Counted from the stretch's first letter, positions 1 through 64,000 are shown. The stretch: DNA of 64,000 bases from Escherichia coli (GCF_024502345.1 NZ_JALDNN010000001.1), one strand, 5' to 3'. Translations and numbers: made by a program. Notes: generated by a model from the sequence alone, not told the origin.

Positions 1-315
1 CAGCATGAACATCAGTTCTGCGAGTAAACCTCTGGACGCCAGAAAACGGCTTTGACGATGAGGGGGAATGTTTCGGGCTTCTTGATGACACTGGGAGGGG
101 AGACGAACAGAAATCAGATGTCCTTCCGTTAAAATCCCTCGGGCAAAGTGAGTCGCCATTTTTCGCTCCATGCTTAATGGTCCATTATGAATACAAGAGT
201 AATCATTTACTGGAATGATGGACAGACTAAAGCGGCTAAAAGTTCGATTCAGACAAGCTTATTACAACTTTTTTACATTTTATTGTGAAATTGGGTCGCG
301 TTTCATACGATTCGG

Positions 316-1275
316 TTATGCCATCGACGCGTAAAGGTTTTTAATGGTTTCCCGTAACCAGACGATCTTCGGATTATGGCTGTTCCGTTTATGCCACAGC
401 AGGGTAAAAGGAACTTCCAGCTTTTTTTGCTGGCTTTCGTCAAACGGGAGAGGAAGAGCAACCAACGGCAGTTGATGGAGTTGATTGTAGTACTGACAGT
501 AGCGCGGCGCGGTCGCCAGTAGCAGATTGTCGGGTTGCGCTGCCATAAACAGTGACTGCTCGAATTCCGGCAGGCTCATAGCAATCGTGCGTTCGCGCCC
601 CAGCTCCTGTAACACATTGTCCAGCGCCCAGGTGTCGCTCTGTTCCCAGCAAATGCTGATATGCGGATAACGTAAAAAGGTGTCCAGATTCCACGTTTCA
701 TGCAGTGCCGGATGATCTTTGCGTAACCAGACGCAGGGCACATCACTAAACAACACTTCATAATCAATGGCTAACGGTAGCGAGCTTAATAGCTCCCGCG
801 AGCGAGGATGACTTTCGCGACCGGAAAAACCAATATCCACTTCACCACGAGTAATGGCATCTAAGGAATCGTAATCCCAGTTACGTAATTTGATGGTCGC
901 CTGGGGGTAACGTTGGTAGATCCGTTTCGACAGCGCATTAAGCATGATCATCATCAGCGGTGATTCCGCCGCCAGTTCAAACTTCAGGCCGCGCGGTGTC
1001 TGGTGGTGCGGTTTATCCAGCAGCAGGTTGCTCATTTGCATCCATTCCGCCAGATTTTGCTCCATGCTGACCATTAGCGGTGTGGGCGACAGACCCAGCG
1101 GTGAGTTCACAAAGAGCGGGTCGTCAAACCACGCTCTTAACTTTGCCAGCGACTTACTCACCGCCGAAGGGGTCACGTTCATCCGCTTCGCCGCTTTGGT
1201 CACGCTGCGCTCCTGCATCAGCAGTTGCAGACAGAGCAGCAGATTGAGATCAAGCGTGGTGATGGATTTCTTCAT
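316..1275 (-). CDS. yidZ: LysR-family transcriptional regulator YidZ
   Basis: 319-aa ORF with N-terminal HTH and LysR substrate-binding architecture; position next to mdtL as in K-12. Confidence 0.85.
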
Positions 1276-2425
1276 GAGCGGCAGCGGGGCGTCCAGGCGC
1301 GACGAACATAATCAGCAACAGGCTCACTATGCTACAGGCAATCAGAATCCCGATCAGCATATTCCATGCGCCGATACCAACCACCGCCGCCAGCCAAATC
1401 CACAGTGACGAACCGCAAACCTGCGCAATACCTAAGGTCGAGCTGGCTACGCCCGCGCGTAATGAAAACGGGCCTAACGCCTGACTCATCGCCACACCAA
1501 AACCAACCGAGAAACCGGCGCAAATCAGCGTGATACCAAACAGAGAAACCGCATGGGAAGGTGAAACGGTAAGAGTGATGCCCGCCGCCAGGAATAACAC
1601 CTGTGAGGTGATCATCAACGTACGTGGCTTAAAAATTCCCAGCGCAAATGGCGTGGAAAATGAAACGGTCATGCTGACGCCAGCGGTCAACGCCATAATG
1701 GTGGCGTATTCTCCGCGCTCAAAACCCATGATTTCCATCAGCAATACCGGCGACGTGTTGACGAAGGTGAGGATCACCGAAACGCTGAGGGTGGTGATAA
1801 CAACACGGCTGAGGAAAAACCGATTAAGCAGCGACTCGCTATTTTCTCGTGATTTGTCCGAAGCTGCGGGGGCGGCAGGGCGCGTTTCTTTTAAAATAAA
1901 CAAAGACAACATCAGTACCGCGATGCCCATTATTGCCATCGTCCAGAACAGACTCTGCCACGGGAATTTAAGCATAATCAGATGACCGAGCACCGGCGCT
2001 AACACCGGAATGATGCAGGTAATGCCGTTGAGTAACGACAGCACTTTTGCCCGACGTCGATCATCCAGCGTGTCGCGCAAAATGGCGAATGCCACCACGT
2101 AACAACAGCCCGCGCCCAACCCCTGTAGAAAGCGCCCTGCAAGAAATAACGTGCTGGTTTCAGCCAGTGAACAGAACACCGAGGCGATAATAAATAGCGC
2201 CGCGCCTGGTATGGCGACAGGCTTTCTCCCTGAACGATCGGCCACTTTACCGGCAAATAACATCGCAGCTGCCATACCTGCCAGATAAACGGAGAACGCA
2301 ATATGTAACTGCGCTTCGCTGGCATTGAGATCGGCGGCGATGCGCGGTAAACCAACGAGGTACATATCAATCCCAGCGGGATAAAGTAAAACCAGGGCAA
2401 AACTACAAATCAAAAAGCGGGACAT
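1250..2425 (-). CDS. mdtL: MFS multidrug efflux transporter MdtL
   Basis: 391-aa polytopic membrane ORF; K-12 synteny between yidZ and tnaB. Confidence 0.85.
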
Positions 2426-2556
2426 GGGCTAAAGCGTCCTGATAGTAAGGTGACGCAAAGCATACGTGGTGAAGGAGGATCAGGCGAGTTGCCATTTGGA
2501 CATAAGTGATTTCCTGAGAGGCAAGAAGCCAGCGAATGACTGGCTTCTTGAAGGAT

Positions 2557-3804
2557 TTAGCCAAATTTAGGTAACACGTTAAAGACGTTGCCGAACCAGC
2601 ACAAAATTACGGTTATACCAAAGAGAATGACAATCGCCGGAATAAGATTGCCGCCCCAGACCGTGAACATCTGATTGGGAAACTTTTTGCGAGCTTTGAT
2701 TGCCAGCACCGCGGGGATAATGACCGCCCAGATGGTGGCGCACAGTCCGGCACCGCCGATCCCGTAAATAAAGCCGTTCGGGAAGATCAGATACAACAAC
2801 GCGGGTGGCAGGAAGGTTAACAGCACGGTTTTGAAACGCCCGCCGTGGGAGTTATCAATCTTAAACAGATCCGCCAGATAATCGAACAATCCCAGCGTGA
2901 CACCAAAGAACGAACTGGCAACAGCTAAGTTGGAGAACACCAGCAGGCAAAACTCGATAATGCCGTGCTGTTTGGTGCCGAGGAACGATTTCACCAGTGA
3001 ATCAACGTTGCCGCCTGAGGAGATAATCGCCTTAAAGCTTTCTCGCGGAATATTCCCCATGGTGCAATAGAGCCAGAAGAGATAAATCACCAGCGCCAGC
3101 AGCGAACCAAATACCACGCTTTTGATTAACTTATCTTTGCGTTTTCCATAGCAAATAATCAGGCTGGGAATATTGCCGTGGAAACCAAATGACGCCAGAC
3201 ACACCGGCAAAGCCATAAAGATATACGGGAAGTAAGACGTTCCCGCAGTGGTGCTGGTGGCATCGCGCAGGATGGAGTAATCGACCTGGAAGAAGAAAGA
3301 ACCAAACACGATCACAAAGGAGATAATCTTCAGCCCGAGGAACAATGAGGTAATGCGACTGGCGGCTAACGAACTTATCCACAATACGCTGGCAACGAAA
3401 ATGGCTGTGCAGATCCCGACAATACGTGGATTAGCGTGATAGCCCAAATTCATTGATATCGTTTCACTAATGATCGCACCATTAGCAGAGATATAGGCAT
3501 AAGTGAGGATATAGAGAACGAAGGCAACGGTAATACCGCTGATAATGTTCCAGGTGTTACCGATTAAATCTTTGGTGATGGTGTTAAAACTGGAGCCGAC
3601 AGGATAATTTAAATTTGCTTCTAATAACAATAACCCGGAATGAAGCATTGAAAACCAGGCAATGATAAGGATAAAGGCACCCCAGAAAAACCAGGCACCG
3701 GCAAGATCAACAGGTAAAGCAAACATACCTCCACCAATTACTGTACCTGCTATAACCATAACACCCCAAAATGCAGAGTGCTTTTTTTCAGCTTGATCAG
3801 TCAT
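2557..3804 (-). CDS. tnaB: low-affinity tryptophan permease
   Basis: 415-aa aromatic amino acid permease ORF directly downstream of tnaA. Confidence 0.9.
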   Translation of the reverse strand: MTDQAEKKHSAFWGVMVIAGTVIGGGMFALPVDLAGAWFFWGAFILIIAWFSMLHSGLLLLEANLNYPVGSSFNTITKDLIGNTWNIISGITVAFVLYILTYAYISANGAIISETISMNLGYHANPRIVGICTAIFVASVLWISSLAASRITSLFLGLKIISFVIVFGSFFFQVDYSILRDATSTTAGTSYFPYIFMALPVCLASFGFHGNIPSLIICYGKRKDKLIKSVVFGSLLALVIYLFWLYCTMGNIPRESFKAIISSGGNVDSLVKSFLGTKQHGIIEFCLLVFSNLAVASSFFGVTLGLFDYLADLFKIDNSHGGRFKTVLLTFLPPALLYLIFPNGFIYGIGGAGLCATIWAVIIPAVLAIKARKKFPNQMFTVWGGNLIPAIVILFGITVILCWFGNVFNVLPKFG

Positions 3805-3894
3805 GATGCCACCTTTAGAGGAAGGCTATTTTTGTTATTGAGGATGTAGGGTAAGAGAGTGGCTAACATCCTTATAGCCACTCTGTAGTATTAA

Positions 3895-5310
3895 TTAAAC
3901 TTCTTTCAGTTTTGCGGTGAAGTGACGCAATACTTTTGGTTCGTAGGTAAAGGTTAATCCTTTAATATTCGCCGCGTTCTCTTTCACATGTTTAAAGGCT
4001 TCAATAATGAAGTCCATATGTGTTTGAGTATATGTTGCGCGCGGAATGGTTAAACGCAGCAGTTCAGCCGGGCATGGCAGTTGTTTACCGGTTTTCGGAT
4101 CGCGGCCTAACAGGAAAGAGCCAATTTCTACCGCACGGATACCGGCGACTTTATACAGCTCGCACGCCAGCGCCTGTGCCGGGAACTGGTCTGCCGGGAT
4201 ATGCGGCAGCAGTTTACCGGCATCAACGAATGCCGCGTGACCGCCCGCCTGCTGGCAGACAACGCCAATCTCTTCCAGACCATCGACCAGATACTGTACC
4301 TGCGCGATACGATAAGCCAGCCAGTCGAGATTCATGCCGTCATACAGACCTACCGCCAGACGCTCCATCGCGCCGCCTTCCAGGCCGCCATATGTCGGGA
4401 AGCCTTCCTGCACCACGCAAAGGGTTCTGCACTCGGTGTACACATCAAAGAAGCTGTCGTCTTTCATGCACAGCAAGCCGCCCATCGGCACCATCGCATC
4501 TTTCTTGGCGGACATCGCCAGCATATCGGCATATTTGTAGGTTTCGCGGGTGATCTGCTCGATGGTCCAGTCTTTGTATTCTGCTTCACGCTGCTTGATG
4601 AAATAGGCGTTTTCAGCAAAGCGTGCGGAGTCCATTACCACCGGAATATCGTATTTCTTCGCGATGCTGTACATAGCTTTTAAGTTTGCCAGTGAAACCG
4701 GCTGACCACCTGCAGAGTTACTGGTGATGGTTGCAACGATATACGGCACGTTATTCGGGCCAACTTCTTCAATACCGCGTTCTAATCCTTCGAGGTCAAA
4801 GTTGCCTTTAAAGTCGTAACGCACGCCCGTATCGAAGGCTTCTTTGATATAGACGTTACGCACGGTACAGCCGTTAATCTGGCTATGGCCCTGCGTGGTA
4901 TCAAAGAAATAGTTAGAGAATGCCACCATTTTGCTGCGATCCAGGCCTTTTTCCTGCTCGCGTTTTTTAATCAGTACCGGAATATAGATTTGCTCTGCGC
5001 CACGGCCCTGGTGAGTCGGAATAGTATATTGATAACCAAAGATATTTTTCACTGACTCGGCTAACGCATAGTAGCTGCGGCTGCCGCTGTAGGCTTCGTC
5101 GCCGCGCATCATCGCTGCCTGCATACTTTGGGTTACCGCCCCGGTGCCGCTGTCGGTCAGTAAATCGATAAACACATCTTCGCTATCCAGCAGGAACGGG
5201 TTCATACCGGATTTAATAATTGCTTCTTCACGATAAGCGCGAGTAGTACGTTTTACTGGCTCAATAACACGAATGCGGAACGGTTCAGGGAGATGTTTAA
5301 AGTTTTCCAT
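3895..5310 (-). CDS. tnaA: tryptophanase
   Basis: ORF translation matches tryptophanase; start set at [14 protein letters not shown] (ATG at 5308-5310 on minus strand) rather than the upstream track start. Confidence 0.9.
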
Positions 5311-5530
5311 TACATAATCCTTCATTTATTTTAATTACAGTGATCCCTGTGAATATTACATCTGCAATATCCATTAATTCGCCATGTATATATACAAGCA
5401 CCATCATTTACTAAAATAAGTAAATAAACGAGAGATGGCCTTTGCAAAAGGCAAAATTAAGATATAGCAAACTAATCGTTCACATTGAATCTAATCGGTT
5501 TGGCTCTGGTGATGGCTACAGAAGGGTAAA

Positions 5531-5605
5531 TTAAGGGCGGTGATCGACAATCTTATTGTCGATATTGAACCATTTTGAGGTCACACATATATGTAAGATA
5601 TTCAT
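5531..5605 (-). CDS. tnaC: tna operon leader peptide TnaC (24 aa)
   Basis: Minus-strand translation gives MNILHICVTSKWFNIDNKIVDHRP then stop; lies about 220 bp upstream of tnaA; below the ORF track length cut-off. Confidence 0.85.
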   Translation of the reverse strand: MNILHICVTSKWFNIDNKIVDHRP

Positions 5606-5847
5606 AATGCACTTATCCTCGAAAGACACGAGGCTACAGTATAATACTCAAGAATTTTGTCTATTCTAAAATTGTTTAAATGTGAATCGAATCACAATCG
5701 TTCGGGGAGCAATATTAAATGCTTTTTTTTAAGATTATAAATTACGTAAGAATTTTAATGTTTAAAAAAAGGGTTGAGGAATAACAGGAGTGCTAACAAT
5801 GAAGCGAAGCCGCATCTGACAGTCAGAATACGGCTTCGTAAGCGCGG

Positions 5848-7212
5848 TTACTTACCAATACAGAAGCTGGAGAAAATCCGCCCCAGCAGGTCGTCAGAGG
5901 TAAATTCCCCGGTGATTTCGCTTAAGTTCTGCTGCGCCAGGCGCAACTCTTCCGCCAGTAGTTCGCCTGCCCAGGCACCTAACAGTTGCGCTTTACCTTG
6001 CTGCAAATGCTCCGCTGCCTGTTCCAGCGCCTGTAGGTGGCGACGGCGCGCCAGGAAGCCGCCTTCCATGTTGGTGTCAAAGCCCATGCTCTGTTTGAGA
6101 TGGTTACGCAGCACGTCCACGCCTTCGCCAGTCCTTGCAGACAGACGAATCAACGCATGACCGTTCACTTCACTCATTCCCAGCGTTTCGCCGGTGATAT
6201 CGGCTTTATTGCGCACCACGGTGATCGGCAGTTTCGCGGGCAGACGGGCGATAAATTCCGGCCAGATCTCTGCCGGATCAACGGCGTCTGTCGTGGTGCC
6301 ATCGACCATAAACAGCACGCGGTCGGCCTGTTCAATTTCCTGCCACGCGCGCTCGATCCCAATACGTTCAACTTCGTCACTGGCTTCACGTAGCCCGGCG
6401 GTATCGATGATATGCAGCGGCATTCCGTCAATATGGATATGCTCACGCAGCACGTCACGCGTGGTTCCGGCGATATCGGTTACGATTGCCGCTTCACGGC
6501 CCGCCAGCGCGTTTAACAGGCTCGATTTACCGGCATTAGGACGTCCGGCAATCACCACCTTCATCCCTTCGCGCAACAAACTACCCTGACGTGCTTCAGC
6601 ACGCACTGCATCGAGATCGGCAATCACGTCATTAAGCTGGGCTTCAATTTTGCCGTCGGAGAGGAAATCGATCTCTTCATCGGGGAAATCAATTGCCGCT
6701 TCAACGTAAATGCGCAAGTGGGTGAGGGCTTCTACCAGATGATTAACCCGTGCGGAGAATGCGCCTTGCAGCGAGTTAAGTGCCGAACGGGCTGCCTGTT
6801 CCGAACTGGCGTCGATAAGATCCGCAATCGCCTCAGCTTGGGCTAAGTCGAGTTTATCGTTAAGAAACGCGCGTTCGGAAAACTCACCAGGGCGAGCAAT
6901 CCGCAGGCCGGGAATGGTCAGAATGCGTTTTAACAGCAGGTCGAGGATCACCGGACCGCCATGACCTTGCAGTTCCAGCACATCTTCGCCGGTGAACGAG
7001 TTCGGGCCAGGGAACCATAGCGCAATCCCCTGATCGAGCACGCTGCCGTCGGCGTCTTTAAACGGAAGATAATCGGCGTAGCGCGGCTTAGGCAGTTTAC
7101 CCAGCACGGTTTCGGCAACTTCACGGGCTTTGAAGCCGGAGATGCGCAGGATGCCAACGCCGCCACGTCCCGGAGGCGTGGCCTGGGCTACGATAGTGTC
7201 ATTATCGCTCAT
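5848..7212 (-). CDS. mnmE: tRNA modification GTPase MnmE
   Basis: 454-aa ORF with GTPase motifs ([14 protein letters not shown]) and C-terminal CIGK. Confidence 0.9.
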
Positions 7213-7313
7213 GATGTTCCTGTTGCTTTGTGTGGCGGATGCGCGGTATCCGCCCTACGAAAAGAAAAAAGGCGGTCAACTGACCGCCCTTATTTTAGCG
7301 AAAACTCACCGAA

Positions 7314-8960
7314 TCAGGATTTTTTCTTCTCGCGGCTATGCAGGCCACGTTTTTCCAGACCACGGTAAATCAGCTGCTGCTGGATAATGGTTACCAGGTT
7401 GCTGACGATATAGTACAGCACCAGACCTGACGGGAACCACAGGAAGAACACGGTGAAGATGACCGGCATAAAGGTCATGATCTTCTGCTGCATCGGGTCG
7501 GTCACTGTGGTCGGCGACATCTTCTGAATGAAGAACATCGTTACGCCCATCAGGATCGGCAGGATGTAGTACGGGTCCTGTGCCGACAGGTCGTGGATCC
7601 ACAGTGCAAACGGTGCCTGACGCAGTTCAACGGAACCCATCAGCATGTAGTACAACGCCAGGAAGATTGGCATCTGGATCAGCAGCGGGAAGCAGCCGCC
7701 CAGCGGGTTAACCTTCTCAGCTTTGTACAGCGCCATCATTTCCTGGCTGATACGCTGTTTGTCATCACCCAGACGCTCACGCATTGCCTGAATCTTCGGC
7801 TGCAGCATACGCATCTTCGCCATGGAGGTGTACTGCGCTTTGGTCAGCGGGTACATGATGCCACGAACGATAAAGGTGATGATGATAATGGAGAAGCCCC
7901 AGTTACCCACAAAGCTATGGATCCATTTCAGCAGTTTGAACAGCGGCTGAGAGATGAACCACAACCAACCGTAATCAACGGTCAGATCCAGGTGCGGAGC
8001 AACAGCTGCCATTTTGTCCTGGATTTCCGGGCCAACCCACAGGGTGCTGTTCATCGCGCCAGTCTGACCAGGCTGAACCAGTACCGGCTGAGATTTATAG
8101 CCGATAGCGGCGATGCCGTTACCCAGATTAGCGGTATAGAAGTTGTTGGTACCGTCGTTATGCGGGATCCACGCCGTCGCGAAATACTGTTGCAGCATTG
8201 CCACCCAACCACCTTTCGAAGAGATGTTCAGGTTTTCGTTATCGGCAATGGTATCGAACTTGTATTTCTCGTACTTCTCGTCAGGCGTGGAGTACGCCGC
8301 GCCGCGGAAGGTGTGCAGTGCGAAGTTGCTGCTTCCGGTATCGAGATGCGGTGGCAGAGTGATGGATTGCTTCAACTGACCAAAGGTGGAGATTTCCAGC
8401 GGTTTCTCGCCAGCGTTCTGCACGTTGTAGTTGACGTTGACAGCGTAATCACCACGTTTCAGGACAAACGTTTTGGTAAACGTGTTGCCTGCCGCGTCGG
8501 TATACGTCATCGGCACCTGCAGTTCGTTTTGACCTTCAGCCAGCACATAAGCGTCTTTTTCAACGTTATACAGCGGACGCGGGCCGTTAGCCGGGTTATC
8601 CGGGCCATCACGACCGGTCAGACCGCTCTGTGCCTGATAAATAAACTGCGGTGAAGTTTCCAGCAGCTGGAACGGCTGGGTAGAGTTCAGCTCTTTCGGG
8701 TAAGCAGGCAGCAGAGCTTGCTCAACATCACCACCACGGGTGTTGATGGTCAGATCAAGCACGTCGGTCTTAACCGAGATCAGTTTCCCCTGGCCACTGG
8801 CCGGTACGCCCTGGTCGGCGGCGCTACCCGCTGCGGTGGTCGTTGTCTGCGTGGTCTGTTGGGCCTGAGGTTGCGGGTTTTTATCCTGCTCCCAGGCTTG
8901 CCAGATCATGAAAGACACGAACAGCAAAGCGATGACTAAAAGATTGCGTTGCGAATCCAT
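7314..8960 (-). CDS. yidC: membrane protein insertase YidC
   Basis: 548-aa ORF; conserved yidC-yidD-rnpA-rpmH arrangement. Confidence 0.9.
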
Positions 8961-8962
8961 CG

Positions 8963-9220
8963 TTAGTGTTCTCTGGTATCAAATGGTCCGGGCGGGACGG
9001 GATCGTCACCACCAGGGTGTAAAGGGTGGCATTTTAATACGCGTTTCACCGTCAACCAACTGCCTTTTATCACTCCAAACCTGCGCAATGCCTCAATTCC
9101 GTAGCTTGAACAGGTTGGAGTGAAACGACAATGCGGCCCGAGTAGCGGACTAATCAGGCGTTGATAGACCCGAATGAGGGCTATCAGGACCCGCGAGCCA
9201 GGCGACAGTGGCGGCGCCAT
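8963..9220 (-). CDS. yidD: membrane protein insertion efficiency factor YidD
   Basis: 85-aa ORF between rnpA and yidC. Confidence 0.8.
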
Positions 9221-9543
9221 AATTTTTCCAACGCTTCCGAGAGAGCACGGTTATCGAGGTCGGCAACCCCTTTTTTCGCCACCACCACGAAATCCATAGC
9301 CGGGAGTTCATGTTGGCGCAGACGGAAGCTTTCACGCGTCAGACGTTTAATCCGATTGCGTTCATGGGCGCGTCGAACGTTTTTCTTGGCGACTGTAAGA
9401 CCGATACGGGGATGCCCCAGCGAATTCAGGCGGCCGAGAATGGTAATTTGCGGCGTGCCAGCCCGTTGTGGCTGCTGGAAGACGAATGTGAATTGACTGG
9501 GAGTTAACAAGCGTAACTCCCTGGGAAATGCGAGCTTAACCAC
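9184..9543 (-). CDS. rnpA: RNase P protein component
   Basis: 119-aa basic protein ORF; conserved position downstream of rpmH. Confidence 0.9.
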
Positions 9544-9559
9544 TCAGGGGTTAGCTTTA

Positions 9560-9712
<153 letters not shown>

Positions 9713-10088
9713 CTAAACTTGAATAAATTCAATGGCTTTATTGGATATCCGCCGAAAAATGAAACGATGGACACCGAAGCCATGGGTGATTAAAGAGGCC
9801 GGATTGTAATAATTGTACACTCCGGAGTCAATTCTCTTTCCTTATTTACCGCGCTTTTCCGCACCTTTTCGCAGGGAAAATGTACGACCTCACACCAGTG
9901 AAAACCAGCATGGCGCGCCGGGTGGAGGATTATACGGGCTGATGGGTAAAGCGCAAGGATCGTCCTGGATCTTTATTAGATCGATTAAGCCAATTTTTGT
10001 CTATGGTCATTAAATTTTCCAATATGCGGCGTAAATCGTGCCCGCCTCGCGGCAGGATCGTTTACACTTAGCGAGTTCTGGAAAGTCC

Positions 10089-10097
10089 TGTGGATAA
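10089..10097. promoter_or_regulatory. DnaA box (TGTGGATAA) in dnaA promoter region
   Basis: 9-mer matches the DnaA box consensus in reverse orientation; GATC sites cluster nearby at about 10149-10190. Confidence 0.6.
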
Positions 10098-10306
10098 ATC
10101 GGGAAAATCTGTGAGAAACAGAAGATCTCTTGCGCAGTTTAGGCTATGATCCGCGGTCCCGATCGTTTTGCAGGATCTTGATCGGGCATATAACCGCAGA
10201 CAGCGGTTCGTGCGTCACCCTCAAGCAGGGTCTTTTCGACGTACGTCAACAATCATGAATGTTTCAGCCTTAGTCATTATCGACTTTTGTTCGAGTGGAG
10301 TCCGCC

Positions 10307-11710
10307 GTGTCACTTTCGCTTTGGCAGCAGTGTCTTGCCCGATTGCAGGATGAGTTACCAGCCACAGAATTCAGTATGTGGATACGCCCATTGCAGGCGG
10401 AACTGAGCGATAACACGCTGGCCCTGTACGCGCCAAACCGTTTTGTCCTCGATTGGGTACGGGACAAGTACCTTAATAATATCAATGGACTGCTAACCAG
10501 TTTCTGCGGAGCGGATGCCCCACAGCTGCGTTTTGAAGTCGGCACCAAACCGGTGACGCAAACGCCACAAGCGGCAGTGACGAGCAACGTCGCGGCCCCT
10601 GCACAGGTGGCGCAAACGCAGCCGCAACGTGCTGCGCCTTCTACGCGCTCAGGTTGGGATAACGTCCCGGCCCCGGCAGAACCGACCTATCGTTCTAACG
10701 TAAACGTCAAACACACGTTTGATAACTTCGTTGAAGGTAAATCTAACCAACTGGCGCGCGCGGCGGCTCGCCAGGTGGCGGATAACCCTGGCGGTGCCTA
10801 TAACCCGTTGTTCCTTTATGGCGGCACGGGTCTGGGTAAAACTCACCTGCTGCATGCGGTGGGTAACGGCATTATGGCGCGCAAGCCGAATGCCAAAGTG
10901 GTTTATATGCACTCCGAGCGCTTTGTTCAGGACATGGTTAAAGCCCTGCAAAACAACGCGATCGAAGAGTTTAAACGCTACTACCGTTCCGTAGATGCAC
11001 TGCTGATCGACGATATTCAGTTTTTTGCTAATAAAGAACGATCTCAGGAAGAGTTTTTCCATACCTTCAACGCCCTGCTGGAAGGTAATCAACAGATCAT
11101 TCTCACCTCGGATCGCTATCCGAAAGAGATCAACGGCGTTGAGGATCGTTTGAAATCCCGCTTCGGTTGGGGACTGACTGTGGCGATCGAACCGCCAGAG
11201 CTGGAAACCCGTGTGGCGATCCTGATGAAAAAGGCCGACGAAAACGACATTCGTTTGCCGGGCGAAGTGGCGTTCTTTATCGCCAAGCGTCTACGATCTA
11301 ACGTACGTGAGCTGGAAGGGGCGCTGAACCGCGTCATTGCCAATGCCAACTTTACCGGACGGGCGATCACCATCGACTTCGTGCGTGAGGCGCTGCGCGA
11401 CTTGCTGGCATTGCAGGAAAAACTGGTCACCATCGACAATATTCAGAAGACGGTGGCGGAGTACTACAAGATCAAAGTCGCGGATCTCCTTTCCAAGCGT
11501 CGATCCCGCTCGGTGGCGCGTCCGCGCCAGATGGCGATGGCGCTGGCGAAAGAGCTGACTAACCACAGTCTGCCGGAGATTGGCGATGCGTTTGGTGGTC
11601 GTGACCACACGACGGTGCTTCATGCCTGCCGTAAGATCGAGCAGTTGCGTGAAGAGAGCCACGATATCAAAGAAGATTTTTCAAATTTAATCAGAACATT
11701 GTCATCGTAA
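10307..11710 (+). CDS. dnaA: chromosomal replication initiator DnaA
   Basis: Translation matches DnaA (AAA+ Walker [11 protein letters not shown]); start set at the GTG giving MSLSLWQQ (467 aa), 12 nt inside the track start. Confidence 0.9.
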
Positions 11711-11714
11711 ACCT

Positions 11715-12814
11715 ATGAAATTTACCGTAGAACGTGAGCATTTATTAAAACCGCTACAACAGGTGAGCGGTCCGTTAGGTGGTCGTCCTACGCTACCGAT
11801 TCTCGGTAATCTGCTGTTACAGGTTGCTGACGGTACGTTGTCGCTGACCGGTACTGATCTCGAGATGGAAATGGTGGCACGTGTTGCGCTGGTTCAGCCA
11901 CACGAGCCAGGAGCGACGACCGTTCCGGCGCGCAAATTCTTTGATATCTGCCGTGGTCTGCCTGAAGGCGCGGAAATTGCCGTGCAGCTGGAAGGTGAAC
12001 GGATGCTGGTACGCTCCGGGCGTAGCCGTTTTTCGCTGTCTACCCTGCCAGCGGCGGATTTCCCGAACCTCGATGACTGGCAGAGCGAAGTCGAATTTAC
12101 CCTGCCGCAGGCAACGATGAAGCGTCTGATTGAAGCGACCCAGTTTTCTATGGCGCATCAGGACGTTCGCTATTACTTAAATGGTATGCTGTTTGAAACC
12201 GAAGGTGAAGAACTGCGCACCGTGGCAACCGACGGCCACCGTCTGGCGGTCTGTTCAATGCCAATTGGTCAATCTTTGCCAAGCCATTCGGTGATCGTAC
12301 CGCGTAAAGGCGTGATTGAACTGATGCGTATGCTCGACGGCGGCGACAATCCGCTGCGCGTACAGATTGGCAGCAACAACATTCGCGCCCACGTTGGCGA
12401 CTTTATCTTCACCTCCAAACTGGTGGATGGTCGCTTCCCGGATTATCGCCGCGTTCTGCCGAAGAACCCGGACAAACATCTGGAAGCTGGCTGCGATCTG
12501 CTCAAGCAGGCGTTTGCTCGCGCGGCGATTCTCTCTAACGAGAAATTCCGCGGCGTACGTCTTTATGTCAGCGAAAACCAGCTGAAAATCACCGCCAACA
12601 ACCCGGAACAGGAAGAAGCGGAAGAGATCCTCGACGTTACCTATAGCGGTGCGGAGATGGAAATCGGCTTCAACGTCAGCTACGTGCTGGATGTTCTGAA
12701 CGCGCTGAAATGTGAAAACGTCCGCATGATGCTGACCGATTCGGTTTCCAGCGTGCAGATTGAAGATGCGGCCAGCCAGAGCGCGGCTTATGTTGTCATG
12801 CCAATGAGACTGTA

Positions 12815-12815
<1 letters not shown>
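11715..12815 (+). CDS. dnaN: DNA polymerase III beta sliding clamp
   Basis: 366-aa ORF, ends ...VVMPMRL; immediately downstream of dnaA. Confidence 0.95.
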
Positions 12816-16331
<3,516 letters not shown>

Positions 16332-16352
16332 TGGCGCTAACCATGCGAGCGT

Positions 16353-16450
16353 GCCTGATGCGCTACGCTTATCAGGCCTACGAAAATCTTGCAATGTATT
16401 GAATTTTCATGATTTTGTAGGCCGGATAAGGCGTTCACGCCGCATCCGGC
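16353..16450. repeat. REP/BIME element pair downstream of gyrB
   Basis: Two inverted REP-like units (gcctgatgcgctacgcttatcaggcctac and tgtaggccggataaggcgttcacgccgcatccggca). Confidence 0.6.
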
Positions 16451-16467
16451 AAGAAGCTATAAGAAAA

Positions 16468-16493
16468 GGGCGGAGATCATCTCCGCCCTTTTT
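16468..16493 (+). terminator. intrinsic terminator after gyrB
   Basis: Perfect hairpin gggcggagatcatctccgccc followed by a T-run. Confidence 0.5.
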
Positions 16494-16570
16494 ATTTCTG
16501 CAATCCGCAATTATCATCCCGCAAATCTATACTTTTTGGGTCAACACGTAACGCTTTACAGGTGATTATC

Positions 16571-16969
16571 ATGGGGCTTTTTGATGAAGTTGTCGGTGCC
16601 TTTCTGAAAGGCGATGCGGGGAAATATCAGGCTATTTTAAGTTGGGTTGAGGAGCAGGGCGGCATTCAGGTGCTGCTGGAAAAACTGCAAAGTGGCGGCT
16701 TAGGGGCCATTCTCTCAACCTGGCTGAGTAATCAACAGGGCAATCAATCGGTTAGTGGCGAGCAACTGGAATCGGCGCTCGGCACAAATGCGGTGTCCGA
16801 TCTCGGGCAAAAACTTGGCGTGGATACCAGTACAGCTTCCAGTTTACTGGCAGAGCAATTGCCGAAGATTATTGATGCGCTCTCACCGCAAGGTGAAGTG
16901 TCACCACAAGCCAATAACGATCTGCTTTCCGCAGGTATGGAACTGCTGAAAGGGAAACTCTTCCGCTAA
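16571..16969 (+). CDS. yidB: conserved protein YidB (DUF937-like)
   Basis: ATG at 16571 (MGLFDEVVGAF...) inside the GTG track ORF; K-12 synteny. Confidence 0.8.
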   Translation: MGLFDEVVGAFLKGDAGKYQAILSWVEEQGGIQVLLEKLQSGGLGAILSTWLSNQQGNQSVSGEQLESALGTNAVSDLGQKLGVDTSTASSLLAEQLPKIIDALSPQGEVSPQANNDLLSAGMELLKGKLFR

Positions 16970-17083
16970 GCAAATGGGGAGCATGCAACCCGCGTTGCAT
17001 CCCCCTTTTCCCTCGGGTGTTGTACTGATTTTTGAGCGGAATCGCGTTAGCATGGGTCAGGAACCAATCTACCTGGGGAACTC

Positions 17084-17896
17084 ATGGCTATCAAACTCAT
17101 TGCTATCGATATGGATGGCACCCTTCTGCTGCCCGATCACACCATTTCACCCGCCGTTAAAAATGCGATTGCCGCAGCTCGCGCCCGTGGCGTGAATGTC
17201 GTGCTAACGACGGGTCGCCCGTATGCAGGTGTGCACAACTACCTGAAAGAGCTGCATATGGAACAGCCGGGCGACTACTGCATTACTTATAACGGCGCGC
17301 TAGTACAGAAGGCCGCTGATGGTAGCACCGTGGCGCAAACTGCTCTCAGCTATGACGACTATCGTTTCCTGGAAAAACTCTCTCGCGAAGTCGGTTCTCA
17401 TTTCCACGCCCTGGACCGCACCACGCTGTACACCGCCAACCGTGATATCAGCTACTACACGGTGCATGAATCCTTCGTTGCCACCATTCCGCTGGTGTTC
17501 TGCGAAGCGGAGAAAATGGACCCCAATACCCAGTTCCTGAAAGTGATGATGATTGATGAACCCGCCATCCTCGACCAGGCTATCGCGCGTATTCCGCAGG
17601 AAGTGAAAGAGAAATATACCGTGCTGAAAAGTGCGCCGTACTTCCTCGAAATCCTCGATAAACGCGTTAACAAAGGTACGGGGGTGAAATCACTGGCCGA
17701 CGTGTTAGGTATTAAACCGGAAGAAATCATGGCGATTGGCGATCAGGAAAACGATATCGCAATGATTGAATATGCAGGCGTCGGTGTGGCGATGGATAAC
17801 GCTATTCCTTCGGTGAAAGAAGTGGCGAACTTTGTCACCAAATCTAACCTTGAAGATGGCGTGGCGTTTGCTATTGAGAAGTATGTGCTGAATTAA
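17084..17896 (+). CDS. yidA: HAD-family sugar phosphatase YidA
   Basis: 270-aa ORF with HAD motif IAIDMDGTLL. Confidence 0.9.
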   Translation: MAIKLIAIDMDGTLLLPDHTISPAVKNAIAAARARGVNVVLTTGRPYAGVHNYLKELHMEQPGDYCITYNGALVQKAADGSTVAQTALSYDDYRFLEKLSREVGSHFHALDRTTLYTANRDISYYTVHESFVATIPLVFCEAEKMDPNTQFLKVMMIDEPAILDQAIARIPQEVKEKYTVLKSAPYFLEILDKRVNKGTGVKSLADVLGIKPEEIMAIGDQENDIAMIEYAGVGVAMDNAIPSVKEVANFVTKSNLEDGVAFAIEKYVLN

Positions 17897-17901
17897 TCTG
17901 T

Positions 17902-17935
17902 GGGCGGGCAAACAGCATGAATGCGTTTGCCCGCT
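17902..17935. terminator. hairpin between convergent yidA and yidX (possible bidirectional terminator)
   Basis: Inverted repeat gggcgggcaaac...gtttgcccgc in the 45-bp gap between the two stops. Confidence 0.4.
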
Positions 17936-17941
17936 TACTGA

Positions 17942-18598
17942 TTATTGGTTTACTGCATATACAACCAGAAATTGCAGCGGTGCAGTAATGATGTCCAGCG
18001 TAACAGTCACTGGCAGTAATGCTGCGGAAACACCATCCGGAATGCCTCTGGGTGAATAGTATTCATAAAATCGCACTTTAAATGGATGGTAGAACGCCAT
18101 CACCTTTGAGTAATCCATGTTTTTATTTTTCTCATGGATTGTGCCTTTTAGGTTTTCCAGTGACCTGGTACAGTGTTGAACACCACAGGCAAAACCATAA
18201 TGCGTTGCCAGTGCCTTTTCTTCTTCGTTATTCCAGTAGTAGTAAAGCGATATTGTGCCGGTAAATTTCTTTTTCCCCGCATTTAAAACAAATCTTGCGT
18301 CATCGGCAACCTGAATATTGTGCCGGTTAAGTGCTGGATCATTGAGCATCTTAACGATGTCATCGGCACCATCAGTGATAAGGTAATCCAGCGATTCCCC
18401 TACAAAAACATAGCCTTTTGTTCCATTACTATCTTTTGCCTGCGATAGCCCAGTGATGGTGTCTGACTGCGATTGATACTTTCCTGAACTACCCTTTGCG
18501 GTATGGGAAACCAGAGCATACGAGATACAGCCTGAAAGCATCAGCGCCAGTGGGAATAAACCGGCAGCCTTAAAAAATCCCTTAAAATTCAACTTCAT
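17942..18598 (-). CDS. yidX: putative lipoprotein YidX
   Basis: Start set at [24 protein letters not shown] (signal peptide with lipobox), inside the longer track ORF. Confidence 0.75.
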
Positions 18599-18874
18599 GA
18601 TTAATCCTTTAAACGAGTAGCTAAGCCGTTGAAAGCATACTCTTCTTTCCCTCCTGTTTAGCGCCTGATATCCCTTTTCAGATTTCTGCCCGACGCATGT
18701 CATTTTTTATGCATTGTTCTTTTTGTGATCTAAATTGTAGTACAACAATATAAGTTTGTACTACATTACGCACACGGCAAACGCGAACGTCATCACGCTG
18801 GTACTACAAAGTTGCCGCGTTATGCATCGATCGGGGTAAAGTAGAGAAGAACATACAGAGCACAAGGACTCTCC

Positions 18875-19564
18875 ATGACTCTCAATAAAACCGATCGCAT
18901 TGTCATTACGCTGGGTAAACAGATCGTTCACGGCAAATACGTACCTGGCTCGCCACTTCCGGCTGAGGCGGAGCTCTGTGAAGAGTTTGCAACCTCGCGC
19001 AACATCATCCGTGAGGTGTTCCGTTCGTTGATGGCGAAACGGCTGATTGAAATGAAACGTTATCGCGGCGCGTTTGTGGCACCGCGTAACCAGTGGAATT
19101 ACCTCGACACTGACGTACTGCAATGGGTGCTGGAAAACGACTACGACCCACGGCTTATCAGTGCCATGAGCGAAGTGCGAAATCTGGTGGAACCGGCGAT
19201 TGCCCGTTGGGCAGCAGAGCGCGCGACCTCCAGCGATCTGGCGCAGATTGAATCGGCGCTGAACGAGATGATTGCCAACAATCAGGACCGCGAAGCGTTT
19301 AACGAAGCGGATATTCGCTACCACGAGGCGGTGCTGCAGTCGGTGCATAACCCGGTGTTACAGCAACTTAGCATTGCGATCAGTTCGCTGCAGCGGGCGG
19401 TTTTTGAACGAACCTGGATGGGCGATGAGGCCAACATGCCGCAAACGCTCCAGGAACATAAGGCGCTGTTCGATGCGATACGGCATCAGGACGGCGATGC
19501 GGCAGAGCAGGCGGCGCTTACCATGATCGCCAGCTCGACACGAAGGTTAAAGGAAATCACATGA
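18875..19564 (+). CDS. dgoR: GntR/FadR-family repressor of galactonate operon
   Basis: 229-aa ORF with N-terminal HTH; first gene of the dgo cluster. Confidence 0.9.
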   Translation: MTLNKTDRIVITLGKQIVHGKYVPGSPLPAEAELCEEFATSRNIIREVFRSLMAKRLIEMKRYRGAFVAPRNQWNYLDTDVLQWVLENDYDPRLISAMSEVRNLVEPAIARWAAERATSSDLAQIESALNEMIANNQDREAFNEADIRYHEAVLQSVHNPVLQQLSIAISSLQRAVFERTWMGDEANMPQTLQEHKALFDAIRHQDGDAAEQAALTMIASSTRRLKEIT

Positions 19565-20439
19565 CAGCTCGCTACATCGCAATTGACTGGGGATCGACCA
19601 ATCTGCGCGCCTGGCTTTATCAGGGCGACCACTGCCTGGAGAGCAGGCAATCAGAAGCAGGCGTCACGCGCCTGAACGGAAAATCTCCGGCTGCGGTGTT
19701 AGCAGAAGTCACGACCGACTGGCGTGAAGAGAATACGCCAGTGGTAATGGCAGGAATGGTCGGCAGCAATGTCGGCTGGAAAGTTGCTCCGTATTTATCT
19801 GTTCCTGCCCGTTTTTCGTCTATTGGCGAACAATTAACGTCTGTTGGCGACAATATCTGGATTATTCCCGGATTATGCGTCTCTCATGACGATAACCACA
19901 ATGTGATGCGCGGCGAAGAAACACAATTGATCGGCGCGCGAGCTCTGGCTCCTTCCTCTCTTTATGTTATGCCCGGTACGCATTGCAAATGGGTGCAGGC
20001 CGATAGCCAGCAAATCAACGATTTTCGCACCGTGATGACCGGTGAACTACATCATTTACTGTTAAATCACTCATTGATTGGCGCAGGTTTGCCGCCGCAG
20101 GAAAACTCTGCCGATGCCTTCGCGGCTGGCCTTGAGCGCGGCCTTAATGCGCCCGCCATATTGCCGCAGCTTTTTGAAGTTCGCGCCTCGCATGTGCTGG
20201 GAACACTTCCCCGCGAACAGGTCAGCGAATTTCTCTCTGGTTTGTTGATTGGCGCAGAGGTTGCCAGTATGCGCGACTATGTGACCCATCAACACGCCAT
20301 CACCCTTGTCGCCGGAACATCGCTGACCGCGCGCTACCAGCAAGCCTTTCAGGCGATGGGTTGCGACGTGACGGCGGTGGCGGGCGACACGGCATTTCAG
20401 GCTGGTATAAGGAGCATCGCTCATGCAGTGGCAAACTAA
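19561..20439 (+). CDS. dgoK: 2-dehydro-3-deoxygalactonokinase
   Basis: 292-aa ORF overlapping dgoR stop; dgo operon order. Confidence 0.9.
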   Translation: MTARYIAIDWGSTNLRAWLYQGDHCLESRQSEAGVTRLNGKSPAAVLAEVTTDWREENTPVVMAGMVGSNVGWKVAPYLSVPARFSSIGEQLTSVGDNIWIIPGLCVSHDDNHNVMRGEETQLIGARALAPSSLYVMPGTHCKWVQADSQQINDFRTVMTGELHHLLLNHSLIGAGLPPQENSADAFAAGLERGLNAPAILPQLFEVRASHVLGTLPREQVSEFLSGLLIGAEVASMRDYVTHQHAITLVAGTSLTARYQQAFQAMGCDVTAVAGDTAFQAGIRSIAHAVAN

Positions 20440-21040
20440 ACTTCCGCTGATCGCCATTTTGCGCGGCATTAAGCCCGACGAGGCGCTGGCGCATGTTGGC
20501 GCGGTGATTGACGCCGGGTTCGACGCGGTTGAAATCCCGCTGAATTCCCCACAATGGGAGCAAAGCATTCCCGCCATCGTTGATGCGTATGGCGACAAGG
20601 CGTTGATTGGCGCAGGTACGGTACTGAAACCTGAACAGGTCGATGCGCTCGCCAGGATGGGCTGTCAGCTCATCGTTACGCCCAATATCCATAGTGAAGT
20701 GATCCGCCGTGCGGTGGGCTACGGCATGACCGTCTGCCCCGGCTGCGCGACGGCGACCGAAGCCTTTACCGCGCTCGAAGCGGGCGCGCAGGCGCTGAAA
20801 ATATTTCCGTCATCGGCTTTTGGTCCGCAATACATCAAAGCGTTAAAAGCGGTATTGCCATCGGACATCGCAGTCTTTGCCGTTGGCGGCGTGACGCCAG
20901 AAAACCTGGCGCAGTGGATAGACGCAGGTTGTGCTGGGGCGGGCTTAGGCAGCGATCTCTATCGCGCCGGGCAGTCCGTAGAACGCACCGCGCAGCAGGC
21001 AGCAGCATTTGTTAAGGCGTATCGAGAGGCAGTGCAATGA
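20423..21040 (+). CDS. dgoA: 2-dehydro-3-deoxy-6-phosphogalactonate aldolase
   Basis: 205-aa KDPG-aldolase-like ORF. Confidence 0.9.
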
Positions 21041-22185
21041 AAATCACCAAAATTACCACGTATCGTTTACCTCCCCGCTGGATGTTCCTAAAAATTGAAA
21101 CCGATGAAGGCGTGGTCGGTTGGGGCGAGCCCGTGATTGAAGGCCGCGCCCGTACGGTGGAAGCGGCAGTTCACGAGCTGGGTGACTATTTGATTGGTCA
21201 GGATCCTTCGCGCATCAATGACTTATGGCAAGTGATGTATCGCGCCGGATTTTATCGTGGCGGTCCAATCCTGATGAGCGCCATTGCCGGGATCGACCAG
21301 GCGTTATGGGATATCAAAGGCAAAGTGCTGAATGCGCCGGTCTGGCAACTGATGGGCGGCCTGGTTCGCGACAAAATTAAAGCCTACAGTTGGGTCGGCG
21401 GCGATCGTCCGGCGGATGTTATCGACGGCATTAAAACCCTGCGCGAAATCGGCTTCGATACCTTCAAACTGAACGGTTGTGAAGAACTGGGGCTAATTGA
21501 TAACTCCCGCGCGGTAGATGCGGCAGTCAACACCGTGGCACAAATTCGTGAAGCTTTTGGCAATCAGATTGAGTTTGGTCTTGATTTCCACGGTCGCGTC
21601 AGCGCGCCAATGGCGAAAGTGCTGATTAAAGAACTGGAGCCGTATCGCCCGCTGTTTATTGAAGAGCCGGTGCTGGCGGAACAAGCCGAATACTACCCGA
21701 AATTGGCGGCACAAACGCATATTCCACTGGCGGCGGGTGAGCGCATGTTCTCACGTTTCGATTTTAAACGCGTGCTGGAGGCAGGCGGTATTTCGATTCT
21801 GCAACCGGATCTCTCCCATGCAGGCGGTATTACCGAATGCTACAAAATTGCTGGAATGGCAGAAGCCTATGATGTGACCCTTGCGCCGCACTGTCCGCTC
21901 GGACCGATTGCACTGGCGGCTTGCCTGCATATCGACTTTGTTTCCTATAACGCGGTACTTCAGGAACAAAGTATGGGCATTCATTACAACAAAGGCGCGG
22001 AGTTACTCGACTTTGTGAAAAACAAAGAAGACTTCAGTATGGTTGGCGGCTTCTTTAAACCGTTAACGAAACCGGGCTTAGGTGTGGAAATCGACGAAGC
22101 TAAAGTTATTGAGTTCAGTAAAAATGCCCCGGACTGGCGTAATCCGCTCTGGCGTCATGAAGATAACAGCGTAGCAGAGTGGTAA
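21037..22185 (+). CDS. dgoD: D-galactonate dehydratase
   Basis: 382-aa enolase-superfamily ORF. Confidence 0.9.
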
Positions 22186-22304
22186 TTCCTGCCACGTAAG
22201 CCCCTCATCGGGCACTAAAACAGCAATACAAAAATATAACCCTCTGTAAATTACAGGGCATGGTGAGCGGCTTCGCTATGCCCAAAATCTGGAGAAAGCT
22301 CGCT

Positions 22305-23597
22305 ATGGATATTCCCGTTAATGCAGCAAAGCCGGGGCGTCGGCGTTATCTGACGCTGGTGATGATCTTTATTACGGTGGTCATTTGTTATGTTGACCGC
22401 GCTAACCTGGCCGTGGCTTCCGCCCATATTCAGGAAGAGTTCGGCATTACGAAAGCGGAAATGGGCTATGTATTTTCGGCCTTCGCCTGGCTTTATACGC
22501 TATGCCAGATCCCCGGCGGTTGGTTTTTAGATCGCGTAGGTTCTCGCGTGACTTATTTTATTGCGATATTTGGTTGGTCAGTGGCGACTTTATTCCAGGG
22601 CTTTGCCACGGGATTAATGTCATTAATTGGTCTGCGTGCGATAACCGGTATTTTCGAAGCGCCCGCTTTCCCGACCAATAACCGGATGGTGACCAGCTGG
22701 TTCCCGGAACATGAACGCGCTTCCGCCGTTGGTTTTTATACGTCTGGTCAGTTTGTCGGTCTGGCGTTTTTGACTCCGCTGCTGATCTGGATTCAGGAGA
22801 TGTTGAGCTGGCACTGGGTGTTCATTGTCACTGGTGGTATCGGCATTATCTGGTCGCTGATTTGGTTTAAGGTTTATCAGCCGCCGCGCCTGACCAAAGG
22901 TATCAGCAAAGCTGAACTGGATTACATTCGTGATGGCGGCGGTCTGGTGGATGGTGATGCGCCGGTGAAGAAAGAGGCGCGTCAGCCGTTAACAGCCAAA
23001 GACTGGAAACTGGTGTTCCATCGTAAACTGATCGGCGTTTATCTTGGGCAATTTGCGGTGGCTTCTACACTGTGGTTTTTCTTAACCTGGTTCCCGAACT
23101 ATTTAACCCAGGAAAAAGGAATCACGGCGCTGAAAGCAGGCTTTATGACCACGGTGCCATTCCTCGCGGCGTTTGTCGGCGTCCTGCTCTCTGGCTGGGT
23201 AGCGGATCTGCTGGTACGTAAGGGCTTTTCACTGGGCTTTGCGCGTAAAACGCCGATTATCTGCGGCTTGCTGATCTCCACCTGCATTATGGGCGCTAAC
23301 TACACTAACGATCCGATGATGATTATGTGCCTGATGGCGCTGGCATTCTTCGGTAACGGTTTTGCTTCGATTACCTGGTCGCTGGTTTCTTCTCTGGCAC
23401 CGATGCGCCTGATTGGTTTAACCGGCGGCGTGTTTAACTTCGCCGGTGGTCTGGGCGGCATCACCGTTCCGCTGGTGGTGGGGTACCTGGCGCAGGGTTA
23501 CGGTTTCGCACCTGCACTGGTTTATATCTCCGCCGTCGCGTTGATTGGCGCGCTCTCTTATATCCTGCTGGTGGGCGATGTGAAGCGCGTTGGCTAA
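22305..23597 (+). CDS. dgoT: D-galactonate MFS transporter
   Basis: MFS ORF; start set at ATG 22305 ([16 protein letters not shown]...), inside the track ORF. Confidence 0.85.
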
Positions 23598-24658
23598 TCC
23601 TTCAACTGTGGAATATGTGCCACACCACTGCGCATAATCCACTTTCTTAAAGCCGGTGCGGTCAGGCATCGGCTTTTTACTATCTTGCCGAAGAGTTTTA
23701 AACGCAGTTTGCGGGTGGCGCGCCAGTAAGCGGTATTGAGCTTCTCTGGCTGCTTCAGTAACACCGAACGCAGAATGTCTGCGCTATCCAGCGCATAGCT
23801 AATCCCCTCCAGCGAGCTGGCGCTGATAAATCCCGCCGCTTCACCAATCAGAAAGGCGTTGTCCTTACCGCAGACAAAATCCTGCCAGCGTGAGGGAAAC
23901 AGCACCGTGCATTTTTCGCTTTTCACCGCCTTACCAAACTGGAACTGAAAGGCGCTCATTTTCTCTTTCAGCGTCGTGAAACGCGTCTGACCGTCTTTCA
24001 TTGGATAAGCACCGCCAAAGATAAAATAACCGTCTTTGCTGATACTCCATGAATAACAGTTAGTTATCGAATTATCAAAGATGCAGGAGTAGAACGGCAC
24101 CGGATGTTTCTCCGCGAACCACTGCTGGATAGCGACATATTTACGGATTTGATGATCCGGGTAGAGATGTCGCCGCACCATCGAGTTTGCGCCATCGGCA
24201 CCGACCAGATAGCGGGCGGTAATATGTTGCTCCCAGCCGTCTGCACGAAAAATGACATGCCATTTATCATCCTCACGCCAGATTTTTCGGCACAGGCTAT
24301 CGTGATAAACCTCAACGCTGGTGGGGATCAGCGATTTCATCCACAAGTCGAAAGCATGGCGATTAATATTGATATAGCTTCGCTGGTAGTTACGCGTGAG
24401 CGATGCGGCGACGTCGACAGTTTTGACGCTGAAAATCTGTGGATTGGCGATCACATCGACAGGAAGCGTCAGTCCATCGCGAATAAAAGATCGCTGCGCG
24501 TCCGGTGCCAGCAGACCGCCGCAAGGTTTGCTGAAACCTTCAGTACCACACTGGTGCTTTTTATCCAGCGCGATCACCTGCATTTTGCCTGCTAATTTTC
24601 GCGCCAACGCCGATCCTGCCGGGCCGAGGCCAATAATCGCCACGTCGAAATGTTCCAT
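23594..24658 (-). CDS. cbrA: FAD-binding flavoprotein CbrA (colicin E2 tolerance)
   Basis: Start at [19 protein letters not shown] (Rossmann GxGxxG), ATG at 24656-24658. Confidence 0.8.
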
Positions 24659-24722
24659 CTTTTCACTCACATTCATCACGATGGCAAAAGACTATTGTCT
24701 GAAAGTGAAGTCCTTGTGAAGT

Positions 24723-25973
24723 ATGATGGCGGGACCCGTTTTGTATCAGGATCGCGCCATGAAACAGATAACCTTTGCTCCCCGTAATCACCTGCTCACC
24801 AATACCAATACCTGGACGCCCGACAGCCAGTGGCTGGTATTTGACGTGCGTCCTTCTGGGGCGTCGTTTACCGGCGAGACCATTGAGCGTGTGAATATCC
24901 ATACCGGCGAGGTCGAGGTTATCTATCGCGCGTCACAGGGCGCACACGTCGGCGTGGTGACCGTTCATCCGAAGTCAGAGAAATATGTTTTCATCCATGG
25001 CCCGGAAAATCCTGATGAAACATGGCATTACGATTTCCATCATCGACGCGGAGTCATTGCTGAAGGCGGCAAGGTGAGCAATCTCGATGCAATGGATATT
25101 ACCGCGCCGTATACGCCAGGAGCGCTGCGCGGCGGCAGCCATGTGCATGTCTTTAGCCCGAACGGTGAAAGGGTGAGCTTTACCTATAACGACCATGTAA
25201 TGCATGAACTCGATCCGGCGCTGGATTTGCGAAACGTCGGTGTTGCTGCGCCGTTTGGCCCGGTCAACGTACAAAAGCAGCATCCGCGTGAATACAGCGG
25301 TAGCCACTGGTGCGTGCTGGTGAGTAAAACCACGCCCACGCCGCAGCCTGGCAGCGATGAAATCAATCGTGCTTATGAAGAAGGATGGGTAGGAAATCAC
25401 GCGCTGGCGTTTATTGGCGACACACTTTCGCCAAAGGGCGAGAAAGTGCCGGAGCTGTTTATCGTTGAGTTACCGCAAGATGAAGCTGGCTGGAAAGCGG
25501 CAGGTGATGCGCCGTTAAGTGGAACGGAAACCACCCTGCCCGCGCCACCGCGCGGCGTCGTGCAGCGACGTTTAACCTTTACCCACCATCGGGCTTATCC
25601 GGGGTTAGTCAACGTCCCGCGCCACTGGGTGCGCTGTAATCCGCAGGGTACGCAAATCGCGTTTTTAATGCGTGATGATAACGGCATTGTGCAACTGTGG
25701 CTTATCTCGCCACAGGGCGGCGAGCCGCGCCAGTTAACCCATAACAAAACGGATATTCAGTCTGCATTTAACTGGCATCCGTCAGGAGAATGGTTGGGCT
25801 TTGTGCTGGATAATCGAATTGCTTGTGCCCATGCGCAAAGCGGCGAGGTTGAGTATTTAACCGAAAACCACGCCAATCCACCTTCTGCGGACGCCGTGGT
25901 CTTCTCGCCGGATGGTCAGTGGCTGGCGTGGATGGAAGGCGGCCAGCTGTGGATCACCGAAACTGATCGCTAA
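24723..25973 (+). CDS. yidR: conserved protein YidR
   Basis: 416-aa ORF; K-12 synteny; exact start uncertain between the first ATGs. Confidence 0.75.
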   Translation: MMAGPVLYQDRAMKQITFAPRNHLLTNTNTWTPDSQWLVFDVRPSGASFTGETIERVNIHTGEVEVIYRASQGAHVGVVTVHPKSEKYVFIHGPENPDETWHYDFHHRRGVIAEGGKVSNLDAMDITAPYTPGALRGGSHVHVFSPNGERVSFTYNDHVMHELDPALDLRNVGVAAPFGPVNVQKQHPREYSGSHWCVLVSKTTPTPQPGSDEINRAYEEGWVGNHALAFIGDTLSPKGEKVPELFIVELPQDEAGWKAAGDAPLSGTETTLPAPPRGVVQRRLTFTHHRAYPGLVNVPRHWVRCNPQGTQIAFLMRDDNGIVQLWLISPQGGEPRQLTHNKTDIQSAFNWHPSGEWLGFVLDNRIACAHAQSGEVEYLTENHANPPSADAVVFSPDGQWLAWMEGGQLWITETDR

Positions 25974-25974
25974 A

Positions 25975-26307
25975 TCAGTTATCAGACATTCTGGCCGGTG
26001 GAATAACCGCATTGGTGGCTTGCGCGTTGGCTTCGCTTTTTTCAACGCGTGAGCGCACCGAACTGTCTTTGCGGAACACATCCCACGGCAGTAAAAGCGT
26101 GTCCATCACAGCGGTAAACGGCATATCGAGAATCGCCAGCGACTTAGTGCCCCAGTTGGTTTCATCGTCGCCAATCATGGTTGCGCTGGCGCGGGTGCCG
26201 GGATACGTTCCTTCTTTCCCTCCGGTATGGGACATCACGCTGGAGCATCCTCCGAGTAATGTCATTCCGCTGCATATCATGAACGCTAACAACACATTTC
26301 TTATCAT
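25975..26307 (-). CDS. yidQ: putative lipoprotein YidQ
   Basis: Start at MIRNVLLAFMICSGMTLLGGCSS (lipobox), ATG at 26305-26307. Confidence 0.75.
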   Translation of the reverse strand: MIRNVLLAFMICSGMTLLGGCSSVMSHTGGKEGTYPGTRASATMIGDDETNWGTKSLAILDMPFTAVMDTLLLPWDVFRKDSSVRSRVEKSEANAQATNAVIPPARMSDN

Positions 26308-26481
26308 AATAAATTCATCTGTTGATCGTGGGTGTTGGCCTGATGAGTTATAGCGATCCCTTGCTGAAAATAACATCATCATTACGTCGCACTGTGGCGG
26401 CTATCGCACTTTAACGTTTCGTGCTGCCCCCTCAGTCTATGCAATAGACCATAAACTGCAAAAAAAAGTCCGCTGATAAGG

Positions 26482-26510
26482 CTTGAAAAGTTCATTTCCA
26501 GACCCATTTT
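26482..26510 (+). promoter_or_regulatory. sigma-32 heat-shock promoter of ibpAB
   Basis: cttgaaa -35 and cccatttt -10 elements with 14-bp spacing, about 100 bp upstream of ibpA. Confidence 0.5.
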
Positions 26511-26612
26511 TACATCGTAGCCGATGAGGACGCGCCTGATGGGTGTTCTGGCTACCTGACCTGTCCATTGTGGAAGGTCTTACATTCTCGCTGATTTCAG
26601 GAGCTATTGATT

Positions 26613-27026
26613 ATGCGTAACTTTGATTTATCCCCGCTTTACCGTTCTGCTATTGGATTTGACCGTTTGTTTAACCACTTAGAAAACAACCAGAGCCAGA
26701 GTAATGGCGGCTACCCTCCGTATAACGTTGAACTGGTAGACGAAAACCATTACCGCATTGCTATCGCTGTGGCTGGTTTTGCTGAGAGCGAACTGGAAAT
26801 TACCGCCCAGGATAATCTGCTGGTGGTGAAAGGTGCTCACGCCGACGAACAAAAAGAGCGCACCTATCTGTACCAGGGCATCGCTGAACGCAACTTTGAA
26901 CGCAAATTCCAGTTAGCTGAGAACATTCATGTTCGTGGCGCTAACCTGGTAAATGGTTTGCTGTATATCGATCTCGAACGCGTGATTCCGGAAGCGAAAA
27001 AACCGCGCCGTATCGAAATCAACTAA
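26613..27026 (+). CDS. ibpA: small heat-shock protein IbpA
   Basis: ATG at 26613 ([16 protein letters not shown]...), alpha-crystallin domain. Confidence 0.9.
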
Positions 27027-27137
27027 TTCCCTAAGGCCGCCTGGCGCGGCCTGACATCTCCATGCTCGCCGTCAGGGAGCATATGCGAATCTTCGGATTT
27101 GCAGGTACTTACTCGCTTCTTAGAAGGAGAAATGACT

Positions 27138-27566
27138 ATGCGTAACTTCGATTTATCCCCACTGATGCGTCAATGGATCGGTTTTGACAAACTGGCCAAC
27201 GCACTGCAAAACGCCGGTGAAAGCCAGAGCTTCCCGCCGTACAACATTGAGAAAAGCGACGATAACCACTACCGCATTACCCTTGCGCTGGCAGGTTTCC
27301 GTCAGGAAGATTTAGAGATTCAACTGGAAGGTACGCGCCTGAGCGTAAAAGGCACGCCGGAGCAGCCAAAAGAAGAGAAAAAATGGCTGCATCAAGGGCT
27401 TATGAATCAGCCATTTAGCCTGAGCTTTACGCTGGCTGAAAATATGGAAGTCTCTGGCGCAACCTTCGTAAACGGTTTACTGCATATTGATTTAATTCGT
27501 AATGAGCCTGAACCCATCGCAGCGCAGCGTATCGCTATCAGCGAACGTCCCGCGTTAAATAGCTAA
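27138..27566 (+). CDS. ibpB: small heat-shock protein IbpB
   Basis: ATG at 27138 ([16 protein letters not shown]...) with aggag RBS 9 nt upstream; paralog of ibpA. Confidence 0.9.
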
Positions 27567-27581
27567 CTAGCTATTCTCTTT

Positions 27582-27609
27582 GCCCCGCCATTCTGGTGGG
27601 GCTTTTTTT
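27582..27609 (+). terminator. intrinsic terminator after ibpB
   Basis: Hairpin gccccgccattctggtggggc followed by T7. Confidence 0.55.
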
Positions 27610-27761
27610 GTCTTACTTACTCAACAATGCGTTAAATTTCGCCTGTTTAAGATATTTCGGCACGTTCTTTCCCGTGATAATGTGCGCTATAAGGCAAATC
27701 TGCTTCACCGATTCAGCCATAATCCGTAGCAATTAAAATGTTATCTCAAGAGAAATGGACG

Positions 27762-29423
27762 ATGAGTGATATAGCATTAACGGTCAGTATTCTGGCTTTG
27801 GTGGCAGTCGTCGGTTTGTTTATCGGCAACGTCAAATTTCGCGGCATAGGATTAGGTATTGGCGGCGTGCTGTTTGGTGGGATCATCGTCGGCCATTTTG
27901 TTTCTCAGGCGGGGATGACATTAAGTAGCGATATGCTGCATGTTATTCAGGAATTTGGCCTGATCCTGTTCGTTTATACCATCGGGATTCAGGTAGGGCC
28001 GGGCTTCTTTGCCTCATTGCGCGTCTCCGGATTACGCCTCAACCTGTTTGCTGTTCTGATCGTCATCATCGGTGGTCTGGTTACCGCCATCCTGCATAAA
28101 CTGTTTGATATTCCACTGCCGGTAGTGCTGGGGATTTTCTCCGGTGCGGTTACCAATACGCCAGCGCTGGGGGCAGGGCAGCAGATTTTGCGCGACCTGG
28201 GTACACCAATGGAAATGGTCGATCAGATGGGGATGAGTTACGCGATGGCGTATCCATTCGGCATTTGCGGGATTTTGTTCACCATGTGGATGTTGCGGGT
28301 TATTTTCCGCGTCAATGTCGAGACAGAAGCTCAGCAGCACGAGTCTTCACGCACCAATGGCGGCGCGCTGATCAAGACTATCAATATTCGCGTTGAGAAC
28401 CCTAACCTGCATGATTTAGCCATTAAAGATGTACCGATTCTCAACGGCGACAAAATTATCTGCTCGCGTCTGAAACGCGAAGAAACCCTAAAAGTTCCTT
28501 CGCCAGATACCATTATCCAACTGGGCGATTTGCTGCATCTGGTGGGGCAGCCAGCGGATTTACATAATGCGCAACTGGTGATTGGTCAGGAGGTCGATAC
28601 TTCGCTGTCCACGAAAGGCACTGATTTGCGCGTCGAGCGTGTGGTGGTCACCAATGAAAACGTGCTCGGAAAACGTATTCGCGACCTGCACTTTAAAGAA
28701 CGCTATGACGTTGTTATCTCGCGCCTGAACCGTGCCGGGGTCGAACTGGTCGCCAGTGGCGATATCAGCCTGCAGTTCGGCGATATCCTCAATCTGGTGG
28801 GGCGTCCGTCCGCAATTGATGCCGTTGCCAATGTGCTGGGGAATGCGCAGCAAAAACTGCAACAGGTTCAGATGCTGCCAGTGTTTATTGGCATCGGGCT
28901 TGGCGTATTGTTAGGTTCTATTCCCGTCTTTGTGCCAGGATTCCCGGCCGCGTTGAAACTGGGGCTGGCGGGCGGTCCGCTGATTATGGCGTTGATCCTC
29001 GGGCGTATCGGCAGTATCGGCAAGCTGTACTGGTTTATGCCGCCAAGTGCCAACCTCGCGCTGCGGGAGCTGGGGATCGTGCTGTTCCTCTCGGTCGTTG
29101 GTCTGAAATCTGGTGGGGATTTTGTAAATACCCTGGTCAATGGCGAAGGGCTAAGCTGGATTGGTTATGGAGCCCTGATCACCGCCGTTCCGCTGATTAC
29201 TGTTGGCATTCTGGCGCGGATGTTAGCCAAAATGAATTACCTGACCATGTGCGGGATGCTGGCAGGTTCCATGACCGATCCTCCGGCGCTGGCGTTTGCT
29301 AATAATCTTCATCCAACCAGCGGTGCGGCGGCGCTCTCTTACGCCACTGTCTATCCGTTAGTGATGTTCCTGCGCATTATCACCCCCCAATTACTGGCGG
29401 TGCTCTTCTGGAGTATCGGTTAA
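27762..29423 (+). CDS. yidE: putative AAE-family transporter YidE
   Basis: Membrane ORF with central TrkA-C-like domains; start at ATG 27762 ([11 protein letters not shown]...). Confidence 0.85.
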
Positions 29424-30136
29424 CTCTTTTCCGGGTGGAGTCGCCGTAAATGGTACTCCACCTGGTATTCGCTGGCATTTCTGAACATCACTGAATAATT
29501 CAAAAACTCCCCGCTCTCACTATATGACAACGAGGTGATCCGCAGCAGTGGCGTGTGTTCCGCTACCTTCATTTGCCGCGCCAGCAGTCTATCGGCGAGC
29601 ACCGGCGTCAGGCTTTCATAATTACCGCCAATCAAAATCCCACACTCTTGTTCAATATATTCAAACTTCGACCCTTCCAGATGTTGCAGCGAAAGGTTAC
29701 GGAACAGTTTTACCGGCATATAGCTGTCTTCCAGCATCAGCGGTTTCCCTTCCACAAAACGAACGCGACGGGAGAAGTAGATCTGCTCGTTGATTTGAAT
29801 CCGTAACTGGCTGGCAATGGCCGGAGGCGCAGGCATGATTTCAAAAATCAGCACCTGGCTGGTGACCGTTTTTCCCTGCCGTTTTAACACCTCCACCAGC
29901 CCGGTCAGGCTGGCGGTTTGATGCAGTACATCTTTACGCACCAGGTAAGTGCCGCTGCCGTGGCGGCGGACCACCAATCCCCACGCTACCAGCAGGTCAA
30001 TGGCTTTACGGATGGTCATCCGCGATACCGCAAATTCTTCCGCCAACTTTTTTTCACCGGGAAGAAGGCTATTTAGCGTGAAATCTGCGGAATTAAGTCG
30101 AATTCTTAACCGCTCCGCAATGCTTTTGTAGATCAT
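29420..30136 (-). CDS. yidP: GntR-family transcriptional regulator YidP
   Basis: Start at [13 protein letters not shown] (ATG 30134-30136); HTH plus UTRA-like C-terminus. Confidence 0.8.
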
Positions 30137-30431
30137 CTCTAGATCTCTTTTTTGCCTGCAAGCCCGGGTAATGCGCCCACAAGTTCTGCTTAATCGATTG
30201 AAAAAACATCTTTTTTTTAAACATGTGTTCGATGCTGTGTACCAGTGCTCACAGATGTCTACTTTTTCGCGAAAACGTAGATCTCTACCGCCCAACGAAA
30301 AGCATGAAAGCGATCACGAATCCCATTGGGTCGTCATGTTCTGCCGATCGCATCTTCCTATCCTCGCTCCAGGCCTGCCGCATAACCAATCAGGCTTCCT
30401 ACTTACAGAATTGAGAAAAGAGGATGTGGAA

Positions 30432-33752
<3,321 letters not shown>

Positions 33753-33918
33753 TTTAATATCCCTCCGGCGAATTATGCTCACAACCTGAACTTAACAGAA
33801 AACAATCCGTTCAGGGATACGACGTTTGTATTTTAAGAATCTGACTGCCTGACCCGACGCATTTTACCTCTCCCTATATTCATGCGTCCGGGACATAAAC
33901 ATAAATAAGGGCTATGAG

Positions 33919-35634
33919 ATGAATTCGTTACAAATCTTGAGTTTTGTCGGTTTTACGCTGCTGGTGGCGGTGATCACCTGGTGGAAGGTCCGCAAAACAG
34001 ATACCGGATCGCAACAAGGCTATTTTCTTGCCGGACGTTCACTAAAAGCGCCGGTTATTGCCGCTTCGTTAATGCTAACCAACCTTTCCACGGAACAACT
34101 GGTCGGCCTTTCCGGGCAGGCCTACAAAAGCGGCATGTCGGTGATGGGCTGGGAAGTGACTTCAGCGGTGACGCTGATCTTCCTCGCGCTAATCTTTTTA
34201 CCGCGCTATCTGAAGCGCGGCATTGCCACCATCCCCGATTTTCTGGAGGAACGTTATGATAAAACGACGCGTATTATCATCGACTTCTGCTTCCTCATTG
34301 CCACCGGCGTCTGCTTTCTGCCGATTGTTCTCTACTCCGGCGCGTTGGCGCTCAACAGCCTGTTTCACGTCGGGGAATCGCTACAGATTTCTCACGGTGC
34401 GGCTATCTGGCTACTGGTAATTTTGCTTGGTCTGGCGGGAATTTTGTATGCGGTGATCGGCGGACTGCGCGCAATGGTAGTGGCGGACTCCATCAACGGT
34501 ATTGGGCTGGTTATCGGCGGGTTGATGGTGCCGGTATTTGGCCTGATCGCGATGGGCAAGGGCAGCTTTATGCAGGGCATTGAGCAACTCACCACCGTTC
34601 ACGCCGAGAAATTAAACTCAATCGGTGGCCCGACCGATCCCTTGCCGATTGGCGCGGCATTTACCGGTTTGATTCTGGTGAACACCTTTTACTGGTGTAC
34701 AAATCAGGGCATCGTGCAACGCACGCTGGCGTCAAAAAGCCTGGCGGAAGGGCAAAAGGGGGCGCTGTTAACGGCGGTGCTGAAAATGCTCGACCCGCTG
34801 GTACTGGTGCTGCCAGGGTTGATTGCGTTTCATCTGTATCAGGATTTACCGAAAGCCGACATGGCCTACCCGACGCTGGTCAATAACGTTCTGCCAGTGC
34901 CAATGGTGGGTTTCTTCGGCGCGGTGTTATTTGGTGCGGTGATCAGTACCTTCAACGGCTTTCTGAATAGCGCCAGTACGTTATTCAGTATGGGTATTTA
35001 CCGTCGCATCATTAACCAGAATGCCGAGCCGCAGCAGCTGGTCACCGTCGGGCGCAAATTTGGTTTCTTTATCGCTATCGTTTCGGTGCTGGTCGCGCCG
35101 TGGATCGCCAACGCGCCGCAGGGGCTGTATAGCTGGATGAAACAGCTCAACGGCATTTACAACGTGCCGCTGGTTACCATCATCATTATGGGCTTTTTCT
35201 TCCCGCGCATCCCGGCGCTGGCGGCAAAAGTGGCGATGGGGATTGGCATAATCAGCTACATCACCATCAACTATCTGGTGAAGTTCGACTTCCATTTCCT
35301 CTATGTGCTGGCCTGTACGTTCTGCATCAACGTGGTCGTGATGCTGGTGATCGGTTTTATCAAACCGCGCGCCACGCCGTTCACCTTCAAAGATGCGTTT
35401 GCGGTGGACATGAAACCGTGGAGAAACGTCAAGATCGCGTCAATTGGCATCCTGTTCGCGATGATTGGCGTCTATGCCGGGCTGGCTGAATTCGGCGGCT
35501 ACGGTACGCGCTGGTTAGCGATGATCAGTTATTTCATTGCCGCCGTAGTGATTGTCTACCTGATTTTTGACAGCTGGCGGCATCGTCACGACCCAGCCGT
35601 AACCTTTACTCCCGACGCGAAGGATAGCCTATGA
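33919..35634 (+). CDS. yidK: sodium:solute symporter family transporter YidK
   Basis: 571-aa polytopic ORF, divergent from yidL. Confidence 0.85.
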   Translation: MNSLQILSFVGFTLLVAVITWWKVRKTDTGSQQGYFLAGRSLKAPVIAASLMLTNLSTEQLVGLSGQAYKSGMSVMGWEVTSAVTLIFLALIFLPRYLKRGIATIPDFLEERYDKTTRIIIDFCFLIATGVCFLPIVLYSGALALNSLFHVGESLQISHGAAIWLLVILLGLAGILYAVIGGLRAMVVADSINGIGLVIGGLMVPVFGLIAMGKGSFMQGIEQLTTVHAEKLNSIGGPTDPLPIGAAFTGLILVNTFYWCTNQGIVQRTLASKSLAEGQKGALLTAVLKMLDPLVLVLPGLIAFHLYQDLPKADMAYPTLVNNVLPVPMVGFFGAVLFGAVISTFNGFLNSASTLFSMGIYRRIINQNAEPQQLVTVGRKFGFFIAIVSVLVAPWIANAPQGLYSWMKQLNGIYNVPLVTIIIMGFFFPRIPALAAKVAMGIGIISYITINYLVKFDFHFLYVLACTFCINVVVMLVIGFIKPRATPFTFKDAFAVDMKPWRNVKIASIGILFAMIGVYAGLAEFGGYGTRWLAMISYFIAAVVIVYLIFDSWRHRHDPAVTFTPDAKDSL

Positions 35635-37124
35635 AACGCCCCAATTTTCTGTTCATCATGACCGATACCCAGGCCACCAATATGGTCGGTTGCTATAGCG
35701 GTAAACCGCTGAATACGCAAAATATTGATAGTCTGGCGGCGGAAGGTATTCGCTTTAATTCCGCCTACACCTGTTCACCGGTTTGTACGCCTGCACGCGC
35801 CGGACTATTTACCGGTATCTACGCTAACCAGTCCGGCCCGTGGACCAACAACGTCGCGCCAGGCAAAAACATCTCCACTATGGGGCGCTACTTTAAGGAT
35901 GCCGGCTATCACACCTGTTACATCGGCAAATGGCATCTCGACGGTCATGACTATTTCGGCACTGGCGAGTGTCCGCCGGAGTGGGACGCTGATTACTGGT
36001 TCGATGGGGCGAACTACCTTAGCGAACTGACGGAAAAAGAGATCAGCCTGTGGCGCAATGGCCTAAACAGCGTTGAGGATTTACAGGCGAACCATATCGA
36101 CGGAACCTTCACCTGGGCGCACCGCATCAGCAATCGGGCGGTAGATTTTCTGCAACAGCCCGCGCGCGCCGAGGAACCCTTCCTGATGGTGGTTTCGTAT
36201 GATGAGCCGCATCACCCGTTCACCTGTCCGGTGGAGTATTTAGAGAAATACGCTGATTTTTACTACGAGCTGGGCGAGAAAGCACAGGATGACCTGGCTA
36301 ACAAACCGGAACATCACCGCTTATGGGCGCAGGCGATGCCATCGCCAGTCGGTGATGGCGGGCTTTATCACCATCCGCTCTATTTTGCCTGCAATGACTT
36401 TGTTGATGACCAAATCGGACGGGTCATCAATGCCTTAACGCCAGAGCAACGTGAAAATACGTGGGTTATTTATACATCCGATCACGGCGAAATGATGGGC
36501 GCACATAAGCTGATCAGTAAAGGAGCGGCGATGTATGACGACATCACCCGCATTCCGCTGATCATCCGTTCGCCGCAAGGGGAGCGGCGACAGGTCGATA
36601 CGCCAGTCAGTCATATCGATTTACTGCCGACAATGATGGCGCTGGCAGATATTGAAAAACCAGAGATTCTGCCGGGGGAAAATATCCTTGCCGTGAAAGA
36701 GCCACGCGGCGTGATGGTGGAATTTAACCGCTACGAGATTGAGCATGACAGCTTTGGCGGTTTTATTCCGGTGCGTTGCTGGGTGACGGATGACTTTAAA
36801 CTGGTACTCAACCTCTTCACCAGTGATGAACTTTACGATCGCCGTAATGACCCAAATGAAATGCATAACCTGATCGATGATATCCGTTTTGCAGACGTTC
36901 GCAGCAAAATGCATGACGCCTTATTGGATTACATGGACAAAATTCGCGATCCGTTCCGCAGTTACCAATGGAGTCTGCGTCCGTGGCGTAAAGATGCACG
37001 GCCGCGCTGGATGGGGGCGTTTCGTCCACGCCCACAAGATGGCTATTCGCCAGTGGTACGCGACTATGACACCGGCCTACCGACGCAAGGAGTGAAGGTG
37101 GAGGAGAAAAAACAGAAATTCTGA
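35631..37124 (+). CDS. yidJ: putative sulfatase YidJ
   Basis: 497-aa ORF with sulfatase active-site signature CSPVCTPARAGLFTG. Confidence 0.85.
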   Translation: MKRPNFLFIMTDTQATNMVGCYSGKPLNTQNIDSLAAEGIRFNSAYTCSPVCTPARAGLFTGIYANQSGPWTNNVAPGKNISTMGRYFKDAGYHTCYIGKWHLDGHDYFGTGECPPEWDADYWFDGANYLSELTEKEISLWRNGLNSVEDLQANHIDGTFTWAHRISNRAVDFLQQPARAEEPFLMVVSYDEPHHPFTCPVEYLEKYADFYYELGEKAQDDLANKPEHHRLWAQAMPSPVGDGGLYHHPLYFACNDFVDDQIGRVINALTPEQRENTWVIYTSDHGEMMGAHKLISKGAAMYDDITRIPLIIRSPQGERRQVDTPVSHIDLLPTMMALADIEKPEILPGENILAVKEPRGVMVEFNRYEIEHDSFGGFIPVRCWVTDDFKLVLNLFTSDELYDRRNDPNEMHNLIDDIRFADVRSKMHDALLDYMDKIRDPFRSYQWSLRPWRKDARPRWMGAFRPRPQDGYSPVVRDYDTGLPTQGVKVEEKKQKF

Positions 37125-37170
37125 CGATAATGCCCGCTGATGATCACCCGGCGGGCATTATTCAGGCTGC

Positions 37171-37620
37171 TTAAACCAGCGAACCGCCGGTCAGGAAGGA
37201 AAAAATCAGGAATATCAGCAAAATGCTGCACACGATGCCGATACCAAAAAGCAAGGTATGAAAAGCCAGCGTCCCGCCGCCAAAAACCAGCGCGCCGCGA
37301 ATGCCCCAGCGATTTTCCTTACGCATACCGCCAATAAATGCGCAAAGTAGCGCAGCAATGGCCAGTGCGATACCGCTTTGATCGAGGATTTTATCGATAT
37401 CCATGTCCTCTTTTTTCTCCACAGTGGTAATTTTTTCGCCTTTTATTCCGGCGAGAAGACCTCTTTTAATTTCAGCCGTTTTGTCCGCCACGATGCTTTC
37501 AAGCGTTGGCGGTGGTGCGGAAAAAGGGCCGAATGAAAAGTGGATAATCCCCATCATTAAAGCGATGGCACCGAACAGCATGCCCAATGAACTGATTTTA
37601 TTTTGCGCTATGATACCCAT
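37171..37620 (-). CDS. yidI: inner membrane protein YidI
   Basis: 149-aa hydrophobic ORF; K-12 synteny. Confidence 0.8.
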   Translation of the reverse strand: MGIIAQNKISSLGMLFGAIALMMGIIHFSFGPFSAPPPTLESIVADKTAEIKRGLLAGIKGEKITTVEKKEDMDIDKILDQSGIALAIAALLCAFIGGMRKENRWGIRGALVFGGGTLAFHTLLFGIGIVCSILLIFLIFSFLTGGSLV

Positions 37621-37728
37621 CTGACCTCCTTGTAGCGGATGGCAAAAGCATATCAGGAAACGGGCGGACGAAATTCTTAAAAAAAACCGCTAAAGATAGA
37701 GCGTTAGTGAAATTGCAAAGGAGCAACA

Positions 37729-38076
37729 ATGAAAATTTCCCGCCTTGGAGAAGCGCCCGATTACCGCTTCTCGCTGGCTAATGAGCGTACTTTTCTGGCG
37801 TGGATCCGTACCGCACTAGGATTTCTGGCGGCGGGGGTTGGGCTTGATCAACTTGCGCCAGATTTCGCCACGCCCGTCATTCGTGAACTGCTGGCGTTGT
37901 TGTTGTGTCTGTTTTCCGGCGGGTTAGCAATGTATGGCTACCTGCGCTGGTTACGCAATGAAAAAGCGATGCGTCTGAAAGAGGACCTGCCCTACACCAA
38001 CAGCTTATTAATCATTAGCTTAATATTGATGGTCGTGGCGGTGATCGTTATGGGACTGGTGTTGTATGCCGGATAG
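37729..38076 (+). CDS. yidH: inner membrane protein YidH (DUF202)
   Basis: 115-aa membrane ORF. Confidence 0.8.
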   Translation: MKISRLGEAPDYRFSLANERTFLAWIRTALGFLAAGVGLDQLAPDFATPVIRELLALLLCLFSGGLAMYGYLRWLRNEKAMRLKEDLPYTNSLLIISLILMVVAVIVMGLVLYAG

Positions 38077-38428
38077 CCGCAAAGCCAGACGCATTGCCGA
38101 CCCAGGACTGCAGCCGGAGCGCACATCACTGGCGTGGTTTCGTACCATGCTGGGCTACGGCGCGTTGATGGCGTTGGCTATCAAACACAACTGGCACCAG
38201 GCGGGCATGTTATTCTGGATTTCGATTGGCATTCTCGCCATCGTGGCGCTGATCCTCTGGCACTACACCCGTAATCGCAATTTAATGGATGTCACGAATA
38301 GCGATTTTTCCCAATTTCACGTAGTCCGTGACAAATTTTTGATCTCCCTCGCGGTGTTATCTCTCGCAATACTGTTTGCTGTAACGCATATACATCAACT
38401 TATCGTATTTATTGAGAGAGTCGCATGA
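38066..38428 (+). CDS. yidG: inner membrane protein YidG (DUF202)
   Basis: 120-aa membrane ORF overlapping yidH stop. Confidence 0.8.
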   Translation: MPDSRKARRIADPGLQPERTSLAWFRTMLGYGALMALAIKHNWHQAGMLFWISIGILAIVALILWHYTRNRNLMDVTNSDFSQFHVVRDKFLISLAVLSLAILFAVTHIHQLIVFIERVA

Positions 38429-38922
38429 CAGGAAGTCAGGTCATTGATGCTGAAGAGGACAGGCATAAACTGGTTGTAGAGTACAAGGATGCTCTGCAAC
38501 CTGCCGATTTTTATCACAATTTCAAACAGCGGGGCATCCGCTCCGTACAGCTCATTCCCTATCTTGAATTTGATGACCGGGGCGATCTGACGGCCGCTTC
38601 GGTGACAGCAGAGCTGTGGGGGAAATTTTTAATTGCCCTGTTCGAGTGTTGGGTGCGGGCAGATATCAGTCGTATCTCGATTGAGCTTTTTGACGCCACC
38701 TTACAAAAATGGTGTGGCAGCGAAAACCCGCAACCGCGCCGTGACTGCCAGGCGTGCGACTGGCATCGCCTGTGCCCGCACGCTCGGCAGGAGACGCCAG
38801 ACAGCGTGCTTTGTGCGGGCTATCAGGCGTTTTATTCTTACTCCGCACCGCATATGCGGGTGATGCGTGATCTGATAAAGCAGCATCGTTCTCCCATGGA
38901 GCTGATGACGATGCTGCGGTGA
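38425..38922 (+). CDS. yidF: truncated sulfatase-maturating enzyme-like protein YidF
   Basis: 165-aa ORF with Cys-rich C-terminal motifs (CQACDWHRLCPH) but no CxxxCxxC radical-SAM motif. Confidence 0.7.
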   Translation: MTGSQVIDAEEDRHKLVVEYKDALQPADFYHNFKQRGIRSVQLIPYLEFDDRGDLTAASVTAELWGKFLIALFECWVRADISRISIELFDATLQKWCGSENPQPRRDCQACDWHRLCPHARQETPDSVLCAGYQAFYSYSAPHMRVMRDLIKQHRSPMELMTMLR

Positions 38923-38929
38923 CGTGCGC

Positions 38930-40114
38930 TTAAACGGGCTGCCCCTGATGCGACATCCGCGTCGCCAGCGGCAGCCAGCACAGCACGATCAACAATCCCA
39001 TTAAGGTCATCAATAACCCCAGGCTACCCTGACCGGTTTGCGGCAACATCGCAGAGAGCGACGCCAGCACGCCGGAACCAATGTTTTGCAGACCGCCGAC
39101 CAGCGCGCCAGCCGTGCCCGCCAGGAAGGGGAACGGCTCCATCGCGCCGCTGGTCGCCAGCGGAAACAGCATCCCGGCACCGAAAAAGAACAGCGCGGCG
39201 GGAACGAGCAGCGTCCAGACATTCATCACGCCAAACCAGTCGGGGATCCACATCAGCAAGCCAGCCAGCAGGCAGCAGATAACCGACTGCCACATTAACG
39301 TGGAGAAGCGTTTATTGGGACGTCCGGCAAACCATGCGCCAAAAAACGCTGCCGGAATCGGCAGAATAAACAAAATACTGACCGTCATACTGCTCAGCCC
39401 TAACACCGCGCCCATCAGCACGCCGGAGCAGGCTTCAAAGGCGGCAATCCCGGCCAGACCGCCAATCAGCATCAGCAAATAACAGTTAAAACCGCTGTTA
39501 CCGAAAAGCGTTTTATAACTGGTAAGCAGGCGCGTGCGCGGTGCATCGACAGGACGCGTTTCCGGCATCCAGCGGGCCATACTGAAGGTCACACCAGCAC
39601 AAAGAACCAACAAAAAGAGATAACAGGCGCGCCAGTTCCACATCGTATCCAGCAGACCGCCGATTAGCGGTGCGAGCAACGGACTGACGAGAATCCCCAT
39701 GTTTAACAGGCTGTTAGCATGGCGCAACTGTGTCCGTTCATATAAATCTCGCGGCAAAGTACGCGCCATTACGCCGCCAACGCCGGTGCCCATCCCCTGC
39801 ATCGCGCTGGCGGCAATCAACACCGTCAAACTGGAGGTCGTGACCGCGACCAGCGTTGCCAGCATAAAAATGGACATTCCGACGAGGATCACCGGTCGGC
39901 GACCCACACGGTCGGAAATCGGGCCATAAAACAGCTGTGAGACACCGTAAGTCAGCAGATAAGCGCCCATTACGCTCTGCACCGCCCCTTCACGGACGTT
40001 GAGATCGCGCGCCATATCGGCAATAGCTGGAATATAAATGGTTTGCGCCATCTGACCGACGGCCACGAGTAATACCAACATCAATAACAAATTGACGTTT
40101 CTATGCCTTTTCAT
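38930..40114 (-). CDS. emrD: MFS multidrug efflux transporter EmrD
   Basis: Start at MKRHRNVNLLLML (ATG 40112-40114). Confidence 0.9.
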   Translation of the reverse strand: MKRHRNVNLLLMLVLLVAVGQMAQTIYIPAIADMARDLNVREGAVQSVMGAYLLTYGVSQLFYGPISDRVGRRPVILVGMSIFMLATLVAVTTSSLTVLIAASAMQGMGTGVGGVMARTLPRDLYERTQLRHANSLLNMGILVSPLLAPLIGGLLDTMWNWRACYLFLLVLCAGVTFSMARWMPETRPVDAPRTRLLTSYKTLFGNSGFNCYLLMLIGGLAGIAAFEACSGVLMGAVLGLSSMTVSILFILPIPAAFFGAWFAGRPNKRFSTLMWQSVICCLLAGLLMWIPDWFGVMNVWTLLVPAALFFFGAGMLFPLATSGAMEPFPFLAGTAGALVGGLQNIGSGVLASLSAMLPQTGQGSLGLLMTLMGLLIVLCWLPLATRMSHQGQPV

Positions 40115-40274
40115 TATCACGGATGCTTTTATAAAAATAATTAGAATAAGTCACTACGCATTCCCATAAATGCGGGAGAGGAATCTATCACATTGATGAA
40201 TGCTAGCCAGATATGTGCCGGGAATGGCGAAAAGCAAAACGGCAGAATATGTAAACAAAAGCGGCAATAAATGT

Positions 40275-40420
40275 TGCCGGAAGGGATTACGTGCGAACTG
40301 TAACCCTCTCCCTGAAAGGGCGAGGGGGAAACCACCGTTCCCTTTCAGAAAATGAGCTAAACATTGCACGGGACGGTCCCCTCGCCCCTTTGGGGAGAGG
40401 GCTAGGGTGAGGGGCACAGG
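40275..40420. repeat. GC-rich inverted-repeat intergenic element (family unassigned)
   Basis: ccctctccctgaaagggcgaggggg (about 40305-40329) and its near reverse complement cccctcgcccctttggggagaggg (about 40377-40400) flank a roughly 50-bp spacer. Confidence 0.4.
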
Positions 40421-40477
40421 CAGCGCAGGTGCAAACATTCTGCTGGTAGAAGAAGCCCCCAACTCCAACCCGCACGC

Positions 40478-40510
40478 TAAATATAAAAGGGGAGCGGTTA
40501 CCCGCTCCCC
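40478..40510 (-). terminator. intrinsic terminator of tisAB transcript
   Basis: Hairpin ggggagcggttacccgctcccc with an adjacent T-rich run on the minus strand, just downstream of tisB stop. Confidence 0.55.
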
Positions 40511-40532
40511 TTTGGTGCGACTTGAATCTGAA

Positions 40533-40622
40533 TTACTTCAGGTATTTCAGAACAGCATCAAGCAGTTGCAGTGCTGCAACAATGAGTTTGAGGATAAGAA
40601 TGGCGATATCCACCAGGCTCAT
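40533..40622 (-). CDS. tisB: type I toxin TisB (29 aa, SOS-induced membrane peptide)
   Basis: Minus-strand translation MSLVDIAILILKLIVAALQLLDAVLKYLK then stop; below ORF track cut-off. Confidence 0.85.
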   Translation of the reverse strand: MSLVDIAILILKLIVAALQLLDAVLKYLK

Positions 40623-40724
40623 ACGCGTCTCCTGTGGTTCAGGAGCACTGCCAGCTGACGTACCTTTCCGCTGCCTGTTGCCAGCTGTTGTGCACGCGGT
40701 ATCTCAAGGAGAAACGTTGTGCTT

Positions 40725-40745
40725 GTTGACATAACACAGTGTGCT
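40725..40745 (-). promoter_or_regulatory. predicted IstR-1 pairing site in tisAB mRNA leader
   Basis: 21-nt stretch gttgacataacacagtgtgct is identical at 20 of 21 positions to the 5' end of istR-1 (40983-41003), so the minus-strand transcript is complementary to IstR-1; about 100 nt upstream of tisB start. Confidence 0.5.
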
Positions 40746-40856
40746 CACGCGGGGTTAAGGCGCTGACGGCACCACCCGTTTCAGCCAGGACTTAGTGCGC
40801 CGGGTAACGATGCGGCCCCCGCATAACACATTGCGTACAGTGATATTATAGAAGTT

Positions 40857-40876
40857 TGCTGTATAAATAAACAGTA
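40857..40876. promoter_or_regulatory. LexA box (SOS operator)
   Basis: tgctgtataaataaacagta matches the CTGT-N8-ACAG consensus; located between divergent tisAB and istR. Confidence 0.7.
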
Positions 40877-40982
40877 ATTTTTGGACAAAACGCAAACTGT
40901 GATCGATACTCAACTATGTACTAAATACGTCAAAATTCGTGCCGAAATTGCGCGTTCTGCGCGGAACAGGTATACTTTCAGT

Positions 40983-41057
40983 GTTGACATAATACAGTGT
41001 GCTTTGCGGTTACCAGCCGCAGGCGGCTGACGAAACCTCGCTCCGGCGGGGTTTTTT
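40983..41057 (+). ncRNA. istR: antitoxin sRNA IstR-1
   Basis: 75-nt unit ending in a T-run terminator (41052-41057), preceded by a tatact -10 at 40971-40976; divergent from tisB. Confidence 0.65.
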
Positions 41058-41186
41058 GTTACCTGCAATTCAGTGCAAAACGTGATCAACCCCTCAATTT
41101 TCCCTTGCTGAAAAATTTTCCATTGTCTCCCCTGTAAAGCTGTGCTTGTATAAATATTGTTAAACACAAAACCAACAAGGTCCCCA

Positions 41187-41285
41187 ATGACTACTTCCAT
41201 GTTCAACGCAAAACTACTACCAACTGCGCCATCCGCCGCAGTGGTCGTCGTGCGTGTGGTGGTGGTCGTCGGCAATGCGCCGTAG
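41187..41285 (+). CDS. ivbL: ilvB operon leader peptide (32 aa)
   Basis: Translation MTTSMFNAKLLPTAPSAAVVVVRVVVVVGNAP then stop; Val/Leu-rich regulatory run; below ORF track cut-off. Confidence 0.85.
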   Translation: MTTSMFNAKLLPTAPSAAVVVVRVVVVVGNAP

Positions 41286-41312
41286 GGACTGGAACAACAC
41301 ACGATTCCAAAA

Positions 41313-41342
41313 CCCCGCCGGCGCAAACCGGGCGGGGTTTTT
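41313..41342 (+). terminator. ilvBN attenuator terminator
   Basis: Hairpin ccccgccggcgcaaaccgggcgggg followed by T5, between ivbL and ilvB. Confidence 0.6.
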
Positions 41343-41390
41343 CGTTTAAGCACCTCCCGGAAAGTCGGCCCAGAAGAAAAGGACTGGAGC

Positions 41391-43079
41391 ATGGCAAGTT
41401 CGGGCACAACATCGACGCGTAAGCGCTTTACCGGCGCAGAATTTATCGTTCATTTCCTGGAACAGCAGGGCATTAAGATTGTGACGGGCATTCCGGGCGG
41501 TTCTATCCTGCCTGTTTACGATGCCTTAAGCCAAAGCACGCAAATCCGCCATATTCTGGCCCGTCATGAACAGGGCGCGGGATTTATCGCTCAGGGGATG
41601 GCGCGCACCGACGGTAAACCGGCGGTCTGTATGGCCTGTAGCGGACCGGGTGCGACTAACCTGGTGACCGCCATTGCCGATGCGCGGCTGGACTCCATCC
41701 CGCTGATTTGCATCACCGGTCAGGTTCCCGCCTCGATGATCGGCACCGACGCCTTCCAGGAAGTGGACACCTACGGCATCTCTATCCCCATCACCAAACA
41801 CAACTATCTGGTCAGACATATCGAAGAACTCCCGCAGGTCATGAGCGATGCCTTCCGCATTGCGCAATCAGGCCGCCCAGGCCCGGTGTGGATAGACATT
41901 CCTAAGGATGTGCAAACGGCAGTTTTTGAGATTGAAACACAGCCCGCTATGGCAGAAAAAGCCGCCGCCCCCGCCTTTAGCGAAGAAAGCATTCGTGACG
42001 CAGCGGCGATGATTAACGCTGCCAAACGCCCGGTGCTTTATCTGGGCGGCGGTGTGATCAATGCGCCCGCACGGGTGCGTGAACTGGCGGAGAAAGCGCA
42101 ACTGCCTACCACCATGACTTTAATGGCGCTGGGCATGTTGCCAAAAGCGCATCCGTTGTCGCTGGGTATGCTGGGGATGCACGGCGTGCGCAGCACCAAC
42201 TATATTTTGCAGGAGGCGGATTTGTTGATAGTGCTCGGTGCGCGTTTTGATGACCGGGCGATTGGCAAAACCGAGCAGTTCTGTCCGAATGCCAAAATTA
42301 TTCATGTCGATATCGATCGCGCAGAGCTGGGTAAAATCAAGCAGCCGCATGTGGCGATTCAGGCTGATGTTGATGACGTGCTGGCGCAATTGATCCCGCA
42401 GGTGGAAGCGCAACCGCGTGCAGAGTGGCACCAGTTGGTAGCGGATTTGCAGCGCGAATTCCCGTGTCCAATCCCGAAAGCGTGCGATCCATTAAGCCAT
42501 TACGGCCTGATCAACGCCGTTGCCGCCTGTGTCGATGACAATGCGATTATCACCACCGATGTGGGTCAGCATCAGATGTGGACCGCGCAAGCTTATCCGC
42601 TCAATCGCCCACGCCAGTGGCTGACCTCCGGTGGGCTGGGCACGATGGGTTTTGGCCTGCCTGCGGCGATTGGCGCGGCGCTGGCGAACCCGGATCGCAA
42701 AGTGTTGTGTTTCTCCGGCGACGGCAGCCTGATGATGAATATTCAGGAGATGGCGACCGCCAGTGAAAATCAGCTGGATGTCAAAATCATTCTGATGAAC
42801 AACGAAGCGCTGGGGCTGGTGCATCAGCAACAGAGTCTGTTCTACGAGCAAGGCGTTTTTGCCGCCACCTATCCGGGCAAAATCAACTTTATGCAGATTG
42901 CCGCCGGATTCGGCCTCGAAACCTGTGATTTGAATAACGAAGCCGATCCGCAGGCTGCATTGCAGGAAATCATCAATCGCCCTGGCCCGGCGCTGATCCA
43001 TGTGCGCATTGATGCCGAAGAAAAAGTTTACCCGATGGTGCCGCCAGGTGCGGCGAATACTGAAATGGTGGGGGAATAA
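41391..43079 (+). CDS. ilvB: acetolactate synthase I large subunit
   Basis: 562-aa thiamine-diphosphate enzyme ORF downstream of ivbL. Confidence 0.95.
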   Translation: MASSGTTSTRKRFTGAEFIVHFLEQQGIKIVTGIPGGSILPVYDALSQSTQIRHILARHEQGAGFIAQGMARTDGKPAVCMACSGPGATNLVTAIADARLDSIPLICITGQVPASMIGTDAFQEVDTYGISIPITKHNYLVRHIEELPQVMSDAFRIAQSGRPGPVWIDIPKDVQTAVFEIETQPAMAEKAAAPAFSEESIRDAAAMINAAKRPVLYLGGGVINAPARVRELAEKAQLPTTMTLMALGMLPKAHPLSLGMLGMHGVRSTNYILQEADLLIVLGARFDDRAIGKTEQFCPNAKIIHVDIDRAELGKIKQPHVAIQADVDDVLAQLIPQVEAQPRAEWHQLVADLQREFPCPIPKACDPLSHYGLINAVAACVDDNAIITTDVGQHQMWTAQAYPLNRPRQWLTSGGLGTMGFGLPAAIGAALANPDRKVLCFSGDGSLMMNIQEMATASENQLDVKIILMNNEALGLVHQQQSLFYEQGVFAATYPGKINFMQIAAGFGLETCDLNNEADPQAALQEIINRPGPALIHVRIDAEEKVYPMVPPGAANTEMVGE

Positions 43080-43082
43080 GCC

Positions 43083-43373
43083 ATGCAAAACACAACTCAT
43101 AACAACGTAATTCTGGAGCTCACCGTTCGCAACCATCCGGGCGTAATGACCCACGTTTGTGGCCTTTTTGCCCGCCGCGCTTTTAACGTTGAAGGCATTC
43201 TTTGTCTGCCGATTCAGGACAGCGACAAAAGCCATATCTGGCTACTGGTCAATGACGACCAGCGTCTGGAGCAGATGATAAGCCAAATCGATAAGCTGGA
43301 AGATGTCGTGAAAGTGCAGCGTAATCAGTCCGATCCGACGATGTTTAACAAGATCGCGGTGTTTTTTCAGTAA
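43083..43373 (+). CDS. ilvN: acetolactate synthase I small subunit
   Basis: 96-aa ACT-domain ORF immediately after ilvB. Confidence 0.95.
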
Positions 43374-43395
43374 CCGCTCAAGGCTTGAACAACAT

Positions 43396-43429
43396 CGCGC
43401 TTATCGTTAAGGTAAGCGCGTTTTTTTTT
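43396..43429 (+). terminator. intrinsic terminator after ilvN
   Basis: Hairpin cgcgcttatcgttaaggtaagcgcg followed by T9. Confidence 0.5.
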
Positions 43430-43447
43430 ACCCGCCAGGACAAGACC

Positions 43448-44038
43448 ATGATCACCGTTGCCCTTATAGACGATCACCTCATCGTCCGCTCCGGCTTTGC
43501 GCAGCTGCTGGGGCTGGAACCTGATTTGCAGGTAGTTGCCGAGTTTGGTTCGGGGCGCGAGGCGCTGGCGGGGCTGCCGGGGCGCGGTGTGCAGGTGTGT
43601 ATTTGCGATATCTCCATGCCCGATATCTCCGGTCTGGAGCTGCTAAGCCAGCTGCCGAAAGGTATGGCGACGATTATGCTCTCCGTTCACGACAGTCCTG
43701 CGCTGGTTGAGCAGGCGCTTAACGCGGGGGCACGCGGCTTTCTTTCCAAACGCTGTAGCCCGGATGAACTCATTGCTGCGGTGCATACGGTTGCCACGGG
43801 CGGCTGTTATCTGACGCCGGATATTGCCATTAAACTGGCATCCGGTCGTCAGGACCCGCTAACCAAACGTGAACGCCAGGTGGCGGAAAAACTGGCGCAA
43901 GGAATGGCGGTGAAAGAGATTGCCGCCGAACTGGGCTTGTCACCGAAAACGGTACACGTCCATCGCGCCAATCTGATGGAAAAACTGGGCGTCAGTAACG
44001 ACGTAGAGCTGGCGCGCCGCATGTTTGATGGCTGGTGA
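43448..44038 (+). CDS. uhpA: response regulator UhpA (NarL/FixJ family)
   Basis: ATG at 43448 ([17 protein letters not shown]...), receiver domain plus LuxR-type HTH. Confidence 0.9.
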
Positions 44039-45540
44039 TGAAGACGTTGTTCTCCCGCTTAATTACCGTTATTGCCTGCTTTTTTATCTTCTCTGCCGCA
44101 TGGTTTTGCTTGTGGAGTATCAGCCTGCACCTGGTTGAGCGCCCTGATATGGCGGTGCTGTTATTTCCGTTTGGTCTGCGTCTGGGGCTAATGCTGCAAT
44201 GCCCGCGCGGATACTGGCCGGTGCTGCTGGGCGCGGAGTGGCTGCTGATTTACTGGCTAACGCAGGCGGTCGGTTTAACCCATTTTTCCTTATTGATGAT
44301 CGGTAGTTTACTGACGTTACTACCCGTTGCGCTGATCTCGCGCTATCGCCATCAACGTGACTGGCGCACCTTGCTGTTACAGGGGGCGGCCCTGACGGCG
44401 GCGGCGTTGTTGCAGTCGCTGCCCTGGCTTTGGCACGGCAAAGAGTCGTGGAATGCGCTACTACTGACTTTAACTGGCGGCCTGACGCTGGCCCCTATAT
44501 GTCTGGTGTTCTGGCACTATCTCGCCAATAACACCTGGCTGCCGCTCGGCCCGTCGTTAGTTTCTCAACCGATCAACTGGCGCGGGCGGCATCTGGTCTG
44601 GTACTTGCTGCTGTTTGTTATTAGTCTCTGGCTCCAGTTGGGATTGCCGGACGAACTGTCGCGCTTTACGCCATTCTGCCTGGCGCTGCCGATTATCGCG
44701 CTGGCCTGGCACTATGGCTGGCAAGGGGCGCTGATTGCGACGTTGATGAACGCCATCGCGCTGATCGCCAGTCAAACCTGGCGCGATCATCCGGTGGACT
44801 TATTGCTCTCGCTGCTGGTGCAAAGTCTGACAGGGTTGTTACTGGGCGCAGGTATCCAGCGGTTGCGTGAACTTAACCAGTCGCTGCAAAAAGAACTAGC
44901 GCGCAATCAGCATCTGGCTGAACGTTTGTTAGAAACTGAAGAGAGCGTGCGCCGCGACGTGGCGCGTGAGCTGCACGACGATATCGGTCAGACCATCACT
45001 GCTATTCGTACTCAGGCGGGCATTGTTCAGCGACTGGCGGCAGATAACGCCAGCGTGAAGCAGAGCGGGCAGCTCATCGAACAACTGTCGCTGGGTGTTT
45101 ACGATGCGGTGCGCCGTTTGTTAGGGCGGTTGCGTCCGCGCCAGCTGGATGATCTCACCCTGGAGCAGGCCATCCGCTCACTGATGCGGGAAATGGAGCT
45201 GGAAGGGCGCGGCATTGTCAGCCATCTCGAATGGCGTATCGATGAGTCAGCGTTAAGTGAAAACCAGCGCGTGACGCTGTTTCGCGTCTGCCAGGAAGGG
45301 CTGAACAACATTGTGAAACATGCTGATGCCAGCGCGGTCACCCTGCAAGGCTGGCAGCAGGATGAACGGTTGATGCTGGTGATTGAAGACGATGGTAGCG
45401 GTTTGCCACCGGGTTCCGGGCAACAAGGTTTTGGCCTCACCGGAATGCGCGAGCGCGTAACGGCGCTGGGCGGCACATTACACATTTCCTGTCTGCACGG
45501 CACGCGTGTCAGCGTTTCTCTACCTCAACGCTATGTCTAA
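44038..45540 (+). CDS. uhpB: sensor histidine kinase UhpB
   Basis: ATG at 44038 (MKTLFSRL...), membrane N-terminus and histidine kinase core. Confidence 0.9.
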
Positions 45541-45549
45541 GGTTCGATG

Positions 45550-46869
45550 ATGTTGCCGTTTCTGAAAGCGCCTGCCGATGCGCCATTACTGACTGATAAA
45601 CATGAAATTGATGCCCGTTATCGCTACTGGCGTCGGCATATTCTGCTGACCATCTGGCTGGGTTACGCGCTGTTTTACTTCACGCGGAAAAGTTTTAACG
45701 CCGCCGTACCAGAAATCCTTGCTAACGGCGTGCTCAGCCGTAGCGATATCGGCCTGTTAGCGACCCTGTTTTACATTACTTACGGCGTGTCGAAGTTTGT
45801 CTCCGGCATTGTCAGCGATCGCTCAAATGCCCGTTATTTTATGGGGATAGGGCTTATCGCCACGGGCATTATCAACATTCTGTTTGGCTTCTCGACGTCG
45901 CTATGGGCGTTTGCCGTACTCTGGGTGCTGAACGCCTTTTTCCAGGGCTGGGGTTCACCGGTGTGTGCGCGTCTGTTAACCGCCTGGTATTCTCGTACCG
46001 AGCGCGGCGGTTGGTGGGCATTATGGAACACGGCGCATAACGTCGGCGGCGCACTCATTCCCATTGTGATGGCAGCGGCTGCACTACATTACGGCTGGCG
46101 TGCCGGGATGATGATTGCTGGTTGTATGGCGATCGTCGTGGGGATTTTTCTCTGCTGGCGGCTGCGCGATCGCCCGCAGGCGTTAGGTTTACCGGCGGTA
46201 GGTGAATGGCGGCACGACGCGCTGGAGATTGCTCAACAACAAGAAGGGGCAGGGCTGACGCGTAAAGAGATCCTCACCAAGTATGTGTTGCTGAATCCGT
46301 ATATCTGGCTGCTTTCGTTTTGCTATGTGCTGGTCTATGTGGTCCGGGCGGCAATCAACGACTGGGGCAATTTGTATATGTCCGAGACGCTGGGCGTCGA
46401 TCTGGTCACGGCGAATACGGCAGTGACGATGTTTGAACTGGGCGGATTTATCGGTGCGCTGGTAGCCGGTTGGGGCTCGGACAAATTGTTTAACGGCAAC
46501 CGTGGGCCGATGAATTTGATTTTCGCCGCCGGAATTTTGCTTTCAGTCGGCTCGCTGTGGCTGATGCCATTTGCCAGCTACGTGATGCAGGCAACCTGCT
46601 TCTTCACTATTGGTTTTTTTGTCTTTGGCCCGCAGATGTTAATCGGCATGGCGGCGGCAGAGTGTTCACACAAAGAGGCGGCAGGGGCGGCGACGGGGTT
46701 TGTCGGCTTGTTTGCTTATCTGGGGGCGTCGCTTGCTGGTTGGCCGCTGGCGAAAGTACTCGATACCTGGCACTGGAGCGGTTTTTTTGTGGTTATCTCT
46801 ATTGCCGCCGGGATTTCCGCACTGCTGTTACTGCCCTTTTTGAACGCCCAGACACCGCGCGAAGCGTGA
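45550..46869 (+). CDS. uhpC: MFS sensor protein UhpC
   Basis: MFS ORF paralogous to uhpT; start at the second ATG (MLPFLKAP...). Confidence 0.9.
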   Translation: MLPFLKAPADAPLLTDKHEIDARYRYWRRHILLTIWLGYALFYFTRKSFNAAVPEILANGVLSRSDIGLLATLFYITYGVSKFVSGIVSDRSNARYFMGIGLIATGIINILFGFSTSLWAFAVLWVLNAFFQGWGSPVCARLLTAWYSRTERGGWWALWNTAHNVGGALIPIVMAAAALHYGWRAGMMIAGCMAIVVGIFLCWRLRDRPQALGLPAVGEWRHDALEIAQQQEGAGLTRKEILTKYVLLNPYIWLLSFCYVLVYVVRAAINDWGNLYMSETLGVDLVTANTAVTMFELGGFIGALVAGWGSDKLFNGNRGPMNLIFAAGILLSVGSLWLMPFASYVMQATCFFTIGFFVFGPQMLIGMAAAECSHKEAAGAATGFVGLFAYLGASLAGWPLAKVLDTWHWSGFFVVISIAAGISALLLLPFLNAQTPREA

Positions 46870-46915
46870 TGCATCTCACCTTTTCACTTCATATCCGGCA
46901 AAACTAAGAAATTTT

Positions 46916-46930
46916 CCAGGTTTTGCCTGG
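46916..46930. promoter_or_regulatory. candidate UhpA operator (ccagg-N5-cctgg inverted repeat) in uhpT promoter
   Basis: Inverted repeat about 80 bp upstream of the uhpT start codon. Confidence 0.4.
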
Positions 46931-47006
46931 ACGCTATCTCAGGCCTGATTTGCTGCTGATTTTTACAATGCATGCCTCACGCAGGTATTCATTTCAGGAG
47001 TAACCC

Positions 47007-48398
47007 ATGCTGGCTTTCTTAAACCAGGTTCGCAAGCCGACCCTGGACCTTCCGCTCGAAGTGCGGCGCAAAATGTGGTTCAAACCGTTCATGCAATCCT
47101 ACCTGGTGGTCTTTATCGGCTACCTGACGATGTACCTGATTCGCAAGAACTTTAACATCGCGCAGAACGACATGATCTCGACCTACGGGTTGAGCATGAC
47201 GCAGCTGGGGATGATCGGCCTGGGTTTCTCCATCACTTATGGCGTGGGTAAAACGCTGGTTTCCTACTACGCCGACGGCAAAAACACCAAACAATTCCTG
47301 CCGTTCATGCTTATCCTGTCTGCCATTTGTATGCTGGGCTTCAGTGCCAGTATGGGCAGCGGCTCGGTTAGCCTGTTTCTGATGATTGCCTTCTACGCCT
47401 TAAGCGGCTTTTTCCAGAGCACCGGCGGTTCGTGCAGTTACTCCACCATCACCAAATGGACGCCGCGTCGTAAGCGCGGGACCTTCCTCGGTTTCTGGAA
47501 TATTTCTCACAACCTTGGCGGTGCAGGCGCAGCAGGTGTGGCGCTGTTCGGGGCAAATTACCTGTTCGATGGCCATGTCATCGGCATGTTTATCTTCCCG
47601 TCGATTATCGCGCTGATTGTCGGTTTTATCGGCCTGCGTTACGGCAGCGACTCCCCGGAATCTTATGGCCTCGGCAAAGCTGAAGAACTGTTCGGCGAGG
47701 AGATCAGCGAAGAGGACAAAGAGACAGAATCTACCGATATGACCAAGTGGCAGATCTTTGTTGAGTATGTGCTGAAAAACAAAGTGATCTGGCTGCTGTG
47801 CTTCGCCAACATTTTCCTCTATGTGGTACGTATTGGTATCGACCAGTGGTCAACCGTATACGCGTTCCAGGAACTGAAACTCTCTAAAGCGGTGGCGATT
47901 CAGGGCTTTACGCTGTTTGAAGCTGGTGCGCTGGTCGGTACGCTGCTGTGGGGCTGGCTCTCTGACCTGGCGAACGGTCGCCGTGGCCTGGTGGCCTGCA
48001 TCGCGCTGGCGCTGATTATCGCCACGCTCGGTGTGTATCAACATGCCAGCAACGAATATATCTATCTGGCTTCTCTCTTTGCGTTGGGTTTCCTGGTCTT
48101 TGGCCCGCAATTGTTGATTGGTGTGGCTGCTGTTGGTTTTGTACCTAAAAAAGCGATTGGTGCTGCCGATGGTATTAAAGGCACCTTTGCTTACCTGATT
48201 GGCGACAGCTTTGCCAAGTTAGGTCTGGGAATGATTGCCGATGGGACGCCGGTATTCGGCCTTACCGGCTGGGCAGGCACCTTCGCCGCGCTGGATATCG
48301 CCGCGATTGGTTGTATCTGCCTGATGGCGATAGTGGCGGTGATGGAAGAACGCAAAATCCGCCGCGAGAAAAAAATTCAGCAGTTGACAGTGGCATAA
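47007..48398 (+). CDS. uhpT: hexose-6-phosphate:phosphate antiporter
   Basis: 463-aa MFS organophosphate antiporter ORF. Confidence 0.95.
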
Positions 48399-48416
48399 AC
48401 GTAACTGGTGACTTTT

Positions 48417-48444
48417 GCCCGGCATGACGCCGGGCTTTTTTTTT
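48417..48444. terminator. terminator hairpin between convergent uhpT and ade
   Basis: Hairpin gcccggcatgacgccgggc followed by T9 on the plus strand. Confidence 0.55.
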
Positions 48445-48445
48445 A

Positions 48446-50212
48446 TTATTCCGTGACTTCCAGCGTAGTGAAGGCAAATTTCTCGCCATCAAATAGCCCC
48501 TGACTGGTTAGTTTCAGCGCGGGGATCACTGGCAGAGAAAGAAACGCCATCTGAATAAACGGCTCATCCGGTAACGGACCGCATTCACGGGCGGCGGCTT
48601 TCAAGGCGTCAATTTGTTCCGCCAGCGACTGCGCCGTGTCGGTGCTCATCAGCCCGGCAATGGGCAACGGTAGATGACTTTGTACCTGGCCGTTACGTAC
48701 CACGCACAACCCGCCGCCATCCTGAATCACCTGATTGACCGCCAGCGCCATCTCTTCGGCACTGCGACCGATCACCACAATATTATGGCTGTCATGACTG
48801 ACCGTCGCAGCCAGCGCACCTTCATTCAGGCCAAAGCCGCCGAGCAAACCACAGGCCGGAGCCAGACGTTGCCCGTAACGCTCAAGTACGGCAATAAAGC
48901 ACACATCATCGCGATCAAAACCATTTTCGCTGTAGACGCTGGAGCGGGAGTGCGTAATCAATTCGTTATGGATGACGTCAATGACCCGATAGCGTTTTCC
49001 GGGCATGAATTGCAGGGAAAAGTCGCTGGCGGAAACTGGCTGGCGGGCAATGGTATTGCCATACGGCGGAGCGGATTGTGCCAGTCTCGCCGACTCTTCC
49101 GCCTGTAAGGTTTGCGCATCAATCGGTTCGCCTTTCACCAGTACCTGCTGCACCGTGACCTTACGCGCATCGCTCAACAGGACGATATCAGCCTGCTTAC
49201 CGGGTGCCAGTAAGCCCAGGTGATTCAGACCAAAGTGGCGCGCCGTCGACCAGCTGGCGACGCGATATGCCACATGCAGCGGCACATTGTGTTGTTCGAT
49301 CAGGCGGCGAATTAGGGCATCGATATGCCCTTCATGGGCGATCTCCCACGGGTTACGGTCATCAGTACAGAGCATGCATTGCGGGCTGTTAAATTCGTTG
49401 ATCAACGGTGCCAGTGCGTTGAGATTGCGGGCAGCGGACCCCTCGCGGATCATCAACGACATGCCGAGTTGTAATTTCCGGCGTCCTTCTTCCAGCTGAT
49501 AACTTTCGTGGCAGTTTTCAATACCCGCGGCAATATAGGCATTAAGTTCTTTACCACCCAAACCCGGGCAGTGACCGTCCAGCGTCAGGTGGCGAAATGC
49601 ATCCAGTTTATCGAGCAGCGCATTCTGCCCGCTAATTACGCCAGGGTAGTCCATCATTTCTGCAAGGCCGGTAACCTGCGGATGGTCCCGCCAGGCGAGC
49701 ATCTGTTCAAGGGTAAAACTGGCACCGTTAACATCGCAGCCTTCCAGAGCGGGCACGCAAGAGCTGACCTGTAAGTACTGGTTTTGCCTTGCCTGTTTGG
49801 CACAGCGGGCAAACCAGGCGAATCCGGCTTCGCCCATCACGTTGACGATTTCATGAGGGTCGCAAATAACGGTCGTCAGGCCGCGCGGCAGAGTAGCGGT
49901 TTCAAAGGTGACCGGCGTCATCATGCTGGATTCAATATGCAGGTGAGCATCAATAAACCCTGGCACCGCCGTTGCGCCGCGGGCATCAATCCGCTGCAAA
50001 GCCGGAGCATCAGTGTATTCTGCGCCAACACCGGCAATGTAACGTCCTTTAATCACAATTGGGCCGGAAATTTCTCCGCCATTGATCAGGTCGAGAATAG
50101 AGACATTATCAATAATATAATCGGCAACAGCGTCGCCACGGGAAACGGCTAACAATTCCTGGTATTCAGCCCGGCTAATGTGATGAAATTTATGGTTAAT
50201 AGAATTATTCAT
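48446..50212 (-). CDS. ade: adenine deaminase
   Basis: 588-aa amidohydrolase ORF with metal-binding HxH ([12 protein letters not shown]). Confidence 0.9.
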
Positions 50213-50374
50213 ATTTTTCTCATTTTGATTTTATCAATTTGATTATTATTTATCATAAAGAAACGTCGCGAGATTATTAAAGAATATCCATTAATGTGCA
50301 ATTGAAATGTGATAATTATCACTGAACCGTTGTTGTCATTTGTTTTACAAAAGCAAGGGATTAAATCTCCTCCA

Positions 50375-51721
50375 ATGGACAAAAAAATGAATAATGACAA
50401 TACCGATTACGTGAGTAATGAATCAGGGACGCTTTCGCGATTATTTAAACTACCTCAGCATGGGACCACCGTCCGCACAGAATTGATTGCGGGGATGACC
50501 ACTTTTTTAACCATGGTGTACATCGTTTTTGTGAACCCGCAAATCCTCGGCGCGGCACAAATGGACCCGAAAGTGGTGTTTGTTACCACCTGTTTGATTG
50601 CCGGTATCGGCAGCATTGCGATGGGGATATTTGCTAACTTACCCGTGGCGCTGGCTCCGGCAATGGGGCTGAACGCCTTCTTTGCCTTCGTGGTCGTGGG
50701 GGCGATGGGCATCTCCTGGCAGACCGGGATGGGCGCAATATTCTGGGGCGCAGTTGGACTATTTTTGCTCACGCTGTTTCGTATCCGGTACTGGATGATC
50801 TCCAACATTCCCTTAAGTTTACGTATTGGTATCACCAGCGGAATTGGATTATTTATCGCCTTAATGGGATTAAAAAATACTGGCGTTATTGTCGCCAATA
50901 AAGACACGCTGGTGATGATTGGCGATTTAAGTTCTCACGGCGTGTTGTTAGGTATTTTAGGGTTTTTTATTATAACCGTGTTGTCATCACGTCATTTTCA
51001 TGCCGCGGTGCTGGTTTCTATTGTGGTGACGTCTTGCTGTGGATTATTTTTCGGTGATGTTCATTTTAGCGGCGTCTATTCCATTCCGCCTGATATTAGC
51101 GGCGTCATTGGTGAAGTAGATTTGAGCGGCGCGTTAACACTTGAACTCGCCGGTATCATTTTCTCCTTTATGCTGATCAACCTATTTGATTCATCAGGAA
51201 CATTAATTGGTGTAACTGATAAAGCGGGCTTAATAGATGGTAACGGTAAATTCCCCAATATGAATAAGGCGCTGTATGTTGATAGCGTCAGTTCGGTGGC
51301 GGGTGCGTTTATCGGCACCTCGTCTGTTACTGCCTATATTGAAAGTACTTCTGGTGTGGCAGTCGGTGGCCGCACGGGGCTGACTGCGGTTGTGGTTGGC
51401 GTTATGTTCCTGTTGGTTATGTTCTTCTCACCGCTGGTGGCGATGGTTCCTCCTTACGCAACCGCCGGAGCGTTAATCTTTGTTGGCGTGCTGATGACTT
51501 CGAGCCTGGCGCGCGTTAACTGGGATGATTTTACCGAATCGGTGCCTGCGTTTATTACCACGGTGATGATGCCCTTTACTTTCTCGATCACCGAAGGGAT
51601 TGCACTCGGCTTTATGTCGTACTGCATCATGAAAGTGTGCACCGGGCGCTGGCGCGATCTGAACCTGTGTGTGGTGGTGGTCGCAGCTCTGTTTGCACTG
51701 AAGATTATTCTGGTGGATTAG
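50375..51721 (+). CDS. adeQ: purine (adenine) permease, NCS2 family
   Basis: Polytopic NCS2-type ORF divergent from ade; start ambiguous between ATG 50375 and ATG 50387. Confidence 0.8.
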   Translation: MDKKMNNDNTDYVSNESGTLSRLFKLPQHGTTVRTELIAGMTTFLTMVYIVFVNPQILGAAQMDPKVVFVTTCLIAGIGSIAMGIFANLPVALAPAMGLNAFFAFVVVGAMGISWQTGMGAIFWGAVGLFLLTLFRIRYWMISNIPLSLRIGITSGIGLFIALMGLKNTGVIVANKDTLVMIGDLSSHGVLLGILGFFIITVLSSRHFHAAVLVSIVVTSCCGLFFGDVHFSGVYSIPPDISGVIGEVDLSGALTLELAGIIFSFMLINLFDSSGTLIGVTDKAGLIDGNGKFPNMNKALYVDSVSSVAGAFIGTSSVTAYIESTSGVAVGGRTGLTAVVVGVMFLLVMFFSPLVAMVPPYATAGALIFVGVLMTSSLARVNWDDFTESVPAFITTVMMPFTFSITEGIALGFMSYCIMKVCTGRWRDLNLCVVVVAALFALKIILVD

Positions 51722-51773
51722 TAACTGGCAAGGGTTTCCAGATATCATGAGTTCTGATTACGCAGGAGAACTC

Positions 51774-52226
51774 ATGATCTGGATAATGCTCGCCACGCTG
51801 GCGGTAGTGTTTGTGGTTGGTTTTCGGGTGCTGACATCCGGGGCCAGAAAAGCGATTCGCCGTCTCAGTGATCGGCTGAATATCGATGTCGTACCCGTGG
51901 AGTCGATGGTCGATCAAATGGGAAAGTCAGCCGGTGACGAATTTTTACGTTATTTGCATCGCCCGGATGAGTCGCACCTGCAAAACGCCGCGCAGGTGTT
52001 GCTCATCTGGCAAATTGTCATTGTCGATGGTAGCGAACAGAACCTGCTGCAATGGCATCGGATTTTACAAAAAGCCCGTCTTGCCGCGCCGATTACCGAT
52101 GCTCAGGTCAGGCTGGCGCTGGGTTTTCTGCGCGAAACCGAACCTGAAATGCAGGATATTAATGCTTTTCAGATGCGCTATAACGCGTTCTTTCAGCCTG
52201 CCGAGGGCGTTCACTGGCTGCATTAA
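51774..52226 (+). CDS. yicN: conserved protein YicN
   Basis: ATG at 51774 with aggag-like RBS (caggagaactcATG), N-terminal TM segment. Confidence 0.75.
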   Translation: MIWIMLATLAVVFVVGFRVLTSGARKAIRRLSDRLNIDVVPVESMVDQMGKSAGDEFLRYLHRPDESHLQNAAQVLLIWQIVIVDGSEQNLLQWHRILQKARLAAPITDAQVRLALGFLRETEPEMQDINAFQMRYNAFFQPAEGVHWLH

Positions 52227-52235
52227 AACCGCTTC

Positions 52236-52298
52236 GTCTTATCAGCCTACAGACCGCGCCTGACCTGTCGGGTGGATAAGACGTTCACGCCGCATCCG
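52236..52298. repeat. REP element between yicN and nepI
   Basis: ggataagacgttcacgccgcatccgg REP core with an inverted partner gtcttatcagcctac. Confidence 0.5.
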
Positions 52299-52436
52299 GT
52301 AATCTTTGCCCTGTTCCGTTTCGATCTTAACTCCAGCTCAAGCAACACCGTAAAAGTTGCAAAAACGTTAAATGCGTCACACATTTCAATGTTAAAGTGG
52401 TCGGCTTTTCCCCTGAAACATGCCACGGGTAACACC

Positions 52437-53627
52437 ATGAGTGAATTTATTGCCGAAAACCGCGACGCGGATGCCATCACCCGACCGAACTGGTCAGCCG
52501 TTTTCTCGGTGGCGTTTTGTGTCGCCTGTCTGATTATCGTTGAGTTTTTGCCCGTCAGTTTGTTGACGCCAATGGCCCAGGATTTAGGCATTTCGGAAGG
52601 GGTTGCCGGGCAATCGGTGACCGTGACCGCCTTTGTGGCAATGTTTGCCAGTTTGTTTATTACCCAGACAATTCAGGCTACTGACCGCCGCTACGTTGTT
52701 ATTTTGTTTGCCGTTTTGCTGACGCTCTCCTGCTTGCTGGTTTCCTTTGCTAACTCATTCAGTTTGCTTTTAATCGGTCGTGCCTGTCTGGGGCTGGCGC
52801 TGGGCGGGTTCTGGGCGATGTCGGCGTCGCTGACCATGCGTCTGGTACCACCGCGTACGGTGCCGAAGGCGCTGTCGGTGATCTTCGGCGCGGTTTCTAT
52901 TGCGCTGGTGATTGCCGCGCCGTTGGGCAGTTTTTTAGGCGAGCTTATCGGTTGGCGCAATGTCTTTAATGCGGCGGCGGTGATGGGCGTGCTGTGTATT
53001 TTCTGGATTATCAAATCATTGCCTTCACTGCCAGGCGAACCCTCGCATCAGAAACAAAATACTTTCCGCTTATTACAACGTCCGGGTGTGATGGCAGGGA
53101 TGATCGCCATCTTCATGTCTTTCGCCGGGCAGTTTGCTTTCTTCACGTATATTCGCCCGGTGTATATGAACCTGGCGGGATTCGGCGTGGATGGCTTAAC
53201 GCTGGTGCTGTTGAGTTTTGGTATCGCCAGCTTTATTGGTACGTCGCTTTCGTCGTTCATTCTTAAACGTTCGGTAAAACTGGCCTTAGCAGGCGCGCCG
53301 TTAATACTGGCTGTGAGTGCGTTGGTACTGACGTTGTGGGGAAGCGATAAAATCGTTGCTACCGGCGTGGCGATTATCTGGGGGCTAACTTTTGCATTGG
53401 TTCCCGTCGGCTGGTCAACGTGGATCACCCGCTCGCTGGCCGATCAGGCAGAAAAAGCCGGGTCTATTCAGGTGGCGGTTATTCAGCTTGCTAATACCTG
53501 TGGCGCGGCAATCGGCGGTTATGCGCTGGATAATATTGGTCTGACTTCGCCGTTGATGTTGTCCGGCACATTGATGTTGCTGACTGCATTGTTGGTTACT
53601 GCAAAGGTGAAAATGAAGAAATCCTGA
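52437..53627 (+). CDS. nepI: MFS purine ribonucleoside efflux pump NepI
   Basis: ATG at 52437 ([14 protein letters not shown]...), 12-TM MFS; the upstream 55 codons of the track ORF run through the REP element. Confidence 0.85.
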
Positions 53628-53667
53628 TATCAGGTAAAGAAGCGTTGGTCAGTAGTTGTTGCTGTTC

Positions 53668-53961
53668 TTACATATCCGGGCATTCTACCTTACCCAACGC
53701 TTCCCAATAATTGCTCTGATTATTACGTTCCATCGCCACGATGGCCTCGCGTATATGTTGTTTATTGTTTTCATCTGACAACATTAACTTTTCCCACGCT
53801 TCATCTGATAATGACGCCTGTGGCGTGCAAATTTTACGTAAATCTTGTAATACCGTGGTTTTCTCTTTTGCGGACTGCAGTGAGCTAAAAGGCGACTCGG
53901 CGTATACGATGCCTGGCATAGCGAAAAAAGTGAAAATAAGCAGTAGTGTCGTTGGTTTCAT
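53668..53961 (-). CDS. yicS: small secreted protein YicS
   Basis: 97-aa ORF with N-terminal signal peptide. Confidence 0.8.
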   Translation of the reverse strand: MKPTTLLLIFTFFAMPGIVYAESPFSSLQSAKEKTTVLQDLRKICTPQASLSDEAWEKLMLSDENNKQHIREAIVAMERNNQSNYWEALGKVECPDM

Positions 53962-54182
53962 GGATTCAACCTTTTACAAATGTGTATCGAATGAAGCATA
54001 AGTGTAGTTTGCTTTCATCGCTCTCATCATGCTGTACGAAACGCGCTTGCGTGGTCAGTAAGAAGTGCCAGACTTTATATTCCACTTTTATTCCTTTTTA
54101 TTCTTATCGATAGCGTTTCGTTTTTTAAACCGCAGCGACCTTACCGCTATAGTCAGGTAATCATTAATAAAAGGATAAAAAA

Positions 54183-55001
54183 ATGAAACTGACAACACAT
54201 CATCTACGGACAGGGGCCGCATTATTGCTGGCCGGAATTCTGCTGGCAGGTTGCGACCAGAGTAGCAGCGATGCAAAACACATTAAAGTTGGCGTTATAA
54301 ATGGCGCAGAACAAGATGTCGCGGAAGTCGCTAAAAAGGTGGCAAAAGAGAAATATGGCCTCGATGTTGAACTGGTAGGATTTAGCGGTTCGTTGCTACC
54401 GAACGATGCGACAAATCATGGCGAACTTGATGCGAATGTCTTCCAGCATCGACCCTTTCTTGAACAAGATAATCAGGCGCATGGTTATAAACTGGTAGCG
54501 GTGGGAAATACGTTTGTCTTCCCTATGGCGGGTTATTCCAAAAAAATCACAACCGTGGCGCAAATAAAAGAAGGCGCGACAGTGGCGATCCCCAACGACC
54601 CGACCAACCTTGGTCGCGCACTTTTACTGTTGCAAAAAGAGAAGCTAATTACTCTGAAAGAGGGAAAAGGGTTATTACCTACCGCGCTGGATATAACCGA
54701 TAATCCTCGTCATTTGCAGATTATGGAACTCGAGGGGGCGCAGCTTCCGCGCGTACTGGATGATCCCAAAGTTGATGTAGCGATTATCAGCACCACTTAC
54801 ATTCAGCAGACAGGGCTTTCTCCGGTGCACGACAGCGTATTTATTGAAGATAAGAATTCGCCGTATGTGAATATTTTGGTGGTACGGGAAGATAATAAGA
54901 ATGCAGAAAACGTGAAGGAATTTCTGCAATCTTATCAATCACCCGAAGTCGCTAAAGCGGCAGAAACCATTTTTAACGGTGGCGCGGTGCCTGGCTGGTA
55001 A
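54183..55001 (+). CDS. nlpA: lipoprotein 28 (methionine-binding family)
   Basis: 272-aa ORF with lipobox LLAGC and MetQ-like body. Confidence 0.9.
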   Translation: MKLTTHHLRTGAALLLAGILLAGCDQSSSDAKHIKVGVINGAEQDVAEVAKKVAKEKYGLDVELVGFSGSLLPNDATNHGELDANVFQHRPFLEQDNQAHGYKLVAVGNTFVFPMAGYSKKITTVAQIKEGATVAIPNDPTNLGRALLLLQKEKLITLKEGKGLLPTALDITDNPRHLQIMELEGAQLPRVLDDPKVDVAIISTTYIQQTGLSPVHDSVFIEDKNSPYVNILVVREDNKNAENVKEFLQSYQSPEVAKAAETIFNGGAVPGW

Positions 55002-55004
55002 TTC

Positions 55005-55928
55005 TCACTCATGCCGCGCCGGACGATTTATTTTTCTGGCGCGGCGACGGGAATCCATTGAAATCAAAATCACCGATGACAGAATCAGCAGCGTTCCCAG
55101 CCAGTCCGGTAATGTGAACGTGATCCCCAGCAACAGCAAAGAGAGTAGCGCGCTACTTAATGGTTCTGCACAGCTCAAAATGCTGGCTTTTGGACCGCCA
55201 ATTAATTGTGCTCCTTTCAGGTACAGACTAAATGTCAGGGATGTACCAATGACCACCAAATAAAAAAACGCCAGAATCAAACTGCCGTTAACGACAAAGT
55301 TTGTTCCTTGTCTGGCATAAAAAGGCAACAGAATCAGACCGCCAATCAGCATACTCCAGCCGACGACTGGTAACGTGCCATAGCGGGCAATTAGCGTTGA
55401 GGGATAGGTGGTATAGAATGCAGCAGCAAATGCCGAGGCAATGCCCCAGAACAACGCGGCAGGAGAGATCGATAATGACGTCGGATTACCGTGTGTCACC
55501 AATAAAAAAGTCCCGACCAGCGATGTCAAAATAGCGCAGAAAACCAGAATGCCCGGGCGCGATTTACGCACCAGTGAGAACCAGGCGACGATAATCGTCG
55601 GTGAGAGGAATTGCAGCACCGTTGCCGTGGCTGCGTTCGATTTTTCGATGGTTAGCAAAAAAGTGAGCTGTACAGTTAGCGCGCCAACCACGGAAAAAAT
55701 CAGCAGGCTAATGGCATCTTTATGATTGTTAATAATAGAAAAGATTTTATCGCCATGAACAAATGACAGCGTCAGTAGAATCAAACCGGCGAATATCAAA
55801 CGCGTCATAGTCAAAAACTGCGACGACATCTGGCTTTGCTCCATGATGTATTGCGCGCAGACCCCTGAACTTCCCCACAACACGGCGGCAATCAGAACGT
55901 TCAGCATCCCCTTTCTGGTGGAACCCAT
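55005..55928 (-). CDS. yicL: EamA/DMT-family transporter YicL
   Basis: 307-aa 10-TM ORF convergent with nlpA. Confidence 0.85.
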
Positions 55929-56563
55929 TTTTCCCTCTGCATACTGTTTTGTCGTTTATGTATGCAGGCATGATAGCAAAAATGGCGAGGATGGCTCTGT
56001 TTGCGCCACGCCGATTTTTCTTAGCCCAGACTGGTGAGCTAAATATCTTTAATAAACAGCAGGCAAATCATCGCAATACCCAACATCCCTATCGCCAGCC
56101 AGAACAACGCATGGTAGCTCCAGATTTCAACCATAATTCCGTCAACAGAGCCGGCGATAATCCAGCCGACGCGTGAAGTATTTGCATATAACGTTGTCGC
56201 AGAGCCTATTTTTTCAGGCATCAAGTCCTGAAAATAAAGCATGCCGATACCACAGAGAATACCAAGGAAGATGGCATTAAGAATTTGCAATTCCAGCTCA
56301 ACCGCCGGAGTCGTCGCCATGAGTACGCTGGCGTAAAAACACATTCCACTCACGATAGCAATGAGCATTAATAGTCGCTTGCCAATACGTTTCATGTAAT
56401 AGCCTGCGATTAACATCATCGGAATTTCCAGACCGGCAGCGATACCAATCATTTCTCCAGCCAGTTTATCGGTTAGATGCAGTTCATCAATAATAAATAG
56501 CGGCATATTTATCATGTAGAGATTATTCGCCGCCCACATCATTGAACAAACCACAAAAAGTAG

Positions 56564-57785
56564 CTGTAGATTCAATCTGTCAATGCAACACCCCTTTCAA
56601 TTATCTCTTTCGGTGTTTTGAACTTCAGTGTCTTTCTCGGTCTGTTGTTTAGCTGAGCAGCAACCAGATCTAGTTCATGTTGAGTATATTGGGCAAGACA
56701 TGTCTTTTTAGGAAAGTACTGCCGAATTAGCCCATTTGTGTTCTCATTTGTTCCCCGCTGCCAAGGACTCTGAGGATCGCAGAAGTAAACTTTAACGCCG
56801 GTGCTGACAGTAAATTCTAGATGTCTGGCCAGTTCCATTCCTCTGTCCCATGTCAGTGATTTTCTGAGTTCTGACGGTAAACTCAGGAATTTGTCGGTAA
56901 GAGCCTGATTTACTGAGACAGAATCTTTGCCCCTGAGTCTAAGGATGATCGTATAACGTGATTTTCGGTCTACAAGTGTGGCTATATGAGAGTTTTTTGT
57001 ACCTGAGACTAAATCGCCCTCCCAATGCCCCAGAGAGCGTCTGTTATCGATATTTCGGGAACGTTCGTGAATTGGTGTTCCGTTCACTATGTTAATCGTA
57101 CCTCTTTCGCCTTTGCGGGTATGACGCCTGCCATGGCGAAGGCTATGCGACCGTCGCAGATGCTGTATATTCAGGTGGTGTAGCGCTTCACGGCTACGAA
57201 AGTACAGCGTTTTATAAATTGTCTCAGGTGATATTCGCAGCGTTTTTTGACGTGGTTTTGTTCGCCTTAACCATCCTGATATTTGCTCTGGAGACCATTT
57301 CATCTCCAGCTTTTCCAGAACAAGCTTTCGCAATGGTAAATTTTGATCCAGTAAGCACGGTTTTGGCCTTTTCGCCATTCTGTTGGCTCGGTTATTAGCA
57401 TCAACAGCTTTGTAATAGCGTCTGCCCCGATTACGCTGAACTTCACGTGAGATCGTCGAAGGACTGCGATTCAGCGCAGTAGCTATCGCACGAATGCTCA
57501 TTTTGGCTGACAAACCAGCTCGTATCTCCTCGCGCTCAGACAGTGTCAGGTGAGCTACAGCCCGCTTACGCTCATGGGGTTTTATGCCGCCAGTATCCCT
57601 TAACATAGTGAAGATCGTTCCGGGTTTTGAACCCAGGATATTCGCTATTTCACTGAAGCCTGTTCCGTTCTTCCATAGTTCAAAAACAGAGGCTTTTTCC
57701 TCTGCTGTAAATGTTCGTCTCATTCAAAAAACCTCCGCAACCCCATGTTTTCACATAACTGTTGCGTTGACCAATTGAATCTACA
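56564..57785 (-). mobile_element. IS30 insertion sequence (complete, about 1.22 kb)
   Basis: Terminal inverted repeats (tgtagattcaatctgtcaatgcaacacccc at one end, tgtagattcaattggtcaacgcaacagttatgtgaaaacatgggg in reverse complement at the other) flanked by a 2-bp direct repeat gc. Confidence 0.9.
56572..57723 (-). CDS. insI: IS30 transposase
   Basis: 383-aa ORF with N-terminal HTH and C-terminal DDE integrase fold, fills the IS30 body. Confidence 0.9.
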   Translation of the reverse strand: MRRTFTAEEKASVFELWKNGTGFSEIANILGSKPGTIFTMLRDTGGIKPHERKRAVAHLTLSEREEIRAGLSAKMSIRAIATALNRSPSTISREVQRNRGRRYYKAVDANNRANRMAKRPKPCLLDQNLPLRKLVLEKLEMKWSPEQISGWLRRTKPRQKTLRISPETIYKTLYFRSREALHHLNIQHLRRSHSLRHGRRHTRKGERGTINIVNGTPIHERSRNIDNRRSLGHWEGDLVSGTKNSHIATLVDRKSRYTIILRLRGKDSVSVNQALTDKFLSLPSELRKSLTWDRGMELARHLEFTVSTGVKVYFCDPQSPWQRGTNENTNGLIRQYFPKKTCLAQYTQHELDLVAAQLNNRPRKTLKFKTPKEIIERGVALTD

Positions 57786-58882
57786 GCCGCGTATCTCGCT
57801 TTCTATGGATGGAGGGTAAAATTTCTACGGGTTGGGTAACGACAGGAATATTTCTTTGTATTGATGGCAAAAACAACCAGACTATCAGCCCGCAAACAAC
57901 AAATGCGATGGCAGCGGTGAGATACATCACTTTAAAACTAAATCCCATTGCCAGTTCATAAGCGAGCGGTGGCCCGATAACCCAGGCAAGCGAGATCTGA
58001 GCACGTAAAAATGTACTGAACATGACCGTCTCACGGCCTGTTCTATCGGCGTGTTCACGGGCGAGGGCGAACATTTGCGGGTTTGCGGTGGAAGCAAAAC
58101 TACTCAGAAGTACGCCCGTTGAGAGGAGAATGAAGTAGTTGCGATTCCACGCAAAAAGCGTGCAGGCCAGCACTCCAAATAAGCAACATAGCAGAATCAG
58201 TAATTTACGGTCGCCTTGTTTATCGGAGTGCCTTGCCAGAAATTGACTGACCAGAATTCCCATAATAGCGCTACCGGTGAAGAAAAAACCTACCATTATA
58301 GGACGGGCTTTCAGTTCATCTGCGAGGAATATACTTAGGGTAGGAGTCTGAAGAGCGCCCGCAATACCCGTCAGAAAGGCGACAAGTAAAAATGCCGCGG
58401 CAGTGAGATCAAGTATTTTTGATGGAGTGGTAGCCGTTTTTTGCATTCTTCTGAATCACCGGGCGAAAAAATATAACTGAGTTACAAATAAGTACCAGTC
58501 GAATGAGTATTGTATTAAGAATTTTTGAGTATCGCTGATACAACCAGAAAGCAATGCTAGCGCAATATTATAGGGCCAGCAATTGAGATTATTAGCAAAA
58601 GCATGTTAAGAATTAATTACCGAATTTATATATTAATTATAGTAAGGCAATGAGCTATTTTTGATAGTAAAAATAAAACAAGTTGATTTGATATATTAAA
58701 TGAACAAATTAATCTTGATGGCAGTCTGATTATTGGTGAAGTTTATAGTCAGTTTTTTTCGCCAGCGGTTAAAGAAATAGAATAATCGTATAAAAAAGGG
58801 TGTTCTGGGGCGAGTAAAACAACATCTTCACCTTAATGGCGATACAGTTGGCTGAGAGTCAGCAGGGGGGCAAATCACCTGC

Positions 58883-59003
58883 AAATAAACACGGCGCATA
58901 CTGGCGTGAATATCGCGGATGCGTTCGAGGACAGAAGAACCGACAGGCGGATTCTTCAGCCGCTCATCGTCCATCACAAAACCTTAGACCAGGTATTCCT
59001 GAA
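58883..59003 (-). pseudogene. fragment of a RhuM-family gene (paralogous remnant)
   Basis: About 120 bp with clear nucleotide similarity to 59745-59893 of the intact gene, including a 34-nt identical core; carries a deletion and an in-frame stop. Confidence 0.55.
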
Positions 59004-59214
59004 GCCGATTGAATATTGAGCAGTAGAAAATATCTGGATTGACAGTATTACAAGGGGTTGGAGAACGTCAGGAGAGGCATTTTGGCGATCACAGGAGTCG
59101 CATTCAGCGGCTTGATCTGTTGAATTTAGTGGTTTTTATCGTGTTGGATTTTTGTTGGTGCCCCCTATTATGCCCCCAAATGATTTTGCTTGTGGTGGTT
59201 ATAGGCATTCAGAG

Positions 59215-60252
59215 CTACTTTTTAGGCTCTGTTTTCCATTGTAGCAAACCGGCGATATCCTTCTCACCTTCGGCTTCTTTTAAGCGCCGTTGTTGTTCAG
59301 CAAACTGACCATACTCCGCCTGCGCTTTTTCATCGGCCATTTTCTTACTGATTTTACCTGCGCCTTGCAAAACCTCACGGTCGTTAAATTGCAGGAACTG
59401 ATCCAGCTTATCCTGCCAGTCGCGTAAAAAGACCTGCTGACGACGACGGGCCTGATCCTCGGCAAAATCCAGCCACATGTTAACTACGCGGTTAAGCTCG
59501 CTGACTTCATCCTGAGTGAGATAATTTTTTGCCACCGTCACGTCACCCTTACGCACCTCTTCACCTTTATAGCTGGTCAGCCCCATATGTGGCTGGCTGG
59601 CGTCAGCACGCAGATGAATGAGTTCAGCGGCGGTATGTCCGGTACAGGCAAAATGTAACTTGTTCTGGATGGTTTGAAAAAACTGCGTGGTTTCTTTCAG
59701 TGATGGTTGATAGTCGGCGGCTAACGCAAAGATCTCTCGCACCCGTAAATAAACCCGACGTTCGCTGGCGCGAATATCGCGGATACGCTCCAGCATCTCA
59801 TCGAAATAGTCGGGCACAGCCGATGAACCCACGGGCGGGTTCTTCAGCCGCTCATCGTCCATCACAAAACCTTTGATCAGGTATTCCTGGAGCGTCTGGG
59901 TTGCCCACTGGCGGAACTGCGTGCCGCGAGGGGAGCGAACGCGGTAGCCGACAGCAAGAATAACAGGCAGGCTGTAGTGAAGCCTGTTGCGGCTTACCTG
60001 ACGGCCACCTTCCTGTTGAACTTGTAAGTAAGACTTACAGGTTGCGTTTTGTTCAAGTTCGCCTTCTTCATAGATCGCTTTAATGTGCTGTGTAACTGCC
60101 TGGGGAGTGATCTGATAAAGGTTTGCGATGGTTGCCTGAGGGAGCCATAGTGTCTCTTGCTCAAAGCGGCATTCAACACGAACTTCACCGTCATCGCTGG
60201 CAAACATAACAAATTCGCCTGCCGGGGATTGGGTTAAGTATTTATCTGTCAT
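59215..60252 (-). CDS. RhuM-family protein
   Basis: 345-aa ORF (MTDKYLTQS...) with RhuM-family conserved blocks (VISVGYRV-like, RGTQFRQWATQ, LIKGF..DDERLK). Confidence 0.65.
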   Translation of the reverse strand: MTDKYLTQSPAGEFVMFASDDGEVRVECRFEQETLWLPQATIANLYQITPQAVTQHIKAIYEEGELEQNATCKSYLQVQQEGGRQVSRNRLHYSLPVILAVGYRVRSPRGTQFRQWATQTLQEYLIKGFVMDDERLKNPPVGSSAVPDYFDEMLERIRDIRASERRVYLRVREIFALAADYQPSLKETTQFFQTIQNKLHFACTGHTAAELIHLRADASQPHMGLTSYKGEEVRKGDVTVAKNYLTQDEVSELNRVVNMWLDFAEDQARRRQQVFLRDWQDKLDQFLQFNDREVLQGAGKISKKMADEKAQAEYGQFAEQQRRLKEAEGEKDIAGLLQWKTEPKK

Positions 60253-60339
60253 GCCGTCTCCGCTTATATCTGACTCGCAATGCTGTAATCCGCTTAGTAT
60301 GCCAGAAATTCTTGGTGAAGCTTATTACGCAGATAGCGT

Positions 60340-61173
60340 TTATTTTGCGGGCAGCGCTCCCGGATAATGCTTTGCCACAATGTCATTCATCTTCTCCACC
60401 AGGTCCAGACGCTTAAACGTGATATGCCCGTTGCCTTTCTGAAAGTAGCGAATGGTGAACATATCGTCTTTAAAGACCTGTTGATGCGGGTTATCGCGAA
60501 CAAAATTCATAAATCGGATAGAGACATCATGCCGGTTGTCAGGAATGGTTTTGCCATCCAGCAGGTAAAGCATCCGTTCCAGATCGGCGAGCTGATCGCG
60601 CCGCCAGCCCCAGTTCAGACTGAAGCCCCATCTGTCATGCTTCACCAGATTGTTGACGATAATCTTCTTACCGAAGTAACAGGGATTATTGGTTTTGTAG
60701 TCCCAGCTTAACCCTTTAAATACATTGATAATCCCACGTTCGAAAACATCCTGTTTATTGTGGTGGAGTTGTTCAAAGGTACTTAGGATGTTGGCTTCAC
60801 TGATGGCCGGAAGATCGCCCTCTTCGAGGTTTTTAGCCCACTGGCTGCGGGCTTCGGCATCCATCAAGGTCAACATCCCGGACTTCAGCATGAGATCGCG
60901 CCAGATACTGCGATCGATATTGCAGGTAATCACCGGCATCGCTTTATCGACTGGTTGCATCAGCCAGCAGTCAAAGGAATGGCCCTGTCGCATCGCCCAA
61001 TGCTCCGCCACATCACCACCGATGCTGGAGGTTAGCCGTGAGATATCATCAAGCTTATGGATCAGGATTTCTATCAGGCTCAGCGCAGCATCACGCCCTG
61101 TGACGATGCGTTCTATACTGGTTGAGCAAATTAGCTCATTATGATCGGTTAAAACTTCAGCTTCTGTTTGCAT
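60340..61173 (-). CDS. DUF4942-like protein
   Basis: 277-aa ORF from ATG 61171-61173 (MQTEAEVLTDHNE...); family call from memory of proteins encoded downstream of CbtA-family toxins. Confidence 0.5.
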   Translation of the reverse strand: MQTEAEVLTDHNELICSTSIERIVTGRDAALSLIEILIHKLDDISRLTSSIGGDVAEHWAMRQGHSFDCWLMQPVDKAMPVITCNIDRSIWRDLMLKSGMLTLMDAEARSQWAKNLEEGDLPAISEANILSTFEQLHHNKQDVFERGIINVFKGLSWDYKTNNPCYFGKKIIVNNLVKHDRWGFSLNWGWRRDQLADLERMLYLLDGKTIPDNRHDVSIRFMNFVRDNPHQQVFKDDMFTIRYFQKGNGHITFKRLDLVEKMNDIVAKHYPGALPAK

Positions 61174-61287
61174 GATATTTTGTCCGTAAAAAGCAAACAC
61201 GCCCGCCGGGAGTGGCAGGCGCATTATGCAATGAGTAAATAAGGAAGACAGATCGGGAATGTAATTCGGGAAGGAGGCTCGCAAGAT

Positions 61288-61620
61288 TCAGCGTGTCGAA
61301 AGATTATGGCCTTGTCGTAACAACCCCATTGCCTGTCGCGCCCGCAAAATGTCTACAGCCCGCAGATAAGGCGATTGTTCCTGCCAGCTAAATCCTTTGC
61401 GATCGATGCGAACGAGTTCGTATTTTTCCACCAGAAAGTTCACGGCATCGGCAAGAGTAACGCCTGCGTTGATATGTTCCTGAATGACTGTTTCATCGCA
61501 GAATGGCGTGTCACTCAGGGCCAGGCCATAGTGTTGTGCAAGTAGACGGGTCAGTAACATCTGCCAGACGGCCACAGGCGACGGGCATGGCTTCGCTATG
61601 TGTGCGTCCTCCTTTCGCAT
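61288..61620 (-). CDS. CbtA/YeeV-family toxin homolog with atypical N-terminus, no adjacent antitoxin gene
   Basis: 110-aa ORF whose body ([28 protein letters not shown]...AVNFLVEKY...DILRAR) aligns to the YeeV/YkfI/YpjF family; first 12 residues differ and overlap the upstream ORF. Confidence 0.65.
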
Positions 61621-62329
61621 TGCGCCCGTTCAGACCACCTTTAATCAGGTTCTCCTGAATGCGCTGATAGGTTGTCCAGAGGTCACCGGACTCATCCTGC
61701 CAGCGACGGGGAGCCAGTAGCTGAGATTCCGTCACCGGCTGATGCTCTTCGCCAAAACGATACGTCAGCGCAGCTTGCGCCAGCGCCGCCTGTGCTGGTG
61801 GAGGTAGCATGAGTGACTGCATGGCATCGCGCTTCTCTTCTACGCGGTCAAATATCCCCAGCACTTCGTAAGCCCCTTCAATGACCTTCTCTACTACGTT
61901 GCCTTTATGCGGGACACGCACCTCCCCGAACGACTCGCCGCAAATCAACCCATTTTGGCAAACAGATCTGAATAAACCCGGCAGCATTTGATATGAACTG
62001 GAGCCGTCATGGCTGTTAAGCAGGATTATTTCTGGCACTTGTTTGCCAGTAATCTGGCCTTCTCGGCGTAGGCGCAGCATGTGTTTGGTGTGCTCACGCT
62101 TGCTCTGGTCCCGCACTCGGGTCTGGCAGGCAAAGAACGGTTGAAAGCCTTCACGCTTCAGGTTATCGAGCAGAGTGATTGTCGGAATGTAGGTATAGCG
62201 GTCACTGCGGGATTCATGTTTGTCTTCGCTGAAGACGCTGGGCACATAGTGCGCCAGCTCCTCGCGGGTTAACGGGCGGTCACGGCGCACAAGATTGGTA
62301 GCACCAAAACGGCTGGCTAAACGGGTCAT
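61511..62329 (-). CDS. DUF932-like protein (YfjQ/YafZ-like), C-terminus overlapping the toxin ORF
   Basis: 272-aa ORF from ATG 62327-62329 (MTRLASRFG...) with ggag RBS; last 37 codons overlap the toxin ORF in another frame. Confidence 0.55.
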
Positions 62330-62399
62330 AGGCGACTCCTTTAAAAATGGGCATAAAAAAGCCACCCCGAAGGATGGCCTGGATTGAAAGGCTGGATTA

Positions 62400-62849
62400 T
62401 TAAGGTGAAACAGAAGGGTGTATCTGCGATGCAGTCTTTTCTGAATCTGGTATCGGCAATGCAGATAGTTCGGCAGGACTAAGCTTTCCTGCGCGGTAAA
62501 GTTGCAGTTTCACCAGAATCGGCGCTTTTTGCGACTGAAGGTAACTCAGGCACCATTCCCGCTTCAGGACTATCCTGACCGGGGCAGGCAAAAGCTCATA
62601 TGCTTTGCTAAAAACGACTTCAACAAAAGCATCATCACTCAGTTTATCCTCGGCAATATTCAACAGACCATTGATGACAATATTTTCCAGTAACAGCCTG
62701 TATTTGTCAGAACCCGTTACCGAAGCTTTAACCGTGTTTTCCGGTAAGTGTTCAGAAGATGTGTCATGATTTTCTGTGTGTGCTTTTCTGCGTGAGAAAT
62801 TCAGCTTTTCTGTAAGGCTACGAAATTTTCCTGTGCTATTTTCAGACAT
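62400..62849 (-). CDS. hypothetical protein (149 aa)
   Basis: ORF from ATG 62847-62849 (MSENSTGKF...) with agga RBS about 9 nt upstream; co-oriented 70 bp upstream of the DUF932-like gene; no family recognised. Confidence 0.45.
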   Translation of the reverse strand: MSENSTGKFRSLTEKLNFSRRKAHTENHDTSSEHLPENTVKASVTGSDKYRLLLENIVINGLLNIAEDKLSDDAFVEVVFSKAYELLPAPVRIVLKREWCLSYLQSQKAPILVKLQLYRAGKLSPAELSALPIPDSEKTASQIHPSVSP

Positions 62850-63092
62850 CGTAATTTTATCCTGTGGCCTCCGCGTCTTGCCATCAGGCAAGTACGGCGA
62901 GTTTTTTTATCGCTTTAATCAGGCTAAAGGTGGTCAAACCTGCACCTAGAGCCCTGACCGTGACCGAATGGCTTCGCATCAACGTAACCCCCATTACGCA
63001 CAGGACAAGTTGCCACGTACAATCAGGCCATGGGGGGTCATTACCCGGCATGTCCGTAACCACTTCGCTTTGACTATGCACGGAAAACACCT

Positions 63093-63736
63093 CTACTTGT
63101 AGCCATTAGGGAGCCACTGGCCCTGTTTGCGAATATCAGTAATAATGCCCCCCTCTTTGACCGAAATGGTACGCCAGCTTGGTTCTTTGCTGGATGCATT
63201 CCCATAGGTATACCCGACAGTCATTGTCAGGTTTTCGCCTGAAGTTGTGGTGAGATCAGCCTCATACTTAGCTTCGGTATTTTGTTTGCGAATAAAACGC
63301 ACGGTGTTGATTGCAGAACAGCGAATACTGCTTTTCGCATATTCAAAGGAATTGTTAGCCATTTGGCATCCGTCGTTTTTAATTTCATCCGTCAGGTTTG
63401 CAGAAACATTAAAGTTCTTAGGTACAGGGGCAAATTTAGCCATGTCGTTTCGCATAGTCGGTGGATCTGTCTGAAGCACAAGATAAACAGGACAATCTGA
63501 TTTGCCTACTTCACACGCTTTTGCCACGTAATCACGTACTGGCCATCCAGCATTACCGAAATATTCCGCACCACTTTCATCTTTGCATTGTGACCAGGTA
63601 GCTTTTTTCCCCATCATAATGCCGTCTACCAGCACACAGGTGACGGCTTTTACAGGCTCACCATCCCACCGGACTGCATCAAAGGGCTGAATGCCTGTAT
63701 GGTTCACGTCAAGCGTGTAGGCCTGTGGATTCCTAG
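63093..63736 (-). pseudogene. hypothetical protein, 5' end truncated by IS5
   Basis: Reading frame open from the IS5 junction to stop at 63093; the first 23 residues of the track ORF are encoded by the IS5 terminus; no family recognised. Confidence 0.45.

Positions 63737-64000
<264 letters not shown>

Follow-up and report, generated by a model that had tools for sequence, protein, structure and literature searches.

Islands of the CP4-57 type are among the commonest integrative elements of the Enterobacterales, and in the CP4-57 element of Escherichia coli K-12 the slot directly upstream of the DUF932 gene (yfjQ) is occupied by YfjP, a member of the YfjP/YkfA/YeeP group of GTPases, in the same orientation and separated from it by about 90 nt. 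The corresponding slot in the 64,000-nucleotide stretch of E. coli DNA analysed here (NZ_JALDNN010000001.1, hereafter the window) holds a 149-codon ORF, whose nearest counterparts are WP_096252650.1 of E. coli E2 (149 aa, 95% identical, in the same slot and followed by the same terminator) and WP_001254693.1 of E. coli W (158 aa, 86% identical, with slot, length class and terminator likewise in common). Further relatives are 'hypothetical proteins' of Salmonella, Citrobacter, Kluyvera, Yersinia, Dickeya, Pectobacterium and Klebsiella, which do not differ in kind from the window protein; for relatives of the WP_096252650.1 type we found no name, Pfam or NCBIfam model, structure or tested function, and literature searches for the protein itself found no paper. 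The initial annotation of the window had placed the ORF at the head of the island gene string, likely co-transcribed with the DUF932 gene, in a slot that CP4-57-type elements usually give to regulators or a GTPase. The K-12 arrangement agrees with the last of these statements; as set out below, the first is refuted and the second weakened, and the gene is better placed at the end of an upstream operon than at the beginning of a downstream one.

The ORF lies on the minus strand and runs from an ATG at 62849 to a TAA at 62402-62400 (MSENSTGKFRS...HPSVSP), as originally annotated. A mechanical ORF list prolongs it to a TTG at 62891, which would give 163 aa. Homologs in E. coli, Salmonella, Citrobacter, Yersinia, Dickeya and Klebsiella begin at an aligned M-S/P-E-N, a start common to eight genera in all, and the start at 62849 is thereby backed. 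The ribosome-binding site that had been thought plausible is an AGGA motif (Table 1), and AGGA(T) is kept at the same spacing in the loci of E. coli E2, W and HU, Yersinia and Dickeya. The distance to the co-oriented DUF932 gene, previously given as 70 bp, is exactly 70 nt, measured to an ATG at 62329 (MTRLASRFG) that is also the annotated start in E. coli E2.

Table 1. Features of the window around the 149-codon ORF (coordinates counted from the first nucleotide of the window)
Feature	Coordinates	Strand	Basis or remarks
149-aa CDS	62400..62849	-	ORF and translation, homologs, conserved core, dN/dS, AF2, charge profile
AGGA Shine-Dalgarno motif	62860..62863	-	10 nt before the ATG of the 149-aa CDS
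Small ORF, 65 aa, hydrophobic peptide	62884..63081	-	GTG start; stop 34 nt before the ATG of the 149-aa CDS
Secreted-protein gene, 3' 214 codons of 267 aa	63093..63736	-	94% identity to WP_202792631.1 (E. coli E2), residues 2-214
IS5-family ISKpn26-like left end	63737..64000	+	Terminal repeat GGAAGGTGCGAAC from 63737, after CTAG; runs off the window
Intrinsic-terminator-like element	62350..62381	-	AGGCCATCC-TTCG-GGGTGGCT then TTTTTTATGCC; terminator scan
DUF932 gene, first of the downstream string	61511..62329	-	Pfam DUF932, E = 1e-48
cbtA toxin gene, 5'-truncated, without antitoxin	61288..61598	-	Pfam CbtA_toxin, profile positions 10-108
setC, N-terminal part	57781..58446		
IS30-type transposase gene, 383 aa	56572..57723		HTH_38 and rve
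setC, C-terminal part	56039..56575		

Judged by its conservation, the ORF is a real protein-coding gene and not a chance reading frame. Searched against 5.8 billion proteins, its product had 95 homologs at E<=1e-3, all from Enterobacterales (Escherichia, Salmonella, Citrobacter, Enterobacter, Kluyvera, Atlantibacter, Yersinia, Klebsiella, Dickeya and Duffyella), 139-165 aa long and with indels that are all in frame; each of the 95 is named 'hypothetical protein' and lacks any Pfam domain. An alignment of 35 homologs contains 29 invariant and 21 near-invariant columns, with a nearly invariant stretch at residues 50-119 and with both tails variable, again through in-frame indels only; the core motifs of the 139-165 aa family, IVINGLLNIAEDKL ... 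KAYELLPxPVR ... REWCL, are present in the window protein. Nei-Gojobori estimates, with the window sequence as reference, put dN/dS for the core (residues 46-125) at 0.026 (dS 0.94) in comparison with E. coli isolate 12 and Kluyvera and at 0.07-0.12 in comparison with Yersinia and Dickeya, the whole range being 0.026-0.12, as against 0.45-0.9 for the tails. This pattern points to strong purifying selection on residues 46-125 and to fast evolution of the tails, and the reading frame is conserved in the homologous islands where the initial annotation had proposed that conservation and dN/dS be checked. The possibility that the region is a remnant of a larger disrupted gene is ruled out by the uniform length and the conserved start of the homologs, which share the same start and stop region. 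Within E. coli this variant of the gene is rare, being present in 19 of 5,426 complete genomes, always as a 'hypothetical protein' adjoining DUF932; complete E. coli genomes contained no P0099-type variant.

The wider family was sought with a profile search of 1.84 billion representatives of clusters at 50% identity, which gave 132 clusters at E<=1e-3 and 78 at E<=1e-10, most of the 132 being 100-200 aa in length. Named sources add members from Pectobacterium and Pseudomonas, and a copy is present on an Acinetobacter plasmid. A deep alignment of 47 members shows L87, P88 and R92 to be invariant and E67, L70, D72, Y84, E85 and R97 nearly so. Two independent AF2 runs, using the 35- and 47-sequence alignments, gave the same six helices at residues 46-119 with a core pLDDT of about 90, and disorder for residues 1-44 and the tail; the protein is thus modelled as a compact six-helix domain of ~75 residues between disordered ends. 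The signature motifs of the domain are (I/V)xxGLLxIAE(D/E)KLxDD and KAYE(L/I)LPxPVR. It is preceded by ~45 residues that open with a conserved basic motif (M-x6-K-x3-L) and consist of a basic disordered segment at residues 1-24 (net charge +4, pI 11) and an acidic, Ser/Thr-rich linker at residues 25-45 (net charge -3); residues 46-125 form the domain and 126-149 a Pro/Ser-rich disordered tail. The N-terminus had been described as acidic and Ser/Thr-rich, of which the second part holds and the first does not, residues 1-24 being basic. The core carries a charge of +2 and the whole protein has a pI of 7.85.

That no family could be recognised from the sequence was borne out by the database searches, among them the profile and structure searches that had been recommended, none of which gave a credible match. 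There was no match in Pfam or NCBIfam at E<=0.1 and none in PADLOC at E<=1; the sole PHROGs match was to phrog_15338, of unknown function, at E = 0.01; Pfam searches with the 47 deep-family members gave just two stray matches at E about 0.01; and Foldseek comparison of the model with PDB and BFVD gave nothing below E = 0.1. There is no signal peptide or membrane-spanning segment, the top 19-residue Kyte-Doolittle mean being 0.99, and the protein is predicted to be cytoplasmic. A membrane-binding amphipathic N-terminal helix was considered and found to be unsupported by a hydrophobic-moment scan and by AF2. Two remote family members have the domain fused to TPR repeats, and a survey of fusion partners added to these only one likely transposase-related artefact. 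The family is one that has already been sequenced in Gammaproteobacteria, without a name and as 'hypothetical protein' in every source.

The assignment to the head of the island string is refuted by the conserved, co-oriented genes that lie upstream, the small ORF and the secreted-protein gene of Table 1. The small ORF has the consensus TWxLVLxVTGITLMRSxSVTVKALGAxLTTxSLIKxIKKLA with a basic C-terminal end (...SLIKAIKKLAVLA), is called as a gene of 57-58 aa in Yersinia, Dickeya and E. coli-like loci, and has only weak matches, to PHROG 10939 and Phage_coatGP8. An ORF of this kind (57-65 aa) precedes the gene in 16 of the 18 island loci that have upstream sequence, the exceptions being loci L030 and L032, and in most of the 16 a gene for a signal-peptide protein lies further upstream, with intergenic gaps of 14-37 nt. 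RefSeq leaves the small ORF unannotated in E. coli E2 and W. Sec-type signal peptides are present in both the ~144-aa and the ~267-aa upstream proteins, the latter including WP_202792631.1, the full-length E2 homolog of the truncated gene.

The order in these islands is a divergent AlpA-like HTH gene, followed by genes for proteins of ~430 aa, ~144 aa and 267-422 aa, the 57-65-aa ORF, the gene described here and DUF932, and after DUF932 come (Antirestrict), RadC, DUF987, CbeA, CbtA and DUF4942; it is common to E. coli E2 and W, Citrobacter, Kluyvera, Atlantibacter, Pantoea, Yersinia and Dickeya. In E. coli E2 the last four genes of the upstream block stand 19, 14 and 37 nt apart. None of the ~430-aa, 144-aa and 267-422-aa proteins belongs to a Pfam or PHROG family. 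This arrangement indicates that the gene is the last of a tightly spaced upstream operon in AlpA/YfjJ/DUF932 (CP4-57-type) islands. The family-less syntenic block can be seen at 12782-15649 of the E. coli E2 locus (L001), with equivalents in loci L003, L008, L011 and L020, and its 267-422-aa signal-peptide protein is Cys-rich. Islands that have this backbone in common differ in the anti-phage cargo of their flanks (loci L001, L002, L004 and L008): TerY-P with a type I R-M system in E. coli E2, an ATP-dependent nuclease with a UvrD-type helicase in E. coli W, GmrSD with a helicase-PLD protein in Yersinia, and QatB, QueC and TatD with a KAP NTPase in Dickeya.

The junction with the DUF932 gene argues for the same placement. 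Between the stop codon and the DUF932 ribosome-binding site lies a terminator-like element which in the window has a 9-bp stem with five GC pairs, a TTCG loop and the run TTTTTT, and a GC-rich hairpin followed by a T-run is found in the 70-nt gap in all 16 of the island loci read there. The stems are of three kinds, with 9, 11 or 14-15 bp, and in every kind the T-run and then the DUF932 Shine-Dalgarno sequence come next. Among the short-stem hairpins 97.5% of cells pair, compared with 36-65% when the partner column is slid; these hairpins show no double compensatory changes, the changes being one-sided (G-C, G-U, A-U), and a shuffle control is not exceeded. Support for the terminator thus comes from its conserved position and the alternative stems and not from statistical covariation. 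A search of Rfam gave no family in 60000-64000. On the minus strand of 62329-62381, minimum-free-energy folding of the window and E. coli E2 sequences pairs the 3' arm of the terminator and the U-run with the DUF932 Shine-Dalgarno region (AAAGGAGUCGCC), an alternative pairing of the gap that is not predicted in the other loci.

Sequence identity also changes abruptly at this junction. In loci L008, L011 and L027-L029 the protein is 41-58% identical and the products of the upstream genes are 43-75% identical to the window copies (the small ORF reaching 75%), as against 89-95% for DUF932. The gene has diverged in step with the upstream genes and not with the DUF932-ArdB-RadC-CbeA/CbtA string. 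Because of the conserved terminator and this discontinuity we assign it to the upstream block in evolution, and probably in transcription too. The co-transcription with DUF932 originally thought likely is weakened by the same two observations, and would require read-through of the predicted terminator.

The island itself is decaying in this window, where three disruptive events fall within 8 kb: an IS30-type insertion in setC, a deletion of 1,298 bp and an ISKpn26 insertion. From 63737 to the end of the window the sequence matches, at 100% identity, stretches of E. coli genomes that carry the annotation 'ISKpn26 family transposase'. This insertion has cost the 267-aa gene its first ~53 codons, signal peptide included, together with everything upstream of it, and an apparent ORF of 237 aa at 63093-63806 is a chimera of that gene and IS sequence. 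Since ISKpn26 has taken the promoter-proximal part of the operon, expression of the gene may be low or absent here; we found no sigma-70 consensus promoter between the IS and its ATG. The deletion, defined by blastn comparison with E. coli E2 and with its junction at 61597/61598, joins DUF932 at codon ~244 to cbtA at codon ~10, taking out radC, DUF987 and the yeeU/cbeA antitoxin gene and replacing the last ~29 codons of DUF932 with out-of-frame cbtA sequence. The sugar efflux gene setC is split in two by the IS30-type transposase gene. The setC-rhuM-DUF4942-cbtA flank is 99.8% identical to E. coli genomes. In this flank a short rhuM-like fragment (MMDDERLKNPPVGSS...) at 58828-58977 adjoins the full-length RhuM gene at 59215-60252, which suggests a partial duplication or the leftover of a second rhuM copy; at the rhuM place E. 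coli W has a rhuM pseudogene only.

A profile scan of genome contigs (alignment A3) gave only 11 loci, all in Enterobacterales. Members of the family are also found away from the islands. In Klebsiella quasipneumoniae (locus L006, 8001-16320) a homolog with 51% identity stands alone between thiM and an element of ~8 kb whose genes specify an integrase and a replication initiator as well as a major head protein and a head-decoration protein, and that looks like a capsid-forming satellite. A remote member in Pseudomonas putida stands by itself among ordinary chromosomal genes, and in one metagenomic lineage a member lies just after the hsdR gene of a type I R-M system. Because these Klebsiella, Pseudomonas and metagenomic copies lie outside islands, the domain must work without the island operon. 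A phage or plasmid origin was considered and is ruled out by the counts: no homolog in 50,697 phage records, two weak matches in 72,556 plasmids and a single match in 2.9 million IMG/VR viral contigs, this one at a provirus edge. The family is thus not a typical phage or plasmid gene. The circular E. coli record pLR-25_3 (NZ_AP027503.1, 13,989 bp, locus L035), deposited as a non-mobilizable plasmid of 14 kb, carries an island backbone consisting of a 145-aa gene, a 280-aa gene, the small ORF, a diverged homolog, DUF932, antirestriction, DUF987, YeeU and CbtA genes, flanked by copies of IS1 and IS3; the record may represent a circle formed through IS activity, or else an artefact of assembly.

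As to function, our preferred reading, to which we would give a probability of only about 0.35, is that the product works in the cytoplasm as an adaptor that binds other proteins, or as a regulatory subunit, and in islands serves its own envelope operon. Contacts would be made through the conserved acidic AEDKLxDD and YELLPxPVR surfaces and the short motif at the N-terminus; the most likely partners would be the membrane and envelope products of the gene's own operon, and stand-alone relatives elsewhere would bind other host partners. The TPR fusions speak for an adaptor, although they are two sequences only, from remote homologs. On the other side, the N-terminal motif shows no marked amphipathicity, none of the windows at that end ranking among those with the highest hydrophobic moments, and the members from Klebsiella, P. 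putida and the metagenomic lineage occur without the upstream operon, so that the partner cannot always be an island envelope protein.

The position of the gene next to a co-oriented DUF932 gene, with Antirestrict (PF03230) and RadC genes following in related islands, invites the different proposal that it encodes an anti-defence or establishment protein, expressed with the DUF932-antirestriction (ArdB/KlcA)-RadC string and neutralizing host immunity on entry. Its small size and fast-evolving tails are in keeping with such a role, as is the remote member directly after hsdR. We nevertheless consider it unlikely: the conserved terminator and the recombination boundary separate the gene from the DUF932 string, the phage, plasmid and viral counts given above are close to nil, and Pseudomonas has stand-alone chromosomal copies. 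Nor is the protein acidic, its overall pI and core charge ruling out a DNA mimic of the Ocr (T7 gp0.3) or ArdA type; its Ocr score was no better than that of dozens of unrelated helical proteins, PADLOC gave no match, and it contains no Antirestrict domain (ArdB/KlcA, PF03230), which related islands encode in a gene of its own, after DUF932. Were the protein a small island regulator that binds DNA, or a nucleoid-associated protein, it would fit the slot, given that the regulators YfjR and AlpA are nearby in the CP4-57 element of K-12, and the basic residues 1-24 and the all-helical domain are in keeping with such a role, but we regard this as quite improbable: no HTH, RHH or other DNA-binding family was found in Pfam or NCBIfam for the 47 family members, the conserved surface motifs (AEDKLSDD) are acidic and not basic, and the match to RelB, obtained with a single sequence, disappeared when profiles were used. 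A further reading, compatible with any of these, concerns this genome only, and takes the gene to be an intact but silent relic, untranscribed and no longer under selection. The loss of the promoter-proximal part of the operon to ISKpn26, the negative scan for sigma-70-like promoters between the IS and the ATG, the destruction of the downstream string by the 1,298-bp deletion and the splitting of setC next door all point this way, and relative to E. coli E2 there are seven non-synonymous and two synonymous differences (dN/dS about 1.1), all of them in the tails. Nine differences, however, are too few to show relaxed selection; the reading frame, the ribosome-binding site and all core residues are intact; consensus scans overlook many genuine promoters; and transcription can be driven outward from the ends of an IS. 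We hold such silence to be possible but somewhat doubtful.

By itself the gene encodes one more conserved hypothetical protein without a phenotype, part of the ordinary dark matter of genomic islands. The backbone of these islands nevertheless includes a conserved block of four or five genes, this one the last, without any family assignment, and redrawing the transcription units regroups the genes that deserve joint study. The compact helical domain, occurring in at least 132 sequence clusters and covered by no domain database, is a candidate for a new family entry. A larger proposal, which we think improbable, is that the gene and the three or four family-less genes upstream of it constitute an unrecognized backbone module of AlpA/YfjJ/DUF932 islands that, with components in both envelope and cytoplasm, serves the island life cycle. 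Were it correct, two secreted proteins, a small membrane peptide, a protein of ~430 aa and the protein described here would act together, for example in the exclusion of competitors or the exploitation of a helper for transfer, and the six-helix domain would represent a new fold family coupling the module to a cytoplasmic target.

Among PDB sequences the only matches were to RelB and to an inovirus coat protein. Residues 41-95 of the window protein matched positions 22-76 of RelB (PDB 4fxe_A) at E = 0.16 when a single sequence was used, and the lead, pursued together with PHROG 15338, was dropped when the match was lost with the family profiles A1 and A2. The protein has no ribbon-helix-helix N-terminus and no adjoining RelE-type toxin gene, its neighbours being DUF932 and the small hydrophobic ORF, and it differs from RelB in its predicted fold, a compact helical bundle. 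The family profile also aligned 38 positions, covering the linker and first helix, with the inovirus coat protein p8 (IKe, PDB 1ifl) at E = 0.026, and one family member matched Pfam Phage_coatGP8 at E = 0.0085. Relative to p8 the window protein lacks a signal peptide, a transmembrane helix and a basic C-terminus, and has an additional conserved domain of 60 residues and an acidic tail; the likeness is treated as chance, the scores being marginal and neither a transmembrane segment nor a signal peptide being present. The YagK/YfjJ protein of these islands has faint matches to Rep of the inovirus G2P type. As had been stated from the outset, the protein is neither a regulator nor a GTPase by the families that could be recognized: GxxxxGK[ST] is absent, and no such Pfam or NCBIfam match was obtained at E<=0.1. 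Where CP4-57 of K-12 has the 287-aa GTPase YfjP, the window has an unrelated protein built on an all-helical domain of 75 residues without a P-loop, and the slot before DUF932 appears to be a variable module junction.
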